DNA from: a virus
Lineage: Duplodnaviria; Caudoviricetes
Direction: 5' to 3' (one strand)
Length of the DNA: 63,419 nt
IMG/VR virus record: IMGVR_UViG_3300026512_000011
Coordinates: 1 to 63,419 of that record
Each line of letters starts with the position of its first letter. Positions within the stretch are counted from its first letter, which is position 1. The position numbers and the translations under genes are program-made. Shown piece after piece: positions 1-63,419 of this stretch. The notes under the pieces are model-generated. The model was not told the DNA's origin. It saw only the letters and a program-made list of their open reading frames with translations, and did no database searches.

Positions 1-5
1 AGGAG

Positions 6-608
6 TTATTTGAATCTGATTTTAATACCTTCAAATTTTGATGATTTTAACCATCCTACATTGATGGTTAGTTGTTTAGATTTAACAGGAATTTTTATTT
101 CTAAATATGGTAATATTAGCTTTTCAAATTGTCTTATTTGAAATGTTATATACTTGTTATTGATACAATACTTCACTACTCCTTTATATTTACCTACTAA
201 TTTATATGCTATCAAGTGAGATAAGTTATTAGACGAATTTCTAAATCCATTCCAATAATAACTTCTCAAAAATTCTTTTATTGATTCATTGTTTCTAATG
301 TATGGTAATTTACAGATTAATTCCACTATTTTAGATTTGTGTTCATAAGGATGATAATATTTCTTGAAATCAGAATATATAGAATCATCAAACCATAACC
401 AAATAAATAATTGAAATAGATTATTCTTTTCTAAAACTAAATCAATATTCCAATTATTAAATGTATATGCTTTATCAGGTTTATAAAATATATTTCTTAA
501 TGGATATACAAATGGAAAAACGATAGCTGATATAATTTTCTTAATTGGAGTCAAAATTATTCTTATTAGAAGTATTAAAGATTGAATAATACAACTTTTA
601 ATATTCAT
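6..608 (-). CDS. hypothetical protein, hydrophobic N-terminus
   Basis: 200 aa ORF with AAGGAG RBS; last gene of the leftward arm. Confidence 0.7.
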   Translation of the reverse strand: MNIKSCIIQSLILLIRIILTPIKKIISAIVFPFVYPLRNIFYKPDKAYTFNNWNIDLVLEKNNLFQLFIWLWFDDSIYSDFKKYYHPYEHKSKIVELICKLPYIRNNESIKEFLRSYYWNGFRNSSNNLSHLIAYKLVGKYKGVVKYCINNKYITFQIRQFEKLILPYLEIKIPVKSKQLTINVGWLKSSKFEGIKIRFK

Positions 609-619
609 ATCTCTCTCCT

Positions 620-1546
620 TTAAGTTAATAGTTTGTTGTTATGTATTCTAAAATTAAAAACTTGAAATTCGGATGGAGATAAAGTTTCTATATATGCAAA
701 TCCATTATTCCAGTTGTTAATAGGAGAATATTGAGGATGAAGATGGCAAAGAGAACCTACTGACCAAGCTCCTTGAATTTGATTAAGAATGTTGCGTTGG
801 TAATATGATTGTGTAGTATGGAAATGTCCAAATATTATATTAGCTTGAGTTTTTAGAAACATTGAGCGTGCTATGTTAATAGTTGAATAGTTAACTTTTA
901 CTTCGTGTCCGTGTAAAAATATTAAATTATTTATATGGAATGGAATTTGATTTTGTTCTATGTGTTTTATTTGAGAAATGTAAAAAATATCTAATTCTGA
1001 TAATTTGAGAAGATTAGGAATTGATAAATCATCAAGATATGAGAATTCTTTAGCTTTAGATATTAAATATCTTTCTGCTCTCTGTTCGTGGTTAGCTTCT
1101 ATATAATAAATAACTGAATCTGGAAATTCTTTTCTTAATTCTTTTAAAAATTGTTTTGCCATTTCTAATTCTTCCACTAATGAATATTGATTTTTGTTTT
1201 TCCAAAATGAAATAGACTCAAAATCTATTACATCTCCTCCTAATATTAAAACATCTATATTTTTATCTTTTAAATATTCTAATGCTATGTCTAATGATTT
1301 TTTATCTTCGTGTCCTAAATGTATATCTGACATAAAGCCTATTTTTATTTCTTCTTTTGAATAATGAGATTCTTTTCTTAATTGAAGATATTTATCATAT
1401 ATATTTGCTTTCTTTAATACTCTTGTAATTTGGGATTTTGATGTATTAAACATAGATGCTAATTTGTGAAGAGATGGAATGGATTTTGAATTTGAATTAA
1501 GTTTGCTTTGGATGTAGTTAAGTATTAACTGATTCTTACTCATCAA
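620..1546 (-). CDS. calcineurin-like metallophosphoesterase with N-terminal HTH-like segment
   Basis: motifs SDIH, GGDVID, EANHE, HGH, GHFH; SLHKLASMFNTSKSQITRVL is HTH-like. Confidence 0.85.
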   Translation of the reverse strand: MMSKNQLILNYIQSKLNSNSKSIPSLHKLASMFNTSKSQITRVLKKANIYDKYLQLRKESHYSKEEIKIGFMSDIHLGHEDKKSLDIALEYLKDKNIDVLILGGDVIDFESISFWKNKNQYSLVEELEMAKQFLKELRKEFPDSVIYYIEANHEQRAERYLISKAKEFSYLDDLSIPNLLKLSELDIFYISQIKHIEQNQIPFHINNLIFLHGHEVKVNYSTINIARSMFLKTQANIIFGHFHTTQSYYQRNILNQIQGAWSVGSLCHLHPQYSPINNWNNGFAYIETLSPSEFQVFNFRIHNNKLLT

Positions 1547-2033
1547 TACTTACCTCTCTCTTTTTTGTATATTCTTTATACAAAGAATATGTAACTTCTT
1601 CTTCTGTTAACTTTAAATATTTCGAAAAATTATAATTTTCAACTATAAAATAAGAAAAATAACCTAAATAAAAGGAAAAATCATAAATAGAAATCTTGCT
1701 TATTTCTAATAATTGATTAGCATATGCTTCCAACTCACATTCATATGCTTTTTGTAAAAACTTATCAAAAAATGAAAAATAAACTGTTCCTGATATAATG
1801 TTTATAAGCATACTAATTGAATATAAAATCGGATTCTTAAAAAATTGTTTTGAATGAGTTAATTCGTGTTTAAGTAATGGAATATCATTTTTACTTTTAT
1901 TTCTGATTAAAATAATAAATCCAGCTACATTATATCCTGAATATCTTTTAGGAATAAATCTATCTGTATGAATAATAAAAACAGGAAATTTAATAGGGAT
2001 AGATTTGAAAGGTTTAATCCATTTAATTTCCAT
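1536..2033 (-). CDS. putative zincin-like metallopeptidase
   Basis: HELTH (HExxH) plus downstream ELEAY; start moved to MEIKW at 2033 (TAATG coupling). Confidence 0.55.
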   Translation of the reverse strand: MEIKWIKPFKSIPIKFPVFIIHTDRFIPKRYSGYNVAGFIILIRNKSKNDIPLLKHELTHSKQFFKNPILYSISMLINIISGTVYFSFFDKFLQKAYECELEAYANQLLEISKISIYDFSFYLGYFSYFIVENYNFSKYLKLTEEEVTYSLYKEYTKKREVSIDE

Positions 2034-2569
2034 TAATCTATCTCCCAACTATACCTTATGCTGTTTCCATCATAAAAATATTCAAAATTTAATAGAGGAG
2101 AAAGCATAAACATTTTAGGGGATATTTCATAAGGTTTTAAATGATTATACAAATCAATTCCTATTTGGGATAATAAATAAGTTGGTAATTCAGAATCAAA
2201 AAATCTATCAATCTCGCCATAAGATTTATTAGAAGTAATACCTAAAGAAGATAAATAATCATAATTAAGATTACAAAAATACATTTCATTTAATAAATTC
2301 CAAAACTTGTTATATTGCTCTTCTGTTACTTTTATTGATTTTACTACAAAAGGAGTATGATGGTTGTGAATGTTTCTCCATACTTTATAACTTATACCAC
2401 GAAAAGGCATCATTTCTATTACTAATGGATTGATTTTATTTAAGAAATCTGAAATTATCCCTATATGAACAATCGGGAATTTACCTTGTCTATAATAGAT
2501 GAGTTTTGTATATATATCTTCAGGATAAGAACCAATAAAATAAATTTTATTTGATTTATTATCTTCCAT
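2033..2569 (-). CDS. permuted papain-like (NlpC/P60 YiiX/YaeF-type) protein, catalytic Cys apparently replaced
   Basis: N-terminal VHIGI, central YDY, C-terminal FFDSEL where the family has CSEL, then ISP. Confidence 0.55.
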   Translation of the reverse strand: MEDNKSNKIYFIGSYPEDIYTKLIYYRQGKFPIVHIGIISDFLNKINPLVIEMMPFRGISYKVWRNIHNHHTPFVVKSIKVTEEQYNKFWNLLNEMYFCNLNYDYLSSLGITSNKSYGEIDRFFDSELPTYLLSQIGIDLYNHLKPYEISPKMFMLSPLLNFEYFYDGNSIRYSWEID

Positions 2570-2578
2570 TTCAATTAC

Positions 2579-3094
2579 CTACCTATATGGATGTATGGTT
2601 TTAACATTTAAAGTTGATAATATAAAAGCTCTTCCTATCATTATGGCATCTGCAATTCCATCATCTTTTTTGGCTAAAGTTAAGTTATATAAATCATTTA
2701 CGATTTTAATTGTATCTTGTTTAGATTTTTTAATTAATCCTACTTTAGATTTCCAACTTTGAGGATGGATAAGATATACATTATTAATTCCTACTGATTT
2801 TATAGATAAACCAACTATTAATCCTTTTTGATAGCCAAAATTAAATGCAGATACTTTCCCATCAGTAGGTCTTGAATGTATATCCTCTATAACAATTAAA
2901 GAACTATCTTGAAGAATTGTTATTAATTCAGGAATATTAATATCAGATTTGATTTTTATTTTTCCTTTTCTTTTTATTTGAGTTTTTATTACAGGCATTG
3001 GATAGAAATCAATTAATACTGCTTCAGAATTATTTAATATTTGGTGTTTAGCCACTCCACCTTTATAACCTATATCAATAGATGTAACTATCAT
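2579..3094 (-). CDS. ruvC: RuvC-like Holliday junction resolvase
   Basis: SIDIG, IVIED, SAFNFG, PQSWK, DGIADA motifs. Confidence 0.85.
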   Translation of the reverse strand: MIVTSIDIGYKGGVAKHQILNNSEAVLIDFYPMPVIKTQIKRKGKIKIKSDINIPELITILQDSSLIVIEDIHSRPTDGKVSAFNFGYQKGLIVGLSIKSVGINNVYLIHPQSWKSKVGLIKKSKQDTIKIVNDLYNLTLAKKDDGIADAIMIGRAFILSTLNVKTIHPYR

Positions 3095-3103
3095 AATTTC
3101 CTC

Positions 3104-3517
3104 TTATAATACTTTTAATCTTATTGCTATTATACCTATAATAGCCCAAAGTAACAATTTTTCTAATATTCCTAATGTCAATTTCCAATATCTTTCAGAT
3201 TGTTTTTCCCTTTCTTTTTCTATTCTGGACAATCTTACATTCATTAATTGTATCTCGTTTTCAGATTTTTCTATTCTTTTTTGTATATCATTTATTGCCT
3301 CACAACAAGAAATCAAACGCTTAAATTCAAAATCAAGTTCTTGTTGTTTTCTTTCTATTTTAACTAATTCTTTAAATGCAGTTTTTAACTCTTGGACATC
3401 TTCTTTTATATGGTCTATATCATTAGCAAACTTATTAAAATGAGTTTTCATTTCTATTATTAAATCAGCAATTGAAATCTCGTTCAATTGCTCTTCTCCT
3501 TTTTTATTATTATTCAT
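3104..3517 (-). CDS. coiled-coil protein with C-terminal transmembrane helix, lysis-region associated
   Basis: heptad-rich body, hydrophobic C-terminus, directly downstream of the endolysin. Confidence 0.6.
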   Translation of the reverse strand: MNNNKKGEEQLNEISIADLIIEMKTHFNKFANDIDHIKEDVQELKTAFKELVKIERKQQELDFEFKRLISCCEAINDIQKRIEKSENEIQLMNVRLSRIEKEREKQSERYWKLTLGILEKLLLWAIIGIIAIRLKVL

Positions 3518-3519
3518 AA

Positions 3520-3936
3520 TTACCTCTCTTTGTTATAATAATGCCAAACAACATTTTGAGGTTTTTCTTTATCAATATCTAAATGGATAAATGATTTTCC
3601 TATTCCAATTCTATTAAATAAATCAAACTTAAAAACTATATCTAAAATTTCATATCTATCTCTTGAATTTGTGCAAGCTATATCTACTGCTAATCCTTTA
3701 GTATGTGCAGAATCAGGAACTCCTCCTACTTGTTTATTATATTCAGGACATCTATAAGCTGAAGTAATAAAAATAGGCTTTCCTATTTGTGTCCTTATAT
3801 CTTCAAGTTTTAAAATTAAATCAGTATCTATTTTTAATTTACCACAATGTTTACAAATAAATTCTTCAGCTTTAAAATGTTTAATTCCGTTTTCCTCTAT
3901 CCATTTTCTTAATTGTTCTATGTTTTCTATTATCAT
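3520..3936 (-). CDS. peptidase M15A-family endolysin
   Basis: ITSAYRC..YN..VGG..SAH..GLAVD and FIHLD zinc-peptidase motifs. Confidence 0.9.
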   Translation of the reverse strand: MIIENIEQLRKWIEENGIKHFKAEEFICKHCGKLKIDTDLILKLEDIRTQIGKPIFITSAYRCPEYNKQVGGVPDSAHTKGLAVDIACTNSRDRYEILDIVFKFDLFNRIGIGKSFIHLDIDKEKPQNVVWHYYNKER

Positions 3937-4246
3937 TTTGCACCTCTTTATTTTTCATTTTATCTATTTGTAATTCATAACATTCTATTGTTGCTTCTAA
4001 TGATTTTGTATATGCTTTAATGTCAATTAAATCTGATATTAATATTTTGATATTTTCGGAAGAAGTCAAGGGAAGATTTTTGTTTAATTTTTTGAGAATA
4101 GGTTTAGATGGTTTAACACATTTTTGAGGATAAATGTATTTATATTCAACTTTAGTAATTACTCTTTCTTTATATAAAGAACACGATGCTAAACTAAAAA
4201 TCAGATAAAATATTATTAATAGTTTCAATGACTTTAGTTTGTTCAT
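3881..4246 (-). CDS. o-spanin (Rz1-like lipoprotein)
   Basis: signal peptide with lipobox LASC, Pro-rich segment, overlaps the i-spanin 3' end. Confidence 0.75.
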   Translation of the reverse strand: MNKLKSLKLLIIFYLIFSLASCSLYKERVITKVEYKYIYPQKCVKPSKPILKKLNKNLPLTSSENIKILISDLIDIKAYTKSLEATIECYELQIDKMKNKEVQNDNRKHRTIKKMDRGKRN

Positions 4247-4598
4247 CTCTGGATAACCTCAATCTGTTTTTAGGAATTTGTTTAATAATTTTGGATTTAA
4301 GTTTGTTTGATTGTTTTTGAATATCTTTTATTTTATTTTGATTTTCCTTTAAAATTGAAAGTTGTTCTTGTAATAATTTGTTTTTTCTTTTCTCTTCTTT
4401 GATATTTGCTTTTAAAACTTCTATTTCTTTTACTTTATTTTGATAAAGAGTTTTGTATTTCTCTACTTCATTATTCAATGAATGTATTTTAAATCTTACA
4501 TATAATCCTATTAATACAACTACTAATGTCAACACTCCACTAAAAAGCAACTTTCTGTTTTTTACCAAAACATTAAACAAATAAATAATGAAAGGCAT
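4194..4598 (-). CDS. i-spanin (Rz-like)
   Basis: N-terminal TM helix followed by coiled coil; sits between holin and lipoprotein. Confidence 0.7.
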   Translation of the reverse strand: MPFIIYLFNVLVKNRKLLFSGVLTLVVVLIGLYVRFKIHSLNNEVEKYKTLYQNKVKEIEVLKANIKEEKRKNKLLQEQLSILKENQNKIKDIQKQSNKLKSKIIKQIPKNRLRLSRDEQTKVIETINNILSDF

Positions 4599-4607
4599 AA
4601 TAAACTC

Positions 4608-4862
4608 CTATTTAGTTTTAGAAATTTCATTTCTTTCTGAAATCCAATTAGTTAATGTTGCATTAATGTTAGGTAACTTTTTACCAAAATTATACAACAA
4701 TAACATCCCATATATAGTTACCATATTAAATGGTATATCTTCACCTTTAAAAATAAACCTATACAAGATAGCAAAAGTAAATAACCATAACATAGTTCTT
4801 CCGATAGATGCATTTTTACCATCATCTGATATTAGAGTCCTAAAATTCATTACTCCCCCCAA
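4608..4862 (-). CDS. putative holin
   Basis: 84 aa, two hydrophobic helices, charged C-terminus, first gene of the lysis cluster. Confidence 0.6.
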   Translation of the reverse strand: MGGVMNFRTLISDDGKNASIGRTMLWLFTFAILYRFIFKGEDIPFNMVTIYGMLLLYNFGKKLPNINATLTNWISERNEISKTK

Positions 4863-7800
4863 ATAAACAATGGTTCTATTTCTTCTGTTTCTTTATCAAA
4901 TTTATAAACATTTCTATTTTCTGTCATAAAAATAGTATAATTTCCTCTATCATATCTCCAACTTACTTTACCATTCTCCATTCCAGTTTTATCTAAAACA
5001 GTTTTTTCTATTTTAGAAGCATCAGATAATTTCATAGAATCAAATAATTTTACTCTAACAAGACGATACTCGTTATTAATGTAATACAAATAAGCTGATG
5101 AAGAATCAACTTTTGTCGCAACAAATTCAAGAGAATAACCAAATTGCATATCACTAAATATTGATGATACATCTATTACACCAGTAACATCTTTACTTCT
5201 ATGCAATAAATAAAACTTGTTGTTTGTTATAGAATAAATAAAACTCCCCTCTCCATTATAAGCTGAATTAGGATAATAATCATAAGAAAATACTAATGGA
5301 TTTATTATTAAATTACTACCTAATGATTTTATATCCAAATTACCAGTATAAAATAGTTCGCCCCAACCTTTATCCATTCTTGCATATCTATAATTTAGAC
5401 TCTCTAAATTACCATTTGAATCTTTTACTGCTTGCAATGCTACAAAAGCATATTCTCCTGTATTCAGGAAATTAGCCGATGCAGTATTATAAAAAAATAC
5501 TGGAGTAGAAATGTTTGTAAAATACATTACATTTGAATTCTCATCTGGAGAAATAAGTGGAATTTCTCTAAAGCTAACTCCATCTATTAATAAAGAATCT
5601 CCATTATAAACAGAACCATTGTTATATGTATAAGGAGGAGTAAACATAAACGCTTTGTCATTGTAAATAGATATAGAATACCCACAATGATACAAATAAA
5701 TTGTTCTGTTATTTGAATGAGAATACAAATCAAAAATTTTAATTTTATTTGAAAAAGCAGATGAACTTTCATTATCACCTAAATCGTGAGTAGAATAATA
5801 ACTATTAAATGCTCTCGATATAGGAGATATTATCATAAAATCTCTTATAAAAACTAAATCTCCATCGCTATTTTCTATATCAGATATATGAGATTTAGCA
5901 AGTGCTTTTATATTTCCTACATAAGTTTGGTCATACCATATATCTAATGAATTTGGAAGTTGTGTTATATCTACATTATAAATATCAGGTTCATATACAT
6001 CATCATATAATTTTCTATCTTCTTTGATTGCTGTTATTTGGATTAATTTATTTTGATAGTCTATTCTTTTATCTATAACTCTGAATAATTCATTCTTAAT
6101 TCCATATCTATCATTTTTAAGGAAAAATAATTGACCTATATCTAAATCAATATATTTATATGGAATTGAGAAATTAACAGTTAAAGATAATCTACTCCTT
6201 TCAAGAAAATAAGTTCCTAATACTTTAGCTTGTTGTTTGTCACAACCTTGTAATATTAAAGAACTTTGGTTAGGGATATGTCCATTTACTTCTACTGAAT
6301 CTGGAATTAATAAAGTATCTGACTTATAATCAAGAGTAGGATTAATAAAAGTTATCTTAATTTGGTCATACATAGAAAATATATCTGAATAGTTTATGTT
6401 AAATGATTGGTTATCAGGTTCAATTTCTACTATATCTGGATATAACAAACCTTTACTTATCTCATAATCTACATCTCTAAATCTTATTTCATATTTTCCA
6501 AACCTATATACTAAATCTCCTCTAAAATGATTAAGAATGTTTTGAATTATATCTCCAGCTTTACCATTAATTATCAATCCATTGAATTCAAAATTCTTAA
6601 AATCACAATATTCTTTAGATAAATTATACCAATCATCATCTATTTTATCTTTTGATATTCCTAATCCATATCTTTCATTTGTTAGAAAGTCATATAATAC
6701 ATCTACTGGATTAGTGATTAAATTTCCATTATCGTCTATCTTACCTTCAAGTTTTACAGTTATATTTGGAACATTTTTAAATACATCTCTATTGTAAGAA
6801 AGTCTGGAAAAGAATAAAGATATTTTATTGTCTTGAAGTTTATTAAATGCAGAAGAAGAAGAATCTGTTTTCATAAATCCTTTTGAAACAAATTCTTGAA
6901 ACAAAGAATCGCTACTATCTACTTTTGTCCACGTAGATGAAGAATTAGATTTATCTAATTTATACAAATCAACACCATCAAAATATAGAAAATCTACTTT
7001 ATCAAAAAGTTTTTTGTCTATCGAAAAATAACTATCTCCATTATCAGTAGAGTATGCAGTTATAGATACATTTTGTATAGATATTGAGCTTTCTTTAGTA
7101 GTTATTTCAAAATAAACATTTCCATAATAATCTTTATACAAACTAACATCAGCTAAATCTTTTGTTATTGTATAGGAATGACAATCAACAATATCATCTG
7201 GATTATCGCAAACTTTATATGTTTTAGAATTTGATATTGTTTTTGTTTCTCCTAAAGAAAGAGTTATATCTTTTGTGACACGCACTTTTTGTTCTTTATA
7301 TACTACTTCATATCCACAATCTAATCCTCCAGTCTGTTCATTCCAACTACAATAATGTTTTATTTGTGGAACTTGGTTTATATAAGTAAAACATATTTTA
7401 GCTTTAATATTTGTGATATTTGGCTTTAATTTGTATTTATAATTAGTCGAAGATTTGTTAACAATTTTTGCAGGGAAAAGAGAATTATCATCAAAATAAA
7501 CATCTAATATCTTTCCTGTTTGTCCTTCCCCTAAAGCAATCACTTGATATAAATATTTATTGTTTTCTCCTCCTACTGATTGAAAAACAATGTTACCTCC
7601 TACTCTATTTATACCATAAATAATGGGAATAGGTTTACCTATCTCACCTTGTTTATTTACTAAAAATCCATTATCTACTATATCAGTCCCTAAATCAGGA
7701 ACATCAGGTTGAGAGAATATAGAAGACAAAAAAGAATATCCAGCTAAAGCATATCCTATTTCAGGATGACCAGTTGCAAATGCTACAATTGAGCCTACCG

Positions 7801-7903
7801 ATGCTATTAATGATGTAATTGCTCCTATCGTAGAACCAAAAAAATGATGGATGGAATGAGTAAGATGATGCACAGCGTGTTTTATTGAACCTAAAACTCC
7901 CAT
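4850..7903 (-). CDS. tail tip / host-specificity protein (lambda gpJ-like hub)
   Basis: PIPIIYG..RVGG, NPVDVLYDFLTNERYGLG and F.NP..DY motifs of phage tail tip proteins; 1017 aa. Confidence 0.85.
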   Translation of the reverse strand: MGVLGSIKHAVHHLTHSIHHFFGSTIGAITSLIASVGSIVAFATGHPEIGYALAGYSFLSSIFSQPDVPDLGTDIVDNGFLVNKQGEIGKPIPIIYGINRVGGNIVFQSVGGENNKYLYQVIALGEGQTGKILDVYFDDNSLFPAKIVNKSSTNYKYKLKPNITNIKAKICFTYINQVPQIKHYCSWNEQTGGLDCGYEVVYKEQKVRVTKDITLSLGETKTISNSKTYKVCDNPDDIVDCHSYTITKDLADVSLYKDYYGNVYFEITTKESSISIQNVSITAYSTDNGDSYFSIDKKLFDKVDFLYFDGVDLYKLDKSNSSSTWTKVDSSDSLFQEFVSKGFMKTDSSSSAFNKLQDNKISLFFSRLSYNRDVFKNVPNITVKLEGKIDDNGNLITNPVDVLYDFLTNERYGLGISKDKIDDDWYNLSKEYCDFKNFEFNGLIINGKAGDIIQNILNHFRGDLVYRFGKYEIRFRDVDYEISKGLLYPDIVEIEPDNQSFNINYSDIFSMYDQIKITFINPTLDYKSDTLLIPDSVEVNGHIPNQSSLILQGCDKQQAKVLGTYFLERSRLSLTVNFSIPYKYIDLDIGQLFFLKNDRYGIKNELFRVIDKRIDYQNKLIQITAIKEDRKLYDDVYEPDIYNVDITQLPNSLDIWYDQTYVGNIKALAKSHISDIENSDGDLVFIRDFMIISPISRAFNSYYSTHDLGDNESSSAFSNKIKIFDLYSHSNNRTIYLYHCGYSISIYNDKAFMFTPPYTYNNGSVYNGDSLLIDGVSFREIPLISPDENSNVMYFTNISTPVFFYNTASANFLNTGEYAFVALQAVKDSNGNLESLNYRYARMDKGWGELFYTGNLDIKSLGSNLIINPLVFSYDYYPNSAYNGEGSFIYSITNNKFYLLHRSKDVTGVIDVSSIFSDMQFGYSLEFVATKVDSSSAYLYYINNEYRLVRVKLFDSMKLSDASKIEKTVLDKTGMENGKVSWRYDRGNYTIFMTENRNVYKFDKETEEIEPLFIWGE

Positions 7904-8415
7904 TATTTACTCCCCCATTTTAATACTTTAGTTGGAGAAATATCTCCAATGTTTGGAAATAAATTAGTTGTGTATATTCTTAATGGAGAAGTATTCCAAT
8001 ACACTAATTCACTTTTAGCTGTTATTTCTATTTGTTTATTATTTATTTGGATTGATGATATTAACCCTGAAAATAAAGTTAACCTTATATCTACATTTCC
8101 ATTATCATCTAATACTGCAAAACTAACTTCTATTTTGTTTTTTCTTTGGTCTGAATTGAGGAAAATAGAATTAAATGTTTGTTGTGTATTATCTATTGTA
8201 ATTTTAATGTTATCTATTGAGTTAGAAATAGAATAATTGACATCATTCAAAGTAAAAGCTAAAGGTTTGTAAACTCGATTATCATCATCTTTTACAGGAA
8301 TATCATAATTAGTAAACTTAAAAATAACAGACACATCATTATCATTCAATTCTATATCCAACAGTAAAGCAACTTTGTTGAAATATTTCTTTAATTCATC
8401 AATGTTGTTTATCAT
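7903..8415 (-). CDS. minor tail / baseplate hub protein (gpL/DUF2163-like)
   Basis: IKITIDN, LFSGLISSI, IEITAKS pattern; position before the tail tip; start moved to ATG 8415 after GAGGAG. Confidence 0.6.
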   Translation of the reverse strand: MINNIDELKKYFNKVALLLDIELNDNDVSVIFKFTNYDIPVKDDDNRVYKPLAFTLNDVNYSISNSIDNIKITIDNTQQTFNSIFLNSDQRKNKIEVSFAVLDDNGNVDIRLTLFSGLISSIQINNKQIEITAKSELVYWNTSPLRIYTTNLFPNIGDISPTKVLKWGSK

Positions 8416-8466
8416 CAACAAACTCCTCAATTTATTTCAATATTTAATTTATCCTTTAAACAAAAT

Positions 8467-8490
8467 AAAAAAAGCCTCCATAAGGAGGCT
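8467..8490 (-). terminator. rho-independent terminator
   Basis: AGCCTCC-TTAT-GGAGGCT followed by a T run on the minus strand. Confidence 0.8.
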
Positions 8491-8515
8491 CAACATAACT
8501 TATGTATTATTTATA

Positions 8516-9427
8516 CTATCCTTCAATCTTTAACAAAAGATTAAGGTTATATGTTCCATTTGTGTTTTGGCTTACTGTTATTTTATTAGTTGGAAATGAA
8601 CAAATATATCTGGGAGAACCATAAACAGATGTTAATACTTTTTTAGATAAAAGAACGCTATCAGCTCCTACTGTTATAATAATTGTGTTTTTAGTAAAAT
8701 TAGTTTTATATTTTAATACATCTCCATCTATATAACAATCAGCTTTTGTTAGTTGGAAAATATTAACAGAAGAGGAAATAGTTAAATTAGTTAAATCTAC
8801 CGAATACATTAAATCAATTTCAACTTTTTGATTATTATGAGCTAATACTACTTTTCCATTTGAAATAGAAATTTGATAAATTATAGCTTTTTTAAAAGTT
8901 CCTAAAAAATCAAATTCTTTAATAAAAAGATTAGATATTTGTTTAGAAATTACTTCTTTATCTGTTTTTACAGATAAAACTAAACTTTGAGAATTTACTT
9001 GTCTTACTTTGATTGAAATTGAATTATTGTAAATGTTTATATATTCTACATCTCCATCCCTATATTCTTGTTCTATAAACAAAGTAAAAGGAGCTGATAC
9101 TTCTTCATTTATTGATACTGAAGAATCTTCAGGATTAACATTGTTATATGTAATACTTGAGGATAACCAAACATTATCAGCTTTTGTTGAATCTTTAGCA
9201 ATTACACAATCAACATTTCTGATTGTTAAATAATTAGATTCTTTTGTATAAGGATATTTATTGAAAGTCCAATAATAAAAATTATCAAAAATGGAATTTT
9301 GAATAAAAGACAAAAGAGTATCTTTATCAAAAGAAGACAAAGAATCATATCCCATATACATATAATCTTCTGAATATTGCTCTTTTTTATACTCTTCTTT
9401 AGGTTGTATATTAGGAAATGTTAACAT
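8516..9427 (-). CDS. tail protein, probable second distal-tail (Dit-like) paralog with inserted beta-rich domain
   Basis: N- and C-terminal patterns resemble the 11259-11843 product by eye. Confidence 0.45.
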   Translation of the reverse strand: MLTFPNIQPKEEYKKEQYSEDYMYMGYDSLSSFDKDTLLSFIQNSIFDNFYYWTFNKYPYTKESNYLTIRNVDCVIAKDSTKADNVWLSSSITYNNVNPEDSSVSINEEVSAPFTLFIEQEYRDGDVEYINIYNNSISIKVRQVNSQSLVLSVKTDKEVISKQISNLFIKEFDFLGTFKKAIIYQISISNGKVVLAHNNQKVEIDLMYSVDLTNLTISSSVNIFQLTKADCYIDGDVLKYKTNFTKNTIIITVGADSVLLSKKVLTSVYGSPRYICSFPTNKITVSQNTNGTYNLNLLLKIEG

Positions 9428-9438
9428 AATAACCTCTC

Positions 9439-9855
9439 TTATTTATTTTCTTTCATTTCCTTCTCTAAATCTTTTGCTAAAGCATCATATATAGGATATA
9501 CCCAACCCTTTAAATTTAGTTTTAACAATTCCTCAAAAGACATAGAATTAATTTGTTTTTCTAATTCTTCTTCTTTATTCCACAAAACATCATAAAGTTT
9601 TTGCAAATAAATAGCATCAGAATCTTTATCTATATCAGCATCATAGTTAATCTCGCCCATATTTCTATAACCACCTCTCTTTTGTGCAATTGAATAAAAA
9701 TAATTATCTGTTAGCCAATTCAAAGTATCTATTACACAACTACGCAATTCATTTTCGTTTTCAGGAACATTCCAAATTTTATTTCCACTTTCATCTACCA
9801 CAAAAGGTTCAATGTTTTCGTAAATTAAATCTCCGATTTTAATTATTTTAATCAT
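9439..9855 (-). CDS. putative tail fibre assembly protein
   Basis: 138 aa acidic helical protein directly after the fibre-like gene. Confidence 0.45.
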   Translation of the reverse strand: MIKIIKIGDLIYENIEPFVVDESGNKIWNVPENENELRSCVIDTLNWLTDNYFYSIAQKRGGYRNMGEINYDADIDKDSDAIYLQKLYDVLWNKEEELEKQINSMSFEELLKLNLKGWVYPIYDALAKDLEKEMKENK

Positions 9856-9865
9856 TTATACCTCC

Positions 9866-10645
9866 CTAAAGAATTATGTTTGAGAGAATGTTTCTCGGAA
9901 TTCCATTAGAATCTCTTATTATTCCATTAATTTTTGATTTCACATCAACAGAATTTCCATTAGAATCTACTACTTTAAATGAAGAATCATTAGCATAACT
10001 ATTCCATTGAAAACTTCCACAACCACCTTGTAAGCGTAACAAACAACCATCAATCATAAAATTACCATTACAATATAGATTAAAAATAGCTAAATTCATC
10101 TGAATATTTTGATTAACTCCCCAAACACGAGAACCAAAAAGACACCTATCAGAATCTATTTTAACAGGGTCAGTCGTATTTACATTTAATAAATATAAAT
10201 TTGTCGTTACTTCCAAATACTTATCTGATTCGTGGTCATTTACCCAAAATCCAGCATAATTATCTGGATTAATATTACTACCATCGCTTCTACTAATAAT
10301 CAGTTTCCCTGAATTTCTAATTTCAATTGAACAGGAACCGATATCACAACAACTTCCTTCAGGTATAGTCCAAGTTTTCCCACTACTTATTTTTATATAA
10401 ATTTTTTTCAATCTCGCATTAAAAACTCCAGTATAATCTGATTTTAGAATTATTGATACAAACCCACCAACAGGGATGCTGTCAACTGCTTTTTGAATCG
10501 TTCTAAATGGTGAAGATTCAGAACCATCGTTATTATCATCACCATTCACAGCATCAACATAAAAAGTCCTATTCATCTGATTGAAAACTGCATTATTAAT
10601 ATTATCTATATATTGACTAAAATTTTGAGTCAATTGTATTCCCAT
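9866..10645 (-). CDS. tail fibre/spike-like protein with DUF1565-type beta-helix cap
   Basis: TFYVDAVNGDDNNDGSESSPFRTIQKAV motif. Confidence 0.7.
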   Translation of the reverse strand: MGIQLTQNFSQYIDNINNAVFNQMNRTFYVDAVNGDDNNDGSESSPFRTIQKAVDSIPVGGFVSIILKSDYTGVFNARLKKIYIKISSGKTWTIPEGSCCDIGSCSIEIRNSGKLIISRSDGSNINPDNYAGFWVNDHESDKYLEVTTNLYLLNVNTTDPVKIDSDRCLFGSRVWGVNQNIQMNLAIFNLYCNGNFMIDGCLLRLQGGCGSFQWNSYANDSSFKVVDSNGNSVDVKSKINGIIRDSNGIPRNILSNIIL

Positions 10646-10656
10646 TATTACCTCCC

Positions 10657-11007
10657 TTATTCTCTTTCAATATAAGTTAATACTAATTGAAATTTAGGTT
10701 TATTTGAATATGTAAACAATAATTTATAATAATCTCTATTTGGATTTTCTATTATTAATTTTTCTTTATAACCACTTCCTCTAATTTTGATTTTAACATC
10801 TGAATCATCTTCATTTAATACTTGAATTTCTATCTTTTCTACTTTTTCTTTATCTTTTACAATCAAATAAACAGGAAAAATTTTAGAATTTTGATATTCT
10901 CCATTTTTGTAAAAATGTTTAATTTCTATTAAATTCTTTCCTTCTCCAAAATCATACATTTCTTTCCCTTCTTTGTCTTTTGCCAAATAGACTAATTCTA
11001 TACTCAT
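10657..11007 (-). CDS. hypothetical tail-region protein
   Basis: 116 aa ORF with GAGGT RBS inside the tail operon. Confidence 0.6.
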   Translation of the reverse strand: MSIELVYLAKDKEGKEMYDFGEGKNLIEIKHFYKNGEYQNSKIFPVYLIVKDKEKVEKIEIQVLNEDDSDVKIKIRGSGYKEKLIIENPNRDYYKLLFTYSNKPKFQLVLTYIERE

Positions 11008-11008
11008 T

Positions 11009-11278
11009 TCATACCTCTCTATATTGTTCTTTGCTATTATATAATCTTATAATTGCATTTGATTTTGTCAAATCACCTACACTTCGTTCTTTTGTAAAGT
11101 AAATTAAACTTTTAATTTTATTTACTTTACTGCCAACTAAATTTTGTTTTTTAGTGCATTCAACAAAACCATAAATATTAACTTTAAAACAACTTGAAGT
11201 AATTTTATATACATTTTCCTTTTCTTTTAAAGAATTTGTATTATACAATCTAACATAATTAAAGTTCTGGTTGTTCAT
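11009..11278 (-). CDS. hypothetical tail-region protein
   Basis: 89 aa ORF with GAGGTG RBS inside the tail operon. Confidence 0.55.
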   Translation of the reverse strand: MNNQNFNYVRLYNTNSLKEKENVYKITSSCFKVNIYGFVECTKKQNLVGSKVNKIKSLIYFTKERSVGDLTKSNAIIRLYNSKEQYREV

Positions 11279-11843
11279 TTAACACCTCTATCAACTTTAA
11301 ATCAGTTATATTTGAATAACCAGCCACTAAATGTTGAATGCCAATTGAATTTTGGTCAAACCTACAATAAATAACAGGTCTGCCATTTGTATAATCACAA
11401 GTTATCAAATCTCCAATATTTAATCCTGTAAATGTTATTTTTAACAAAGGATACTGGTATTCTGATATTTGGTAATTGGAAACTTGATTACCATTAACTT
11501 TTACTACAATACTATCATAATTAATTACAGGTAAAACATAAGTTAATTGATTTCTATCTACAACTTTGGCTATAAACTCATTGTTAAAATTAATTTTAGT
11601 TGGATATATGAAATAAAAATAAGGATTATATAATTGAGATTGGTGGTAAAAATTTCTCAATATTTCTATTTCAGATTGGGTTAACCAACTATACTTTAAT
11701 GTTATTTGTCGTTTTGTTCTATGAGCTTGTTGATATACATAATCAAAATTAAATGATAATTGGCTAACTTGAATATTATACATATAATTAACTTCTACTG
11801 GTGTATCAGGTATCGGATATTGAGGATATATACTTACACTCAT
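11259..11843 (-). CDS. distal tail protein (Dit; gpM/DUF2460-like)
   Basis: immediately after the TMP; R.ITLKY..LT..E...L..F and CRFD patterns. Confidence 0.65.
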   Translation of the reverse strand: MSVSIYPQYPIPDTPVEVNYMYNIQVSQLSFNFDYVYQQAHRTKRQITLKYSWLTQSEIEILRNFYHQSQLYNPYFYFIYPTKINFNNEFIAKVVDRNQLTYVLPVINYDSIVVKVNGNQVSNYQISEYQYPLLKITFTGLNIGDLITCDYTNGRPVIYCRFDQNSIGIQHLVAGYSNITDLKLIEVLNEQPEL

Positions 11844-11855
11844 TATAACCTCTTA

Positions 11856-14800
11856 TTATAAAGTTTTCTTAATCATATGTCTTACAGTTCCATTATTCTG
11901 CAAATCATTTATTATAGTTTCTCTTACAAATGAAGATATTACTTTATTCTTTCTTTCCCACTCTATAAATGATTGAGAATCTAACGCAGATATGTTAAGA
12001 ACAACATTAATAGGTTGTTGCTGTATAGTGGAGCCAATTACTTGAGGGAATTTTGATAATGGAATTACTGCTTCAGATTCTCCAGCCTCTCCTATTAAAG
12101 CAAGTGTAGGTTTAGTAACTATTCCACCTTCAGCAAAAGACCCGACTTTAAGTTTAGATGCATAATTACCTAAATTATATTTTCCTATATCCAAACCACC
12201 TATATTTAGGCTTTTTGGTTGAGTTGGAGTTTTAGCAGGAATTGGAATGTATGTTGAAGTTGATTTACCGATAGCTGATAGTATTCTAACTTTTATCATT
12301 TCGGCAATTACTTGTGAAAGTAACCTTAATATTTCTTTAGTTAGAGCTTGAACATAAGATTTAAATGATTTTAATCTTCCAGTAAAGAAATCATAGAGAA
12401 TATCAGATGTTGTTTGTGTAAATGAATTAATTACATCTATTGCTGTTTTACTCCACATTTTAGTTAGTTCTATTTGTCCATATATTTCAGATTGATAACG
12501 AGCAAAAACTCTAAAGAATGCCTTACCTCCCTCAATTTGTTTTTGTATTTCTGAATATTTCTTTTGAAGTTGGTCTAACATATTTGTTAATGTATCATAT
12601 TCTTTTTTACCCTGTTCAGTATCAAAAAATTTAACTCCATTTATAGTAGTTTTAGATAATTGATTAATAATAGACTTAACATTTTCTATTTGTTGTTTTA
12701 ATTGTTTAAAAGCTAAATCCATTGTCAATGGATTAGATAAATTATCGTTAATGTTTTTGATTACTTTCTGGTAATAATCAATTATACTATCAATAGTTTT
12801 CTTTATTGAAGATACTTTACTTTCAACTATAAATTGTTTTTTCTCTGATTCAAGCCCGAATATAGTATTAAGGATATTATACTTCTCAAGTTCTGATTTA
12901 GTATTTTTCAACTTTACTTTTAGCGTAGTTATAATCGAATCATACACAGATACAATCTTATTAAACAACTCTTCTTTAGATATTGATAATCCTAATATAT
13001 CTGTGACAGAATATCCATATTTAGATAAAAACTTGTATGTCTTTTTATAAACAGATAAAGACTCTTTCAATGAAGAAAGAGTATCATCTATTGTCTTCAA
13101 AAATCTGTTTTTAATATTTCTCTTAAATTTTTCTTCATCTACTTTCAAACCTAACAATTCAACTATCAAATTTTCTTTTTCAGTTTCATTCGTAGTTATA
13201 GACAATTTTCTCTTTAAAAGAGATTTTATACTATCATACACTTTAAGTATATTGTTCACTATTCCTGTTTTTGTAAATACTTTATTTCCTATCTTTATTT
13301 TATCTAATTCAAGTTCTTCCATAGAAGAATAAACTTGCTTTAAATTAGAAAGTAAAGATTTCAGATTGTTTAACTTATCGCTTAATGTTTTGTTAATTTG
13401 AGTGATATCTTGAATTTTTTTCGGATATACATTTTTACTTGGACTTAATAAATCCATTAAGAAATCATATACATTTTTATTCTTTCCTTTCGTCCCTTCT
13501 AATTGTTTTTCTAATTCACTAAAAGATGGAATTCCAAATGCTTTATCTATAGCAGATGTTAATTCTGATAATTTATTCAGAACAGGAGAATTTTTAACAA
13601 GATTAGTTAATGAATCTAAAAAAGGATTTTTATTGTATCCTTCACTGAAGAAAGAAGATAAAGATTTAGCCATTGATTTAATCTTATTTGCAATAGATGT
13701 CTTAAATGTTTGAATGGATTTAGCAAATTTTGGACTTACTTTAGCTATCAAATTTTGTATTGGAGTTGGAAGAATTATATTAAGAATAGCTAATGCAATT
13801 TTATCTCCTATTTCAGCCAAAGCTGATGTAATTCCTTTAGCTATTCCAAATACTATACTTTTACCTAACTTTATATAATCTTTAGGGTGGAATAAAGCAT
13901 CTATTATTGTCATAGGTAATAACAATCTGGTTAAAATCCTTTTAGTAGCTAAACCAATTACTCTGGCTGTTCTCAAAAATGCAGTTCCAATCATTGTTAT
14001 TCTTTGAGCTAATGTAGTAAATAAACCAGCTGATTCTGCTGTTCCAATTACTTTTATTGTTTTAAGGAAAAGAGATAAGAAGAATGATGTTTCTCTTGTT
14101 AAAAATGTAAAACTCCATTTTAAAGTTTTAATTGCTATTACCAATTTTAGATAAGTTCCAATTACAGAAATCATTTGTTTATGTTGATTATAAAATTCTC
14201 TAATTTTTTCTATTAAAGCTGATAAATATAAAACAAATTTAATAGTTCCTGATGTAATTTTAGCAAAACCTTTAGCAACTAAATCAAGTGTATTAGAAAG
14301 TAAAGTAATAGTTTCTCCTAATTTAGATGAAGATAGTTCTTTAGCTAATTCTTTGTATTCTTTTATTTTAGATGTATCTCCAGCTTTGATTTGGAATAAT
14401 AAATCTCTTAACTTCATTATTTTAGAAATGTCTAAACTTTTAAAATACTTCATTAAATAGTAAGCAAATATATTAGTATCTTTACTTAATCCTTTTGTAA
14501 TAGATGCTAACTGAAGAGCATAGTTAATTACTAATGATAATTGATTTTTCAGAATTGATGTCGTGTATTGTAAATCTTTACCAAAGAGAGAATCTTTAAC
14601 TTTACGCATTGCACTTCCAAGAGTAGTAATTACATATCTAACTCTTTCAGTTGCAGTATTAATACTTCTTAATTGTTGTAAAAATTCATTAAATTTAGCA
14701 TCACCTAAATAATTCTTTAAAAATCTTAAAGTTGTATTACCAGCTCTTAAAGTTCCTTCAAATAAGGATTGAATTTCTTGCCTAACTTGTGTTGCTGTAG

Positions 14801-16025
14801 AACCTGTTGTTTTTGATACTAATGCTACAAAATCACTAAAATCTACAAATGCCTTCATTAACTTATCTGAAATGAATACTCCGTGTTGAGCAAATTCATC
14901 TAATCCTGCAACTATATCTCTTAATGAAGAGAATGAATCAATAGATGCTAATTTTAGAGCTTCTATATTTTTCCTTGCTATATTTAGAGCATTTTTAAAT
15001 GTAGTATTTGAAAACATAGTAATAAACATTGCAGATTTATATGCAGTTTCTGTATAATCATCAAAAGCTCTTATTCCTTCTTTAACTAAATCAATTACTT
15101 CAGCTACTCCTTGTTCAAGATAACTAAATGCTCTATAAACAATAGTAAATCCAATAGCTACTTCTCCGAATCGTTTCCACCAACTAACAATAACTGATTT
15201 TGAAGATTCCATTGCTTGATTAAGCGATTTAAATCTATAATTAAGTCTGTTTAATACTTTTTCATATTCATTAGCACTTATTATTCCTTCTTTAAAAGCA
15301 TTTCTTAATAATTTTTTAGTTTTATTTAATTCAAGTGTTAAGCTAATTTTATCAAGAGGATTCAAATCGTATAGTCTTTCAAATGCAAGAGAAAGTTCAT
15401 ATTCAAATTTTTTGATGTCATTTAGAAGTTTTTGTTTATTTTGATTTATTTTTATTTTAGTTTCTTGTAATAGGGAAGATGGGATGTTAACATATCTATT
15501 AAAATTTTTGATATAATCACCAAACTCAAATGCTTTGGCTTCTCTTTTTATGTAATCTTGTTTTAAAGATTCTAATTGCAGAGAATATAATGTTTGTAAT
15601 TCCTTATTATTAATCTTTCCTATTAACTTTTGTGTAGAACCTATTACACTACTGCGATAATTAAACAAATCTATTGGAATTTCTTTATATCTGGTAATTT
15701 GTTTATTTAACTCACTTATTAGTTTTAGTTTTCTTTTTATTATACTTTCTGTTTTTCTCAATTCTTTTTCTTGATTTTTTATTCTTTCTTCTGATTGATA
15801 TTTTATGTTTTTCGTTAAACTTTTTTCTGCATTCTCTAATTTAGAGAACAAAGAATTAATAGATTTTGTGTTTCTTTCTAAAGAAGATAAAAGAGATTGT
15901 GATGTATTATTGATAGTATTAAAAAGTTTGTTAATTTTTACTAATTGCTTTTCTAATTTATTTAGAACATTAGTAAACTTATCTATTCCTTTTATCTCAA
16001 CTTTAAGGCTGTGGTAATATCCCAT
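11856..16025 (-). CDS. tail tape measure protein
   Basis: 1389 aa helical protein; C-terminal FAEGGIVTKPTLALIGEAGESEAVIPL; follows the chaperones. Confidence 0.92.
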   Translation of the reverse strand: MGYYHSLKVEIKGIDKFTNVLNKLEKQLVKINKLFNTINNTSQSLLSSLERNTKSINSLFSKLENAEKSLTKNIKYQSEERIKNQEKELRKTESIIKRKLKLISELNKQITRYKEIPIDLFNYRSSVIGSTQKLIGKINNKELQTLYSLQLESLKQDYIKREAKAFEFGDYIKNFNRYVNIPSSLLQETKIKINQNKQKLLNDIKKFEYELSLAFERLYDLNPLDKISLTLELNKTKKLLRNAFKEGIISANEYEKVLNRLNYRFKSLNQAMESSKSVIVSWWKRFGEVAIGFTIVYRAFSYLEQGVAEVIDLVKEGIRAFDDYTETAYKSAMFITMFSNTTFKNALNIARKNIEALKLASIDSFSSLRDIVAGLDEFAQHGVFISDKLMKAFVDFSDFVALVSKTTGSTATQVRQEIQSLFEGTLRAGNTTLRFLKNYLGDAKFNEFLQQLRSINTATERVRYVITTLGSAMRKVKDSLFGKDLQYTTSILKNQLSLVINYALQLASITKGLSKDTNIFAYYLMKYFKSLDISKIMKLRDLLFQIKAGDTSKIKEYKELAKELSSSKLGETITLLSNTLDLVAKGFAKITSGTIKFVLYLSALIEKIREFYNQHKQMISVIGTYLKLVIAIKTLKWSFTFLTRETSFFLSLFLKTIKVIGTAESAGLFTTLAQRITMIGTAFLRTARVIGLATKRILTRLLLPMTIIDALFHPKDYIKLGKSIVFGIAKGITSALAEIGDKIALAILNIILPTPIQNLIAKVSPKFAKSIQTFKTSIANKIKSMAKSLSSFFSEGYNKNPFLDSLTNLVKNSPVLNKLSELTSAIDKAFGIPSFSELEKQLEGTKGKNKNVYDFLMDLLSPSKNVYPKKIQDITQINKTLSDKLNNLKSLLSNLKQVYSSMEELELDKIKIGNKVFTKTGIVNNILKVYDSIKSLLKRKLSITTNETEKENLIVELLGLKVDEEKFKRNIKNRFLKTIDDTLSSLKESLSVYKKTYKFLSKYGYSVTDILGLSISKEELFNKIVSVYDSIITTLKVKLKNTKSELEKYNILNTIFGLESEKKQFIVESKVSSIKKTIDSIIDYYQKVIKNINDNLSNPLTMDLAFKQLKQQIENVKSIINQLSKTTINGVKFFDTEQGKKEYDTLTNMLDQLQKKYSEIQKQIEGGKAFFRVFARYQSEIYGQIELTKMWSKTAIDVINSFTQTTSDILYDFFTGRLKSFKSYVQALTKEILRLLSQVIAEMIKVRILSAIGKSTSTYIPIPAKTPTQPKSLNIGGLDIGKYNLGNYASKLKVGSFAEGGIVTKPTLALIGEAGESEAVIPLSKFPQVIGSTIQQQPINVVLNISALDSQSFIEWERKNKVISSFVRETIINDLQNNGTVRHMIKKTL

Positions 16026-16034
16026 AATTACCTC

Positions 16035-16702
16035 TTATTTGTTTTTCTCTAATAATTCTCTCTCATACTCGGCTTTTAAATTCTCTAATCTTATCATAGC
16101 CTCTATATACCATTGAGGTTGGTCTAAATATGAACCTAATTCATAAAACATCCCTTTCTCATACAAAGTAAAAAGATTAATAATTTCTACTATTTCATCA
16201 TTATAAGTTAATATTTTAGGACAAAAATTCAATATTGTATCTTTATCAATTATAAATCTATGGTTAATATTTGTGGAATTGGGATTTAAAGGAGAAGGAG
16301 GGCTACCACCATCACAATTTCTGTCTCGGTAGTAGCCTCTTTCCTTGCACTCCCTACAATCTGGAAGATTGTTATTGTTAATTAATATTTTGAATAATAT
16401 TTCAGCTTGAGATATTATTCTTTTTTTTCCAAAGCAACCTCAAGTGCAGTAGAGAATACTTCGAGTGCATCTGCAATTGTAAGTTCTTCGGCTTTTGGAT
16501 AATAAACTTTTACTACATTGATAATATCATCTTCATTAATTCCAATTTCAAAAAAGTTTACATCTTTAACATTTCCATTCTTATCTACTGATTTTGATAG
16601 TTTAGAAAGAATGGAAAGAATTTTAGATTGTTTGGCTTGTCTCATTGTCATAGGTTTAATTGTTATTTCCTCTCCTGTTGAGAGTTTTACTGTCTTTTCC
16701 AT
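16035..16702 (-). CDS. tail assembly chaperone GT-like fusion via -1 frameshift (about 222 aa)
   Basis: slippery A AAA AAA at 16427-16421; the -1 frame is open from 16421 to the stop at 16035. Confidence 0.8.
16415..16702 (-). CDS. tail assembly chaperone (gpG-like)
   Basis: 95 aa, upstream of the TMP, ends in a slippery sequence. Confidence 0.75.
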   Translation of the reverse strand: MEKTVKLSTGEEITIKPMTMRQAKQSKILSILSKLSKSVDKNGNVKDVNFFEIGINEDDIINVVKVYYPKAEELTIADALEVFSTALEVALEKKE

Positions 16703-16728
16703 CTAACTAACCTCCAATTAGTTTGGTT

Positions 16729-17148
16729 TTATATTCTGTAATCAAATATAATCACAAATCTTATTTCGTAAAGTCCATCTATATACTCATCGTTTATAGG
16801 TTCATCTGATTGTATTACTTGAATATTTATTAATTTGCTGTGGATTGTATTAGGTTCTAAACAATTAAAAGTTTTCAATACTTCCTCTTGTAAATTATCT
16901 AATGTATCAAAATAGTTATCCGATTTTGATGTTTGGTTATATATTCTCAAATCTACATATAGTCTGTATGTAGCTGTATTATACTCTATTGATTTAGTTT
17001 CTACTTTTAAAGAATTAAATACACAAAGAGGAAATTTCCATTTTTTAGCATCGGCTAAAGATATAAGTCCTCTTTCTACTTTAGTAAAAATCCCTAAATT
17101 CTCTAAATAAGACTTAAAATTTGATAGTATTTCTCCTTTAATACTCAT
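16729..17148 (-). CDS. putative tail terminator
   Basis: 139 aa; size, position and FP..V pattern. Confidence 0.55.
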   Translation of the reverse strand: MSIKGEILSNFKSYLENLGIFTKVERGLISLADAKKWKFPLCVFNSLKVETKSIEYNTATYRLYVDLRIYNQTSKSDNYFDTLDNLQEEVLKTFNCLEPNTIHSKLINIQVIQSDEPINDEYIDGLYEIRFVIIFDYRI

Positions 17149-17157
17149 TGCTAACTC

Positions 17158-17865
17158 CTATAATTTAATTTTAGATAAGAGTTTATTGTATAAATCTCTT
17201 AACGATGAATTTTGGTTTAGAGTAAATGATTTATAAAATGCACTTGCAATAAACTTATGTTCAGGAATTTCAACTTTATCTTTCAAAATGAATATAGGCA
17301 AATATAAGCCTTTATGAATTTTCTTTAAAATGTATAATGCTTTAGGTTTAATGTTTCTTATAAATTTACCTGCACTATATACGATAGTATCAGGAAAATC
17401 CAAAGGTGATTTTCCCCAAGATTCAGAACTAATAGGAATGGCTAAATATTTCCTATGTTTAGGTTTTACTTTTCCTCCTAATTCCTGAATTCTTCCATAT
17501 ATAGCTTTATCTCTATCTTGTATTATTTCAATTTTAGTAATCATATTTCCATTTTTATATTCTTTGACTGATTTAGAATAAACAAAAGAATTTTTTAACC
17601 TGCCAGTTCTATTTCTTATAAACCCATAAGGCATTTTAGATGGAAGTTTAAATTTTGGTCTTTTACCTTTTTTAATATCTTCAGATTTCATATATTCTGA
17701 AACTGGTAATTCATTGTCTCTAATAAATGCTTTGTCTAAATTTTGCTTAAAAATATTAGTTAACTCATTATTTAGATTGACAAAAGATTGTTTATATTCT
17801 TCCTTTAACTCTTTAATTCTTTCCTTTATTACTTCATCTACTTCTTTTGTTTCAAAATAAATCAT
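17158..17865 (-). CDS. neck / tail completion protein (HK97 gp10-like)
   Basis: RTGRLKNS, YGRIQELGG, IP..KFI motifs. Confidence 0.65.
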   Translation of the reverse strand: MIYFETKEVDEVIKERIKELKEEYKQSFVNLNNELTNIFKQNLDKAFIRDNELPVSEYMKSEDIKKGKRPKFKLPSKMPYGFIRNRTGRLKNSFVYSKSVKEYKNGNMITKIEIIQDRDKAIYGRIQELGGKVKPKHRKYLAIPISSESWGKSPLDFPDTIVYSAGKFIRNIKPKALYILKKIHKGLYLPIFILKDKVEIPEHKFIASAFYKSFTLNQNSSLRDLYNKLLSKIKL

Positions 17866-18425
17866 TATAATTTCCTACTATATCTATCTAATATTTCCTT
17901 AATTTCAGGAGATAATAAAGTTTTTTCATATACAACTGTTCCATCAGGAGTTGTTATTTTAGATGCTCCAACTTTAGATTCTTCAGTTAAAGAATCCAAC
18001 CTAACTGCTATTTGATAAATAGCAAACTTTAAATCATCAGGAATTTCATTAAATCCTGCATTATAAGATATAATGTATTTAGTTCCTGCATTAAACAATG
18101 AATAAGAATTAAATATCTTACCTGTTTGACTGTTTAATATTTCTATATAACTTGATATATCATTTACATATAAACCATTCCCAAATGGACTTATTTCAAC
18201 TTTAATAATTGAATTAACAGGTATAGACTTTAGCCATAAAAATCTGGAATTGTTACCTAAATAAATTTCATTGTTTATATTAATAGGAGTCAACTTACAT
18301 TCAGTATAATTTTCTACTATCTTTTCTGATGTAGATAAAATAAAATCTAAATAACTATCTTTAGAAGTATCATCTAAATCTATATTTAGCATTTGTTTTA
18401 AAACATTAATATCTAATACAGACAT
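17865..18425 (-). CDS. head-tail connector (gp6-like adaptor)
   Basis: LKQMLNI..D..D..L, YNAGF..IPDDLK.A, ILDRY motifs. Confidence 0.8.
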   Translation of the reverse strand: MSVLDINVLKQMLNIDLDDTSKDSYLDFILSTSEKIVENYTECKLTPININNEIYLGNNSRFLWLKSIPVNSIIKVEISPFGNGLYVNDISSYIEILNSQTGKIFNSYSLFNAGTKYIISYNAGFNEIPDDLKFAIYQIAVRLDSLTEESKVGASKITTPDGTVVYEKTLLSPEIKEILDRYSRKL

Positions 18426-18427
18426 TA

Positions 18428-18679
18428 CTATCTCCTATTATTCTGATTTCTTTTTACTTCTCCTCTTTTTCTTGGTCGTTGATTTTTTTCTTCAACTTTT
18501 TCCTTTACCTCTATATCATTTGCATTTTTAGTTTCAATTAAATTTCTTTTTTCTATTATCTCGATGTATCCATTATTTAATAAAAATTGAGCTTCCTCTT
18601 CTTTAAGCCAAAATTCAAATCCTGTATTCCTTATCATACCACCATAAAGAATAGGTTTAATTACTTTTACTTTTACCAT
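18428..18679 (-). CDS. small virion-associated hypothetical protein with basic tail
   Basis: start moved to ATG 18679 (GGAGG RBS, downstream of the terminator); AQFLLNNGYIE pattern. Confidence 0.6.
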   Translation of the reverse strand: MVKVKVIKPILYGGMIRNTGFEFWLKEEEAQFLLNNGYIEIIEKRNLIETKNANDIEVKEKVEEKNQRPRKRGEVKRNQNNRR

Positions 18680-18699
18680 CATTGACCTCCCATTAACAT

Positions 18700-18725
18700 A
18701 AATAAACCCTCCCAATTAGGGAGGG
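18700..18725 (-). terminator. rho-independent terminator after the tail tube gene
   Basis: CCCTCCC-TAATT-GGGAGGG-TTTATTT. Confidence 0.7.
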
Positions 18726-18733
18726 CTAATCAA

Positions 18734-19681
18734 TTATTTAAACCAAATTTCTAATTCATCATCACAACCGACTGCTGTAAAATCTATATTAAGAATTCTT
18801 TTACCTTCTCTATCTCCAAGTTTTGTAGAGTTAATAATTGCTTGTGGGATTCTAATTTCTATTATATTTCCTGTTTGATTTCCAATAGTAGCTTTTATTT
18901 CTTGAGGCTCGTTATTAAGAAACTTATCCCAAACATCATATTGAGATGCTAACATTAAATCAGGATTAAGTGAACCTGATGTATTTCTGGCTGTTATTTC
19001 TATATCTCTTACTCCTTCAGATGAATTCATATCATCTCTTTGAGTAAGAGTATTATTAAGATTTACTTCAAATGAAGTAAGAATTGGAGCATAACCTCCC
19101 ATAGTAAGATTTACATTTTTAATGATAGGAGGGATTAATCCAGAATCACAACTAATATTAGGAAAAGATGCATCTTCAGGTTTCACAAATAATCCATTAA
19201 AAGTAAATTGAATCTTACCTACTTGATTAGCTTCAAGTGTTATTTGAGCGTTTCCTCTTGCTCCTAATACTTTATAAAGAACTCCATCAAGATAAGCATA
19301 GAAAGTCATAGATGGAATGTTTTGTGATGTAGGAGTTAATTTATATGCATCAACATCGCCATCATTATCAGTATCAAAAGATTCTAATTTCATACCACAA
19401 GCCTGTAATACTTCTGCTACTTTAGGTAAAATTACATTATCATTAGCATCTACTCCTGCACCTTTTAATTCTACTGAAAAAGTCAATTCTGTATATTTTT
19501 TGGTAGGTAAAGATGCAACTGGAGATAATGATGGTCTAAATAAATTTCTTTCTACTTTTTCTACATTTGGAGTAATATCAAAATCTGATATTTCTATTAA
19601 GTCTGATGTAGTGGGAGATGCATCTACTCCATAAGAAGATTCTAATTTACCTAAAAGTGCTGTTTTTCTTGTTATAGGCAT
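18734..19681 (-). CDS. major tail tube protein
   Basis: 315 aa acidic beta-rich protein; K.ESSYG.D, LQACG, LNNTL..R, ITAR..SGS patterns. Confidence 0.8.
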   Translation of the reverse strand: MPITRKTALLGKLESSYGVDASPTTSDLIEISDFDITPNVEKVERNLFRPSLSPVASLPTKKYTELTFSVELKGAGVDANDNVILPKVAEVLQACGMKLESFDTDNDGDVDAYKLTPTSQNIPSMTFYAYLDGVLYKVLGARGNAQITLEANQVGKIQFTFNGLFVKPEDASFPNISCDSGLIPPIIKNVNLTMGGYAPILTSFEVNLNNTLTQRDDMNSSEGVRDIEITARNTSGSLNPDLMLASQYDVWDKFLNNEPQEIKATIGNQTGNIIEIRIPQAIINSTKLGDREGKRILNIDFTAVGCDDELEIWFK

Positions 19682-19715
19682 CTTACACCTCTCTAATATT
19701 ATTTAGTTCAATTTT

Positions 19716-19743
19716 AATTTAAATTATTTCAATTAAATATCAA
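19716..19743 (-). promoter_or_regulatory. sigma70-like promoter for the tail tube gene
   Basis: TTGATA-N16-TAAATT. Confidence 0.5.
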
Positions 19744-19758
19744 GTTTGTTATGATAAT

Positions 19759-19785
19759 AAAAAAGGGAGGCTAAAAGCCTCCCTT
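19759..19785 (-). terminator. rho-independent terminator after the capsid gene
   Basis: AAGGGAGGCT-TTT-AGCCTCCCTT plus T run. Confidence 0.85.
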
Positions 19786-19809
19786 ACAAACTACCACTAA
19801 TTATTGTTA

Positions 19810-20913
19810 TTATCTAACATCTTTCAATCTTACCATTGCATTTCCAATTGCAACCTTAAAGTCAATCCTATTCCAAGCCTTAATAAGAACTTGGTGATTT
19901 ACAAAAGCATTTCCACCTTCAGTAGTAGCTTCAATTCCAAATTCTCCTCTATCAAACAAGTAAGCATTCTTATAATCTCCAAAAAGGATATAAGTAGCAT
20001 CAGTATCAGGTGTTCCATCTCCATTAGTATCTATTTGATATACAGGAATCTGTGGGTTTTCAACTACTGGTCTTCCAAAGAGGAGGAGATTTCCACCTTG
20101 AGCTGGAACAGTAAGAAGAGGTCTATCATCTTTATCTTTCAAAGAATAAAGAATTTGCATTCCTTTAGAGTTTACAAGCCAAACTCCTTTACTTCTGTAA
20201 GGTTCAGATACACTTAAAAACGCCTCTACAATGTCATTGTAAGTAAGGTTAGAAGAAAGAGTTTTTTCAGGAATTGAGGAATCGTTAACAAGTCCAACTA
20301 TTGGAATAGTAGAACCATCTCCTTTTGTAATGGCTTCATCTTCAACTTTGGCATATGCCTCTGTAAAGAGTTCTTTAATAGTTTGAGTAAGATTGATAGG
20401 AGTATCTGCAAGCAATTCTCTTGAAATTGCAGTAAATACATCAACTCTTTTAACTGCATAAGTAATTTGTTCAAATGCAGGTTGAGATTCGTTAAATGCA
20501 GAATTTTCAGTTCCCCATTTATAAACAGGTTTAGATGCAACTTTAGGTTGTTCTCCAGCTCTTCCATTTACTTTTATAACCTTAACAAGCGGTCTCATTA
20601 CTCCAACTTTTTCAAGTTCAACAATAAGCTCTTTTCTAAATTCTGTTGGAAGTAAAAATCCACCTTCAGAATCAGTTTGACCACCGAGAGCTTTTACAGT
20701 TGCAAAATCCTTAACAAGAACTGCTTTAACAAATTCTTTCATTTTTTGTTCTGATGGAAGTTTCTCAAACTCTGCTTCTTTTTCTACTGTCTCTTGTGGG
20801 AGAACTTTGTGTTTAACTTCAGCTTGTCCAATTCCAAGCTCTTTAATTGCATTTTCTACTGTTGAAGTTAATAGCTCTTTTAATTCTTCCATAGTAAGTT
20901 CTTTTGTAGCCAT
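19810..20913 (-). CDS. HK97-fold major capsid protein
   Basis: GGFLLPTEF, ISRELLAD, LKDKDDRPL, LFGRPV, LFGD motifs. Confidence 0.95.
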   Translation of the reverse strand: MATKELTMEELKELLTSTVENAIKELGIGQAEVKHKVLPQETVEKEAEFEKLPSEQKMKEFVKAVLVKDFATVKALGGQTDSEGGFLLPTEFRKELIVELEKVGVMRPLVKVIKVNGRAGEQPKVASKPVYKWGTENSAFNESQPAFEQITYAVKRVDVFTAISRELLADTPINLTQTIKELFTEAYAKVEDEAITKGDGSTIPIVGLVNDSSIPEKTLSSNLTYNDIVEAFLSVSEPYRSKGVWLVNSKGMQILYSLKDKDDRPLLTVPAQGGNLLLFGRPVVENPQIPVYQIDTNGDGTPDTDATYILFGDYKNAYLFDRGEFGIEATTEGGNAFVNHQVLIKAWNRIDFKVAIGNAMVRLKDVR

Positions 20914-20915
20914 AA

Positions 20916-21218
20916 TTACTTACCTCCGTAAATTTTTTGTTTAATTAGTGTTTGTAAAATTTCTTTAACTTGTTCTGTGTCTATTTTTACTTTAACAACA
21001 TCATCAGCCGATTCGTTTTTTTCTTCTACCTCTCCATTTTGAGAGGGAGAATCGGCTTTAGATTCATTGTTATCTGAATTTATAATATCCTTATCTTCTG
21101 TTTTGTCAATATTCTCTATATTTCTCTTTAATTCTTCTTCTTTTTGTTTAATTACCTTTTCAAGTTCATTAATTTTAGATTCCATTTCTTTAATTTGATT
21201 AAGAAGCTTTTCTATCAT
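20916..21218 (-). CDS. putative nested scaffold protein (100 aa, internal in-frame start)
   Basis: AAGGAG followed by 8 nt and an in-frame ATG at 21218, just before the coiled coil. Confidence 0.45.
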   Translation of the reverse strand: MIEKLLNQIKEMESKINELEKVIKQKEEELKRNIENIDKTEDKDIINSDNNESKADSPSQNGEVEEKNESADDVVKVKIDTEQVKEILQTLIKQKIYGGK

Positions 21219-22394
21219 CTCTAACTCTCCTTTTATATAAGATTTAAGTTGATTTGCAATTTCTTCTGAATTATGGAGTTTAATAAATTCAATTACAGTT
21301 TCTATATCTACGCCTTTTTCTATATGTTGATTAATTATATCTATTATCGTATAATCTGATTCTTTTTTAGGATTCCATTCAGGAGGAATCATATCAAAAT
21401 CATTCGTATAGTGTTTTGCTAAATGGTCATATACTCCTTGTCTATCATCGGTAGGTAAGTTTTTATAGTATTTCATAAAGAATGCCATAGCTGTTATTAC
21501 TCCTCTTTTTACTACATAAAAATCACCATCTTTTACCCAATGATGAGGATATTTATAAGAAGTAAAATTATCTATTGCATTAGCATCATACCAAGTAAAT
21601 CCTTTTCTGTATTTAATCCAATCAATTGTATCTTTTTCTCCTGAACCATCTTTAGATGCCCATTTTCTTAATGATTCTATTGCTTTTTCTTTATCCCAAG
21701 ATGATTCTTCATCTTTTTTCATATCTTTAGGATGAACTGAATATGAAACTGCATTTTTCTCCACTACATCAAATAATTCCTTATTTAAGAAGATAAAACT
21801 ATCTGTTTTGCAATCATATCCTGTGCATATTGAAATTCCTTTAGATGCCATAACTAATGTAGCTTGAGGATTGGCTGGAACTGGAACAAGTGAAACTTCA
21901 AATAGTTCGGATTTAGTTATAACTCTCCATATTTTGCCTTTAGCTATATCAGATTCAAATTTTTTATAAATTTCAGGAAAGTCTTTTTCTAAATCTGCAA
22001 ATGTTTTACCGAAATAAACTCCATCTTTATCATAACATTCTTTAATTCTAAATCCAATTGATACTGTTTTTATATATCCATTTGATACTAAATATTCAGC
22101 TTTTTTACCTTCTTCTGTGTCTGCAAATACAAATCCTACAATTGGGAAATTATCAAAATCTACTGCTTTTCCGATTGGGAAAGAATGACTATCGTGAGCA
22201 AATAAAAATACTGGATTATTTTTGTAATTAGAGACATCTACTCCTTCAGGAATTACCACATCTCCAACTCTGTCTATTGTATCCGATGTCACTCTAAAAT
22301 AATAAATTTTCTTTTCTTTTTCATTTTCTTTATACTCTTTTACTTGAATAGAATCATCAGAAAAAACAATTCTAATTTTGTCAAGTTTATTCAT
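20916..22394 (-). CDS. HK97-type prohead protease fused to an extra domain and a coiled-coil scaffold-like tail
   Basis: DRVGD, NPVFLFAH, SIGF, LFEVSLVPVPANP motifs. Confidence 0.9.
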   Translation of the reverse strand: MNKLDKIRIVFSDDSIQVKEYKENEKEKKIYYFRVTSDTIDRVGDVVIPEGVDVSNYKNNPVFLFAHDSHSFPIGKAVDFDNFPIVGFVFADTEEGKKAEYLVSNGYIKTVSIGFRIKECYDKDGVYFGKTFADLEKDFPEIYKKFESDIAKGKIWRVITKSELFEVSLVPVPANPQATLVMASKGISICTGYDCKTDSFIFLNKELFDVVEKNAVSYSVHPKDMKKDEESSWDKEKAIESLRKWASKDGSGEKDTIDWIKYRKGFTWYDANAIDNFTSYKYPHHWVKDGDFYVVKRGVITAMAFFMKYYKNLPTDDRQGVYDHLAKHYTNDFDMIPPEWNPKKESDYTIIDIINQHIEKGVDIETVIEFIKLHNSEEIANQLKSYIKGELEMIEKLLNQIKEMESKINELEKVIKQKEEELKRNIENIDKTEDKDIINSDNNESKADSPSQNGEVEEKNESADDVVKVKIDTEQVKEILQTLIKQKIYGGK

Positions 22395-22433
22395 ATTTCA
22401 CCTCTCATTAAGTTTATTTTCATTTCAATTTAC

Positions 22434-22461
22434 AATGTAATGTTAATATAATTTATGTCAA
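22434..22461 (-). promoter_or_regulatory. sigma70-like promoter for the protease/capsid genes
   Basis: TTGACA-N16-TACATT. Confidence 0.6.
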
Positions 22462-23238
22462 GTTTAAACTTAATGTTATTTCATTGTTTAATGATTTATG
22501 TGGAGACTTTAACATAAGTATCGTGGCTCTTGAATTCGGGTGGAGAGGGGGGAAAAGTCCCTTACAATTAGTGCAACCTTGTAATGGAATATAAAACTCT
22601 TCAAGATAAAATTTTACTTGATTGTGTATAAGTTTTGATTTAGAATCAGGAGAATTAAAACAAGCTATATACTTTTTATAGTAATATCCTTGAGATACCA
22701 TAAAAGTAAAATATGCAAAGTGAAATGCTCTATATATTTCAGTTTGAGCTATTTCTTTAGAACGCCAAGATTTAAAATCTGAATTGTAATATTCATTGAC
22801 TTTATCTATAAATTCAGATTTTGATATTTCTCCCGATACATACTTTTTATATAGCTTATTAAGAATTTTAATAGTCGTATTTTCTATATAAGTAGCTATT
22901 GTTGTTATTGTAGATGTTGTGTATTGCTCGGATAAATATTGTAATAAATCTTTTGTATAATCTGAATCTGATTCAGCTTTACCTCTATCTAATCCTAATT
23001 TAATAGCATTAACAGATTGTTCTGAATAAAGTTTTATTAATTTTTCTACATATTTAGATGTGTCATAAAAATAACTGTAAGAAATAGAATCTGATTTAAT
23101 GTTTTTTATTACTTCTTTTTGTTGTTGTGAAAAATAAGAACGCAACTTTGAATTAAAATCTTTTATCAATGGAAGAAGTCTTAAATAAATAGATAAACAC
23201 AATTCATTATATTTTGATTTGATTACATTCATATTCAT
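22453..23238 (-). CDS. head morphogenesis protein (Mu gpF / SPP1 gp7-like)
   Basis: IAQTEI.RA and PPLHPN motifs; directly after the portal. Confidence 0.8.
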   Translation of the reverse strand: MNMNVIKSKYNELCLSIYLRLLPLIKDFNSKLRSYFSQQQKEVIKNIKSDSISYSYFYDTSKYVEKLIKLYSEQSVNAIKLGLDRGKAESDSDYTKDLLQYLSEQYTTSTITTIATYIENTTIKILNKLYKKYVSGEISKSEFIDKVNEYYNSDFKSWRSKEIAQTEIYRAFHFAYFTFMVSQGYYYKKYIACFNSPDSKSKLIHNQVKFYLEEFYIPLQGCTNCKGLFPPLHPNSRATILMLKSPHKSLNNEITLSLNLT

Positions 23239-24569
23239 TATTTCTCCATTTCCTTTTTTAAGAGTTCTTTTATTGCCTTATCAATTTGATTCATTTCAGC
23301 CATAAATTCTTCATATATAACATCTTTCATAGAAAGTAATTCATTATCTAATTTTTTCTCATCTTCTTTTTTAGGTCTTCCTTCGGGAAGATTAAGAGGA
23401 GTTATAAATTCATCTCCATATTCATCTTCAATAGGCTGTAATCCTAATAATTGTCTCACCTCATTAACAGTAGCTATTCCAAATGTAGATAATACTTTTG
23501 CTTTTTGGACATTAAGTTGTTCATCTTCAGGAGAAGGAGAATCAAATTTAATTTGATAGTTTTCTTTGGTAATTAAAGGAATTATTTGAGTATTGATTAG
23601 ATATTCTAATTTCTTTAATCTCGGTTTTATACAATATTTAGCAAATAATCTTTGTTGAACTTCTGCTGTTGTTCTGTTAATTGATTCTGTATAATTAAGC
23701 ATAAGAGGAGGAATGTTAAATGCTGTTAAAATATCATATACAGTCCATTTAGATTGATTGATAAATTCATCTGAAGGTTTGGTTGCTATTTCTTGATATT
23801 TCCAATTACCATTTCCCAATATAGCTATATTCCAAGATTTATCTATCCCTTGAAATTTTGAGTTCCAAGATTGCTTTATTTCCTCTATATCTGAATTTGT
23901 TACCTTTCTATCAGTAGTAAGTAATCCAAATGGAACTGCACCATTTTTATAAAAAGCTCTTACATATTTTTTGGCAAAAGTGTGTATATCAAATTCAAGA
24001 GCTATTTTTGATAATGGAGATTCCCCTCTATTTATTTTAGAAGGAGATGGATAAAAATCATAAATAACATCATCTGGAGAATATTTAATTGTTTTACCAT
24101 CAACTTTATACTCAAAATGAGTTAAATTAATATTTGTTCCATCAAATTTAGGTTCTATTGCCCAAGATGGAATAATCCATAATTCGTATAATAATCCAGC
24201 TTTATCTCTTAATTTGTAAATATATCTTTCTCCAAATATATCTATCATTACTTGGAGAATATAAATAAAATCATACCAACTCATAAATCTGTTTGGTTTT
24301 GATAAAAATTTTAAAACTATATCATTGTTGTCTTTTACTTCTTTACCATTTTTATATAAAACAAAAGATTGTTGAGCTACTGTATTGGCTATTAAATTAA
24401 TAGCCGAATAAACAATTGATTCATATCCATATTTCATTAAATTATATTTGTCGTTTTTAAATGACGATAATCCAGCTAAAGAAGATATAGTATTAAATGG
24501 AGTATCAATTGATTTAGCTGTATATTCTTTCTTATCATCTTTAATAACTTTTATTTCAGCCATATTCAC
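23238..24569 (-). CDS. HK97-family portal protein
   Basis: VYSAINLIA, PNRFMS, G.SPL, FYKNGAVP, AFNIPP, TVNEVR motifs. Confidence 0.95.
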   Translation of the reverse strand: MNMAEIKVIKDDKKEYTAKSIDTPFNTISSLAGLSSFKNDKYNLMKYGYESIVYSAINLIANTVAQQSFVLYKNGKEVKDNNDIVLKFLSKPNRFMSWYDFIYILQVMIDIFGERYIYKLRDKAGLLYELWIIPSWAIEPKFDGTNINLTHFEYKVDGKTIKYSPDDVIYDFYPSPSKINRGESPLSKIALEFDIHTFAKKYVRAFYKNGAVPFGLLTTDRKVTNSDIEEIKQSWNSKFQGIDKSWNIAILGNGNWKYQEIATKPSDEFINQSKWTVYDILTAFNIPPLMLNYTESINRTTAEVQQRLFAKYCIKPRLKKLEYLINTQIIPLITKENYQIKFDSPSPEDEQLNVQKAKVLSTFGIATVNEVRQLLGLQPIEDEYGDEFITPLNLPEGRPKKEDEKKLDNELLSMKDVIYEEFMAEMNQIDKAIKELLKKEMEK

Positions 24570-24607
24570 CTCTTAATGTAATTGCTAATATAAAATGTAT
24601 ATGATTG

Positions 24608-25999
24608 TTATAAAAAGTAAACATCTACTTTTTGTGGAATTACAAACCTTAATGCAGTTGCCATAGCTCTATCAGGAGAACGACCAAGTTTATGTTTCTT
24701 TAAATATTTACTGTCTATAAGTTTAAATCTACCTTTGCTATCAAAAGTATATTCCATTGCTAATAATTCATTTTTTAGCATATCATTATCTACAAGTTTT
24801 ACTAATCCAGCATTTATACTTTCTTTTAACATAAAGAATGCTTCAGTAATAATATTCGCATATTTATCATCTTCAAATGCTCTTTCTGAAAAATTAATTG
24901 GATAAACTTTATATCCTTGTTCATCTAATCTATCAACTACTCCAGCTCCTAATCCAGTAGAGTCAACTATTATTTTTGCACCTTTATAATCATTATAAAG
25001 TTTGATGATAAATCCTACAATTTCCATTAAATTTTTATTTTCAAGTTCTATTAACTTTTCCTGTTTAAATCCTTTCCATATTGCTATTACTGTTGAATCT
25101 TCTCCATATCTTGCTATATCTACTGTTATATAATATTCTCCTTTATCATCAGGATTAGGATTATTCATAGCTAATTCTATTTCAGATGGAGAAAACATAC
25201 CAGTCTCTACTGATAAAGGAAATTCCCCTAATATTTTAACTTTCCAATATGTAGAATCTTCTCCATATTTTCTTCTTGCATTTTCCACAAAATCTTCATT
25301 AGGCAAAACTTTATACAAGAAATCTCTATATTTTTTAGGGATTTCATTTATTTCTCCAGTAAATAATGGAGTATCAAATACTGATATTTTGACTTTATAA
25401 TAAGATGGGTCAAATAAAGTTTTATAAAAATGTCCTTCAGGTCTTAAAGGATTGCCTAATACAAGTCTATAATTACAACCACCAGACATATTACCATCTA
25501 AAGCATCCCAAACATAATCTTCTACACTACTTGCCTCATCTATAATTTGCAATTGATATGGAGCGTGTATTCCTTGTATAGCTTCTATTTTTCTTGCTGA
25601 TAAAACAGATGCCCACCATTGTCCTTTAGTTATTTCCCATCTTGTTGATGTAGGTTCGCCAAGTAATTTAATTCTTGCTTTATGATAAAATTCTATAACA
25701 TTTCTCCATATTGAACGATGAACTTGGTCAAATGATGCACCTACAATAGGAATGATAGAATTCGGATGTGTTTGCAAAAACCATATAGTTGTAGCTCCAC
25801 CTAAAAATGATTTACCTGCCCCTGTGCAAGAATACACAGCTACTTTTTTGTATTTCCTCAATGCTAATAAAATTTCTCTTTGTTTTGACCACAACCAAAC
25901 ATTAAATACAGTTGTTATATAAAATACCGGGTCATCTACAAATTTTTGTATAATATGTTTCGGTAATTCTGTTATATCAATTTTATGATTATCTCGCAT
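24608..25999 (-). CDS. terL: terminase large subunit
   Basis: Walker A GAGKS, Walker B IIDEA, GNP, nuclease VDIARYGED and SPDRA. Confidence 0.93.
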   Translation of the reverse strand: MRDNHKIDITELPKHIIQKFVDDPVFYITTVFNVWLWSKQREILLALRKYKKVAVYSCTGAGKSFLGGATTIWFLQTHPNSIIPIVGASFDQVHRSIWRNVIEFYHKARIKLLGEPTSTRWEITKGQWWASVLSARKIEAIQGIHAPYQLQIIDEASSVEDYVWDALDGNMSGGCNYRLVLGNPLRPEGHFYKTLFDPSYYKVKISVFDTPLFTGEINEIPKKYRDFLYKVLPNEDFVENARRKYGEDSTYWKVKILGEFPLSVETGMFSPSEIELAMNNPNPDDKGEYYITVDIARYGEDSTVIAIWKGFKQEKLIELENKNLMEIVGFIIKLYNDYKGAKIIVDSTGLGAGVVDRLDEQGYKVYPINFSERAFEDDKYANIITEAFFMLKESINAGLVKLVDNDMLKNELLAMEYTFDSKGRFKLIDSKYLKKHKLGRSPDRAMATALRFVIPQKVDVYFL

Positions 26000-26714
26000 T
26001 TACTAACTCCAAAATTCTTTTCTTTGTTATTTCACAATATTCAAGATTTATTTCTATCCCTATCCATCTTCTATTTAATTTCTCACAAGCTACTAAAGTA
26101 GTTCCTGAACCTACAAAACAATCTAAAACTAAATCATTATAATTTGAACTTTTATTGATTATTTGCCCCAATAAAGCAACAGGCTTCTCGTTTTGATGTT
26201 TTTGTTTTTTACCTGCCACTCTATCAAAAAACCATACATCTGACAATCTTTTCCCATTTATAAATTTTCTCCCTTTATTAGCATAGAATATTAATTCATA
26301 TTGTTGACCAAATTGAGCCTTTAAATCTCCTGCTGTCCAATTATTTTTTATCCAAATTATTATATTTTTAAGTTTAAAATATTTTTCAATTTCTTGTTTA
26401 AAAAAATCAACTGTTTTCCAGCTTCCAAAACAATAAAAAGCTGTATCATTTCGTAATATTCTAAATGATAGCTGTATAAATTGTTTAATCAATTCATTAT
26501 TATCATCATTTAAAATAGGACTACAAAACTTATGATTTTTGTTTTTTCTATGATTTGTTTTATACTTAATTAAATAAGGAGGGTCTGTTAATACTAAATC
26601 AATACTTTTATTAGGAAATTTCTTCATAATTTCCAAACAATCTCCACAATACAATATTCCATTTTCAGTTTCAAAATATCTGTTTTCTTTTGGAAATTTA
26701 TCTTTCCAATTCAT
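25989..26714 (-). CDS. beta-class N6A/N4C DNA methyltransferase
   Basis: DPPY (motif IV) precedes H..EKP and DCFVGSGTT (motif I). Confidence 0.92.
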   Translation of the reverse strand: MNWKDKFPKENRYFETENGILYCGDCLEIMKKFPNKSIDLVLTDPPYLIKYKTNHRKNKNHKFCSPILNDDNNELIKQFIQLSFRILRNDTAFYCFGSWKTVDFFKQEIEKYFKLKNIIIWIKNNWTAGDLKAQFGQQYELIFYANKGRKFINGKRLSDVWFFDRVAGKKQKHQNEKPVALLGQIINKSSNYNDLVLDCFVGSGTTLVACEKLNRRWIGIEINLEYCEITKKRILELVNAR

Positions 26715-27192
26715 TAAAAACCTCCATACACCTCATAATATTGGCTATCTGGTCGGCTCTTGAATTAAATGGACAACCATTATGTCCTTTAATCCAGCAT
26801 ATTGTAAGTCTAATATATTTCCTTAAATAATCAATCTCTGATAATATCATTTCTATTAAAGTTTTATTACTTCTATATCTCCACTTTCTATTTAAAACTT
26901 TAACTGAATACAGACTATCCGAATATATCACAGCTTTCTTTATTGAAGATAAATTATCCTTAATAAAAAGTAAAGAATAGTAAATTGCCAATAATTCTCC
27001 TTGATTGTTTGTAATATTCTTTAATTGTTTCCCGAATTCAAGTATAATATTACCTCTCTTATTTACTACTATAAATCCTATTCCACATTTGTTTTTGCCA
27101 TAATATTGAGAGCTATCTGTATAAATGTATATTTTAGAATATGGAAATTTTATATTTTCATTTAGCTTGACTGTGAGGTCTGCTTCTTCCAT
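26698..27192 (-). CDS. rnhA: ribonuclease HI
   Basis: IYTD, TNNQGEL, YSDSLY, WIKGH, N.RAD motifs. Confidence 0.9.
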   Translation of the reverse strand: MEEADLTVKLNENIKFPYSKIYIYTDSSQYYGKNKCGIGFIVVNKRGNIILEFGKQLKNITNNQGELLAIYYSLLFIKDNLSSIKKAVIYSDSLYSVKVLNRKWRYRSNKTLIEMILSEIDYLRKYIRLTICWIKGHNGCPFNSRADQIANIMRCMEVFNELER

Positions 27193-27860
27193 TCTTCCTC
27201 TATCTCCTTTTCTTCTTTATTTTCTATCTCTTCAAGTTCCTCATATACTTCTAATATTTCCTCCATTGTAAGTTGAACTTCATTGTCTTTATCAGCTTCA
27301 TTTAACTTATCTAATCTTGCTATTAAGTCTATAAGTTTAGAATTAAGTTCTATGTATGAGTTTTGAGCTTTCCAATATTCCAATGATTGATTGTCATAAG
27401 TTTCCATATCTTTTCTAACTTTTTTAATTGCCTTTAACATATCCTTTATTTGACTATAAAGAATTTTTCTAATTCCAATTGCTTCATTTTCCTCATCAAG
27501 TTCTATGTTATTAATCTCTGAATATTCCTCTTGTAAATCTTCAGGAAGTTTGGCTGGAAATAAAAATCTTATTTGGGAATTAAGTATATCTATTGATTTT
27601 GTTAATGTTTTGTGAAATGAAATAAGAACATCAGTAGGAATTTCCTCATCTTCTTTTGATAAAGCATTTTCTATCTTTTCTTCTATTTTTGATAAAATTT
27701 TAAAGGAAGTTAAATATCTTTTTAATGCAAGTTTATATGCAATTATTTTAAACTTATCAAATAAATCTCTTGCTTTTCCATCTATTGATTCTGATTCAAG
27801 TTCTGTTAACATATCTCTTATTTTTACTTCCAATTCTGTTAAAAATTTAGGATTATCCAT
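27162..27860 (-). CDS. helical hypothetical protein, possible terminase small subunit
   Basis: 232 aa acidic helical protein upstream of terL; TerS role inferred from position only. Confidence 0.4.
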   Translation of the reverse strand: MDNPKFLTELEVKIRDMLTELESESIDGKARDLFDKFKIIAYKLALKRYLTSFKILSKIEEKIENALSKEDEEIPTDVLISFHKTLTKSIDILNSQIRFLFPAKLPEDLQEEYSEINNIELDEENEAIGIRKILYSQIKDMLKAIKKVRKDMETYDNQSLEYWKAQNSYIELNSKLIDLIARLDKLNEADKDNEVQLTMEEILEVYEELEEIENKEEKEIEEEWKKQTSQSS

Positions 27861-27871
27861 ATTTACTCCTA

Positions 27872-29548
27872 TTAACTTTGATGTATTCTTGAAATTCCAT
27901 TTTCCTTTATAACTAAAATTGTATTCTCAAATAAAGATTTCAAGTTATCATTATGAGATATGAAATAAACTGATTTATCAGGGAAGAAATCTTTGATAAA
28001 AGAAATAATTTGGTTAATTGAATTGAAATCTAATCCATCAAATACTTCGTCAAATACTCTTATGTTTATGTCAACGTTAGATAAATATGATATGAATTCC
28101 GAAAATGTTAACTGAAGTGCAAAATCTAATCTCCTTTTTTCTCCTCCTGATAAAGATGCATAATCTACGCCTGTTATATCTATTGATTTATAATCGTTAG
28201 ATATTTGAAGTTTTATGTTAGAGAATTCGGGAAATATGTTTGGAATTAAATCAAACAAAATCTGATTATAAAGTTCTATGTAGTTAAGCAAAATTACAGT
28301 CCTTAATTCTCCTGATGGCTGAACAAGTTTCAGAAAAGATTTCAATCTTTCGTATTCAAATGAAAGATTATCATATTCAGATTGATAAGTTTCTAATTGA
28401 GATTTTAAAGAATTAAGTTTTGATTCCAATTCTTTTATTTTATCTTCGTTTATATTTTGTTGATTAGTTGATTTGTTAAGTAAAGTTAACAATTCAGCTT
28501 TCTTTGACTCCAATTTTCTTAACTCTTCCATTCTCTTGTTTAATTCAGATTTTAAATCTGATATTTTTGCTTCATAGAATTTATCTAATTCATTTTTTTG
28601 GTTAGATAATTTATTTAACTGACTTGATAAAATATTTCTTTTTGCCATAAATAGTTTTTTATTTTCAATCTTTTGATTGCAAACAGGACAAATAGATTTA
28701 GAAAGAAGAGAATCTATTTGAGATATTTTTGTTTGGATTGAAGATATTTGAGAAGTTATCTGATTTAAGTTCTTTCTATATTCAGAATTCAATAACTCTA
28801 ATTCTGCTGAAAGTTTATTTATTATTTCGTTTTGATTATTAATTTGAATTAATAATTCATTTAATTGAGATTTGACTTCTTCTATGTTTATATTTTCATT
28901 CTGATTATTAGACATTGATTGATATGCTTTAAGTTCTCCTTCTAATCCAGCTATTTGCTGTTTTAATTCTTGGATTTCTATTTGTTTTTCATTTAACTTC
29001 TTCTCTAAAGAAGTTAAATCCAATTTAACTGCACTTTCTACTGAATTAAAATCAAAAGTTATTAAATTTGAAAAATATTCTTTTCTTTGTGTAGGTTTAA
29101 GTGTTGATATTTTAACTGATAATCCTTGTTTGTAAATAATTGAAGATATAAAATTTTCATAGGAAAGTTTAAAGATTGAATTGATTAGAGATTGAGTATC
29201 TTTTTTTGTATGAAAAGTAATTTCCTCGTCATTTTCAAAAATTCTCACAGAATTCTTATAATCTTTATGTTTAAAATACCTAATTAATTTATAACTTTTA
29301 TCATTATAATTAAAATTCAATTCAACAAAAGTATCATTAGTTCCTCTTCTTTGATAATTTCTATCTGATTTGCCATATATAGCATAAATAACTGCATCAA
29401 ATAAAGATGATTTTCCCGAACCATTTGATTGAGATATTTCGCTATCTCTATTTTCGCCTAATACAAGAAATTGACCTTCAGGAAAAGAAAACTCTTGATT
29501 TTGATAAGAAAGAAAATTATTAAGTTTTACTGATGTTAATTCTAACAT
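27872..29548 (-). CDS. sbcC: SbcC/Rad50-like ATPase (T4 gp46-like)
   Basis: NGSGKS, coiled coil with CPVC hook, LSGGE, DEVFDGLD, ISH. Confidence 0.93.
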   Translation of the reverse strand: MLELTSVKLNNFLSYQNQEFSFPEGQFLVLGENRDSEISQSNGSGKSSLFDAVIYAIYGKSDRNYQRRGTNDTFVELNFNYNDKSYKLIRYFKHKDYKNSVRIFENDEEITFHTKKDTQSLINSIFKLSYENFISSIIYKQGLSVKISTLKPTQRKEYFSNLITFDFNSVESAVKLDLTSLEKKLNEKQIEIQELKQQIAGLEGELKAYQSMSNNQNENINIEEVKSQLNELLIQINNQNEIINKLSAELELLNSEYRKNLNQITSQISSIQTKISQIDSLLSKSICPVCNQKIENKKLFMAKRNILSSQLNKLSNQKNELDKFYEAKISDLKSELNKRMEELRKLESKKAELLTLLNKSTNQQNINEDKIKELESKLNSLKSQLETYQSEYDNLSFEYERLKSFLKLVQPSGELRTVILLNYIELYNQILFDLIPNIFPEFSNIKLQISNDYKSIDITGVDYASLSGGEKRRLDFALQLTFSEFISYLSNVDINIRVFDEVFDGLDFNSINQIISFIKDFFPDKSVYFISHNDNLKSLFENTILVIKENGISRIHQS

Positions 29549-29560
29549 TTATTTTCCTCC

Positions 29561-29869
29561 TTATGTATAATATCCAACCATCTCTACATCTTTTGAACTA
29601 AAACCAAGAGAATACCACTCAACATAACAATTATCAATTGGTTTCCCTATCACAACTTCAAAATTTGGTATTCCTATTTTAACTCCAAATTTAAGTTTAT
29701 CTCCTTCAAAATTAACTTTCGCAAAAAGTATTAATTTTCTTTGTAGAAAGTTATCTATACCTCCATTTTCTTTTATTATTCTTTTCATTATTCTTCTCCA
29801 TTGTGATAAAATACTTCTATCATAAGAATAAACTAAATTAATATTTCCTAATCTTTGAACATAAATCAT
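29561..29869 (-). CDS. hypothetical protein
   Basis: 102 aa ORF coupled by ATGA to an upstream mini-ORF. Confidence 0.6.
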   Translation of the reverse strand: MIYVQRLGNINLVYSYDRSILSQWRRIMKRIIKENGGIDNFLQRKLILFAKVNFEGDKLKFGVKIGIPNFEVVIGKPIDNCYVEWYSLGFSSKDVEMVGYYT

Positions 29870-29934
29870 CTTTCCTTCTTTTTTGTAATTTTAGCAAGTT
29901 TCTTGAACTTCTTTAACAACTTACTATTCACCAT
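29866..29934 (-). CDS. 22-aa lysine-rich peptide MVNSKLLKKFKKLAKITKKKER (not in the ORF track)
   Basis: TAAGGAGGT RBS, own promoter, ATGA overlap with the next gene. Confidence 0.5.
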   Translation of the reverse strand: MVNSKLLKKFKKLAKITKKKER

Positions 29935-29961
29935 TTACCTCCTTAACTTTTATTACTTGTA

Positions 29962-29989
29962 AATATAGTCCATTATGTTTAGAAATCAA
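29962..29989 (-). promoter_or_regulatory. conserved phage promoter, copy 1
   Basis: TTGATT-TCTAAACATAATGGAC-TATATT; near-identical to 37766 and 60626. Confidence 0.7.
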
Positions 29990-31014
29990 CCTTTATTTAT
30001 AACAAAATACTTTTCATAAAAATCTTTATATTCAGGATATTTATGATTGATGTAAGTTGCTAATATGTTATTAGGATTAACATCAATATTTATTTCTTTC
30101 CTTGCAATATCTTTCTTTTTAGAAATAACTGATTGAGTCCATACTGGAGCTACTTCTTTTAATTCTGTTAATACTTTATCAAGTTTTGAGAAATTACTCT
30201 CATCTACAATTAACTTAATTGCATCTATCTGAAAATCATAGCTATAAATTTCATCATAATTTGAAAGATTAATACCTATTATCTTTCCACAATAATAATT
30301 TTCTATAAACTCATAATCCCAATTACCATCATTCATTGTTAATAATAATGCTCCATTTGGTAACTCTATTGATAATTCGGATACAGATTGTTGGTATAAA
30401 GAACCTACATAAATAAAATTCTTCCCTAATTGTGGCTTATGTATATGTCCTGATATTGTTAGTTTAGCATCAGTAGGAATTAACCCTTTTGTTATTTGTT
30501 CATATCTGTTATAGGAATATCCTACAAAATCATAATGAGTGAGAATTAAATTTATGTTTGGATTTGCTTTTGCCTCTTCATAGCTCCACCTGATAATATC
30601 TTCCTTATCGGAATAGGGAAGAAAATAAATATTATCAAGTTGATAAGATTGTTTTATTTGATAATCTGAAACTAAAATATCAATCATTGATGAATTTGAA
30701 TTAATAATATCGTGATTACCATTAAGAATTATTAATTTTGAATTTTGAGATTTACAAGCTTGATATAATTCATTCCATTTCTGGACAGCAGTAGCTATTA
30801 CTATGTTAGGGTTAATATTTAGATTGTGGAAATAGTCGCCTAAACAAATAACTAAATCAGGTTGTAGAATTTCTACTTGTTCTTTTATAAAATCAATTGA
30901 TTTTATGGCTCTTTCTAATTCTATTGTTATTCCATTTTGAGAATGTTTATTAAATACAGGAACAGAAGAATAAAGTTTAAAATGAACATCAGAGAAAATA
31001 AGAATTTTCATCAA
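29986..31014 (-). CDS. sbcD: SbcD/Mre11-like nuclease (T4 gp47-like)
   Basis: SDVH, LGDYFH, GNHD, TH, SGHIH..Q, YVGS motifs; near sbcC. Confidence 0.9.
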   Translation of the reverse strand: MMKILIFSDVHFKLYSSVPVFNKHSQNGITIELERAIKSIDFIKEQVEILQPDLVICLGDYFHNLNINPNIVIATAVQKWNELYQACKSQNSKLIILNGNHDIINSNSSMIDILVSDYQIKQSYQLDNIYFLPYSDKEDIIRWSYEEAKANPNINLILTHYDFVGYSYNRYEQITKGLIPTDAKLTISGHIHKPQLGKNFIYVGSLYQQSVSELSIELPNGALLLTMNDGNWDYEFIENYYCGKIIGINLSNYDEIYSYDFQIDAIKLIVDESNFSKLDKVLTELKEVAPVWTQSVISKKKDIARKEINIDVNPNNILATYINHKYPEYKDFYEKYFVINKG

Positions 31015-31034
31015 TCCTCCTTACATTTTAATTT

Positions 31035-31076
31035 AAAACAAGGAAGGAATTGTTTAATTAACTTCCTTCCTTGTTT
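31035..31076 (-). terminator. long hairpin / probable terminator
   Basis: AAACAAGGAAGGAA...TTCCTTCCTTGTTT 14-bp inverted repeat. Confidence 0.65.
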
Positions 31077-31084
31077 ACTGGTCA

Positions 31085-31366
31085 TTAAATTTGGTTTAAC
31101 AAAGTATCAATTAGAATCTTTCCTTTTTCAGTTAATTTCCATTTGCATTCACTATCATACTCTACTAATCCAGCTCTTCTTAATCTTTGAAGAGCTGATG
31201 TTCTTATGCTTCCTACATCCACTTTTAATTTTTCTGCGATATCAATTGATTTCAATCCTTCAGGATATTCAGACAATACTTCCATAACTGCAAGCGCTCT
31301 TCTGGAAATAAGAGCATTAACTAAATTTTTGTTTAGTTTCTTAAACTCTACTACTCTCTTTGCCAT
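31085..31366 (-). CDS. winged-helix DNA-binding protein
   Basis: DIAEKLKVD...LQRLRRAGLVE...WKLTEKG. Confidence 0.8.
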   Translation of the reverse strand: MAKRVVEFKKLNKNLVNALISRRALAVMEVLSEYPEGLKSIDIAEKLKVDVGSIRTSALQRLRRAGLVEYDSECKWKLTEKGKILIDTLLNQI

Positions 31367-31409
31367 CTTAACCTCCTTTATTCAATTTATTTAGCTCTTA
31401 AAACTCTAA

Positions 31410-31640
31410 TTATTGTCTAATAATTGCAGGAATAATTATTAAAACAAATGTAACAATAATTGACACAAAAGTAGTAACTGTAAAATCAGGAGGATTAACA
31501 AAAGTAAACATTTTATCCAATAAATACCACAGCCCATATATCATTACATCATAAATCAAAACTACCACAGCTAAAATAGCTAAAATAATTATAAAATCTA
31601 TAAAAACTTCTTTTGCTTTCACATTTTTCATTTCTTTCAT
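31410..31640 (-). CDS. small membrane protein with two TM helices
   Basis: two hydrophobic stretches; GGAGGT RBS. Confidence 0.65.
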   Translation of the reverse strand: MKEMKNVKAKEVFIDFIIILAILAVVVLIYDVMIYGLWYLLDKMFTFVNPPDFTVTTFVSIIVTFVLIIIPAIIRQ

Positions 31641-31735
31641 CTTATACCTCCAATTTACTATATTCTAACTTTAAATTTAAATCCACTAATCCAACACCAA
31701 AACAACTCTCACCTTACTACCCTCAACTATAAAAT

Positions 31736-32092
31736 TCATTCCACTTCATATAAACATTTCCCATTATAAGAATAAATCTTATCCTTTTCAAGCTCTATGC
31801 CAAGCAAATTTCCCATAATTTTTCCTTTTGTAATAATACTTGTTATAAAAATCGGTTTATTCGGTTCTGGCTTATCTCCATCATAAATCTTTATTCCTAA
31901 TTCATCTGCAAAGTGCGATAAAATTCTTATCGCAGATTTTCCTTGATAATTCTCTGAAAGAGAAGATATAATTTCTACTGCTTCTTTAAATACATCTTCT
32001 CTCTTCAACTGTTTAGCTCTTCTCCTCATTATCTCAAGTATTTTGTTTACTCCGATAAAAGAATTTATAAAAATTGTTTTCTCCATCTTCAT
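31736..32092 (-). CDS. hypothetical protein
   Basis: 118 aa ORF in the leftward early cluster. Confidence 0.6.
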   Translation of the reverse strand: MKMEKTIFINSFIGVNKILEIMRRRAKQLKREDVFKEAVEIISSLSENYQGKSAIRILSHFADELGIKIYDGDKPEPNKPIFITSIITKGKIMGNLLGIELEKDKIYSYNGKCLYEVE

Positions 32093-32103
32093 CCTCTTTC
32101 TAC

Positions 32104-32415
32104 TTAAAATCCATTATCTTTGCTATTAATCAATTTAATCTGATTTTTAAATTCTTCAAGTTCTGAATCAAAATATTTCATCATTTCCTCAAAAAGAAGA
32201 ATTATATACATCCTAAATCCAACTTTATACATCTCATCAAAATTCATCTTATCTACATTTTCAATTTTGGACAAATAATCATAAACTCCATCTTCAACTT
32301 TATTAACAATTTTTCCATATATATCCCTAATAGGTTTGGATAAATGATTATAAATTATTGAAGATATATCTTCTCCTATTGCTTCTACTACATCATAAAC
32401 AACATCTCTGTTCAT
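32104..32415 (-). CDS. hypothetical protein
   Basis: 103 aa, AAGGAGGT RBS. Confidence 0.65.
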   Translation of the reverse strand: MNRDVVYDVVEAIGEDISSIIYNHLSKPIRDIYGKIVNKVEDGVYDYLSKIENVDKMNFDEMYKVGFRMYIILLFEEMMKYFDSELEEFKNQIKLINSKDNGF

Positions 32416-32436
32416 TACTTACCTCCTTATTTCATT

Positions 32437-32850
32437 TTAAACATTAACTTTCTTAATGAGATTTAAATAATCTTCTAAAACTTCAAAAATTATATCCCTC
32501 ATTTTTATCTTGTCTTCTATTGGAATATCAAGCATAAACAATAAAAATCTAATAGTTGCAGGACTTATCTTTAAAAGCTTGCCTTTTCCCATACAATTAA
32601 ACACAATCATTCCTTCATTTCCTTCAGCCATAATATAAAAACCATCATAAGGCTTCCATTCTCCATTACTATAAACTAAAATTCCTTTTTCTTCACTAAA
32701 AGAAATTTTACAAGAACGAAATAATAATTTTCTACCTTTTATTTCATATTCTCCTTTCCCGACAAGTTTCCAATTATCTTTATTTACCTTTTCAAATATT
32801 TTCCATCTCATTCCTCTTTCTGATATTGCCATTATCAACCTAAAATTCAT
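32437..32850 (-). CDS. hypothetical protein
   Basis: 137 aa, GAGGAGG RBS, first gene of the left arm. Confidence 0.65.
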   Translation of the reverse strand: MNFRLIMAISERGMRWKIFEKVNKDNWKLVGKGEYEIKGRKLLFRSCKISFSEEKGILVYSNGEWKPYDGFYIMAEGNEGMIVFNCMGKGKLLKISPATIRFLLFMLDIPIEDKIKMRDIIFEVLEDYLNLIKKVNV

Positions 32851-32890
32851 TATTTATCCTCCTCAATTTAGATTTATTCTGTTAAGTCTA

Positions 32891-32919
32891 TATATAATTC
32901 CTAATTCTTATTTTGTCAA
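32891..32919 (-). promoter_or_regulatory. leftward promoter
   Basis: TTGACA-N17-TATATA upstream of the first leftward gene. Confidence 0.5.
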
Positions 32920-33219
32920 CTCTTATTCTAATCTATTTATTAATTCTAACTATAATCCCTATATAAGTTAAATTACATTTAATGTATTTTTTTCTATTAA
33001 TTTTCTATTTATTCTTTCTTTTTTCTTCTCCTTATTCTTTTAGAAATCCAATTATCTATTGGAATATATAAGTTATCTTAACTTCAAATTTATTTTTCCT
33101 AAATTATCATTAGGATTAAGTTTACTATAATTGAAATGAAATCTGGTATATATAATCTTATATCTTGTATAGTGTTTATTCTGATTAATGTTATTATTTT
33201 ACTCTAATTTTTATTTCTG

Positions 33220-33340
33220 TATATAAGTTATTTTTCTATGTGACTTCCTCCCCTCACTAAAGTGAGGGGCTTCCTGCTTCATCGTGGGAATAACTCCCAC
33301 TCCACAGGCTTAACTTCCCCGCAGTCCACGGGTAGGGCAG
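33220..33340 (-). ncRNA. predicted TnpB omegaRNA/reRNA: about 100 nt scaffold plus guide ATAGAAAAATAACTTATATA
   Basis: GC-rich stems overlapping the tnpB 3' end and ending at TCAC (33240); guide is the right flank; 5' boundary approximate. Confidence 0.65.
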
Positions 33341-34517
33341 ACTTTAACGGGTCTGCCAGCCGCTCTAACGCTATTCTAAGTATGTTTCTTGCTGAATTGA
33401 CATCTCTGTCTATTTCTCTTCCACACTTTTGACACCTAAAGACTCTCTCTGATAGAGAGATTTTCTGCTTATGCCCGCAGAAAGAACAGGTTTGAGTGGT
33501 AGGCTCAAACCTATCTATAAAGACCACAGGAATAAGGGTCGCAAGGTTTTTCAGCCTTACAGTTATTCCCCCTATTCCTGTGTTCTGTATCTGTTTGCCA
33601 AAGTATCCCTCTTTCCAGCTCTTGATTGAATCGTCCTGTATTGCTATAAAGGAGAACCCCTTGAGGTAGCTTACAACCTTATTGAGCGTGTCTTTCCTCT
33701 TGTTGTTGATGTATTCCCACTCTCTCCTGATTAGCTGTTTTGTTTTCCAGTAGTTCTTACTCCCTTTCTTCTTTCGGGATAAGGATTTTTGAAGTCTTAT
33801 GAGTCTTTTAGTTTCAGGTATATACCAGCTAAATTTCTCTCCATTTGATAGAGTTAGCTGGTGTTTTATTCCTAAGTCTATACCTATCGGCTCTTTTAAT
33901 TGCCTTTCTCTAATTTCTCTTATGACCTTTTCTTTCGGCAGGTAGCAAACTATGTGCAGGTAATATCCAGAGGGTTTCTTTATGAGGTGTGCTTCTGCAA
34001 GTTCTGCACATTCAGGTATCTGGTGAAGTCCTAAAACTCTAAACTTTTTCTTTATTCCTTGTATTTTTACTCTATTCCTATCTCCAGAAAATTTATAGGT
34101 TATCCCATACTGTTTTAACGGAATACTCCTTACTTCACTCTTAAACGAGAGTTTCCCCACTCTGATTCCTTTTTCCTTTGCTCTTTTGAGGGAGAAAAGA
34201 CTCCTCTTTACCCTTTCTACTATTCCCTGTTTCATTTGTGAGGATAACTGTTTTATTTCCCGCTTCTCAAAACCTAACGGCGTTTTTACTTCTACTGCTT
34301 TGAGTTTCCAAGTGCTTCCGTTTAATCTGTTTTCAATGTCCGCAATTACGTAGTTGTATAGCCATTTAGCTTCAAGGAATAACCTGTTTAACGTTTCTCT
34401 GTCTTTTGCAGACAGGTTTTGAAGTTTGACCTGATAGACACGGGGTATCTGTTCTTTCCTCTTTTCCCGTGTTTGCTTTAAAGTATTCCTTATCTTTTCG
34501 GCTTTTACCTGTTCCAT
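33279..34517 (-). CDS. tnpB: TnpB RNA-guided nuclease family protein with atypical RuvC-II
   Basis: GIDLG (D214), IAIQDD (Q294), CSFC/CQKC zinc finger, DRDVNSARNI (D372). Confidence 0.92.
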   Translation of the reverse strand: MEQVKAEKIRNTLKQTREKRKEQIPRVYQVKLQNLSAKDRETLNRLFLEAKWLYNYVIADIENRLNGSTWKLKAVEVKTPLGFEKREIKQLSSQMKQGIVERVKRSLFSLKRAKEKGIRVGKLSFKSEVRSIPLKQYGITYKFSGDRNRVKIQGIKKKFRVLGLHQIPECAELAEAHLIKKPSGYYLHIVCYLPKEKVIREIRERQLKEPIGIDLGIKHQLTLSNGEKFSWYIPETKRLIRLQKSLSRKKKGSKNYWKTKQLIRREWEYINNKRKDTLNKVVSYLKGFSFIAIQDDSIKSWKEGYFGKQIQNTGIGGITVRLKNLATLIPVVFIDRFEPTTQTCSFCGHKQKISLSERVFRCQKCGREIDRDVNSARNILRIALERLADPLKSALPVDCGEVKPVEWELFPR

Positions 34518-34524
34518 AGTTTAT

Positions 34525-34553
34525 AATCTATTCTACCAGTTTTTTCTTTTCAA
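34525..34553 (-). promoter_or_regulatory. tnpB promoter, probably giving a leaderless mRNA
   Basis: TTGAAA-N17-TAGATT then 7 nt to the ATG; no SD. Confidence 0.45.
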
Positions 34554-34767
34554 CGGCTTACGCCGTGTGCTGTATCTCTCCTTTAAAAAGGAGAGCGTTA
34601 GCACACAAATTTTTCGTAAATTTACTATTCTATTCTCTCTTTTTTCTTTTTCTCCTATTCTTTTAGAAACCAAGTTAAACATTACATCCCAACACCTATC
34701 TTAACTTTAAATTTTAATTTACAGGAAAGAGAATTAGAACAAACATTACAATAAACATTAATCATTA

Positions 34768-34776
34768 TTATCCACA
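34768..34776 (+). promoter_or_regulatory. consensus DnaA box
   Basis: TTATCCACA near the C-rich to G-rich strand switch. Confidence 0.45.
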
Positions 34777-35229
34777 AATTACTCACTAAACATTATTTCC
34801 TCTTCTTCTATCTTTTTTCATCTTTTTACTCTTTCTCAATCCTTATCAAATTAGCCTTGTCGTTTATCTATTTAACCTGTATTCAATTTTTTGGTATTAG
34901 TAAGTATTGGATACTTGGGAAGGATGATTTGAACAATACAGACGAAATATATTGATGTTAGGTTAGTGTAAATTACAAAATGTAAGAGATAAATAGCTTA
35001 TGTCTTGTAATGGGTTATTTAGTTTCTAAAAGAATAGGGGATTTACATAGAAGATAAAAAGATATAATAGAGATAACAATAATAGTAATTATCAGAGTTA
35101 TATTAGAATTAATATTTACAGAATATCAGGTAGAGTAATAAATTATAGAAATCAGAATAGATATTTTATACGATTTTAGTTATTATTTACCAGATTTTAT
35201 TAACTTTATCTGAAATACCTATAACTATC

Positions 35230-35257
35230 TTGACAGATTTTATATTGAGGATAAATT
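35230..35257 (+). promoter_or_regulatory. rightward promoter
   Basis: TTGACA-N16-TAAATT. Confidence 0.6.
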
Positions 35258-35293
35258 AATAGGTAATTAAAAGTAATTGATTATTGGAGGTGA

Positions 35294-37765
35294 TTGAAGT
35301 TGAATATGACATTAACCAAATCTAAAAAGACAAAAAGAACAAAGAGAATAAAAGTAGATTTTCCTAAACCTCAAAAGATTAAACGACCTAAATATTCCAT
35401 TTATAAAATCTTGGAAGATGTAAAGAATTATATGAAGAAAACTTATAGAAATGATATTTTAGAATACTCCAATGTTTTATCTCAAATAAACGAAGATGGA
35501 TTTTTAATTTCTATTGGAAATAAAGAGTATAGACAAAGAGATATTTCATTTAAAGGAATGAAAGAAAATATATTTCAGAAGATTGTTAGGAATTTTTCTA
35601 AAATTAGAATTTTACTTTCACAAGGAAAATATAGAGTTAAAAATGGTAAAGTCATTTCTTTAGATAAAGAATTAAAACCTATTGTATGTCCTTTTATTGA
35701 ACTTCCTAATCTTTTAACAGAAAAAGCAATTTTAAATAAAAGCGATAATGAATACTATATCGGCAATATAAGAGAATTTATAACTTTAAGAGCTTTTGAT
35801 GGAGAAAGAAAAAAAGGAGAATTCCTATTAAAGAAAGGTTTTTACGCTCTTTATATGTTTGATTTTGACAAAATAAATGAAATTCCTTATGAAGAATTAA
35901 TAGAAAGAATTACTAAAGTAATTTTTTTGATGAGGGAATTAGGAGTTATGTTCTTGTTTTCAAGGATTAGTAGGAGTGGAAATGGAATCCACATTCTATT
36001 TCCTGTATATATAAATTCTGATAATGATGATGCTTATGCAGTTGATAGAGAAAATAGACAATTACTTAAAAGAATAGCTAACGAATTCGGAGCTGATGTA
36101 TCTGTATATGATGATGCAAGAGTAGTATTTAATTCTCCTTATCCCAAGATGTTTGTTTATGTTAGAAAAAGAAAAGATATAAAAAAAGCATTACCTAATT
36201 TGTATGAGTTAAATGAAAGATTAAGAAATTTTGTCAAAGAATATAGCATATCTGAATATAATGAACACAGTGTAAATAATTCTAATGATAAAAAAGACAA
36301 AAGGAAAAGAGGGCGACCTCCTAAAACAGATAAAGTCCAACCTATTACTCAAAAAGAAATTACTAATCCCGAAAATCCTGCTGAACATTATTGGAGTATT
36401 AGGCTTTGTTTGTTTGAGAATACTACAATTCAACAATTTATTAACGATTATATGAATGCAGATATTTTCGGACATAAAAATTACATATCTAATTATGCTT
36501 TTAGGCAAAAATATGGATATGGCAGACAGCAACTTGAAACAGGAGCAAAAATATTAGCAAGACATTTAAAAGAAGAGGGAATAGTTGATGATGAAAGAAG
36601 AGTTTATTACGATAGAGCATTAGATACGAATGTAAAAGAAAGATGGATTTGTATTTCACTATCTCCTAATGAAAATTCTCCTTATGATATTTTCCTATAC
36701 ATAGATAACAATCTTATATTTTTCCAATCTCCTAATTCATTAAGACATTTAGGAGAATTAGCATTTTTTGTAGAAGGAGTAAAATATGTTGGAACTGATG
36801 AGGAGGGTAAGCCTATGTTTGAGTTAATTGAAAATTGCACAAAACCTTATCTTAAACCTGAATTTGCTCCACTTTTACTTGGAATTCTTTATAAAAACTG
36901 GGGAGTTCAAGTTCCTGAAGGATTTGAATACGCAGTAGCTTATAGAATGGGAGTTAAAGATTTGTCTATTTATGTAGCAAGAGGAGTAGCACTTGGATTA
37001 ATAGATGCTATTGATAGTGCAATTAATAAAAACCTCAAAGAAATAAAACTTGCAAAATTCATTCCTCTCCATTTAAGAAGAGGAGAAAAGAACAAACAAT
37101 TCAAGTCAATTATCAACTACATTAACGATAAATATTCTGATTTTATTGAAATTAAACTTAAAGGAAAAGGAAGAAAACAAGCCTACTATCTAATCATCAA
37201 AGATTCATTCAAAGAACAGCTATCTAAAATTAACAATATGCTTCTTCTTTCTGAAGAAATTAAAAAATCATTTATTGAAAAATGTAATGTATCAGTTGAT
37301 ATAATGAAAATAGATGCTGGAATAATAGATTTATATAGATTTTTATTCGGCTTAACATTTCCATATCATTTTGATTTGGATAATCCAGAAAGGACTTTAA
37401 ACAGATTAAGGGATGAAAACAAAACTTTTAGACAAGTAACAGACTTTTATAAAGAGTTTATAGATGATTTAAAGCAATTTATCAAAGAATCTTATAAAAA
37501 AGCTAAAGATTATTTATATGAAGTAGAAGGTGAAGAAAAAACAAGAGGATTGGATACATTCTTGATAGGAGTAATCCGAAGATGGAAAACCAAAGATGCT
37601 TATTATAGGTGTTTAGGGTTTTATCCAGAAGCATTGATAGTCAATAAAAGATTAAGAGAGAAATATGATTACGATGTAGTTAAAACATTTGAAGGATTAA
37701 CAAGGATAGATTTTAATCCTATTAAAGAAGTTCTTAAAGAAGATGAATATAATTACGATTTTTAG
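35294..37765 (+). CDS. AEP-superfamily primase/Rep-like protein with AT-hook
   Basis: MFDFD (DxD), SRSGNGIH (SxxGxH), DVSVYDDAR; KRKRGRPPK AT-hook; next to the origin-like region. Confidence 0.65.
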   Translation: MKLNMTLTKSKKTKRTKRIKVDFPKPQKIKRPKYSIYKILEDVKNYMKKTYRNDILEYSNVLSQINEDGFLISIGNKEYRQRDISFKGMKENIFQKIVRNFSKIRILLSQGKYRVKNGKVISLDKELKPIVCPFIELPNLLTEKAILNKSDNEYYIGNIREFITLRAFDGERKKGEFLLKKGFYALYMFDFDKINEIPYEELIERITKVIFLMRELGVMFLFSRISRSGNGIHILFPVYINSDNDDAYAVDRENRQLLKRIANEFGADVSVYDDARVVFNSPYPKMFVYVRKRKDIKKALPNLYELNERLRNFVKEYSISEYNEHSVNNSNDKKDKRKRGRPPKTDKVQPITQKEITNPENPAEHYWSIRLCLFENTTIQQFINDYMNADIFGHKNYISNYAFRQKYGYGRQQLETGAKILARHLKEEGIVDDERRVYYDRALDTNVKERWICISLSPNENSPYDIFLYIDNNLIFFQSPNSLRHLGELAFFVEGVKYVGTDEEGKPMFELIENCTKPYLKPEFAPLLLGILYKNWGVQVPEGFEYAVAYRMGVKDLSIYVARGVALGLIDAIDSAINKNLKEIKLAKFIPLHLRRGEKNKQFKSIINYINDKYSDFIEIKLKGKGRKQAYYLIIKDSFKEQLSKINNMLLLSEEIKKSFIEKCNVSVDIMKIDAGIIDLYRFLFGLTFPYHFDLDNPERTLNRLRDENKTFRQVTDFYKEFIDDLKQFIKESYKKAKDYLYEVEGEEKTRGLDTFLIGVIRRWKTKDAYYRCLGFYPEALIVNKRLREKYDYDVVKTFEGLTRIDFNPIKEVLKEDEYNYDF

Positions 37766-37793
37766 TTGACATTTAAATATAATGGACTACATT
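37766..37793 (+). promoter_or_regulatory. conserved phage promoter, copy 2
   Basis: TTGACA-TTTAAATATAATGGAC-TACATT. Confidence 0.75.
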
Positions 37794-37824
37794 TATAGGT
37801 AACAAAAGTTAAGGAGGTAGGAGA

Positions 37825-38448
37825 ATGAGAAAAACAATAAAGGAGAAGTTATTAGAAGTATCTCATTTAATTGTTATGTTTTTTGTAAGTGTTTTTATTA
37901 TTGTTTTATTTTTTAAACTTCAATCTACTGCCAATACTTACAAAAATGAAAAAATTGTTATAAATCAATATGATAAACAAGTCCAAATAAATATTTATTT
38001 ACCTGATAAAAAATTGAATAAAGTTTCAGATTTTATTTGCAAATCTAATCCTCATCTTTCAAAACAATATTGTAATTCTATTGCTAATACATTTATTCAA
38101 GTATCAAAAGAGCAAGATGTTCCTTTGGAAATTTTACTTGCAGTAGCATATACAGAATCAAAATTCAATAATATGGTTGTATCTCCAGCTAATTGTATAG
38201 GAGTAATGCAGATTAATTATAAAGTTTGGAAAGACATATTAAATATACCATCTGAAGGATTATTATTTGATGCTAATTATAACATCAGATTAGGAGCATA
38301 CATTCTTAAATATTATTACAATCAAACTAAAGATTGGGGCAAAGCTCTTTATAGATATTTTGGAATATCTGATTATGGTCATAAATATAAAATTAAAGTG
38401 TTAAATAAAGCAAATAAAATTAAAAAGGAATTGAAATCTAATGTATAG
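37825..38448 (+). CDS. membrane-anchored SLT lytic transglycosylase
   Basis: N-terminal TM; ESKFN, GVMQI, NIRLGAYIL, ALYRY motifs. Confidence 0.88.
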   Translation: MRKTIKEKLLEVSHLIVMFFVSVFIIVLFFKLQSTANTYKNEKIVINQYDKQVQINIYLPDKKLNKVSDFICKSNPHLSKQYCNSIANTFIQVSKEQDVPLEILLAVAYTESKFNNMVVSPANCIGVMQINYKVWKDILNIPSEGLLFDANYNIRLGAYILKYYYNQTKDWGKALYRYFGISDYGHKYKIKVLNKANKIKKELKSNV

Positions 38449-38453
38449 GAGGT

Positions 38454-38651
38454 GTGATTATGGGATTTAAAGAATTGAGAAGAAATTGTAAAATTAACGA
38501 CAAATGGAAGTCAAAATGTTCAGTTTGCCAATTAAACGAAATAGAAATTTCTAAATTTTCAAAATTTGAAAAGTCCCTTTGCAGTTGCGATGAATGTAAA
38601 GTTGATTTTATTTTTTACGTAAAAGAATACAGGATGATTGAATCTAAATAA
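38454..38651 (+). CDS. small Cys-rich (Zn-finger-like) protein
   Basis: CSVC and CDEC; AGGAGG RBS. Confidence 0.55.
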   Translation: MIMGFKELRRNCKINDKWKSKCSVCQLNEIEISKFSKFEKSLCSCDECKVDFIFYVKEYRMIESK

Positions 38652-38663
38652 AGGAGATATAAG

Positions 38664-39014
38664 ATGGAAAGATATGAAATTAAGTATATTCGCGACAAGT
38701 ATGTAGGTGAGAGGGGAAAACTTTTGTATCATTTTACTACTTATGATGAAGAGGTAAGAGAGTATGATATAAAAGTTAGACAAATTGGTAATAAAACTCA
38801 TTTGATTGAGGTTATTACTGTAAATGAGTCCTTACCTGAAGGTTGTGAAGTTTTAGTTAGAAAAGACGGAGTAGATGATTTACTTATTGAAGTATATGAA
38901 TCTAATGAGCATTGGCATGTTATATTTGAAATTGAAGGAGGTGATACAGGGGAGGAGATAGGAATTAGGTTGGGTTATTATATATATTGGATTTGTGAAT
39001 TATATATTCCCTAA
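38664..39014 (+). CDS. hypothetical acidic protein
   Basis: 116 aa, AAGGAG RBS. Confidence 0.65.
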   Translation: MERYEIKYIRDKYVGERGKLLYHFTTYDEEVREYDIKVRQIGNKTHLIEVITVNESLPEGCEVLVRKDGVDDLLIEVYESNEHWHVIFEIEGGDTGEEIGIRLGYYIYWICELYIP

Positions 39015-39077
39015 TTAATTTAAATATATAAATGTAGAGAGTATGATTAGAATTTTAGTAAATTGAGGAGGTAGATA

Positions 39078-39275
39078 ATGCCAGTAGTGGTTTATAAAGA
39101 ACTTGTAAGAAAGAATAAACAAAAAGTTTGGGTAGATAAGATATTGATTACTACTGATAAGGATGAAATTGTTTATGATGGAATTTTTGATAAGAAAAAT
39201 AAAAAGATTCTTCATTGGATTAATGAATACGCTGACAATCCAGATGACTTTAAAAGAAGACATAATCTTATATAG
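39078..39275 (+). CDS. hypothetical protein
   Basis: 65 aa, GAGGAGGT RBS. Confidence 0.65.
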   Translation: MPVVVYKELVRKNKQKVWVDKILITTDKDEIVYDGIFDKKNKKILHWINEYADNPDDFKRRHNLI

Positions 39276-39286
39276 TGAGGTAAGAT

Positions 39287-39733
39287 ATGTTGAACAAAAT
39301 ATTGTTTTATACAGAAAAAGTTCTTGAAAGTGTAGGTATGAAGAAAGAGTGGCAATATAAGAGTCTTAATATGATTAGTTTTATAGGGTTTTTAATTGGA
39401 GTAATGATTTCATTAACTTATCCTTTTAAGTATTCAATTAATGATTACTTATTACTATGGATTTTTAGAGGAGTTGGGGTAGTTATTGTTGGATTTATAT
39501 TTTTGATGTTTTATTGTGTAATAGGAGCTTGTTTAGATGAAATAGATGATGAAGATGTTAATTTTGCTGAATTAATTGGACTTTTAATATTTCTTACGGC
39601 ACTTTTTATAGTTTCAGTTGTATTAGGTAGTTGTGTTGGTATCGAAGGAATAGTAGTCGTTTTCCTTTTCCGAAAATTAACTAAAATTAAAGTTAAAAAT
39701 ATTTTCTATTATCTTAAAGGAGATATAAAATGA
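39287..39733 (+). CDS. multi-pass membrane protein
   Basis: about four hydrophobic helices. Confidence 0.65.
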   Translation: MLNKILFYTEKVLESVGMKKEWQYKSLNMISFIGFLIGVMISLTYPFKYSINDYLLLWIFRGVGVVIVGFIFLMFYCVIGACLDEIDDEDVNFAELIGLLIFLTALFIVSVVLGSCVGIEGIVVVFLFRKLTKIKVKNIFYYLKGDIK

Positions 39734-39957
39734 AGTATAATTGGTATGATGGGTTAGATGATACTACTAAAGAGTTTCTTGAAGATAATGGATGTTTGCT
39801 TTTTGGAATTGAATTGAATCCTGTTTATAAAGCAGATAGAAAATGTTTTAATATTGAATTAAATGTTTATCAATTTATTGTTAGGAATATGAAAGTGGCG
39901 AAAGTTAAAATGAAGAGAGTTAGATTTAATTTTAAATATCTAAAGGAGGCTGAATGA
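39730..39957 (+). CDS. hypothetical protein
   Basis: 75 aa, ATGA coupling at both ends. Confidence 0.6.
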   Translation: MKYNWYDGLDDTTKEFLEDNGCLLFGIELNPVYKADRKCFNIELNVYQFIVRNMKVAKVKMKRVRFNFKYLKEAE

Positions 39958-40994
39958 TGGATTTGAAGTATGTAAAGAAAGTAGCAAAGAAAGAAATTTA
40001 CAATTATTCTCCTACAAAAGGATTTGTGGAATTATGGGATTTTAGTAAATCTAATTTAAATCAAGAGTCAAGAGAAGAAACTGTATCAGTAGTAGCATCA
40101 ATTAGTTATGGTAATGAAATGGCTAAAAATCCTAAAAAACTTTGGGGGTTTCTTATTAAAAAAGGGCATAAAAGTCCATTTGAATTTATTAGATTTCCAC
40201 TTAAGGTAAGTAATAAATTTGTTCATTATGGAATAGAGAGTAGTTTGAGGAACATAGAATTTGAAAGTTATGGTCTTTCTAAATTTGATATAAATGTTCT
40301 TATAGATTTCCACAAGCAAACAATAGCTACTTTTAAAATTAAAGTTCCTCTTTTTGTAAGAAGTCAATATCATCGTCATAGATGTTGTTCATATTTAGAA
40401 CTTTCTCGTAGATATGTAAAACCTGATAAAGTAGAATTTGAATTTTGGTCTATAGGTAATCCTTATAATATTTATTTTGAAGTTGACAAAGAACAATTTA
40501 CTGTAGATATAGAAGAATTTAGTCTCGGAGATTTATTTGAATTATGTGAAGTTGCTTATTTTTCTCTCCTTGAAAAAGGTTATAAACCTGAAGTAGCTCG
40601 TTCTGTATTACCTCAATCTCTTTATACTGTATTTTGGGTAATGAAAGATTATAAATGTGCAAGGAATTTTTATGTAGAAAGATATTCAAAACAAGCTCAA
40701 GAACAGATAAGAGAAGTGGCAGAAGCAGAACTTAAACTTCTCAAAAAATATCAACCAGAATTTTTAGGACAATATGTAGCAATAGTTGGTGATGATAAAC
40801 TTGGATTGTATAAAGAAGAAACTTACATAAAAATCCTTGGTATTCAGGAACATTATAAAGCATTACAATCTAATGGTTGGAATAAAGATGCTAAATATGT
40901 TTATGTGGAATATGGAGATAAAGATTATTATGCAAAGTTTAATTTAGAGATTGGGTTATTTGACGAGAAAATTCTTAAGGAGGAGGTGAAATAA
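39954..40994 (+). CDS. thyX: flavin-dependent thymidylate synthase ThyX, copy 1 (intact, C-terminal extension)
   Basis: GHKSPFE, RHRCCSYLELSRRY (RHRx7S), EVARSVLP, ERYSKQAQEQIR. Confidence 0.88.
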   Translation: MMDLKYVKKVAKKEIYNYSPTKGFVELWDFSKSNLNQESREETVSVVASISYGNEMAKNPKKLWGFLIKKGHKSPFEFIRFPLKVSNKFVHYGIESSLRNIEFESYGLSKFDINVLIDFHKQTIATFKIKVPLFVRSQYHRHRCCSYLELSRRYVKPDKVEFEFWSIGNPYNIYFEVDKEQFTVDIEEFSLGDLFELCEVAYFSLLEKGYKPEVARSVLPQSLYTVFWVMKDYKCARNFYVERYSKQAQEQIREVAEAELKLLKKYQPEFLGQYVAIVGDDKLGLYKEETYIKILGIQEHYKALQSNGWNKDAKYVYVEYGDKDYYAKFNLEIGLFDEKILKEEVK

Positions 40995-41851
40995 TGAAAA
41001 ATCTTAAATATATTCGTAAGATTACAGAGGCTTATCCCTATAACTATGAAAATCCACCGATATGCAAGGTGGAACTTTGGGACTTTAGTAGGGCTAACGA
41101 AAACGATGAAGCCCGTAAAGAGGCAGTTTGCCTTGTGGCGTCTATTGATTATGACAACGAATACTGCAAAGACCCAGATAGGTTTTGGAATTTACTTATA
41201 GAAAAAGGGTATGAGAACCCGTTTGAGTTTGTGAGAGAATACTCTGCACTTAATCAGACATATAACTTACGAAATGAACAATTGGATACTATGACTTCTA
41301 TTCAAGAGGTAACAAGCACAGATTACATTAGAGATATGATTGATATAAATAGACACAATATTGCCACTTTCAAACTTAAAGTCCCTATCTTTGTAGCCCG
41401 TCAGATTCAACGCCACCGTTCGTTCTCCTATATGGAAATGAGTAGACGTTTTGTAAAGGGAGATAAGGTAAAGTTTGAATATTGGTTAAGACCAGAAATT
41501 TGTAGATATAAGGAGATAATAGAAGATATTTACGACGAATACGAAGGGGATTATAAACCAGAACAATTGTGTTCAATTCTCCCTCTTGGTCTTTATACTC
41601 AATTTTGGATGCAAGGCGACTATAAGGCTTGGTTGAATTTATTTATTCATTGTTTACAATTAGAAATACAAGAAGAAGTTTGTTTAGTTATTCAATCAAT
41701 GTGGGGACTTCTTAAAGAATATCAGCCTGAAATTATAGAAACAATGGCTGATTATATTGATGAGTGGACAAGAGACTGCAATCCAATGTTTAGAACAGCA
41801 AGGAAGAAAAAGGCTGATTGGTTTAGAGAAAACTTTTTAGGAGGTGAGTAA
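40994..41851 (+). CDS. thyX: ThyX paralog, copy 2 (substrate-binding residues substituted)
   Basis: RHRSFSYMEMSRRF kept; GYENPFE, EQLCSILP and HCLQLEIQEEVC replace conserved His/Arg. Confidence 0.75.
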   Translation: MKNLKYIRKITEAYPYNYENPPICKVELWDFSRANENDEARKEAVCLVASIDYDNEYCKDPDRFWNLLIEKGYENPFEFVREYSALNQTYNLRNEQLDTMTSIQEVTSTDYIRDMIDINRHNIATFKLKVPIFVARQIQRHRSFSYMEMSRRFVKGDKVKFEYWLRPEICRYKEIIEDIYDEYEGDYKPEQLCSILPLGLYTQFWMQGDYKAWLNLFIHCLQLEIQEEVCLVIQSMWGLLKEYQPEIIETMADYIDEWTRDCNPMFRTARKKKADWFRENFLGGE

Positions 41852-42282
41852 TGGAACTTACAGAACTTTTTGCAGGAGAAATGCAAGACATACAAATTTC
41901 TTTTGATGAGAGAATTGAAAAATTTAGAGTATCTATTCTTTATGAGAATGGAAATTTAGATTTAATTTTGAATCCTTTTGATTTTACTATTTTTATGGAT
42001 AAGATTATGAGTTACTCCATCTATGTAGAACTCATTTCTCATTTGGAAGATGATGTTTTGAATTTTTATCGTATATATAGTGCAATAGTATCGGCAATTG
42101 ATTATTTAATTTCTCCTACTGAAATAAGAACAAAGATTAAGAATGATAAGCTGGTAAAAGTTTTGGAAGATTTAATTCAGTCTTTTATTTCCAGTAAATT
42201 TGGCGAACAGTCTTCTATTATATGGGATTTAATTAGAACAGAAGATATAGTTATTTTTAAAATTGAATCTATGGAAAATTAA
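41851..42282 (+). CDS. hypothetical protein
   Basis: 143 aa, AGGAGGTG RBS. Confidence 0.65.
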   Translation: MELTELFAGEMQDIQISFDERIEKFRVSILYENGNLDLILNPFDFTIFMDKIMSYSIYVELISHLEDDVLNFYRIYSAIVSAIDYLISPTEIRTKIKNDKLVKVLEDLIQSFISSKFGEQSSIIWDLIRTEDIVIFKIESMEN

Positions 42283-42299
42283 CAGTTAAGGAGGTTAAA

Positions 42300-42647
42300 A
42301 TGAATTTTAATATTTATGAATTATTGTATATGTTACAAAATACTCATAATATTTTAGGAATAGTGTTAGTTGTAGTAGGAATGATAGGTATGGTAATCAG
42401 TTTTGTTGGTGCAATGATTTCTGAATCAATAAAAACAGCATTAATGTTTTTGATTGTTTTCTTTTTGTCTGGAGAAATGGTAGTATATGGAAGTGATTTA
42501 GAATCTAAATCTAAATTAAAGATAGTGAGCAATTACATAACAAAATATAATTTAGATAGATGTGAAGTATTAAAAGAATTATCAAAATTTGACAAAGGAG
42601 AATGGTTAGATGTTTATTATAATGAATGTATTAAAGGAGGTGAGTAA
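42300..42647 (+). CDS. membrane protein with two TM helices
   Basis: hydrophobic helices; AAGGAGGT RBS. Confidence 0.65.
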   Translation: MNFNIYELLYMLQNTHNILGIVLVVVGMIGMVISFVGAMISESIKTALMFLIVFFLSGEMVVYGSDLESKSKLKIVSNYITKYNLDRCEVLKELSKFDKGEWLDVYYNECIKGGE

Positions 42648-42648
42648 A

Positions 42649-42894
42649 ATGAAAGAGAAAATTATTAAAGTAAGAACTCCTTTTAGCAATGCTACCGAAT
42701 TTGAAGTTTGGAAGTCAAGAAATTGTGATAATTGTAAAATATATGAGTATTATTTTGAAGATGAATTAGATGGAATAAAAAGTTGTCCAGTTTTAGATTG
42801 TTTAGAACTTGGATATGAATATATTGATTGGGATTTTCTAAAGACATTTTTTACTAAAGATGGTAATTGTTTGTATAAAGTAAATAAGGAGTAG
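42649..42894 (+). CDS. small Cys-rich hypothetical protein
   Basis: start moved to 42649 after AAGGAGGTG; PFSNATEF..W..RNCDNC pattern. Confidence 0.6.
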   Translation: MKEKIIKVRTPFSNATEFEVWKSRNCDNCKIYEYYFEDELDGIKSCPVLDCLELGYEYIDWDFLKTFFTKDGNCLYKVNKE

Positions 42895-42898
42895 AAGA

Positions 42899-43135
42899 TT
42901 GAGTTTAATAGAGGAGATATTTACAGAAATATTTGATAATGCTAATGCTTATAAGTTTTGTGCAGAATATATAGGAGATTTTGATGCACAGAAATTAAGA
43001 ATTATAGAGTATAGTATTGATGGAGATGTTGTTAAATTGAATATAGAATATAATAAAGAATTATATGATATGGTGTTAAAGATAGATAAATTTAGAAAAC
43101 TAACTTTAGAAGATTTTAGGTGTAAAAATTTTTGA
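42899..43135 (+). CDS. hypothetical protein
   Basis: 78 aa, TTG start after AAGGAG. Confidence 0.55.
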   Translation: MSLIEEIFTEIFDNANAYKFCAEYIGDFDAQKLRIIEYSIDGDVVKLNIEYNKELYDMVLKIDKFRKLTLEDFRCKNF

Positions 43136-43148
43136 TAAGGAGGTCAAT

Positions 43149-43655
43149 ATGCCGAATATTAGAAAAGGCACAGGAAAAGGAAGAGATGATATATCATTTC
43201 ATTACACAAAACCAGAGATGGCAAAAGATTTATTAAAATTTATTCAATTTGAAAAAGGTGATGTAGTTTTAGATGCTGGTAGTGGTAAAAACAAAGTATG
43301 GTATAAACACTTACCAGATTTTGTAAGTAAATTTGAGTGTGAAATAGAAGATGGATGTGATTTTCTGAAGTGGAGTAAAGAAGTTGATTGGGTTATTGGA
43401 AATCCTCCTTATAGTATGTTTTGGGAATTTATGCAAAAGTCTATTGAGATTTCAAGAAAAGGTATAGCTTACTTATTGAGTATTAGAGCTTTTAATAGTT
43501 TAACTCCTAATAGATTAGATAAGATTAAAGATAAAGGGTTTTATGTAAACAAAATACATATAGTAATGGATAAAAGATGGTTTGGTAGATATTATTTTGT
43601 TTTATTTACGAAAAATCCAAGTGATTTTATTACTTGGAATAAGGTTCCTTATTAA
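43149..43655 (+). CDS. minimal gamma-type adenine methyltransferase-like protein
   Basis: HYT.P, VLDAGSG (motif I), IGNPPY (motif IV); only 168 aa. Confidence 0.75.
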   Translation: MPNIRKGTGKGRDDISFHYTKPEMAKDLLKFIQFEKGDVVLDAGSGKNKVWYKHLPDFVSKFECEIEDGCDFLKWSKEVDWVIGNPPYSMFWEFMQKSIEISRKGIAYLLSIRAFNSLTPNRLDKIKDKGFYVNKIHIVMDKRWFGRYYFVLFTKNPSDFITWNKVPY

Positions 43656-43665
43656 GGAGGTAGTA

Positions 43666-44427
43666 GTGGTAATTGATAAATATGTAATAACTACTAAAGA
43701 CCAATTAGGAATCCAGTCTTTAGTTGTTTATACTGATTTAAAGAAATGTAATTTAAATTGTATAGGTTGTCATAATAAGAAAGATAACAGAGAGTATAAA
43801 TTTTTAACAAAAGAAGAATTTAAAGAATTAACTACAAAAGCTAAAATGTTAGGTTGTGAATTGTGTATTATATCAGGAGGAGAACCTACTTTAAATGAAA
43901 TAAATGCTTTAGCTGATTATATAAAATTATCTCAACTTCCAGTAAGATTAGATACGAATGGGACTTTTCCAGAAAGGTTATCTATGTTAATTTCTTTAAC
44001 TAAAGATAAATTAATAGGAGTTGCTTTAGACATAAAGATTCCTTTTTCTTTTAACAAGAAAAACAATAAATTTGATTTAAGGTTTTATTCAAAAGTATTA
44101 GGATTGAGTGTAAATAATGATTTAAGTGCTAACAAATTATTTATTTCAGATTATGTTAATTCTGTAAAAACATCTTTACTATTTATATTGCATAGTGTTA
44201 AGGATGGGATATTGCATAGAGATTATTGTATAACAAGAACTGTATTATATGGAGGAGAAGAGTATAAAAAGATTATTAAAGAGAGTTTAAATGAATTTTA
44301 TTCAGAAGTAAATTTACCTAAATTAAAGCATTACTTTTTGGATTTTGTTGATGATAACTACAAGTTTAAGAAAGACTCTAATATAAATTCAATTATTGAT
44401 TATGATGGCAATGAAATTCAACTTTGA
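43666..44427 (+). CDS. nrdG: anaerobic RNR activating radical-SAM enzyme
   Basis: CNLNCIGCHN, SGGEPT, LDTNG, ALDIK; GTG start after AAGGAGG; adjacent to nrdD. Confidence 0.88.
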   Translation: MVIDKYVITTKDQLGIQSLVVYTDLKKCNLNCIGCHNKKDNREYKFLTKEEFKELTTKAKMLGCELCIISGGEPTLNEINALADYIKLSQLPVRLDTNGTFPERLSMLISLTKDKLIGVALDIKIPFSFNKKNNKFDLRFYSKVLGLSVNNDLSANKLFISDYVNSVKTSLLFILHSVKDGILHRDYCITRTVLYGGEEYKKIIKESLNEFYSEVNLPKLKHYFLDFVDDNYKFKKDSNINSIIDYDGNEIQL

Positions 44428-44451
44428 CATTAATCTGATTTAGATTAAATT
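44424..44451 (+). promoter_or_regulatory. promoter for nrdD
   Basis: TTGACA-N16-TAAATT. Confidence 0.6.
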
Positions 44452-44483
44452 TTATATCCCAAAGAACAAAAGAGGAGGTAGGT

Positions 44484-47400
44484 ATGAAGTCGAAGTATCA
44501 CAAAGTAATTGACTTGTATTTTAAGAACCACGACATCGCAAGAAATAATGCCAATTTTGTTAGGAGTATTTCTAATTTAGAGGGAATTGTAGTTGGTGAA
44601 GTACTGAAAGATTACTTTTTTGATGTAGTTGCTCACGATATTCCGATAAAAACACTTCATAATGAAGGATGGGCATATCTTCACCAAACCTTTAAATCAT
44701 TAAGTCCATATTCTTATACTGGAAAGAATGTTTTGATATTTAAAGTTAATAATGAAATAAAAATGATGTCATTTGAAGATGCTTATGAATATTTTGATGT
44801 AGATGAAATTTTAGTTGATTCGGAAAAAGAAGTTTACCAAAAAGATTTAACAAAATTAGATGTTCAAGTTCTTGATAGAAATGGATGGACAAAAGTAACT
44901 AAAATAACGAAAAAGAAAAGAACGAAAGATATTGTTATCTTAAAAACAAGGCATTCTGAAATAATAGAAATTACAGAAGACCATCCTGTTATAATTGGAG
45001 AAGATTGCGATAAAGATGTTATTTATGCTTCTGAAGTAATCCCTTATAAACACAAACAATTTAAAATTTCTTTAAATGATAAACTTGAAGAAGAGAATAT
45101 TTTTGGTGTTAATGAAATTGATATGGCTGATTTTGTTGATTTTGGTGATTACTATATTTATTCTGATTATATAATGAAAAGAGGAAAAGATACAGGATTT
45201 ATAAAAAGAAGGATTAGATTAACAGGTGAATTAGGTTATTTAATAGGTTATATTTTGGCTGAAGGTTATGTTGATAAAACATTTACAAAAATTGTTATAG
45301 AAAACAAAGATAAAGAATTACTTGAGGTATTTTTAGGAATTTTATTTACTAATTTAGGTGTTGTAGGTTATTTAAAGAATAAAGGAGATGTTTATGCTTT
45401 AGAAGTTCGCAATGTAGCTTTTTACGATTTTGTTAAATTATTTGCTGAAATAGATTATTATGCAGATGGCAAACATTTAAGTAAAGATATTCTTAAATAC
45501 TCAAAAGAATTTATTGCAGGCATAATAGCAGGTATTATAGATGGAGATGGGACTTTAGGCTCTAATGGACAAATAAATATAAGATTAACTTCAGGTAAGT
45601 TAATTTATCAGTTAAGTTATCTTTTAAGATTATTGGGCTATTATCCAACAATTAGTTACTGCGATAATAAAGTTAAAGATTCAGAAAATAATGAACTTAC
45701 AAAAACAATAAAACAAAGAAGAGATATATATGCTTTAATGTTTACAGTAAGAAAATTTAGTTCTGCTTATGAACTTCCTTCCATAAAATTTACAAAAGCA
45801 TTAGATTTTGCTAATACTTTAGATAGAAATACAATCTTCTATAAAGAGAACGAATGGGTAAATGTTCATAGCGTAAAGAAAATAAACAATCCTCTTGTTT
45901 TGAATGAAATAGAATATGTTTATGATATTACAACCGAATCTCACACATTTGCACTCCACAATATTTGGGTTCATAACTGCGTAGGACTTTCAGCTAAAGA
46001 TGTTGCTATGTTCGGTTTACAATCTAATGCTAAAAATGAAAGAAAAGCTAAACCTCCTAAAAGATTAGAAACTCTCTTTATGCAATGTGCTAATCTTATA
46101 TGTCTAATTGCTCAAGAAATTTCAGGAGCTACATCCTTAAACGATATTTCTACAATAGGAGCAAGTTATCTCTATTTCCTTGAAAAGGAATTTGGACTAA
46201 AATATGACCACCATAAGTTAGTTAATATTTGGCAAGAATTTCTTTACAACATAAACCTTCCATTCAGAGTAGGAATGCAATCTCCATTTTCTAACATAAC
46301 TCTTGAATTTGGTAAACCTAATCCTCATCTTGCTAATGAATATGTTGTATTTGCAGGGCAAGTAAAAGAAAGGAAATACAAAGACATACCATCTGAATAT
46401 TACAATAGAGTTGTAGATGCATTTGTAGATGCGATGAGTGAAGGAGATGCTGATGGAAAACCTTTTACCTTTCCGCTGATTACAGTTAATATTTACGATG
46501 ATTTTGATTGGGATAATCCAATATTTAAAAAACTACTTGAAAAATCTGAATATTTTGGTGGTCTTTACTTCCAGAATTATATGACTAAACCCTTTACAAC
46601 TGATAGTATTTATAAACAAAAGAATAAATTTTTAGAGCCTTTTGATATAGGAATGATATACAGCAATTGTTGTTATTATCCAACTCAAGAAATGTTTGTG
46701 TATAAGAATGGTAAAGTTTTAGACAAACTTACAATTGAGGAATTTTTCAATAAATATAAAGGAAATCTAATAAGAAAAGATAATGATGAGAAAAAAGCCG
46801 AATGGTATGAATTGAGCGACCAAGTATATGTTCCTGCGTTGAATTTAGATACAGGGAAGATTGAACCAAAGAGAGTTTCAAAATTACTGAAGATAAAATC
46901 TGATAAACTTGTTACTGTTGTGTTGAGAAATGGTGCTGAATTAAAATGTGAACCTACTCATCCTTTTATTGTTTTTGATTTTGAAAATGGAAGATTAGTA
47001 AGGAAATTTGCAAAAGATTTGACTATTGCAGATGTTGTTCCAGTTACTAAAGATTTAAATTCTTATGAATTAGTAAAAGTTGAAAGTATAAAAGTAGAAG
47101 AACTTGATTATGAACAAGTCTTTTATGATATTGAGGTAGAGGATAATCATACATTTGTATTGGCGAATGGTATTATTGGAAGTAATTGCAGAATGACCTT
47201 CAATATTGATGATGTTCTAAAATATACAGGTTCTAATCCATTTCATTCAAATAGTGGAATTGGAGGAATTGGAGTTTTTAATATAAATATGAACAGAATT
47301 CTCTTTTTAGCTAAAGATAATTTTGAATATTTCAAAAAACTTTTTGATTATATTTATGAAATTGGAGTAAAAACTCTTCAAAGAAAAAGACAATTTATTA

Positions 47401-47816
47401 GAGAACATTGGGAAGATTTATATCCATATCTCTCTTTCTACCAAAAAACAGATAAATCTCTATTTAATATAATTTCAGTTGTAGGGACTCACGAAGGATT
47501 AATTAATGCAGGATTTAAAGATGGATTAAAATCTGAAGAAGGCAAAGAATATGCAATAAAACTTGCTACTTACATTAGAGAGAAGATAGAACAATCTATT
47601 GAAAAATATGGAGAACTCTTTAATTTAGAGTATGCTCCATCTGAAAATGCTGGATGTAGATTAGCTGAAAAAGATTTAGCCTTTGCTAACAGAGTTGCTA
47701 AATATTTATCCAGTAAAGATATTTCTTTATCTGAAGATGAATATTTGGATAGAATTTCTAAATATATAATTGATTCCCTGAAGGAAGATATATTTAATAA
47801 AGTTGCAATAGAATAA
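44484..47816 (+). CDS. nrdD: class III ribonucleotide reductase, N-terminal fragment with two inteins
   Basis: NNAN, PY|C, QSPFSNIT, GKPFTFP, SNC|CR, FNLEYAPSE..RLA. Confidence 0.9.
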   Translation: MKSKYHKVIDLYFKNHDIARNNANFVRSISNLEGIVVGEVLKDYFFDVVAHDIPIKTLHNEGWAYLHQTFKSLSPYSYTGKNVLIFKVNNEIKMMSFEDAYEYFDVDEILVDSEKEVYQKDLTKLDVQVLDRNGWTKVTKITKKKRTKDIVILKTRHSEIIEITEDHPVIIGEDCDKDVIYASEVIPYKHKQFKISLNDKLEEENIFGVNEIDMADFVDFGDYYIYSDYIMKRGKDTGFIKRRIRLTGELGYLIGYILAEGYVDKTFTKIVIENKDKELLEVFLGILFTNLGVVGYLKNKGDVYALEVRNVAFYDFVKLFAEIDYYADGKHLSKDILKYSKEFIAGIIAGIIDGDGTLGSNGQINIRLTSGKLIYQLSYLLRLLGYYPTISYCDNKVKDSENNELTKTIKQRRDIYALMFTVRKFSSAYELPSIKFTKALDFANTLDRNTIFYKENEWVNVHSVKKINNPLVLNEIEYVYDITTESHTFALHNIWVHNCVGLSAKDVAMFGLQSNAKNERKAKPPKRLETLFMQCANLICLIAQEISGATSLNDISTIGASYLYFLEKEFGLKYDHHKLVNIWQEFLYNINLPFRVGMQSPFSNITLEFGKPNPHLANEYVVFAGQVKERKYKDIPSEYYNRVVDAFVDAMSEGDADGKPFTFPLITVNIYDDFDWDNPIFKKLLEKSEYFGGLYFQNYMTKPFTTDSIYKQKNKFLEPFDIGMIYSNCCYYPTQEMFVYKNGKVLDKLTIEEFFNKYKGNLIRKDNDEKKAEWYELSDQVYVPALNLDTGKIEPKRVSKLLKIKSDKLVTVVLRNGAELKCEPTHPFIVFDFENGRLVRKFAKDLTIADVVPVTKDLNSYELVKVESIKVEELDYEQVFYDIEVEDNHTFVLANGIIGSNCRMTFNIDDVLKYTGSNPFHSNSGIGGIGVFNINMNRILFLAKDNFEYFKKLFDYIYEIGVKTLQRKRQFIREHWEDLYPYLSFYQKTDKSLFNIISVVGTHEGLINAGFKDGLKSEEGKEYAIKLATYIREKIEQSIEKYGELFNLEYAPSENAGCRLAEKDLAFANRVAKYLSSKDISLSEDEYLDRISKYIIDSLKEDIFNKVAIE
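44712..45977 (+). mobile_element. intein 1 of NrdD with LAGLIDADG homing endonuclease (422 aa)
   Basis: starts SYTGK, T.DHP block B, LIGYILAEG and IIAGIIDGDG, ends VYDITTESHTF..VHN|C. Confidence 0.85.
46671..47186 (+). mobile_element. intein 2 of NrdD, mini-intein (172 aa)
   Basis: starts CYYPTQ, CEPTHPF, ends FYDIEVEDNHTF..GSN|C; no endonuclease. Confidence 0.85.
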
Positions 47817-47829
47817 TTTATCGGAGGTA

Positions 47830-48354
47830 ATGAAGATGATAAAGCCAAAAATGTATGTTCAAGGAGATGTAGAATCAGGGAAAGTATTTCTTACATCGGG
47901 ATTTCAACTTCCATTTCAAGAAGAGGATTTGCTTACACAAGTAGATAATGCAGGACTGTTTCAAGGATTTGCAAGTGGAGGTGCCGTGCTCCACCTGTTC
48001 ACAAATGAAGAGTTATCAGTTGAACAGCAAATTAAATTAGTCAAATCAATTATGAATAATTTTCCAGTTTATTATATGACAAAAACTCCTTTCTTAACGA
48101 CTTGTAATTCTTGTGGACATAAAATGGTAGGGAAACACAACAAATGTGAAAAGTGTGGTTCGGATGATGTTACATTGTGGAGTAGACCTATTGGATATTT
48201 CAGACCAGTAATGAGGAAAAATGTAGATAAGAATTTTGAGAATGCAGAATATAAGTTTTGGCTTGATGGAAGAATAAAAGATTTTTCTACAAGAAAAGAA
48301 GTTACAGAAAAAGATGTAAATGATTTAATTGAAGAAATAAATGAAGGAATGTAA
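47830..48354 (+). CDS. nrdD: class III RNR C-terminal fragment (Zn finger and glycyl-radical loop)
   Basis: SGGAVLH, TP...CNSCG..CEKCG, SRPIGYFRPV; own GGAGGT RBS. Confidence 0.88.
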   Translation: MKMIKPKMYVQGDVESGKVFLTSGFQLPFQEEDLLTQVDNAGLFQGFASGGAVLHLFTNEELSVEQQIKLVKSIMNNFPVYYMTKTPFLTTCNSCGHKMVGKHNKCEKCGSDDVTLWSRPIGYFRPVMRKNVDKNFENAEYKFWLDGRIKDFSTRKEVTEKDVNDLIEEINEGM

Positions 48355-48381
48355 AAGTGCCTGCTTTTGCAGGCACTTTTT
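48353..48381 (+). terminator. rho-independent terminator
   Basis: AAAAGTGCCTGC-TTTT-GCAGGCACTTTTT. Confidence 0.88.
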
Positions 48382-48401
48382 AATTAATTTGGGAGTTAAA
48401 A

Positions 48402-48743
48402 TTGAAAGTTAGGTATTGTAAAATTTGTGGTAAAGAAATTACAGATAAAGATGTTTATAAATGCTATAAATCAATTTGTAAAGATTGTTTTTATAGAAAA
48501 TACATTCAACCTAAATCTCAAGATATTTATGAAAAATATATTAAGCCTAAAAGAAAATTAAATTATTCCAAGTATAGGATTTATATGAGAAGATATATGA
48601 AAGAATATGCAAGATTTAAAAGGCATAAACTTTCCAATTATGTTCCTGTTTATAAAAAACATAAACATATAGTAGTTGACTTATCTTTAATTAAATCTAA
48701 ATTAAAACATATATTAATCAAACATACAACAGGAGGAATGTAA
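48402..48743 (+). CDS. basic Zn-finger protein
   Basis: CKIC...CKDC, Lys/Arg/Tyr-rich. Confidence 0.55.
   Translation: MKVRYCKICGKEITDKDVYKCYKSICKDCFYRKYIQPKSQDIYEKYIKPKRKLNYSKYRIYMRRYMKEYARFKRHKLSNYVPVYKKHKHIVVDLSLIKSKLKHILIKHTTGGM
48676..48703 (+). promoter_or_regulatory. putative internal promoter
   Basis: TTGACT-N16-TAAATT, 40 nt before the next start. Confidence 0.45.
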
Positions 48744-49333
48744 TGAAAATAAAAACCAACAAAAAGATTTTTATGTTTTCGCCTTATTTAGATGCTAAAA
48801 CTAAAAGGTTTATTTATCTAACCGATAAGTTTATTATTTTTAATAATAAGGAGGAAGTAGAAAAAATTTGCCAAGAAAAGAAAACATCAGAATTAAACAA
48901 AACTATTTATGTTATAGATGGAGAATCATATATACCTTATACCAATAAAAGAGTAAGAAAAGCCACTGATAAATTCATATTAGAAAAACTTTTGCCTCCT
49001 CACCTAACCATTATTAGAGATTATCTTCATAAACTTATTTTAGTAGGAAGAATGACAACTCCGATTATTTTAATATCTGAATCAGCATCAGGAAGTAATG
49101 CAGTAATGGATGTGGCTTTTATAGATAATATAGATAATCCTAAAGTTCTTAAAAAGATAAATGGATTTACTATTGCAGATATTAGAGGATTCGGAAGAGA
49201 CAATAAATTGTATTTCTTATATGCTGATTATTCAAAAGAAGCACTCCAAAAAAGAGTAAGTCTATTCTTCAATCCAAATTTACCGATAGAAAATATAGAG
49301 AGTGAGGAATATAACTTCGGATTGATTACATAA
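48743..49333 (+). CDS. hypothetical protein
   Basis: 196 aa, AGGAGG RBS. Confidence 0.7.
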   Translation: MKIKTNKKIFMFSPYLDAKTKRFIYLTDKFIIFNNKEEVEKICQEKKTSELNKTIYVIDGESYIPYTNKRVRKATDKFILEKLLPPHLTIIRDYLHKLILVGRMTTPIILISESASGSNAVMDVAFIDNIDNPKVLKKINGFTIADIRGFGRDNKLYFLYADYSKEALQKRVSLFFNPNLPIENIESEEYNFGLIT

Positions 49334-49337
49334 GATA

Positions 49338-49365
49338 TTGACAACTGAAATTAAGAGCATATATT
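49338..49365 (+). promoter_or_regulatory. promoter for the replication/recombination operon
   Basis: TTGACA-N16-TATATT. Confidence 0.65.
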
Positions 49366-49395
49366 AAGAGTTAACTTAATAGTAAGGAGGTTAAA

Positions 49396-49611
49396 TTGAA
49401 AGTAAAACAGTTAACAGTTAGTAGGAGTGTTAAACTATCAATCAATTACAATTCAATCCAATCTACTATTTCAGTTACAGCTGAAATTGATAACAATGAA
49501 AACGAACAACAAGTGTATAATCAATTATCATCAATGGTTGATGTAATGTTAGAAAAAGATATTCAAAATCAAATGCAAAATTTAATAAAATTTGAAGGTA
49601 AATATCTATAA
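49396..49611 (+). CDS. hypothetical protein
   Basis: 71 aa, TTG start after TAAGGAGGT. Confidence 0.65.
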   Translation: MKVKQLTVSRSVKLSINYNSIQSTISVTAEIDNNENEQQVYNQLSSMVDVMLEKDIQNQMQNLIKFEGKYL

Positions 49612-49622
49612 AGGAGGTAGAA

Positions 49623-50702
49623 ATGTTTGAAGTAGATTTAAGCTGGCTTGATGAACTCCAAAATCAAGGCAAAACTAATAATTATCAACAAAAAGAAAGA
49701 TTTATTAAATGGTTAGAAATTCCAAAAGAACAAGGAGAATTAGTAGAGATTAGATTACTTCCTCCAAGTAGAGAAATAAAAAATCCTATTAAATTTTATC
49801 AACATTGGGGAATAACTGAAAAACCATTTAATTGTTTACAAACTTGGGGAGAGGAATGTCCTATTTGTAAACTTATTAAAGATGCAGTTTCGTTTGTTTA
49901 TAGTTCAGATTTACAACCTCAACAAAAGAAAGAACTCTCAAAAGAAATCTACAAATATCAATCCAGATATCAATATCTTTTTTATGCACTTAAAGTAGTA
50001 GATAATAAACCTATGATTCTCAATCTTTATCTTGTAAGATTTCCTAAAACAATAGTTGAAGAGAAATGGGGAGTAATGGTTAAAAATGGAGTTATTGATT
50101 TATTTTCTCCTGAAACAGGAGTTCCTGTTAAAATTATGAGAGGAAATAAAGAACTAATTAGACTTGAAGGCAATATTCCAATTAATATCAAAAATGCTTT
50201 AGACTCAATTAGAGACGAAATAAAACCTTTACCTGAAGTAATATATAAACCAAAACAAGAAGAGATTGTAGAATCTCTAAAAATTTTATATAACAAAATT
50301 CAAAAGAAATTAAATGTTTTTGGATTAGAAGATTATACTCCATCTCCAGAGTTATTAGAACTAATATCATTAGACATTGATTCAAATAAAGAACCTCAAA
50401 ATGATTCTACTTTTAAAGTAAATGTTCAATCAAATATTCTTGCAAACGACAATAGCACAGAATCTAAAACAATTGATATAATGCCGATAGGAGATTTAAA
50501 TTTTGATTCGTTTGAACATAAAATTAGTTTTCTTAACCAAACTTTATTCTTAAACAACATTCCAGATGATATTGTGGTTTGTATAGGCAATTTCGGGTAT
50601 TCTGATAAGTGTAATAATTGTGAATATGCAGAACATTGTAAATCAATTATAGACATTGCTAAAACTGAAGATGCAAGAGTGATATATGAAATGTCCAGAT
50701 AA
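49623..50702 (+). CDS. T4 gp32-like single-stranded DNA-binding protein (putative)
   Basis: IRLLPP, QHW..C...GEECPIC, DLFSPETG; sits before recA. Confidence 0.65.
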   Translation: MFEVDLSWLDELQNQGKTNNYQQKERFIKWLEIPKEQGELVEIRLLPPSREIKNPIKFYQHWGITEKPFNCLQTWGEECPICKLIKDAVSFVYSSDLQPQQKKELSKEIYKYQSRYQYLFYALKVVDNKPMILNLYLVRFPKTIVEEKWGVMVKNGVIDLFSPETGVPVKIMRGNKELIRLEGNIPINIKNALDSIRDEIKPLPEVIYKPKQEEIVESLKILYNKIQKKLNVFGLEDYTPSPELLELISLDIDSNKEPQNDSTFKVNVQSNILANDNSTESKTIDIMPIGDLNFDSFEHKISFLNQTLFLNNIPDDIVVCIGNFGYSDKCNNCEYAEHCKSIIDIAKTEDARVIYEMSR

Positions 50703-50719
50703 ATAAGGAGGGTAATGAA

Positions 50720-51811
50720 ATGAGTTGGAAAGAAATAGGAATTAAAGATTATCTCCAAACTCCAATTACTATGCTTAACATATCAACAGGTGGTAGGGGT
50801 ATTCCTCTACCATCTATGTTTATGGTATGGGGAGTAAAAGATTCAGGAAAAACAACTCTATCTCAAACTATTCCAGTTTGGTATTTAAAAAAATATCCCG
50901 AATCAAAATTTATTTATGTAGATACAGAATTAAAGATGGATAAAGTTAGATTAGCCTCATTTCTATTAACAAATAAAATCAATCCAAATAGAGTTAGAAT
51001 AATTCAATCTTCATATATAGAAGATGTATTTCCTACTCTTTTATCAGAAATAAGAGAACAATCAGTATTAGGTAACTCGGTTGTAATAGTTATAGATTCT
51101 ATCGCTGATTTAATTCCTAAACCTAAAACTAACAAAAAAGGAGAAATAAAAGAAGAATCAGGTGGATATTCAGGAGCTAAAACAGTAGTAGAAATATCTA
51201 AACAACTTCAATTATTAGCAACCGAAATTAAAGACACAAATTCTTTAGTTATCCTTGTTAATCAAGCAAGGCAAAATCTTTCTACTGGTAGAGGTTATCA
51301 ATATAAAGGAGGAGAACACTTAAAACATAAAGTCCCAATAATAATAAGAATGAAACCTGCTTCTAAAAAAGTAGAAAAAGTAGGAGATGTTGAAATAGAA
51401 AAAGGAGTATTATCTGAATTTGTAGTAGAAAAGAATCAATTATTTATTCCCAGATTACAAGGATATATTTACATAGATAACTCTACTGGTATAAATTCCG
51501 TTATTTCGAACATAGAAACTTTGCTTAAATATGGGATTGTTAAAAAGGCTGGAGCTTGGAAGTTTGTTAAAGTAGGAGATAAAGAATATAAATGGAGAAC
51601 TGAAGAAGAATTTATGAAGCTAATGAATGAGAATGATAAATTTTATGTAGCATTAAATTATGCTCTTTATAAATATTTTTATGATAAATACGATAGTGAT
51701 ATTATAAAAGTTAAGCTAATAGATGTATTAAATAAGTATGAAGAGTTATTAGAAATACCAAAAACAGAATTACCTGAAGAGGCTAAAAGATTAAAGGAGG
51801 TAATTGAGTAA
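50720..51811 (+). CDS. recA: RecA/UvsX-like recombinase
   Basis: G..DSGKTT, YVDTE, IVIDSIA, VNQ.R, GG..LKH, VEKN, AGAW. Confidence 0.88.
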   Translation: MSWKEIGIKDYLQTPITMLNISTGGRGIPLPSMFMVWGVKDSGKTTLSQTIPVWYLKKYPESKFIYVDTELKMDKVRLASFLLTNKINPNRVRIIQSSYIEDVFPTLLSEIREQSVLGNSVVIVIDSIADLIPKPKTNKKGEIKEESGGYSGAKTVVEISKQLQLLATEIKDTNSLVILVNQARQNLSTGRGYQYKGGEHLKHKVPIIIRMKPASKKVEKVGDVEIEKGVLSEFVVEKNQLFIPRLQGYIYIDNSTGINSVISNIETLLKYGIVKKAGAWKFVKVGDKEYKWRTEEEFMKLMNENDKFYVALNYALYKYFYDKYDSDIIKVKLIDVLNKYEELLEIPKTELPEEAKRLKEVIE

Positions 51812-51836
51812 ATTCATCCAAAGTAAGGAGGTATAA

Positions 51837-53375
51837 ATGAAAGCTATTCAAAAGGGAATGTTTTTATATTTTGATGATTTGAAAGATTATGAGGTAAAAT
51901 ATTTAAAGAGAATATTAACCAAAGAAAATTATCAAAAGGTAAAAGGTAAATTACAATTACAAAGAAGAGTAGAAATGTTATTTTATGATTCTACCTTAAA
52001 TCAATATTATACACTATTTGGATACTCTCAATACTTAAAAAAGAAAATTCCAAATCTTCAAATAGAAGCAGAAATACCCGATGCTTTAAAATTAGGAGTA
52101 GATTTAAAAACATTAGGTAAGTATGAGTTAAGAGATTATCAACAAGTAGCAGTAAGAAATTGTCTTTTAAAAAAATTTGGAACTGCTGTTCTTTTTATGG
52201 GTGCAGGCAAAACATTAATAATGGCTAAAATAACTCAAATTTTAGATAAACCTACTTTAATTATAGTCCCTACATCTCAATTATCTGAACAAATATACAA
52301 TTTCTTTGTCCAATCAGGAGCTTTTAATATTGAAGATGTAGGTAGGTTGGATGGTAAAGTAAAAAAACCATCTAAATTTACAATAGCTACTATGCAAACT
52401 ATATCTTCAATGATTGATAATAATCCTGTATTATTAAATAATTATAAAATTATAATGAACGATGAGAACCAGACGACACAACAATCAAATACAGGATTAA
52501 AAATCTTTAACTTTTTTAATAAACAAGTTGATTATTTTATAGGTTTTACAGGAACTCCTTATCGTTATCTTAATCCCGATAAATCAATAGAAGATTTTAT
52601 AATGTTAGGATTTGTAGGCTCTCCTATTGTAGAAGTAGGATTAAAGTTTTTAATAGAAAAAGGATATTTAACAAGACCGATAGTGTATATGGAAAATATA
52701 ACTACTCCTCCTATTACAACTGATTATTGGCAAGCTGTGTATAAAAAAGGAATAGAGAAAAATAAAAGAAGAAATGAATCAATATCTAATTGGATTACTT
52801 ATTTTACAAATAAAAACATATTATCTCTTACAATGGTAAATACTAAAAAACACGCTCAATTGTTGTTTGATTATTTACCTGATGAAATAAAAGACAAAAC
52901 AATAATTCTATTTGGTAACAGGACTGCAATGTTATATATCAATGGAGAATTGAAATATAGAACAATTGAATATTCTAACATTGTCCAAAAAATAAAAGAA
53001 AAAAGAGAATGGAATAACATAATAGCTACTCAAGTATTGGCACAAGGATTTGATTTACCTGAATTACAAGGATTGATATTAGCTTGGGCTGGCAAATCTT
53101 TTGTTCAAGTAATGCAGAGGTTAGGAAGAGTATTAAGATTACATAATAATAAGAAATTAGCATTTGTAGTTGATTATTTTGACAAAACTCACGCATATTT
53201 AAAGAATCATTCATTTAAGAGAATGCAGATGTATAAAAATGAAGGTATAGAAGTCATAACAGATAAAAATTATTTTAAATTCAAAGTAGAAAACAATTTA
53301 CCTCTAACAGAGAGTAATACAGACATTGACAACGACGATAATTTTGATTATATTTTAAATCAAATTGAGTTTTAG
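51837..53375 (+). CDS. SF2 helicase (UvsW-like)
   Basis: LRDYQ, GAGKT, DENQ, FTGTP, GFDLP.L, QRLGRVLR. Confidence 0.88.
   Translation: MKAIQKGMFLYFDDLKDYEVKYLKRILTKENYQKVKGKLQLQRRVEMLFYDSTLNQYYTLFGYSQYLKKKIPNLQIEAEIPDALKLGVDLKTLGKYELRDYQQVAVRNCLLKKFGTAVLFMGAGKTLIMAKITQILDKPTLIIVPTSQLSEQIYNFFVQSGAFNIEDVGRLDGKVKKPSKFTIATMQTISSMIDNNPVLLNNYKIIMNDENQTTQQSNTGLKIFNFFNKQVDYFIGFTGTPYRYLNPDKSIEDFIMLGFVGSPIVEVGLKFLIEKGYLTRPIVYMENITTPPITTDYWQAVYKKGIEKNKRRNESISNWITYFTNKNILSLTMVNTKKHAQLLFDYLPDEIKDKTIILFGNRTAMLYINGELKYRTIEYSNIVQKIKEKREWNNIIATQVLAQGFDLPELQGLILAWAGKSFVQVMQRLGRVLRLHNNKKLAFVVDYFDKTHAYLKNHSFKRMQMYKNEGIEVITDKNYFKFKVENNLPLTESNTDIDNDDNFDYILNQIEF
53326..53354 (+). promoter_or_regulatory. putative promoter
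   Basis: TTGACA-N17-TATATT. Confidence 0.5.
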
Positions 53376-53388
53376 TAAGGAGGTAACT

Positions 53389-53730
53389 ATGCTAACAACT
53401 AAACAAATATTCCTAATATTTATATTAGTAATTCTTTATACTTATCGCAAACAATTTCTTACTGCACTAAAAAATTTAATACTTCTTCTCAAAAATCCTT
53501 TTATCTTAAAATCTCTAATTCAATCTCTAAAAAGAGAAAAAGTATATTGTAAGTATTGTAAATATTCAATAAAAGGAATAGACGAAAATGAGCCTTATTT
53601 GTGTATAGCCAAGCCTAATATCCAAATAACTCCTTACATAGATTACATATATCCAGTTCCTTGTTCAAGGTATAATTCATATAACAACTGTAAATATTTT
53701 AAATTTGATTGGTTATGGTTTATTAAGTAA
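53389..53730 (+). CDS. membrane-anchored Cys-rich protein
   Basis: start moved to 53389 after AAGGAGGT; N-terminal TM; CKYC..C..C..C. Confidence 0.55.
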   Translation: MLTTKQIFLIFILVILYTYRKQFLTALKNLILLLKNPFILKSLIQSLKREKVYCKYCKYSIKGIDENEPYLCIAKPNIQITPYIDYIYPVPCSRYNSYNNCKYFKFDWLWFIK

Positions 53731-53750
53731 GTAAAGTAAAGGAGGAAGAA

Positions 53751-54755
53751 TTGAATTTAAAACAATTTTTTGATGAGAATTTTAAAGAAGGGAAAAGGTT
53801 TGATTTGACAATTAGATTAGCAGGTTCTTGTGCCAAATTAGGAATTCCTATTGAATCTTGTATTGATTTTTATAAAGAGTATTTTCATTTAGACGATGAA
53901 GATAGGACTCCTTTAATAGAAAGGACTTATGAAAGAGTAAGTAAAGGATTACCAGTAAAAACATTAGCCGAATACAATATTAATGTAGCATCTTATTTTG
54001 GAATAGATGTAAATCAATACAAACACATTCCAACTTTAGAAGAATTAGAAAATTTATTATTTTCTATTAATCAGAATAATCAAAGCCAAGTAATAGATTT
54101 AAGTAAAGTGTCTGTTCCATTGGACAAAACTAAACATTTAATTTATTACAATTACCTAAAATCAAGAAATTTAACAGATGAAGATATTGAAAAATATGAT
54201 ATTAGAGTAGGTATAGGTAAATATCAGTTTAGAATAATCTTTCCGATATACAATGAACAAAATCAACCTATTTATTTTGTAGCCAGAAGTATATTAAAAA
54301 ATATAAAACCTAAATATTTGAATTCTCCAGTTCCAAAAGAAAGAGTTGTTTGGAATATAAATAATGTTAATTTTAATTATCCAGTTGTAGTTTGTGAAGG
54401 TATTATTAATGCAATAACAGTTATGAAATATCTAAATAATGGAATGCAAGCAGTAGCAACTTTAGGTAAGCAATTAACTGAATATCAAAAAAAGATATTA
54501 TCTCAATTTCCAAAACTTATATTTTGTTTTGATGGAGATGTTAGCGAATCAGAATTAAGAAAAATTATAAAAGGAATAAACACAACTATCTATTATGTAA
54601 AACTTCCCGATAAAAAAGATGCAAATGATTTAGATAAAGTTCAATTTTTGTATTATTTTAATAATCACAAGTTTAAGCTCTATGATAAAAATCCTTTGGA
54701 TAGGAAAATGTATATATTTAACAAATATCTACAAAAAATACAGGAGGCTGTATGA
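53751..54755 (+). CDS. dnaG: DnaG-type (TOPRIM) primase with atypical N-terminal domain
   Basis: YLKSR.L, RIIFPI, F.AR, PKYLNSP, VCEG, ATLG, FDGD, KDAND. Confidence 0.85.
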   Translation: MNLKQFFDENFKEGKRFDLTIRLAGSCAKLGIPIESCIDFYKEYFHLDDEDRTPLIERTYERVSKGLPVKTLAEYNINVASYFGIDVNQYKHIPTLEELENLLFSINQNNQSQVIDLSKVSVPLDKTKHLIYYNYLKSRNLTDEDIEKYDIRVGIGKYQFRIIFPIYNEQNQPIYFVARSILKNIKPKYLNSPVPKERVVWNINNVNFNYPVVVCEGIINAITVMKYLNNGMQAVATLGKQLTEYQKKILSQFPKLIFCFDGDVSESELRKIIKGINTTIYYVKLPDKKDANDLDKVQFLYYFNNHKFKLYDKNPLDRKMYIFNKYLQKIQEAV

Positions 54756-55042
54756 TGAGTTGGCTATGTAAGTTAGGATTTCACAGATGGAAACCTGTGA
54801 AGAGAGAGAAGAAGTATGTTTGGAAGGAATTGTGTAGGGAATTTGAGAAAGAATATTTGGTAACTGAATATTTAGTTTGTGAAAGGTGTGGAGTTATTTA
54901 TTATCCTTTATTAAATTGCGAACCTTATATTAAAATTGATAATACTAAATTGATAGAAAGAATTAAAGAATGTATAGAAGATAAAGGAGATTATTATTTA
55001 ATCAAGTCTGAATGTTTAGACTGTGAAAATGGAAATGGTTAA
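54752..55042 (+). CDS. small Zn-finger-like protein
   Basis: LCKLGFHRW...CERCG. Confidence 0.6.
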   Translation: MMSWLCKLGFHRWKPVKREKKYVWKELCREFEKEYLVTEYLVCERCGVIYYPLLNCEPYIKIDNTKLIERIKECIEDKGDYYLIKSECLDCENGNG

Positions 55043-55059
55043 AGAGGAGGAATGTTACA

Positions 55060-56631
55060 ATGAAAAAAGAACTTTATACTCCTGAATTTCAAATTTTACT
55101 TATGGCTATCTTAATGAATGATAGAAATTTTTATCAGAACTGGAAAAATTCACTACAACCTAATCTTTTTTCATCTGAACATATAAGATATGTTTATACT
55201 GCAATAAAAAATATATACGATAGTAATGAAGAAATAAAAAGAATACCTGAAGATTTATTAGAAGCTGAAGTTGAGAATGTTTTATCAGTTATATATAATA
55301 ACAATATCCCTCAACCTACAATAGAAACTGTCAAAGCATTATTACAGAAAATTTATTCTAAAAAATTAGTAGAAGATAAATACATAAATATTGTTCACAA
55401 CAAGTTAAGAGACTTTTTTACTCAAGTAAATATTATATCAGCAATGACTGATATTGCTAAAAGAATAATGAATGGAGAAAAAATAACAGTTGACGAGATA
55501 AAAAGACATTTAGATAAAGTATCTTCTTCTCTTCCAGTAGAGCATAAATTTAAAACAACTGAAGATTTTTTAAATTTAAAAGACGAAATTTTGAAAGTAA
55601 GAGGTAAAGATAAATTAGTATCAACAGGATATAAAAGTTTAGATGAATATTTATTCGGAGGATTTGGAGCTGGGGAAGTTCATACATTTTTAGGAGGAGC
55701 TAAATCAGGAAAATCAACTATCTTATCTCAAATAGGCTGGAATGCAATTAAACAAGGTAAAAATGTTATTCACATTTCACTTGAATTATCAGAAACATTA
55801 GTTCAATGGAAATATGCTTGCACAATGACTGGATTAACATATAAACAAGTAAAAGATATGTTTAGTGAATTTCAAAAAAGATTTGATAAAGTTAAAGAAA
55901 TTTTCTTTGAAAGATTTAACAACGAATTGATAATTAAAAAATTTCCAGCACAAAGAACTGATACTTTAATTATTAGGTCTTTTATAGAGGAAGTTCAAAA
56001 AGAATTAAAGAGAAAAGGTAAAAGAGATAAAATTGATTTGATTATTATAGACTATGATGATTTACTCAAACCTGTAAAATCAAAAGGGTCAATGTATGAA
56101 GATTCAGGGGTTATTTATGAAGATATGATAGCACTTGCAGAGTATTTTGAGTGTCCCATTCTAACTGCATCTCAAACTAATAGAGGAGGTTGGTTAAAAT
56201 CTGAAAAAGGAGAATTAATCACTTCTTTTGATACTGCACATTCAGGTCAAAAAAGAATGCATTGTTTTTCAATTATGACTTTATCAACTGATAAACAAGG
56301 AATATTAAATCTGTATTTGGATACAGTTAGGATAGGGAAACAAGGTCAAATAGTTCAATTTGATGTAGATTTAAGCAGATGCAGATATAAAGAATATAAT
56401 CCAACTGGTAATATAATTCCTAAACTCTTTTCTGATATAGATGATATGTTTCCTGATGAGTTTCCTTTAATTCCTGAAGATAATGAAAATACAGTATCAG
56501 AAGTTCCTAAAGTAGAAATTACAGATAACTATGATTATAATTTACATAATCAACAAAAAATTGAAGAAAGTAAGACTAATTCAGAAATATCTCCAGATTA
56601 TTTTGATGAGATAGATGGCATTGAAATTTAA
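55060..56631 (+). CDS. dnaB: DnaB-like replicative helicase
   Basis: STGYKSLD, GGAKSGKS, ISLE, IIIDYDD, TASQTNR. Confidence 0.9.
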   Translation: MKKELYTPEFQILLMAILMNDRNFYQNWKNSLQPNLFSSEHIRYVYTAIKNIYDSNEEIKRIPEDLLEAEVENVLSVIYNNNIPQPTIETVKALLQKIYSKKLVEDKYINIVHNKLRDFFTQVNIISAMTDIAKRIMNGEKITVDEIKRHLDKVSSSLPVEHKFKTTEDFLNLKDEILKVRGKDKLVSTGYKSLDEYLFGGFGAGEVHTFLGGAKSGKSTILSQIGWNAIKQGKNVIHISLELSETLVQWKYACTMTGLTYKQVKDMFSEFQKRFDKVKEIFFERFNNELIIKKFPAQRTDTLIIRSFIEEVQKELKRKGKRDKIDLIIIDYDDLLKPVKSKGSMYEDSGVIYEDMIALAEYFECPILTASQTNRGGWLKSEKGELITSFDTAHSGQKRMHCFSIMTLSTDKQGILNLYLDTVRIGKQGQIVQFDVDLSRCRYKEYNPTGNIIPKLFSDIDDMFPDEFPLIPEDNENTVSEVPKVEITDNYDYNLHNQQKIEESKTNSEISPDYFDEIDGIEI

Positions 56632-56668
56632 ATCAAGACTTGATTTTGGTTATTTTGAGCGTTATATT
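56630..56668 (+). promoter_or_regulatory. polA promoter with overlapping palindrome
   Basis: AAATCAAG-A-CTTGATTT overlaps TTGATT-N17-TATATT. Confidence 0.45.
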
Positions 56669-56695
56669 TAGAGAAAATAAATAAGGAGGTAAAAT

Positions 56696-59600
56696 ATGAC
56701 TGATTTTTTTGGAGATTCTTTAAATCTCCAGTTATTAGAGGATAAATGTAAAGGCTGTAAATTGCACGACAAATGTTCAAGGAAAAGAAAAATAGGAAAC
56801 AATAATAATCCTAAACTCGTATTTATTCTGCCCGAAATAGAAACTAACGACGAGTTAAATTTCGATAATCCAGAACAAGTAAGAATTGGAACAGTAGCAA
56901 ATATTTGGAGAAGTATATCTCCAATATTTAAAAATTCTACTATAACTCCAAATGATATCTTATTTTTATTTGTAATCCCTCATAAAATAGAATTTCCCAA
57001 CAACAAAATTCCTAAACATAAAAAAGATGCATATAAACATTCAATTGCCGAACAATGTAAAGAACATTTATTCTATGAATTATATCAATTACCTGAAGAT
57101 GCAATTTTAATTCCAGTAGGTTCTCTCCCAACTCAAATATTATTAAATGCCAAAAATGTATTTAATTTATCAGGTAAGGAAAAAGAAAGAAAAATAACAA
57201 ATCCCTTAAACAAAAAAGAATCTAAAAAATTTAAAGTAATTCCATTAATACATCCTAATTCAATTCAATTATCGTTAAAAAATCGTCAAGTTTACATTAA
57301 ATCACTTAATTACATTTTTTATCTCTTATCAGGCAAAAAGCAAAATGAACTAAAATACAAAATTATTACTCCTGATAAAGTTAAAAGTTTTGTAGATAAA
57401 GTATTAGAAATAAGCCCTCCTTATGTAATATTTGATACAGAAACATCAGCACTTATCCATAAAGACAGAAAGATAATTGGAGTGTCTTTAAAATTTCCTA
57501 ACATTAAAACATCTTACTATATTCCTTTACATTCAAATAATTTCATTAATCCTGAAACAAATGAAGAGATTGTTATAACTGAATATGAAAAAGCAAAAAT
57601 AAAAGAACAAATAAAAAGATTGCTTACCACAATTCCATTTATAGGACACAACATAAAATTTGATATTGTAGCTTGTCAATTAGAAGGAATCTTAAGTGAA
57701 GATAATTATACTTTATTAGCCGATACTTATGTTATGGCTCACATAAAATACAATCAATCATTAGGAGGATTAGGACTAAAACATTTAGCAAGATTGTTTT
57801 TTGATGTATATGACGATTGGGATACTCCATTAGAAATTGAAAAACAAAAAATAGCAAAAATTAAGAAAATTCCAAAGAGAAATGTTTCTTATGCCGATAT
57901 ACAGACTAACTTATTAGGTAGGTATGCTTGTTATGATGTTTATTATACAGAATTACTTTACAATAAACTAAATCAAGAATTAACTCCCGAAGAACATCAA
58001 CTTCACAAACAAATTTTAAATGAAATAAAAGCAGTTGCCACTTGGGAATATTATGGAGTTAGAATAGATAAAGAAAATTTTGAAAAATTAAAACAATATA
58101 CAATAGATAAACATTCTAAAGCTAAATTTCTTATGCAAAATCTTCCTGAAATAAAAAAACATTTTGAAGATAAATTTAATCCTAATTCTACTAAACAATT
58201 ACAAAAAGTAATAGAAATTTATAATCTTCCAGTATTAGCAAAAACAGACACAGGACAGCCTAAATTTGATAAAAATGTAGTAGAACAATATCTAAAATTA
58301 GATAATATATCAGAGGAAGCCAAAACATTTATTCAAGCCTATGCAGAATACAAATATTATGAAAAAGCAGTATCATCTTACATAAATCCAATTCCCGAAC
58401 AAACTGATAATAATGGAATATTTAGAACTGATTTTAAAATTTGTGGGACAAGGTCAGGTAGATTAAGTTCATATTTCCATCTTCTTCCATCCAGAACTGA
58501 ATATGGTAAAAACTTCAAAAGATTAATATCACCAAAAAAAGAAGAGAATATTATCATTTCAGCTGATTTATGTTTAACTCCCGATACTTTAGTTTATACA
58601 GATAAAGGTTGGAAAAAATTAATAGATGTTGAGCCGAATAAGGATAAAGTTCTTAATGATAGAGGAGAGTGGTTAGATGTTTATTGTATAGTAGATAGAG
58701 GATATGGAGATGTCTATGAAATAGAGACTGAAAAAGGATTTAAAATTAAATGCACTTTAAACCATAAGTTTATGTGTATTGATAATAATGGTAAATATAG
58801 ATTAGCCACTATAAGAGATGTTATAGACAATAAATTTTATCTTGCCATAAAAACAATTGAAAATGAAAACTTTAAAAGAGATTGGTTGTATGTATTGTTG
58901 GGAATATTTTTAGGTGATGGTTCTGTAAAAAGTAGAAACAGTTTTGCAATATACCATTCCCATAAAACAAAAATTGATTTTACGAAATTTGTTTTAAATC
59001 AGCTTGGAATAATTTTTTCAGTTAAAAAAGTTAAAGGTAAAAATTGTTATGTAGTAAAATTTAATTCTTCTGAATTTTCTAATTTGCTCCATCAACTAAA
59101 GTTAATAGAAAAAGCCAATTCCAGATACAAAAGAAAATGTTTTAATGAAGTTCTTTATTCTTTGGATAGAGATAAAAGATTAAGTATTTTACTTGGATTT
59201 ATGAATACTGATGTTTATTGTGATGTTAAATATAATAGATTCCAATTATCAAATGTTGTTTATGATTTAATGAGATTTTTCCATCTAACATTATTAGATG
59301 TAGGAATTGTAGGATATTTTTATCCTGTAAAAGGAAAAGTATTTAATTTACCTAACAGACAACAATGTTATAACATATCTATATCGGGTTATTCTTATGA
59401 AAGGCTATGGAGAGTCTTCCCTGAATTGATAAGAATATTCAATCCTCCTAAAATTTCTAAATTTCAAGATAATACTTGGGGACTGCCTAATCAGAAAAAA
59501 ATAATTCCTACAACTTCAGGAAAATGGAGAGTATTGAAGAATACCTATACAAGAGGAGATATAATTTCAAAATACAAGATAGAAGAAATCTATGAACAAG

Positions 59601-60622
59601 ATAAGAATCTATACGAATTCATTAATGAAACTATAAAAATTGAATTGATTAAAGAATATGGATTAATTTTTGATAAAGTTAAATCAGTAAAGTTTTTAGG
59701 AAGGCAAAAAGTTTATGATTTGTCAGTATCAGGAAATCATATTTTTGTAGCTAATGGGTTTCCTCTTTCAAATAGCCAAGCCGAACCGAGAACAATGGCA
59801 TCTTTATCAGGAGACAAAAAACTTCAAGAAGTATATAATCAAGGCAAAGACATTTATAAATACATTGCATCAATTGTTTATCATATGGATTATGATAAAG
59901 TTCCTAAAGATACAAGAAACAAAATGAAATCACTTGTATTGGCTCTTATGTATGGTATGAGTCCTAAAACATTTGCAGAAAAATCAGGAATTACAGTAGA
60001 AGAAGCAGAACAAATATTTGATAGATTTTTCACAGAATTTAAAGATGTTTATAATTTCATTCAACAAAGACATAAAGAAGTAATGAGAAAAGGAGGCATA
60101 ACTACTCCTTTTGATAGATTCATAATAATAGACGATAGAGAAATATACGAGAAAAAGAAAAAAGCTCAAAACTATATCATCCAATCAACTGCATCTGAAT
60201 TATGTTTATTCCAATTTTCAGATATTACTCAACATTTAATCAAATCTAATATGAAATCAAGAGTAGTAGCATCAGTTCACGATTCAATAGTCATAGATAC
60301 TTATATTCCCGAAATATTCCAAGTTATCAATATAATGAGATTCAAATTAGAAAAAATTATACAATTAAAATATAAGTTTATTAGAGTTCCCTTTAGAATA
60401 GATATACAATTAGGAGTTAGCTGGGGGAATTCATTGGAGATTTCTAACACAATCCCAAATGGATATGAAATTGTAGGGTATAAAGAAGATTTAGAAAAAT
60501 TAATGGATAAGTTATCTAAATATGATTGGAAATATGAAATAATTGAAGAACACGAAGTTGAAATACCTGAAAACTCTTTAATTTCAGTCCCTATTGAAGG
60601 GACATACAAAATATACAAATAA
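56696..60622 (+). CDS. polA: family A DNA polymerase: UDG-like N-terminal domain, 3'-5' exonuclease, polymerase with intein
   Basis: CKGCKLH/HP UDG-like; FDTET, HNIKFD, YACYD exonuclease; SGRLSS, ADL|SQAE, K...L..MYG, VHDS. Confidence 0.92.
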   Translation: MTDFFGDSLNLQLLEDKCKGCKLHDKCSRKRKIGNNNNPKLVFILPEIETNDELNFDNPEQVRIGTVANIWRSISPIFKNSTITPNDILFLFVIPHKIEFPNNKIPKHKKDAYKHSIAEQCKEHLFYELYQLPEDAILIPVGSLPTQILLNAKNVFNLSGKEKERKITNPLNKKESKKFKVIPLIHPNSIQLSLKNRQVYIKSLNYIFYLLSGKKQNELKYKIITPDKVKSFVDKVLEISPPYVIFDTETSALIHKDRKIIGVSLKFPNIKTSYYIPLHSNNFINPETNEEIVITEYEKAKIKEQIKRLLTTIPFIGHNIKFDIVACQLEGILSEDNYTLLADTYVMAHIKYNQSLGGLGLKHLARLFFDVYDDWDTPLEIEKQKIAKIKKIPKRNVSYADIQTNLLGRYACYDVYYTELLYNKLNQELTPEEHQLHKQILNEIKAVATWEYYGVRIDKENFEKLKQYTIDKHSKAKFLMQNLPEIKKHFEDKFNPNSTKQLQKVIEIYNLPVLAKTDTGQPKFDKNVVEQYLKLDNISEEAKTFIQAYAEYKYYEKAVSSYINPIPEQTDNNGIFRTDFKICGTRSGRLSSYFHLLPSRTEYGKNFKRLISPKKEENIIISADLCLTPDTLVYTDKGWKKLIDVEPNKDKVLNDRGEWLDVYCIVDRGYGDVYEIETEKGFKIKCTLNHKFMCIDNNGKYRLATIRDVIDNKFYLAIKTIENENFKRDWLYVLLGIFLGDGSVKSRNSFAIYHSHKTKIDFTKFVLNQLGIIFSVKKVKGKNCYVVKFNSSEFSNLLHQLKLIEKANSRYKRKCFNEVLYSLDRDKRLSILLGFMNTDVYCDVKYNRFQLSNVVYDLMRFFHLTLLDVGIVGYFYPVKGKVFNLPNRQQCYNISISGYSYERLWRVFPELIRIFNPPKISKFQDNTWGLPNQKKIIPTTSGKWRVLKNTYTRGDIISKYKIEEIYEQDKNLYEFINETIKIELIKEYGLIFDKVKSVKFLGRQKVYDLSVSGNHIFVANGFPLSNSQAEPRTMASLSGDKKLQEVYNQGKDIYKYIASIVYHMDYDKVPKDTRNKMKSLVLALMYGMSPKTFAEKSGITVEEAEQIFDRFFTEFKDVYNFIQQRHKEVMRKGGITTPFDRFIIIDDREIYEKKKKAQNYIIQSTASELCLFQFSDITQHLIKSNMKSRVVASVHDSIVIDTYIPEIFQVINIMRFKLEKIIQLKYKFIRVPFRIDIQLGVSWGNSLEISNTIPNGYEIVGYKEDLEKLMDKLSKYDWKYEIIEEHEVEIPENSLISVPIEGTYKIYK
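58571..59773 (+). mobile_element. PolA intein with LAGLIDADG-like endonuclease (401 aa)
   Basis: starts CLTPDTLV, CT.NHKF, LLGIFLGDG, ends VYDLSVSGNHIF..LSN|S; sits inside motif A. Confidence 0.88.
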
Positions 60623-60625
60623 AGG

Positions 60626-60653
60626 TTGACATCTAAATATAATGGACTATATT
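60626..60653 (+). promoter_or_regulatory. conserved phage promoter, copy 3
   Basis: TTGACA-TCTAAATATAATGGAC-TATATT. Confidence 0.75.
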
Positions 60654-60690
60654 TAAAAATAACAAATCAAATTTAAAGGAGGGTAGAAAG

Positions 60691-61059
60691 ATGAATTGGA
60701 AGTGGCACATTACAGTAGGAGTAGAAAAAAAGTTTTCTATTGTGTTAAATAAAAATATTTATGAGATTTTTCTTAACGATGATTTTACAGAATCAAAAGA
60801 ATATGTAGGAGTTGAGGATGGCTATGATGTTATCAGACATTTAACCTTTGAAAAAGTTAAAATAGGATACATAGAAGATGACATACTTAATTTATATGAA
60901 GAAGGTATAAGAATTTTGAATCAAAATCCAGATTTAACTTTCTTTATTTTACCTATTCTCAAAAAACATAGAGTAGAGAAGTTAAAAATGATTGGCTCTT
61001 TTTCTTTGTCCAAAGAAATATTGGATATTATTTCAAATGTGAATCAAATAGTTAAATAA
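60691..61059 (+). CDS. hypothetical protein
   Basis: 122 aa, AAGGAGG RBS. Confidence 0.65.
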   Translation: MNWKWHITVGVEKKFSIVLNKNIYEIFLNDDFTESKEYVGVEDGYDVIRHLTFEKVKIGYIEDDILNLYEEGIRILNQNPDLTFFILPILKKHRVEKLKMIGSFSLSKEILDIISNVNQIVK

Positions 61060-61070
61060 GGAGGAATGAA

Positions 61071-61373
61071 ATGGATTATATTAAACATTTAATTCAAACA
61101 GGAGATTGTAAAACATTGTTAAAGATGATTATTGATGCTTACCAAAATGGTAAAGCTGTTTGTCCTTTCTGTTTAGGAGAAGGACACTATATAAGCGAAC
61201 ACAATGATATGGAAAGTCTTATCAATTATCTTCCTTGTGGTTATTGTGATGGTAGAGGAATAATATCTTTTGATGAGTTTATGAGATATTTTTCTATTAA
61301 TAAAAAATTTCTTTTAGGTGATGTAGAAAACAATGCAGTAGAAAATGGTATAGATGATGAAATAGAATTTTAA
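61071..61373 (+). CDS. DnaJ-type CxxCxGxG zinc-finger protein
   Basis: CPFCLGEG and CGYCDGRG. Confidence 0.7.
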   Translation: MDYIKHLIQTGDCKTLLKMIIDAYQNGKAVCPFCLGEGHYISEHNDMESLINYLPCGYCDGRGIISFDEFMRYFSINKKFLLGDVENNAVENGIDDEIEF

Positions 61374-61389
61374 TTAAAGGAGGTGTAGA

Positions 61390-62064
61390 ATGAAAGTAAT
61401 AACTTTATCAGGTTACGCTTGTAATGGAAAATCGTCATTAATTCCAGCTTTAGAGTGGGAATTATCTAAAACAGGTAAAAAAGTAATTACTTTATCAGAA
61501 CCAGTATCAATTCCCATATCCATCAATGAAATACTTAACGATGAAGATAAGTTACTTTGTAATTACCAAATTCAAACTCCTATACTCTCTTCTTCTATCC
61601 ATCAATTAGAATTTATAAGAGAGTTAAATAAAATTAATTACGATGGTTATGTAATAACGGATAGAAGTATATATGATGTATTAGTATTCTCTGCAATAAA
61701 ACAAATAAAATATAAAAACAAAAATAAAAAATGGGCTAAAGGTTGGTTATTCGGATTAGTATTAGATGTTTATTCAATGTTAATGGATTATGATTTACAT
61801 TTATATATTCCTCAAAATGTTGTATTTATAAACATTCCATCTAATATAGATGTTATTCGGGAATGTTTTGAAAGAAAAGAAAGAAAAGAAACAATTACAT
61901 ACAATTCATTTTTTGAAGATGCAACTATTTTTAAGGATTTGTTTATATATTTGGTTGATTTGTTTAGAGATGAACTTGAATTTAACATTAAATATAAGGA
62001 ATTTATATCTCCATCAGATAATTCTTATGTTCTTTATAAAATGCTTAATTGGATAACTAAATAA
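61390..62064 (+). CDS. P-loop nucleoside/nucleotide kinase-like protein
   Basis: LSGYACNGKSS, EP, ITDRS..D. Confidence 0.7.
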   Translation: MKVITLSGYACNGKSSLIPALEWELSKTGKKVITLSEPVSIPISINEILNDEDKLLCNYQIQTPILSSSIHQLEFIRELNKINYDGYVITDRSIYDVLVFSAIKQIKYKNKNKKWAKGWLFGLVLDVYSMLMDYDLHLYIPQNVVFINIPSNIDVIRECFERKERKETITYNSFFEDATIFKDLFIYLVDLFRDELEFNIKYKEFISPSDNSYVLYKMLNWITK

Positions 62065-62130
62065 AGGAGGTTATAATGGGAAAGTTTAAAGAAATTTCAG
62101 AAAATAGAAGAAGTCAAAGAGAGGTGAGTT

Positions 62131-62304
62131 ATGGAGTTATGTTTTTACTGTAAATACTGGAAGCCAAAAGATTATGATGAAGGGTTGTATGGAGGTTATG
62201 TGTTACGAGGTAGATGCTCTCTTTATAACAAAGAAACATATGAACACGAGTATTGTTGTGATTTTGTTGATTATAGAAAAGATAGATGTAGGAAAATATA
62301 CTAA
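62131..62304 (+). CDS. 57-aa Cys-rich protein (not in the ORF track)
   Basis: MELCFYCKYW...GRC...CCDF; GAGGTG RBS. Confidence 0.55.
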   Translation: MELCFYCKYWKPKDYDEGLYGGYVLRGRCSLYNKETYEHEYCCDFVDYRKDRCRKIY

Positions 62305-62318
62305 AAGGAGGGAAGAAA

Positions 62319-62786
62319 ATGAAAAAGTTTAAAGAAATGGTTTACAGAAAAGAAAATTTAGATAAACCAGAAATTCTCTTTGATGAGGAGTATTATTGGT
62401 TTAGAATTATAGGAATGTCTTTAGGAACTCATCCAGTTGCTTATGTAGGACTTCCTGAAAATCACATACTTGCAGGTTTTAATTATTTTGATTTAGGTAT
62501 TATTGATGTTTATGGAGGTCTTACTTTTTCAGGTAAGGGAGATGGAAATTATTTACCAGAAGGATATTGGTGGTATGGTTGGGATTATGCTCATAGTGGA
62601 GATTGGATGGGTTATTACGATGAAAATGATGGATGGGTTGGGAGCTACAAGAAATGGACGACAAGACAAATATATGAAGATGCAAAAGATGTAGTTAAGC
62701 AATTAATAAATTTAGAAGAATTTGCAAAAGCAATGTTAAAGAAGTTTGTAAAAGATGCAATAAAAATTTATGATATTAATGAATAG
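62319..62786 (+). CDS. conserved phage hypothetical protein
   Basis: AYV.LP..H, GGLTF, WYGWDYAH..D pattern. Confidence 0.7.
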   Translation: MKKFKEMVYRKENLDKPEILFDEEYYWFRIIGMSLGTHPVAYVGLPENHILAGFNYFDLGIIDVYGGLTFSGKGDGNYLPEGYWWYGWDYAHSGDWMGYYDENDGWVGSYKKWTTRQIYEDAKDVVKQLINLEEFAKAMLKKFVKDAIKIYDINE

Positions 62787-62798
62787 GAGGTAAGCGGA

Positions 62799-63416
62799 AT
62801 GATGAATGAAATGTTTGGATTAGTTCAATTAGTTAGAGTTAAACCTAATTCACTTGAATTTCTCCAAGAAGAATATGAAAAATACTTAAAAGGATTAAAA
62901 CCTTTAGACTTTATTTTAGTAGTATTTGAAGATAAAAATGCTTTTCACGATATAAATTTAAAACTAAACACAGGATTTGATTTATCCAATAAGGAATTAG
63001 TAGAACTACATTCAAGAACTAAAGTAGAAACAGGAGTAAAATGGTTAGCTCCTTATGGTTATGTAATGCACATAGTCCCTCGTTCTGGAATATCGTATAA
63101 AACTCCTATTAAACTTCTTAATGCTCCAGCTACAATAGAAGCCGAATATAGAGGAGACATTTCTTTGTTGTTAGGAGTAGATAAAGATTATTTAGATGAA
63201 TTTGAATCTTATAAAGACATTATAAAATGGATGAATAGTATAAGTATTCCATCAAGAACAAGATTAGCTCAAGCCATTATACAAAAAACTCCACTTACCA
63301 ACATTCAGATAAGATATTTTTATTATATGATAGATGATTATGTATATGAAGATTTTGCAAATCTATTTCCATCGGAAAGAAGTGATAAAGGATTTGGTTC
63401 AACTGGAACAAAATAA
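62799..63416 (+). CDS. dut: trimeric dUTPase
   Basis: GFDL, PRSG, TIEAEYRG, RLAQ, R...GFGSTG. Confidence 0.88.
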   Translation: MMNEMFGLVQLVRVKPNSLEFLQEEYEKYLKGLKPLDFILVVFEDKNAFHDINLKLNTGFDLSNKELVELHSRTKVETGVKWLAPYGYVMHIVPRSGISYKTPIKLLNAPATIEAEYRGDISLLLGVDKDYLDEFESYKDIIKWMNSISIPSRTRLAQAIIQKTPLTNIQIRYFYYMIDDYVYEDFANLFPSERSDKGFGSTGTK

Positions 63417-63419
63417 TCA

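Follow-up and report, generated by a model that had tools for sequence, protein, structure and literature searches.

Does a phage-borne TnpB that lacks the canonical glutamate of its RuvC-II motif act as an RNA-guided regulator of the phage, or does it serve an ordinary insertion sequence as a nuclease? The question is raised by 63,419 nucleotides of DNA from a virus of the Caudoviricetes (IMG/VR record IMGVR_UViG_3300026512_000011; the whole stretch is referred to here as the window). A first-pass annotation had described a tnpB gene with Gln for Glu at RuvC-II and a short match between its guide and the phage's own control region. In a canonical RuvC site, an exchange of this Glu for Gln should severely impair catalysis. 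Translation and phmmer alignment bore out the residues: the RuvC motifs of the 412-aa protein read IGIDLG (D214), IAIQDD (Q294) and IDRDVN (D372), so that the triad is D-Q-D in place of the canonical D-E-D, and the plus strand at 33636-33638 is CTG, giving CAG (Gln) in the coding sense. The features of the locus are collected in Table 1.

Table 1 Features of the tnpB element and its surroundings in the window.
Feature	Position	Strand	Basis or remark
tnpB-only IS200/IS605-type element, non-autonomous	33240..34615	-	1376 bp, complete
TAM / left-end target motif TTTAC	34616..34620	-	adjoins left end
Left-end subterminal hairpin	34565..34606	-	inverted repeat I8, 20-nt arms, 80% complementary
Promoter-like site before tnpB, TTGAAA-17-TAGATT	34525..34553	-	consensus match only
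tnpB ORF, intact, 412 aa	33279..34517	-	ORF translation
D214 codon, RuvC-I Asp	33876..33878	-	D in 249/251 rows
Q294 codon CAG, canonical RuvC-II Glu position	33636..33638	-	Q in 250/251 rows, H in 1
D296 codon, putative shifted catalytic acid (+2)	33630..33632	-	D/E in 250/251 rows, K in 1
E338 codon, past strand beta5, 6 residues ahead of zinc-finger Cys 1	33504..33506	-	E in 111/251 rows only
D372 codon, RuvC-III Asp, DRDxN motif	33402..33404	-	D in 246/251 rows
omegaRNA scaffold region, tnpB 3' end and right end	33240..33440	-	fold z-score -3.5, single sequence
Terminal hairpin, right end	33250-33270	-	part of omegaRNA scaffold region
Guide of the phage copy, flank directly 3' of right end, starts ATAGAA	33220..33239	-	flank comparison
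TTTAC and 6-nt seed match to guide, not counted as a functional part	35042..35052	+	chance level
Promoter-like site TTGACA-16-TAAATT	35230-35257		ahead of 823-aa ORF, 178 bp beyond seed match

The gene belongs to a 1376-bp non-autonomous element of the IS200/IS605 family that carries tnpB and an omegaRNA without tnpA. The boundaries of the element, 33240 and 34615, are the exact limits of the conservation shared with seven related loci. Among the eight elements, the left edge of conservation directly adjoins TTTAC, which reads from 34620 to 34616 on the minus strand, and the right edge exactly past ...GTCAC at 33240. The left-end motif is TTTAC in five of the eight, TTTAA in one, TTCAC in one and unclear in one. 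The left-end hairpin is kept across the left-end alignment, and the consensus omegaRNA fold contains 27 pairs, nine of them with compensatory changes. The flanks past ...GTCAC, which constitute the guides, are different in all eight elements. These edges bear out the TAM and the guide named in the first-pass annotation. A search for tnpA covering the window and the sequences on either side of the related loci found none, and Rfam at gathering thresholds returned zero families for the whole window. The GC content of the element is about 37%, against 25% for the virus (GC profile), and its insertion site is a repeat-rich intergenic region separating two divergent gene blocks of this hydrothermal-vent virus.

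Membership of the TnpB class is supported by domains and fold. The protein contains the Pfam domains OrfB_IS605 and Cas12f1-like_TNB (E-values 4.4e-16 and 3.2e-12) and scores 149 bits against the NCBIfam model guided_TnpB (cut-off 100). An AF2 model (pLDDT 94.5) found its best Foldseek matches in the ISFba1 and ISDra2 TnpB structures (8iaz, E 4.8e-20; 8h1j, E 6e-18). Domains and fold are as in the canonical ISDra2, ISFba1 and SisTnpB1 proteins, with the DRDxN RuvC-III motif and the C4 zinc finger in common. The element is likewise organised as canonical IS200/IS605 members are: at the level of sequence, the omegaRNA scaffold overlaps the tnpB 3' end and the right end and is followed by a locus-specific guide, a 5-nt T-rich TAM forms the left-end target, the ends bear hairpins and copies occur in varied contexts. 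Solo tnpB-only copies are common in that family. ISTth7 was considered as a tnpB-only Thermus element and dropped, the published listing, in its available part, assigning it to the IS5 family.

Comparison of tnpB with three relatives gave a dN/dS ratio of 0.10-0.12, and a pair of copies within one MAG gave 0.11; loci L005 and L008 yielded no ratio (saturated dS; the L008 frame is open for 87 aa only). Values of about 0.1 indicate that tnpB is under purifying selection. The element may be expressed. Promoter-like sites such as the one before tnpB number 8 in this stretch against a shuffle mean of 7.5, i.e. they show no excess.

The difference from canonical TnpBs lies in RuvC-II, where they possess E-x-L (the Glu being E271 in the available text on SisTnpB1) and the present protein possesses Q-D-D. 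Aligned by phmmer to PDB chains, Q294 stands opposite the RuvC-II Glu of ISDra2 TnpB (E-H-L), of 9yyg, a designed nuclease (E-D-L), and of LaTranC (E-T-L). The segment Q-D-[DE]-x-I-K-x-W aligns unambiguously with E-D-L-N-V-K-G-[ML], the residue opposite D296 in canonical relatives is Leu, and the nearest PDB sequences all have the canonical Glu. Among close homologues, however, Q294 is present in 119 of 120, the remaining one being a fragment with a gap there, and it is likewise retained by 148 out of 150 representatives whose identity ranges from 34 to 57% (the others have one His and one gap). In an alignment of 251 full-length rows, from which 20 of 270 homologues falling outside 350-500 aa were left out, Gln is found in 250, and relatives with it extend down to 34% identity. 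The four zinc-finger cysteines are each kept in at least 98% of these rows.

These alignments place the protein in a large, deep clade defined by a conserved RuvC-II motif Q-x-[D/E] where canonical TnpBs have E-x-L, in answer to the suggestion that QD[DE] might mark a clade. Q294 is a clade-wide trait, as judged from these sequences, and the idea that it might be a private or decay mutation is discarded. Since Q294 is clade-wide, it ceases to be an argument for exaptation of the phage copy. The annotation had also entertained an active variant using D295, D296 or E338, and this fared differently for each residue. D295 is not conserved across the clade and E338 is confined to the near subclade, while an acid at the position of D296 is all but invariant. 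An active variant with a moved acid, which would cut copies of its site that lack the IS, agrees with the data and amounts to the standard TnpB model. Because D296 is conserved, and on the evidence of that conservation, the protein is most likely a nuclease whose RuvC-II acid has shifted by two residues.

A contrary reading takes the TnpB to be nuclease-dead or attenuated, a TldR-like repressor that binds 35042-35052 and thereby controls either the origin arm of the phage or the promoter from which the 823-aa ORF would be transcribed. As had been reported, TTTAC followed by the first six guide nucleotides (TTTACATAGAA) is present in the window, a single time, at 35042-35052 on the plus strand. 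The distance of about 180 bp to a promoter also held, the match standing 178 bp before a promoter-like site. The name Rep given to the 823-aa ORF behind that site did not hold, as it is unsupported by Pfam or PHROG; the ORF offers weak primase-like leads only (feature scores <=0.87, TM <0.5). Besides this position and the exchange of Glu for Gln, the repressor reading can draw on the TldR off-target ChIP peaks, which in the available text of 10.1101/2023.11.30.569447 point to a seed of about 6 nt, and on the match being the best at any of the TTTAC motifs, just 18 in number, that lie no more than 1 kb from the element. The 11-mer is, however, at chance level: 0.30 occurrences are expected and 28 of 100 shuffles contain at least one. 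Furthermore, 22% of random 6-mers from the window also stand behind some TTTAC, and TTYAM, which covers TAM variants of the relatives, precedes a 7-nt seed at 26896 and a further 6-nt seed at 52057. The contiguous guide match at 35042 is 6 nt only, and it amounts to 9/12 and 14/20 over longer stretches of DNA that is AT-rich there. Nor does the match mirror the insertion site; the insertion point maps instead to ~35082 in the inverted arm.

The present element does resemble TldRs in its TnpB fold, its adjacent RNA guide and, for some TldRs, its carriage by a phage. TldRs, however, have lost the transposon ends and possess a fixed, target-related partner gene, whereas the ends of the present element are intact and its contexts are many. 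The part of 10.1101/2023.11.30.569447 available describes an initial screen requiring at least two DED substitutions, with TldRs carrying one, two or all three; many lack the C-terminal RuvC/zinc-finger part, their mutations accompanied new gene associations, and their guides match the promoter beyond the seed. In the present protein a single DED position is altered, neither the zinc finger nor the C-terminus is damaged, the guide match is of seed length only, and the Gln is common to a clade of mobile elements and not peculiar to the phage copy. We regard a TldR-like repressor as very improbable, and the earlier proposal of a dead or attenuated regulator at the origin arm finds no support; a regulatory role of TnpB on the phage is not indicated. 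Scans for dead TnpBs would do well to check a single missing catalytic residue against its clade before such a call is made. The TldR authors agree, in the same available text, that single DED substitutions often gave false 'dead' calls.

Loss of the canonical Glu throughout a mobile clade has precedents in the RuvC-II-rearranged TnpB2, 'Ealt' and RIIr proteins, in TvTnpB and in ApmFanzor, which, as here, conserve another acid. The conserved rearrangements are regarded as active in the available text of PMC10691335, and DNA cleavage by TvTnpB, a rearranged TnpB, has been shown (PMC10530073, as far as its text is available). Proteins of those clades either have demonstrated activity or are predicted to have it. 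They differ in layout: their canonical position holds Gly or Pro and their new Glu lies some 45 residues downstream beside beta5, whereas the present protein has Gln with the acid at +2, at the same beta4 end, and reads D-L-G at RuvC-I where they read DPG.

These precedents raise the prospect that the enzyme is active but that the compensating acid is E338, in the manner of the alternative-Glu type, and not D296. E338 stands 44 residues past Q294, just after strand 331-334 of the AF2 model, and the Glu of known rearranged TnpBs and Fanzors is placed about 45 residues downstream, before the zinc finger, in the available texts of PMC10530073 and PMC10711439. Moreover, 105 of the 120 close homologues keep it. 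Across the clade, by contrast, Glu is kept in 111 of 251 rows only and elsewhere gives way to Phe, Val or Tyr, much as in ISDra2 TnpB (Phe) and the canonical paralogue L018 (Tyr), and 42 rows have D296 without E338. The published pattern before the zinc finger, ExxxxxxCxxC (PMC10711439), puts the Glu seven residues before the first Cys and E338 is six before it (C344), and the alternative-Glu clades (TnpB2/Ealt/RIIr-5) exchange the canonical Glu for Gly or Pro, where Gln is found here. A role for E338 in place of D296 is accordingly quite unlikely in our estimation. Slightly less so, though still unlikely, is an altered chemistry common to the whole Q-x-[D/E] clade (a nickase, an enzyme that is slow or dependent on temperature or metal, or one that binds only) from which the transposon would still benefit, for instance if the protein stalled at the empty site or marked it. 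The Gln, itself conserved in 250/251 rows, suggests a specific role; rearranged sites elsewhere lose collateral cleavage, according to the available text of PMC10530073; and searches of the literature and the PDB found neither biochemical data nor a solved structure for any protein of the clade. Against this, the clade has the set of residues that a two-metal RuvC site requires, two Asp and a third acid that hardly varies, and the purifying selection and mobility of the clade resemble those of ordinary TnpBs.

We therefore favour, with a probability of roughly 0.7, an ordinary selfish tnpB element with an active nuclease and a shifted acid, maintained by standard homing or retention and exerting no phage regulation. 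The element would have inserted 3' of a TTTAC motif in the intergenic repeats of the phage. The clade would be catalytically active, the carboxylate coming from the +2 position (D296) and the conserved Gln acting as a helper. The omegaRNA from the right end would direct TnpB to TTTAC and the flank sequence, and cutting of IS-free copies of the phage site would keep or spread the element, as in standard TnpB homing and retention. The element appears to be a selfish IS that landed by chance in phage repeats, and there is no sign that the phage uses it.

Its occurrence in many contexts was seen directly. In runs X2-X4, from other vent metagenomes, contigs cover the element alone and not the surrounding phage, word depth over element bins reaches ~1300, and at 33238/33240 and 34620 the contigs break off in mixed loose ends with many different flanks. 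Host MAGs contain several copies of the element, along with decayed ones and with fragments where contigs end; a Y1 TnpA is present in only one of five host genomes, beside a different TnpB. The donor host is most likely Desulfurobacteriaceae-like. No IS-free sibling phage was found among viral contigs or in run searches. The viral contigs likewise yielded no relatives of the 823-aa protein, no relatives of the element's TnpB (by peptide patterns) and 0 matches to each exact flank pattern. In run X1 no contig links 33239 to 34616/34620, contig data being prone to lose rare variants; the joints listed for this run have sides of only 20-21 nt and are located at other repeat positions.

Rearranged RuvC-II clades are already known, and the Q-x-[D/E] form may be among them, perhaps as a branch of the RIIr set in PMC10691335. 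The searchable text contains no description of a TnpB clade with Glu-to-Gln at RuvC-II, which the figures or supplements of PMC10691335 may well show. It is possible, and we suggest it only tentatively, that Q-x-[D/E] constitutes a third, uncharacterised TnpB active-site layout, with the acid shifted by two residues and the Gln conserved, and perhaps with distinct cleavage properties. If so, cleavage may differ by nicking, by metal or temperature dependence or by a lack of collateral activity. The clade would in any case be an inexpensive and interesting biochemical target, its members being compact and probably thermostable putative RNA-guided nucleases. It spans bacteria and archaea and includes many thermophiles, among them Aquificota, a Thermus phage and Odinarchaeota. 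The relative from Thermus phage phiLo, 49% identical, carries a motif of the same type, VVLQDD.

The 412-aa ORF at 33279-34517 (minus strand) matches Pfam OrfB_IS605 and Cas12f1-like_TNB together with PHROG transposase families, and scored 149 bits against NCBIfam guided_TnpB (cut-off 100). An AlphaFold2 model of the protein (mean pLDDT 94.5, pTM 0.87, 139 aligned sequences) gave its best PDB matches to the TnpB proteins of ISFba1 (8iaz, E 4.8e-20) and ISDra2 (8h1j, E 6e-18). Motifs were located by script at IGIDLG (D214), IAIQDD (Q294) and IDRDVN (D372), and the zinc-finger CxxC pairs at residues 344 and 362. Q294 is encoded by CAG (33636-33638, read on the coding strand). The observations of the first-pass annotation, namely intact D214 and D372, Q294 at RuvC-II and TTTACATAGAA at 35042-35052, were reproduced. 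A phmmer search against PDB chains placed Q294 opposite the RuvC-II glutamate of ISDra2 TnpB, the designed nuclease 9yyg and LaTranC, and VIVEDLNVKG stands at this site in a 30%-identical paralogue from a related host MAG. The alignment register is clear (Q-D-[D/E]-x-I-K-x-W versus E-D-L-N-V-K-G-[M/L]). In the predicted structure, a strand spanning 288-294 ends at Q294 and is followed by a loop (295-297) and a helix from 298, which would locate position 296 at the same strand end that bears the canonical RuvC-II glutamate.

Glutamine was found at position 294 in 119 of the 120 best homologues (56-91% identity to the query), the remaining one being a fragment with a gap there. These include proteins named as Desulfurobacterium, Thermovibrio, Phorcysia, Persephonella, Hydrogenivirga, Thermosulfurimonas and a Thermoplasmata MAG. 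A representative search returned 438 clusters (50% identity) at E <=1e-30; the best 150 representatives, 34-57% identical to the query, carry Q (148), H (1) or a gap (1) at this position. Named members among ten clusters looked up were Persephonella and a Candidatus Odinarchaeota MAG, and the TnpB of Thermus phage phiLo (49% identical) has the motif VVLQDD. A full-length alignment was then assembled from the query and 250 homologues between 350 and 500 aa long; the other 20 of the 270 fell outside this range and were dropped. Here Q294 is present in 250/251 rows and position 296 is acidic in 250/251 (D 137, E 113, K 1); D214 is retained in 249/251, D372 in 246/251 and each of the four zinc-finger cysteines in at least 98%. 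Judged from these alignments, Q294 is a feature of the clade and Q-x-[D/E] marks a conserved group; the notion of a private mutation, raised in the first-pass annotation, is contradicted. Two members of the Q clade, P0137 (686 aa, attributed by name to a Candidatus Odinarchaeota MAG) and P0138 (654 aa), possess an additional N-terminal part of ~220-245 residues and are possibly fusions.

The boundaries of the element were mapped by aligning it with seven related loci from genome contigs. Similarity starts directly after TTTAC at the 5' end and stops exactly after ...GGAGGA[A/G/T]GTCAC (window 33240) at the 3' end, beyond which the sequence differs in all eight elements. The left-end motif is TTTAC in five, TTTAA in one and TTCAC in one, with one decayed copy lacking a clear motif. 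The left end carries a hairpin with 20-nt arms, and the 200 nt preceding the right end share a fold of 27 pairs across the eight elements, 9 with compensatory changes (single-sequence fold z-score -3.5). The TAM lies within a perfect 10-nt palindrome, GTAAATTTAC (34616-34625), so that the left-end junction shows TTTAC on either strand.

Coordinates of the element, its TAM and the surrounding repeats
Feature	Position	Strand	Remarks
Whole element	33240-34615	-	1376 bp; ends from alignment with related loci
TAM TTTAC	34620 to 34616	-	directly precedes left end
Repeat pair, IS removed	32889-33130 vs 33147-34754		67% over 247
Repeat pair	32867-33110 vs 35214-34955		64% over 265

The dN/dS of tnpB was 0.12, 0.10 and 0.11 against the related loci L007, L002 and L003, respectively, and 0.11 between two copies within one MAG. 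Independent support for a transposon came from contigs of four vent-metagenome runs (X1-X4) mapped onto 32600-35600. In X1, probably the source sample, phage and IS stand at equal depth (~250-265) and contigs break at the IS. In X2-X4, essentially only bins 33206-34619 are covered (summed word depth 20 to ~1300), with loose ends of mixed sequence at 33238/33240 and 34620 (agreement 0.56-0.64); in other samples the same element is therefore embedded in many distinct surroundings. Host MAGs contain intact copies as well as copies with stops, and also fragments at contig ends, where several related copies are cut. Among copies L014 (host MAG G003) and L016/L021 (G004), one has a single in-frame TAG and another three TGA and one TAA. 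Such stops and cut copies are ordinary IS decay and assembly breakage. The locus has the look of a functioning transposon and is no exapted gene.

With a single TnpA query, tblastn gave no Y1 transposase match near the eight elements or the phiLo locus; a Y1 TnpA was found in one of five host genomes. There (L029 1474-3284, host MAG G001) a 474-aa TnpB-like ORF different from the Q type lies directly behind its gene. Judged by eye, Gly occupies the RuvC-II position of this ORF and its RuvC-III motif is NADVN; this is the published rearranged type, occurring in the host family that also carries the Q-type elements.

Most defining features make this a tnpB-only IS200/IS605 element, and it probably works as one; the single departure is the canonical RuvC-II glutamate, which the whole Q clade lacks. 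As one option, the first-pass annotation had proposed a dead or attenuated regulator, yet the element differs from TldR, the nuclease-dead repressors, on every criterion that was tested. Beyond its anatomy, conservation and mobility, which the data show, we infer that the RuvC site is functional, with D296 supplying the third carboxylate alongside D214 and D372. The omegaRNA would then direct cleavage to TTTAC followed by the flank of this copy, that is, to copies of this phage site that lack the IS, the usual role of TnpB. The published record on RuvC-II agrees in kind with a functional site: conserved rearrangements are described as defining major TnpB clades, taken as active (PMC10691335), and a rearranged TnpB and Fanzors are reported to cut DNA via an alternative Glu (PMC10530073) standing just ahead of the zinc finger (PMC10711439). 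The protein nevertheless does not match that alternative-Glu type. The cases described there replace Glu with Gly or Pro (PMC10691335, PMC10530073), not Gln, and have DPG rather than D-L-G at RuvC-I. E338, another candidate acid of the first-pass annotation, is present in only 111/251 rows and stands one residue out of register; D296 is paired with a non-acidic 338 in 42 rows. D295, also suggested, occupies a variable position (D, N, K or E among the best 120 homologues and the 150 representatives). No description of a Gln form of TnpB RuvC-II was found in the searchable literature text. The Q-x-[D/E] layout may, with modest probability, be a variant not yet described.

The IMG/VR virus record (63,419 bp) is linear, ~25% GC and 56% complete by CheckV. 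Its cumulative GC skew turns at ~33-35 kb, in the gap separating two divergent gene blocks, within which tnpB sits. The intergenic region receiving the IS (32867-33239 and 34616-35290) consists of degenerate ~250-bp units in direct and inverted orientation. Lying at the skew minimum between divergent blocks, this repeat-rich region may serve the virus as a replication origin or as a control region.

Within the window, TTTACATAGAA (TTTAC plus a 6-nt seed) occurs once; among 316 TTTAC sites, one (35042) is followed by the 6-nt seed and one by a 5-nt seed. The 11-mer is expected 0.30 times and appeared at least once in 28/100 shuffles, and 22% of random window 6-mers were found behind some TTTAC. 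Allowing the TAM variants of relatives added a 7-nt seed at 26896 and a further 6-nt seed at 52057. Past the seed, the match is 9/12 and 14/20 in AT-rich DNA. Its location weighs on the other side: no more than 18 TTTAC sites lie within 1 kb of the element, and 35042 is the best of them, an outcome estimated from base frequencies to arise ~2% of the time by composition alone. Local similarity is, however, expected in a region of degenerate units in both orientations. Cleavage by SisTnpB1 is reported to require positions +1 to +10 (10.1101/2023.03.06.531077), and the 6-nt TldR seed is described as deriving from ChIP off-target peaks, not repression (10.1101/2023.11.30.569447). The self-match had also been viewed as a possible by-product of insertion into a repeat. 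In silico removal of the IS placed the counterpart of the insertion point at ~35082 in the inverted arm, and the motif falls within a small insertion of that arm; it is thus not the paralogue of the target site, and the idea of a mirror copy was rejected.

For the 823-aa ORF (35294-37765, plus strand), labelled Rep in the first-pass annotation, Pfam and PHROG searches gave no match, and Atlas leads are weak and primase-polymerase-like (BT4734-like_N, RepB_primase, AEP-TOTE; scores <=0.87, TM <0.5). By eye, it contains a DxD and a GxGxH-like stretch, which we take to be typical of archaeo-eukaryotic primases.
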